5,431 nucleotides of DNA from Acidobacteriota bacterium (lineage in GTDB: Bacteria; Acidobacteriota; Vicinamibacteria; Vicinamibacterales; JAHECP01): assembly GCA_024641665.1 (NCBI GenBank), contig JAHECP010000003.1, positions 31,697-37,127 of the forward strand, read 5' to 3'. Below the pieces are notes generated by a model that was not told the origin of the DNA, ran no database searches, and saw nothing but the letters and a program-made list of their open reading frames with translations. Numbering within the stretch: position 1 is the stretch's first letter; each line of letters opens with the position of its first letter. Of the stretch, positions 1-5,431 are shown one piece after another. The translations under genes were made by a program, and so were the position numbers.

Positions 1-88
1 CACCCCGGCTCGGTCGCTCGCGCTCTCCGGCTTCGCTCAGAGCGCCCTGAGCATGTCGAAGGGCGGGGACCCCATCGCCCCGCGCCGC
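1..88. repeat. Intergenic direct repeat, copy 1 of 2 (REP/MITE-like element; left edge may be cut by the window start)
   Basis: 1..88 aligns without gaps to 138..225 with one mismatch (c27 vs t164). It contains two partly overlapping inverted repeats: gcgctct 20-26 / agagcgc 39-45 and cgccct 43-48 / agggcg 60-65. The ORFs crossing it (37..276 minus, 190..516 plus) are low-complexity and not credible genes. Confidence 0.9.
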
Positions 89-96
89 TCCCTCGC

Positions 97-117
97 GGGC
101 CGCGCCGTGCGCGGCCC
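97..117. other. Perfect GC hairpin (9-bp stem, 3-nt loop) in the spacer between the two repeat copies; function unknown
   Basis: gggccgcgc (97-105), loop cgt, gcgcggccc (109-117) are exact reverse complements. No T-tract follows on either strand, so it is not a canonical intrinsic terminator. Confidence 0.6.
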
Positions 118-137
118 TCCCATGGGGCTCCGCCCCA

Positions 138-225
138 CACCCCGGCTCGGTCGCTCGCGCTCTTCGGCTTCGCTCAGAGCGCCCTGAGCATGTCGAAGGG
201 CGGGGACCCCATCGCCCCGCGCCGC
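138..225. repeat. Intergenic direct repeat, copy 2 of 2
   Basis: 87 of 88 positions are identical to 1..88, with an offset of 137 nt. It carries the same internal inverted repeats. Similarity stops abruptly at 226. Confidence 0.9.
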
Positions 226-237
226 CTGTCCGTGTCG

Positions 238-285
238 CATTCCGTGGCCCATTCCACGGGCATTTCTGTGGGTCATTTTCCGGCT
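238..285 (+). promoter_or_regulatory. Four phased direct repeats CATT(T)YC-N2-4-GG; candidate regulator-binding array upstream of the response-regulator promoter
   Basis: cattccgtgg (238), cattccacgg (250), catttctgtgg (261) and cattttccgg (274). CATT starts are spaced 12, 11 and 13 nt apart, about one helical turn. The array ends about 30 nt upstream of the TATAAT box. Confidence 0.4.
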
Positions 286-315
286 CGGCCCGTCCGTTCC
301 CGCCCGCCAAACCGT

Positions 316-321
316 TATAAT
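316..321 (+). promoter_or_regulatory. Candidate sigma-70-type -10 box (TATAAT) for the response-regulator gene
   Basis: A perfect TATAAT hexamer in DNA that is otherwise very GC-rich. The hexamer ends 8 nt before ATG 330. No convincing -35 at 17-bp spacing (tccgtt 293-298) and no Shine-Dalgarno before the ATG. Confidence 0.4.
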
Positions 322-329
322 GCCGCTAC

Positions 330-1685
330 ATGGCCACTGCGACCCTCCTCGTCGTCGACGACGAGCAGCTCATTCGCTGGTCGCTCGTCGAGCGGCTCCG
401 GCAGGAAGGACACCGCGTGCTCGAAGCGGGCACGGGCGCCGAAGCGCTCGAGCGCTGCAGCGACGACGTGGACCTGGTGCTGCTCGACTACCGGCTTCCC
501 GACGCCGACGGGGTGACGCTTCTCCGGCAGATCCGCAAGGCGCACCCCGACACGGTCGTGATCATGATGACGGCGTACTCGAGCGTGGACGTCGCCGTCG
601 AGGCCATGAAGGAGGGCGCGTACCACTACGTCGGCAAGCCCTTCAACCTCGACGAGGTGACGGTCCTCGTCGACAAGGGCCTCGAGACGACGGCGCTCCG
701 GCGCGAGCTGCGGGTGCTGCGCGCCAGCCAGACCGAGCGGTACGAGATCGAGCGCATCGTGGGCGACTCACCGGTGATGCGGCAGCTCAAGGAGCTGCTG
801 GCGAAGGTGGCCGTGAGCCCGGCGTCCACGGTGCTCCTGACCGGCGAGAGCGGCACCGGCAAGGACCTCGCCGCCAAGGTGATCCATTACACGAGCGCGC
901 GGGCGGGCCGCCCGTTCATGAACATCACCTGCTCGGCGTTGCCCGAGGCGCTGCTCGAGTCGGAGCTGTTCGGGCACGAGCGCGGCGCGTTCACCGACGC
1001 GCGCCAGCAGAAGCGCGGGCTGCTGGAGTCGGCCGACGGCGGCACGGTCTTCCTCGACGAGATCGGCGAGATGGTGCCGGCGCTGCAGGCGAAGCTACTG
1101 CGCTTCCTCGAGGAGAAGACGTTCAAGCGCGTGGGCGGCGCGGCGGACGTGCGCGTGGACGTGCGCGTGATCGCCGCGACCAACCGCAACCTCGAGGACG
1201 CGGTGTCGCAGGGGAAGTTCCGCGACGATCTCTACTACCGCCTGAACGTGCTGCCGGTCACGCTGCCGCCGCTGCGCGATCACCCGAGCGACATTCCACG
1301 GCTCGTCGCCTACTACGTGGACGCGTTCGGCCGCGAGTTCCGCAAGCCGGTGCGCGGCGTGACGCCCGAGGCGATGGAGCGGCTGCAGCGGCACGGCTGG
1401 CCGGGCAACATCCGCGAGCTGCGCAACGTGGTGGAGCGGGCGGTGCTGCTCGCGGAGACCGAGCGGCTCGGACCCGAGCAGTTCCCGATGCTCTCGGCGC
1501 GCCCCGCGACGTCGGGCTTCGAGCTGCCGCCGACCGGCGTCAATCTGGATGAGCTGGAACGCGACCTGGTGGTGCAGGCGCTGGGCCGCGCCGGAGGCAA
1601 CCAGACCCGAGCGGCCGCCCTCCTGGGCCTCAACCGGGACCAGATTCGGTACCGCATCGAGAAGTTCGGTCTTGGCAAGTCGTAG
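330..1685 (+). CDS. NtrC-family sigma-54-dependent response regulator (receiver + AAA+ sigma-54 interaction domain + Fis-type HTH)
   Basis: 451-aa ORF from ATG 330 to TAG 1683-1685. Receiver motifs: LLVVDDE, LVLLDYRLPDADG (phospho-acceptor Asp), MMTAYSS, GKPF. AAA+ motifs: Walker A GESGTGKD, GAFTDA loop, Walker B VFLDEIGE, RVIAATNRNL, FRDDLYYRLNV, WPGNIRELRNVVERA. C-terminal HTH: GGNQTRAAALLGLNRDQIRYRIEKFGL. Strong GC3 bias. Confidence 0.95.
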   Translation: MATATLLVVDDEQLIRWSLVERLRQEGHRVLEAGTGAEALERCSDDVDLVLLDYRLPDADGVTLLRQIRKAHPDTVVIMMTAYSSVDVAVEAMKEGAYHYVGKPFNLDEVTVLVDKGLETTALRRELRVLRASQTERYEIERIVGDSPVMRQLKELLAKVAVSPASTVLLTGESGTGKDLAAKVIHYTSARAGRPFMNITCSALPEALLESELFGHERGAFTDARQQKRGLLESADGGTVFLDEIGEMVPALQAKLLRFLEEKTFKRVGGAADVRVDVRVIAATNRNLEDAVSQGKFRDDLYYRLNVLPVTLPPLRDHPSDIPRLVAYYVDAFGREFRKPVRGVTPEAMERLQRHGWPGNIRELRNVVERAVLLAETERLGPEQFPMLSARPATSGFELPPTGVNLDELERDLVVQALGRAGGNQTRAAALLGLNRDQIRYRIEKFGLGKS

Positions 1686-1768
1686 GGCTTCCACCCCAGG
1701 CGGAAAACGGGGTCAGACCCCCTGCCCGCCCCTTCCCCGGCCGGGCGACTTTTCCCAGGGGCCCGGGC

Positions 1769-1778
1769 GGAATATTCC
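1769..1778. promoter_or_regulatory. Perfect 10-bp palindrome GGAATATTCC; candidate upstream activator or architectural-protein site for the sigma-54 promoter
   Basis: Exact palindrome and a locally AT-rich island in GC-rich DNA. Its centre is about 77 nt upstream of the -24 GG (about -102 from the predicted start near 1876), the usual distance for bEBP enhancer sites. Confidence 0.3.
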
Positions 1779-1849
1779 CCAGATCCGGCCCTCGGAGGCG
1801 CGTCATGCCGGGAAACCGGCCCGTCTCGGCCCCTCTTCTGCCGTCTTTC

Positions 1850-1865
1850 TGGCACGCTGGTTGCT
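1850..1865 (+). promoter_or_regulatory. Sigma-54 (RpoN) -24/-12 promoter
   Basis: TGGCAC gctgg TTGCT matches the consensus TGGCAC-N5-TTGCW at every specified position, with GG at 1851-1852 and GC at 1863-1864. It lies in the 272-nt gap between the response regulator and the nfu-like gene. The predicted start near 1876 gives a leader of about 82 nt. Confidence 0.8.
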
Positions 1866-1957
1866 GAAAATCCGGCGGGTGGTTGCCTGCGTGAGGCGTG
1901 GGCTCGAGATGTGCGCATCCCCAGGGGTCTCGGGACGGGGGCGCGGGAGAACCAGGC

Positions 1958-2182
1958 ATGGTGACTCGGGAACGGGTCGAGGCGGTGCTCGAGCGGGTTC
2001 GTCCCTTTCTGCAGGCGGACGGCGGCGACATCGAGCTGCTCGAGGTGCAGGGCAACAGCGCCAAGGTGCGGCTGACGGGGATGTGCGCCGGCTGCCCGAG
2101 CGCGCACATGACGCTCTACATGGGCGTCGAGATGGCGCTGCGCGAGGAGATTCGGGAGTTCGAGGAGCTGCAGGTCGTCTGA
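1958..2182 (+). CDS. Nfu / NifU C-terminal-domain protein (small Fe-S cluster carrier/scaffold-like)
   Basis: 74 aa counted from ATG 1958, which is preceded by GGGAGA (1945-1950). Family-typical segments: VRPFLQADGGDIELLEV and the CxxC motif in LTGMCAGCPSAHMTL. The ORF track start at 1898 adds a low-complexity 20-aa extension with no RBS. Confidence 0.85.
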   Translation: MVTRERVEAVLERVRPFLQADGGDIELLEVQGNSAKVRLTGMCAGCPSAHMTLYMGVEMALREEIREFEELQVV

Positions 2183-2198
2183 CCGGGATCGGCACGAG

Positions 2199-3248
<1,050 letters not shown>

Positions 3249-3274
3249 CGCCCGGATGCCGGGAGGAGTCGAAC

Positions 3275-3679
3275 GTGAAGGAGACGCGGTACGGCCTCGG
3301 GATCGACGTGGCCACGGGATTCGATGAGACGGTCGGGCGCGTGACCGACGCGCTCAAGGCCGAGGGCTTCGGCGTGCTGACGACGATCGACGTGCAGGCG
3401 ACGCTGAAGCAGAAGCTGGATCGGGACTTCCGGCAGTACGTGATTCTGGGCGCCTGCAACCCCCACCTCGCCAGCCGGGCGCTGGACGCCGAGCTCGAGA
3501 TCGGGCTGCTGCTGCCCTGCAACGTCATCGTGTACGACCGCGGCGACGGTCGCACCGCCGTGTCGGCCATGGCGCCGATCCCGGCGATGGGGATCGTGGG
3601 CAACGAGACGCTGAAGGCGGTGGCCGTCGAGGCCGACGCGCGGCTGCGCCGCGCGCTCGGGTCGCTCGAGTCGAAGTAG
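3275..3679 (+). CDS. DUF302-family protein (function unknown)
   Basis: 134 aa counted from GTG 3275, which is preceded by a strong SD GGGAGGAG (3261-3268). Family-typical segments: YVILGACNPHLASRAL and LLLPCNVIVYD; the size is typical. An alternative in-frame GTG at 3245 would overlap the upstream TGA as GTGA, so the start is uncertain by 10 codons. Confidence 0.85.
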   Translation: MKETRYGLGIDVATGFDETVGRVTDALKAEGFGVLTTIDVQATLKQKLDRDFRQYVILGACNPHLASRALDAELEIGLLLPCNVIVYDRGDGRTAVSAMAPIPAMGIVGNETLKAVAVEADARLRRALGSLESK

Positions 3680-3823
3680 CCGCGGCCCCGCCGTCGCATC
3701 GGATGTCGACGCGCTGGAGGAGCGCCGGACGGCCCCGCGCCGCCCGGCGGCAGCGCCAATCGTAGCGACTGGCCCCGACCCGCCGCCGGGAGCGACCGGG
3801 CCTTCGAGTACTCGAGGACCGCC

Positions 3824-4828
<1,005 letters not shown>

Positions 4829-4836
4829 CGAAAGGT

Positions 4837-4862
4837 CGGCACGCGCGCGGGGCGGCGTGCCG
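4837..4862. other. Inverted repeat CGGCACGC-N10-GCGTGCCG; either a U-tract-less terminator hairpin after activator B or an enhancer site for the downstream sigma-54 promoter
   Basis: cggcacgc (4837-4844) and gcgtgccg (4855-4862) are exact reverse complements. The repeat starts 9 nt after the TGA at 4826-4828. Its centre is about 68 nt upstream of the -24 GG at 4917-4918. No T-run follows. Confidence 0.4.
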
Positions 4863-4915
4863 GACAGCCCGCTCGAGGCCAGGATTTCCGGGCGATCTCG
4901 AGCCCCGCACCGCCC

Positions 4916-4931
4916 TGGTATCGGTGTTGCT
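4916..4931 (+). promoter_or_regulatory. Candidate sigma-54 -24/-12 promoter
   Basis: TGGTAT cggtg TTGCT has GG (4917-4918) and GC (4929-4930) at the exact consensus spacing, a full TTGCT -12 element identical to the one at 1861-1865, and a preceding C as in YTGG. The -24 hexamer differs from TGGCAC at two positions. Confidence 0.55.
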
Positions 4932-4944
4932 ACCTCGAACCGAC

Positions 4945-5394
4945 ATGGAGTCCGCCGTCGTGTCCACCGCCGTGCCGCCGGGCGGCGCGTTGCGCGTCCA
5001 GGTGCTGGGCGCGGACGCCGACCCGGTTCCGCCGGCCGATCTGGCCCGGCTGTTTCCCCGCCTGCGCCCGTTCTCGCCGCGCTTCGACCGCCTCGCCCAC
5101 GCCGCCCGCATCGAGGTCACCGAAAACGACCGGCTCGTGGGGCTGGCCCTCTATCAGCGCGCCGAAGAGGAGCTGCGCGTCCCCGAGCTGGGCGTGAACA
5201 CCACCTCGGCCGGCGGCACGCACGAGGTGCTGAACGTGCTCTTCGACGCGCTCGAGACCGCCTGCCTCGCCGGCGGCCACCGGCGCCTCATCGTAACCCC
5301 GCCCGCGACGGCGCTCGCGATGCTGCAGCGCCGCGGCTACACCCTCATCCGCGAAGGCTGCGCCGGCACCTGGCTCGAGAAGATCTTCGAGTAG
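4945..5394 (+). CDS. Small hypothetical protein with GNAT (acetyltransferase)-like C-terminal topology; product uncertain
   Basis: 149 aa from ATG 4945 to TAG 5392-5394, with good GC3 bias. LRVPELGVNTTSAGGTHEVLNVLFDALETACLAGGHRRLIV...ALAMLQRRGYTLI resembles GNAT strand 4, a degenerate motif A loop, helix 3, strand 5 and the xxGF/Y strand. The part of track ORF 4498..5394 upstream of 4829 overlaps activator B out of frame and is rejected. An in-frame GTG 4960 with GGAG at 4947-4950 is an alternative start. Confidence 0.55.
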   Translation: MESAVVSTAVPPGGALRVQVLGADADPVPPADLARLFPRLRPFSPRFDRLAHAARIEVTENDRLVGLALYQRAEEELRVPELGVNTTSAGGTHEVLNVLFDALETACLAGGHRRLIVTPPATALAMLQRRGYTLIREGCAGTWLEKIFE

Positions 5395-5395
5395 A

Positions 5396-5431
5396 CGGGG
5401 GATCCTTGTCCGCTCACGGGGGGATCCTTGT
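5396..5431. repeat. Short direct repeat CGGGGGATCCTTGT x2 at the window edge (truncated)
   Basis: cgggggatccttgt (5396-5409) and cggggggatccttgt (5417-5431) are separated by ccgctca. The first copy begins 2 nt after the stop of the last ORF. The window ends inside or at the end of copy 2. Confidence 0.5.

Follow-up and report, generated by a model that had tools for sequence, protein, structure and literature searches.

A candidate two-tier sigma-54 cascade with short four-cysteine activators and a linked Nfu protein in Acidobacteriota

On balance, the genes described here appear to form a two-tier cascade of sigma-54 acting on sigma-54, in which short activators carrying a four-cysteine (Cys4) motif make up the second tier and which is conserved in Acidobacteriota. 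The window, by which is meant the whole 5,431-nt stretch of DNA, from a soil Acidobacteriota genome, that was analysed, encodes three sigma-54 activators (bacterial enhancer-binding proteins, bEBPs) and contains two -24/-12 motifs, with Pfam searches and motif scans locating all of these features at the coordinates given in the original prediction. The features are as follows.

330..1685, + strand: NtrC-type response regulator (RR), with Pfam Response_reg, Sigma54_activat, AAA_lid_14 and HTH_8
1767..1780, unstranded: enhancer-like palindrome GCGGAATATTCCCC, core GGAATATTCC at 1769-1778, 82 bp 5' of the P1 -24 element
1806..1820, unstranded: second conserved box TGCCGGGAAACCGGC, ~37 bp 5' of the P1 -24 element
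1850..1865, + strand: P1, predicted sigma-54 (-24/-12) promoter TGGCACGCTGGTTGCT, exact consensus
1958..2182, + strand: nfu, Nfu-type Fe-S carrier, 74-aa NifU C-terminal domain with CAGC motif (Pfam PF01106, E 9e-25)
2199..3248, + strand: EBP_A, short sigma-54 activator (Pfam Sigma54_activat, AAA_lid_14 and HTH_8; GAFTGA)
2907..2957, + strand: Cys4 motif of EBP_A, C-x6-C-x-C-x6-C, from the alignment
3275..3679, + strand: DUF302 protein (Pfam PF03625, E 2e-25)
3824..4828, + strand: EBP_B, paralogue of EBP_A with the same architecture (Pfam Sigma54_activat, AAA_lid_14 and HTH_8)
4532-4582, + strand: Cys4 motif of EBP_B, signature C-x-C-D, from the sequence
4916..4931, + strand: P2, predicted sigma-54 promoter TGGTATCGGTGTTGCT, conserved -24/-12 blocks
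4945..5394, + strand: ORF6, 149-aa GNAT-fold protein of a small orphan family (AlphaFold and Foldseek)

The gene order nfu/bEBP/DUF302/bEBP beside an NtrC-type regulator recurs in three related loci (L083, L084 and L166), where the full series of PAS kinase (on the minus strand), receiver, RR, nfu, EBP_A, DUF302, EBP_B and ORF6 is found again together with both promoters. The dedicated sigma-54-to-sigma-54 relay architecture that had been proposed is thus conserved, its core of RR, P1, nfu and short bEBP being present in dozens of metagenomic loci and widespread in Acidobacteriota, with more than 600 motif matches for the module in the JGI metagenomes. DUF302, EBP_B, P2 and ORF6 are a lineage-specific extension of this core. 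The gene combination had not been recognised as a described regulon, and a literature search likewise found no published description of the system.

The RR, EBP_A and EBP_B all match PF00158 (E 1e-66 to 3e-68) together with AAA_lid_14, and all three have the Fis-type HTH of PF02954. EBP_A and EBP_B are encoded in tandem, co-oriented, and are 74% identical to each other, with the EBP_A family in Acidobacteriota being 70-94% identical over ~345-350 aa and the GAFTGA loop present in both window proteins and in 81 of 83 Cys4 activators. The two had been described as sensor-less, and this stands in so far as the AAA+ domain begins at residue 14 and Pfam finds no N-terminal sensory domain, but each carries an invariant four-cysteine motif, C-x6-C-x-C-x6-C, at the AAA+ lid/linker, and judged from their sequence they are probably not sensor-less. 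The motif is invariant in 26 of 26 aligned proteins and was found in 119 of 120 top homologues; the homologue P0105 is missing one of the cysteines. Among 78 generic bEBP loci from other phyla, otherwise alignable over the AAA+ and HTH domains, none has it, therefore it is not needed for the fold. The gene nfu lies directly upstream of a Cys4 activator in 57 of 59 evaluable loci, being missing at L131 and L155, and its product combines PF01106 with a CxxC motif (CAGC), for which a cluster-binding role is predicted. Given the invariant Cys4 motif and an Nfu partner that is hardly ever missing, the design looks more like an AND gate, in which synthesis would be controlled by a signal and activity by redox or metal, than like a pure relay.

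It is unlikely that the system is a purely transcriptional relay, in which EBP_A and EBP_B would be constitutively active once made, like unrestrained PspF, with the Cys4 motif having a structural role (e.g. zinc) and Nfu being a co-regulated product of the housekeeping type. This would agree with the lack of an N-terminal regulatory domain, a structural zinc site and an Fe-S site are indistinguishable by sequence at the Cys4 motif, and the AlphaFold model of EBP_A (pLDDT 47) is unusable for the geometry of the four cysteines. Yet a motif that is invariant in the family and absent from the 78 loci of other phyla speaks against such a relay, as does the linkage to Nfu, and the nearest positional precedent, NifA, is redox-sensitive by means of cysteines in the same region (PMC10590331).

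The candidate for the first tier is the RR, whose N-terminal receiver (PF00072) spans residues 7-112 in an NtrC-type architecture. Its sigma-54 contact loop is GAFTDA, with orthologues having either GAFTDA (n=15) or GAFTGA (n=14, one of these as GHEKGAFTGA). None of the NCBIfam equivalogs AtoC, NtrC, NtrX and ZraR reached its cut-off, the best being AtoC with 467 bits against 714, thus the RR is an unnamed member of the NtrC type. Of 31 evaluable loci, 25 have an RR orthologue 5' of nfu, and in relatives the genes for a PAS histidine kinase and a single-domain receiver directly precede that of the RR.

P1 has GG and GC 10 nt apart and matches TGGCAC-N5-TTGCW exactly, with 0.00 such matches expected in shuffles, and in 53 of the 54 related loci that were evaluable a motif of the P1 type (fixed GG/GC, at most two mismatches) is found no more than 140 nt 5' of nfu. 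With a predicted start near 1876, P1 heads nfu-ebpA-DUF302-ebpB as a predicted sigma-54 promoter; a scan for sigma-70-like promoters, which has little power here, found none. Most P1 regions have a palindromic, enhancer-like GGGGAwwwwTCCCC 73-88 bp 5' of the -24 T, at distances that fall into two classes ~10 bp apart, and several have a second copy ~22 bp further upstream. Within the window, GGGAWWWWTCCC with at most one mismatch has one match (1767..1780) against 0.09 expected, and this palindrome is invariant among six relatives with varying flanks, as one of the three islands of conservation that the P1 region contains. In the alignment of the six relatives TGCCGGGA..CCG of the second box is also invariant, boxes related to it, ccggaaaaccggc, recur at this position throughout the family, and the second box may be a proximal binding site or a bending element.

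The palindrome is found again in the kinase/receiver intergenic region of L083, L093, L098 and L137, and also in L098 at 84 bp upstream of another sigma-54 motif, which is the pattern expected of an autoregulating response regulator. It is also kept at loci without an adjacent RR (L109, L112, L144 and L142), and the first three of these lend some weight to the idea that P1 mainly serves positive autoregulation by the Cys4 activators, as fixRp1 does for NifA in Bradyrhizobium, with the palindrome as their site and the RR acting elsewhere or only priming the loop. The genes of bEBPs often adjoin their own targets, and in the window, as in L083, P1 and P2 are each preceded at ~30-37 bp by a CCGG-A/T-CCGG box, a candidate site shared by EBP_A and EBP_B. 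Such autoregulation as the main role of P1 is nevertheless doubtful, a sigma-54 loop driven solely by its own product cannot start, the RR is adjacent in most loci, the position of the palindrome between kinase and receiver genes is typical of two-component autoregulation, and the window scan did not find the palindrome upstream of P2.

A DUF302 gene follows EBP_A in the window and in L083, L084, L085, L095, L099, L104 and L166, and in L093 and L112 one is encoded close by on the other strand, preceded by a sigma-54-like motif of its own. The gap between DUF302 and ebpB is 144 nt in the window against 23 nt in L084, and because it is so short in the latter EBP_B is probably part of the P1 operon. 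Downstream of ebpB there is a hairpin whose stability does not exceed that of shuffled sequences, thus read-through from P1 into ORF6 may occur.

A B-type activator precedes ORF6 in all 8 loci, and ORF6 and P2 travel with EBP_B only, not with EBP_A. It had been proposed that both activators drive P2, and this strict linkage favours the part of EBP_B and makes that of EBP_A less likely, although the assignment of activators to P1 and P2 is one that we infer. In L167 the gene arrangement has ORF6 co-transcribed with EBP_B and no P2, so ORF6 may be a partner of EBP_B as much as its target. ORF6 has no Pfam or NCBIfam match and none of the 26 homologue clusters of its family has a Pfam domain. Its AlphaFold model (pLDDT 86) gave in a Foldseek search of the PDB a top 50 consisting entirely of GNAT acetyltransferases (E ~3e-6, TM 0.55-0.67), and the protein is modelled as having a GNAT fold, without membership of a GNAT sequence family. 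It has two conserved cysteines (C107 and C139), and the acetyl-CoA pyrophosphate loop (Q/R-x-x-G-x-G/A) after strand 4 is variable in an alignment of 23 sequences.

These features bear on a further possibility, that EBP_A and EBP_B form an obligate mixed hexamer like HrpR/HrpS, with DUF302, ORF6 or Nfu as an anti-activator in trans, in the manner of PspA-PspF or HrpV-HrpS, and with P2 and ORF6 as a feedback arm and not the physiological output. This is quite improbable. The two proteins do match HrpRS in being the products of tandem, co-oriented genes, similar in sequence and without cis regulatory domains (PMC3105312), their HTH recognition helices are nearly identical, ORF6 is always beside EBP_B and in L167 shares its transcript, and the non-conserved acetyl-CoA loop would fit a non-enzymatic binder. 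Against this, most genomes have an A-type activator only and in L003 a B type stands without an A type in its vicinity, therefore each activator is evidently able to work alone, and none of the six window proteins is a homologue of PspA, HrpV or HrpG in Pfam or NCBIfam searches. Covariation between recognition helices and sites is unusable for assigning the activators to P1 and P2, because the helix of the RR, like that of the Cys4 activators, does not vary within the family.

P2 has both the GG and GC dinucleotides at the correct spacing. The pattern TGGYAY-N5-TTGCW, which was picked after the sites had been seen, occurs twice in the window against 0.01 expected, both times on the + strand and in an intergenic region. 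By mismatch count alone P2 is not significant, with 1.6 matches carrying two mismatches to TGGCAC-N5-TTGCW expected in the window, and it is taken as real because it is conserved and not because of its score. In 7 of the 8 loci it is found in the gap from EBP_B to ORF6, with L167 as the exception. The 16-mer TGGTATCGGTGTTGCT is invariant in L083, L084, L104, L082 and L168 with drifting flanks (77% mean identity), L166 has TGGTATTGCTGTTGCT, in which TGGTAT and TTGCT are kept but the spacer differs, and at the corresponding place L003 has TGGCACCGCGGTTGCT, giving a footprint in which the -24 and -12 blocks are kept and spacer and flanks drift. The ATG of ORF6 is 14 nt past the motif in the window and in L082, L083, L084, L104 and L166. 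That one or both -24/-12 matches are due to chance in a GC-rich genome that uses other promoters is extremely unlikely, as, whatever the mismatch count of P2, P1 is an exact consensus that is kept almost throughout the related loci and the P2 footprint is present in 7 independent loci, in six of them with a constant spacing to the ATG.

In the two-tier cascade that is preferred here, the RR, with the PAS histidine kinase and the single-domain receiver as its partners, would bind the palindrome ~80 bp upstream of P1 and open this promoter, from which nfu, EBP_A, DUF302 and probably EBP_B would be transcribed as the second tier. The Cys4 motif would serve as the input module of both short activators in place of an N-terminal sensor, holding an Fe-S or other metal centre that may be loaded by the co-transcribed Nfu and may gate ATPase activity or oligomerisation by redox, O2 or iron status, as has been proposed for the cysteines of NifA from alpha- and beta-proteobacteria. 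Output would then need both the phosphorelay signal, for synthesis, and the right redox or metal state, for activity. EBP_B, as a lineage-specific duplicate, would activate P2, whose predicted start near 4942 is 3 nt 5' of the ORF6 ATG, and with P2 lying so near to the start codon ORF6 would be made from a leaderless or nearly leaderless mRNA. The genes with their domains, the two promoter motifs and how they are conserved, the palindrome, the Cys4 motif and the linkage to Nfu are seen in the sequences; which protein binds at which site, the metal centre and the physiological signal are what we infer.

Sigma-54 motifs are also found before Usp/TonB/multihaem cytochrome genes in the neighbourhoods of L002 and L117, and before cytochrome/MtrB-PioB porin genes in those of L084 and L168. 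The regulon of the relatives would probably take in Usp and multihaem-cytochrome/porin genes too, and these neighbours point to a low-oxygen or electron-transfer response. In Bradyrhizobium Usp and a DUF302 protein are induced by micro-oxia (PMC6515984), which is circumstantial here. More tentatively, the Cys4 short activators could be an unrecognised class of Fe-S-dependent sigma-54 activators that a dedicated, co-transcribed Nfu would mature, widespread in soil Acidobacteriota and acting as the second tier of a PAS-kinase/NtrC-type cascade that leads to a programme for low oxygen or extracellular electron transfer (Usp, multihaem cytochromes, MtrB/PioB-type porins), to which this lineage would add a protein with a GNAT fold, translated from a leaderless mRNA that depends on sigma-54.

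As a rule, a sigma-54 activator is under the control of either a sensor domain at its N-terminus or a partner protein. If the proposal is true, an activator of ~350 aa, with a Cys4 motif at the AAA+ lid as its only candidate input and with an Fe-S carrier of its own, would represent a third route of control, and possibly a tractable model for redox sensing by the cysteine/metal site of NifA, the mechanism of which has been described as poorly understood (PMC10590331). The module is abundant and belongs to Acidobacteriota, a soil phylum that is dominant yet has hardly been explored genetically, it adjoins cytochrome/porin genes linked to iron and electron-transfer metabolism, and concrete promoters, an enhancer sequence and mutational targets are now on offer for experiments.

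PspF and HrpR/HrpS are bEBPs that consist of AAA+ and HTH domains only and are controlled in trans (PMC3105312), an architecture without a cis regulatory domain that they have in common with EBP_A and EBP_B. The pair ebpA/ebpB resembles the tandem, co-oriented paralogues of hrpRS, and ebpB-P2-ORF6 resembles the pspF/pspA logic, in which a sigma-54 promoter and a small gene come after the gene of the activator. However, PspF and HrpRS have no counterpart to the Cys4 motif or the Nfu linkage, most genomes have a single copy of the activator, and the two short activators score 262 and 270 bits with TIGR02974 (PspF), where the cut-off is 443.

The best NCBIfam match of both activators is the central domain of NifA, at 349.5 and 356.1 bits and so below the TIGR01817 cut-off of 528.85, and EBP_A is 41% identical to NifA of S. 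meliloti. It has been proposed that four conserved cysteines of NifA bind a redox-sensing metal cluster (PMC10590331, PMC7294313), and in redox-sensitive NifA these lie in the same region as the Cys4 motif, from the RELEN(A)C helix on, a position that was checked on the S. meliloti sequence. Their spacing, which marks the oxygen-sensitive subclass of NifA, is C-x11-C-x19-C-x4-C against C-x6-C-x-C-x6-C in EBP_A and EBP_B, thus the analogy is positional and not homologous. NifA also differs in its GAF domain, in phylum and in gene context. The identification of EBP_A and EBP_B as NifA was rejected on the missing GAF domain, the score below TIGR01817, the other cysteine spacing and the absence from the window of TGT-N10-ACA, the NifA enhancer.

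In rhizobia, FixLJ or RegSR acting on nifA gives two-level oxygen control. The AND-gate logic is alike, with a PAS-kinase two-component system controlling the transcription of a redox-sensitive activator, but FixJ and RegR are not bEBPs, whereas the Acidobacteriota cascade would use sigma-54 at both tiers. This two-tier sigma-54 logic is common to the proposed cascade and to NtrBC-nifLA-nif of Klebsiella, in which a phosphorylated NtrC-type bEBP opens the sigma-54 promoter of an operon encoding a second bEBP, which in turn opens other sigma-54 promoters, integrating an oxygen/redox signal. Beside the Klebsiella cascade a review of bEBPs is cited (PMC7175178). In contrast to Klebsiella, the second-tier activators here are a pair of paralogues with neither GAF domain nor NifL, the Cys4 motif being the candidate sensor and Nfu the operon partner, and the neighbours are not nif genes but Usp, DUF302, the GNAT-fold ORF and multihaem cytochromes. 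The proposed cascade is a variant of the known NtrC-to-NifA type.

The best account of this module is most likely an AND gate that combines a phosphorelay with a metal or redox signal. A PAS kinase, a receiver and the NtrC-type response regulator (RR) would form the phosphorelay that activates P1, the -24/-12 (sigma-54) motif upstream of nfu, via a palindromic enhancer. P1 would yield Nfu, the short sigma-54 activator EBP_A, the DUF302 protein and probably the second short activator EBP_B, both activators being competent only at the correct metal or redox state, with EBP_B then firing P2, the motif upstream of ORF6. The genes of the window are as follows.

330-1685, + strand, RR, with receiver, sigma-54 AAA+ and Fis-type HTH domains
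1958-2182, + strand, Nfu-type protein of 74 aa, a NifU C-terminal domain with the CxxC present
2199-3248, + strand, EBP_A, AAA+ and HTH only
3275-3679, + strand, DUF302 protein
3824-4828, + strand, EBP_B, AAA+ and HTH only
4945-5394, + strand, ORF6

EBP_A and EBP_B are 74% identical, in both the AAA+ domain starts at residue 14 and carries GAFTGA, and the HTH is the sole other domain. RR reads GHERGAFTDA at this place, GAFTDA replacing the canonical GAFTGA, with the D common to 15 of 30 orthologues. ORF6 is without a match in Pfam or NCBIfam. Its structure is predicted with confidence by AlphaFold (pLDDT 86) and all PDB neighbours of the model are GNAT acetyltransferases, so the original prediction of a GNAT-like ORF was correct at the level of the fold; the acetyl-CoA loop is not conserved among ORF6 family members. 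For DUF302 the literature gives no function, only an association with sox clusters and micro-oxic induction. A terminator scan found none inside the cluster, and a hairpin at 4838-4861, 3' of the ebpB stop, was rejected as a terminator, its stability being equal to that of shuffled sequences (z about 0). Neither the 5' UTRs nor the remainder of the window matched an Rfam family, and the best match in a plasmid collection was only 46% identical. At the left edge of the window is an 88-nt direct repeat (1-88 and 138-225, 99% identical, 137-nt period) which may extend past the edge, and in the related locus L137 a similar array in tandem (6386-6622, 98-nt period, 2.4 copies) is 3' of the Cys-motif activator. 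Together these suggest a family of intergenic repeats in these Acidobacteriota.

Relatives were collected as 80 metagenomic loci via the family-specific peptide ENACERIAQTCxCG, with several long contigs added by exact-protein look-up and two genome loci. A scan of genome contigs by whole-protein alignment caught generic patterns (E[ST]ELFGHE) and gave 2 true orthologues in 80 loci, the remaining 78 being used as negatives against which the Cys motif was checked. In these relatives nfu is directly 5' of an activator of the EBP_A type (A-type) in 57 of 59 evaluable cases, and an RR orthologue, a receiver-bEBP, is upstream of the nfu promoter motif in 25 of 31. The full order, Pat-like acyltransferase / Usp(-) / PAS-kinase(-) / receiver / RR / P1 / nfu / EBP_A / DUF302 / EBP_B / P2 / ORF6, is found again in L083 and L084 and, from RR on, in L166, where the contig begins inside the RR gene; ORF6 is 88%, 74% and 61% identical to that of the window respectively. 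Most other Acidobacteriota loci (L001, L002 and many metagenomic contigs) have the core alone, kinase / receiver / RR / P1 / nfu / EBP. The arrangement therefore recurs when the neighbourhood is compared, as had been proposed as a check, and the system is a dedicated one, made up of a core to which an extension is added in some loci. That ebpB probably belongs to the P1 transcript is suggested by its distance from DUF302, 144 nt in the window but only 23 nt in L084. In L093 (6920-7318, -) and L112 (7996-8400, -) DUF302 genes are on the opposite strand, 3' of the activator, and each is preceded by a separate sigma-54-like motif (7352-7367 and 8471-8486), thus DUF302 looks like a recurrent regulon member and not an accidental insert.

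The two short activators had been described as sensor-less, and it is true that they have AAA+ and HTH domains only, but they carry an invariant motif of four cysteines, C-x6-C-x-C-x6-C (Cys4), which is a candidate sensor. C237, C244, C246 and C253 are common to 26 of 26 aligned family members, within ENACERIAQTCxCGTVRVGC, and the motif is found in 119 of the 120 best database matches, the exception being without one Cys; in the 78 control loci, where the bEBPs are from other phyla, it is absent. The motif starts within the final helix of the AAA+ lid (RELENAC) and extends into the linker. An AlphaFold model of EBP_A made from the 26-sequence alignment (pLDDT 47) is too poor to see whether the four cysteines converge. 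The cysteines would be expected to hold an Fe-S cluster rather than zinc, the main argument being that the operon almost always includes an Nfu gene. That the motif is structural and the relay purely transcriptional is a less probable alternative.

P1 (TGGCACGCTGGTTGCT, 1850-1865) is a perfect consensus with zero occurrences in shuffled sequence, and a -24/-12 motif is found within 140 nt 5' of nfu in 53 of 54 evaluable A-type loci. When all P1 regions were aligned by anchoring at the -24 element, a palindrome, GGGGAwwwwTCCCC, was apparent 73-88 bp 5' of it. The distances fall into two classes that differ by about one helical turn, and several loci have another copy about 22 bp farther 5'. The copy in the window (GCGGAATATTCCCC, 1767-1780) is the sole match there against 0.09 expected. 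An alignment of six relatives shows three islands of conservation in the P1 region, the palindrome, a TGCCGGGAAnCCG box about 37 bp 5' of -24 and the promoter itself. The palindrome is also found in the kinase/receiver intergenic region of L083, L093, L098 and L137, and in L098 it is 84 bp 5' of another sigma-54 motif. It is absent at P2, which has only a loose CCGG-A/T-CCGG resemblance, and thus no enhancer common to P1 and P2 was found. Autoregulation of P1 by the Cys4 activators is a further alternative to the AND-gate model, about as probable as a structural motif. Assigning the binder of the enhancer by covariation with the HTH helices was dropped, as both helices are invariant.

Activators of the EBP_B type (B-type) have a diagnostic C-x-C-D signature. 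ORF6 is 3' of a B-type activator in all eight loci with downstream sequence and is never found without one, thus P2 and ORF6 belong to EBP_B and not to EBP_A, and P2 is more likely driven by EBP_B than by both activators as first supposed. In L003 the B-type activator is solitary and has P2, ORF6 and a nfu that is divergent. L167 lacks P2 and any other sigma-54 motif, ORF6 instead starting 7 nt past the stop of the B-type activator (816-824) with a GGAG Shine-Dalgarno, so the pairing of activator and ORF6 is older or stricter than P2. ORF6 may therefore be both a target and a partner of EBP_B. A mixed hexamer of EBP_A and EBP_B, with DUF302, ORF6 or Nfu as its trans-acting control in the manner of HrpRS/HrpV or PspF/PspA (PMC3105312), is a little less probable again than autoregulation; both are compatible with parts of the AND-gate model.

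P2 (TGGTATCGGTGTTGCT, 4916-4931) would be unconvincing alone, as 1.6 matches with two mismatches are expected in the window. The positions first given for both -24/-12 motifs proved exact, and it is the comparative evidence that is decisive in accepting them as promoters. The P2 16-mer is unchanged in L082, L083, L084, L104 and L168, where the surrounding intergenic DNA is 77% conserved on average, L166 retains TGGTAT and TTGCT with a different spacer, and L003 has TGGCACCGCGGTTGCT at the equivalent position. The footprint expected of a sigma-54 promoter is one of conserved blocks and a free spacer, which this fits, and chance matches are essentially excluded. The ORF6 ATG, within an invariant CATGGA, is 14 nt past the -12 block in six loci (4931-4945 in the window, L082, L083, L084, L104, L166), and with transcription starting about 12 nt past the GC the predicted mRNA leader is about 3 nt. 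A text search, which was not exhaustive, found no description of sigma-54-dependent leaderless transcripts. RR too may be translated from a leaderless mRNA, as a perfect -10-like hexamer, TTATAAT (315-321), is 9 nt 5' of its ATG (330) and there is no Shine-Dalgarno; a consensus scan found no sigma-70-like promoter anywhere in the window, nor a full promoter near the RR start.

Further targets of the cascade are possible in L084 and L168, immediately beyond the part that is homologous to the window. The sigma-54-like motifs CGGCATGACCTTTGCT, CGGTACACCGTTTGCT and CGGTACGCCGTTTGCT (L084 11512-11527 and 15321-15336; L168 3661-3676) are about 115-125 nt 5' of multihaem cytochrome genes, after which come genes for MtrB/PioB-type porins; FeoB and a Crp/Fnr regulator are close by, and AGGCACGCCGCTTGCC (L084 2975-2990, -) is upstream of a Usp gene. 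In lineages without DUF302, EBP_B and ORF6 the gene 3' of the Cys4 activator is often one for a single-domain receiver, and after it a conserved CGGCAC-N5-CTTGCC (L002 9600-9615; L117 4659-4674; L135 2016-2031; L132 1996-2011) is 5' of genes that Pfam assigns to Usp, TonB-C, multihaem cytochromes and SulP, with Usp, TonB and multihaem cytochrome genes behind such motifs in L002 and L117. A response to low oxygen or electron transfer is suggested only by these neighbours. In Bradyrhizobium, Usp and a DUF302 protein are induced by micro-oxia (PMC6515984), which is circumstantial here.

The top NCBIfam match of EBP_A and EBP_B is the NifA central domain, and the NifA of S. meliloti, taken from pSymA, was used as reference. 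It has the motif SKC-x11-ELENC-x19-C-x4-C, in the same region as that of EBP_A but with unrelated spacing, and unlike NifA the two activators score below the model cut-off, have no GAF domain and have no TGT-N10-ACA site in the window. They are thus ruled out as NifA, and the likeness lies in mechanism. Sigma-54 cascades are already known, as are bEBP pairs and bEBPs under Cys-dependent redox control. What appears undescribed is the set as a whole, in which an NtrC-type regulator and an Nfu carrier go with an enhancer and a promoter that are conserved, and in which the activators lack GAF, carry an invariant Cys4 motif distinct from that of NifA, are duplicated in this lineage and are wired to the GNAT-fold orphan ORF6. 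The features first noted are thus confirmed and their reading as a relay is supported in part, the more likely design being an AND gate comparable to NtrC-to-NifA or FixLJ-to-NifA control and not a simple relay.
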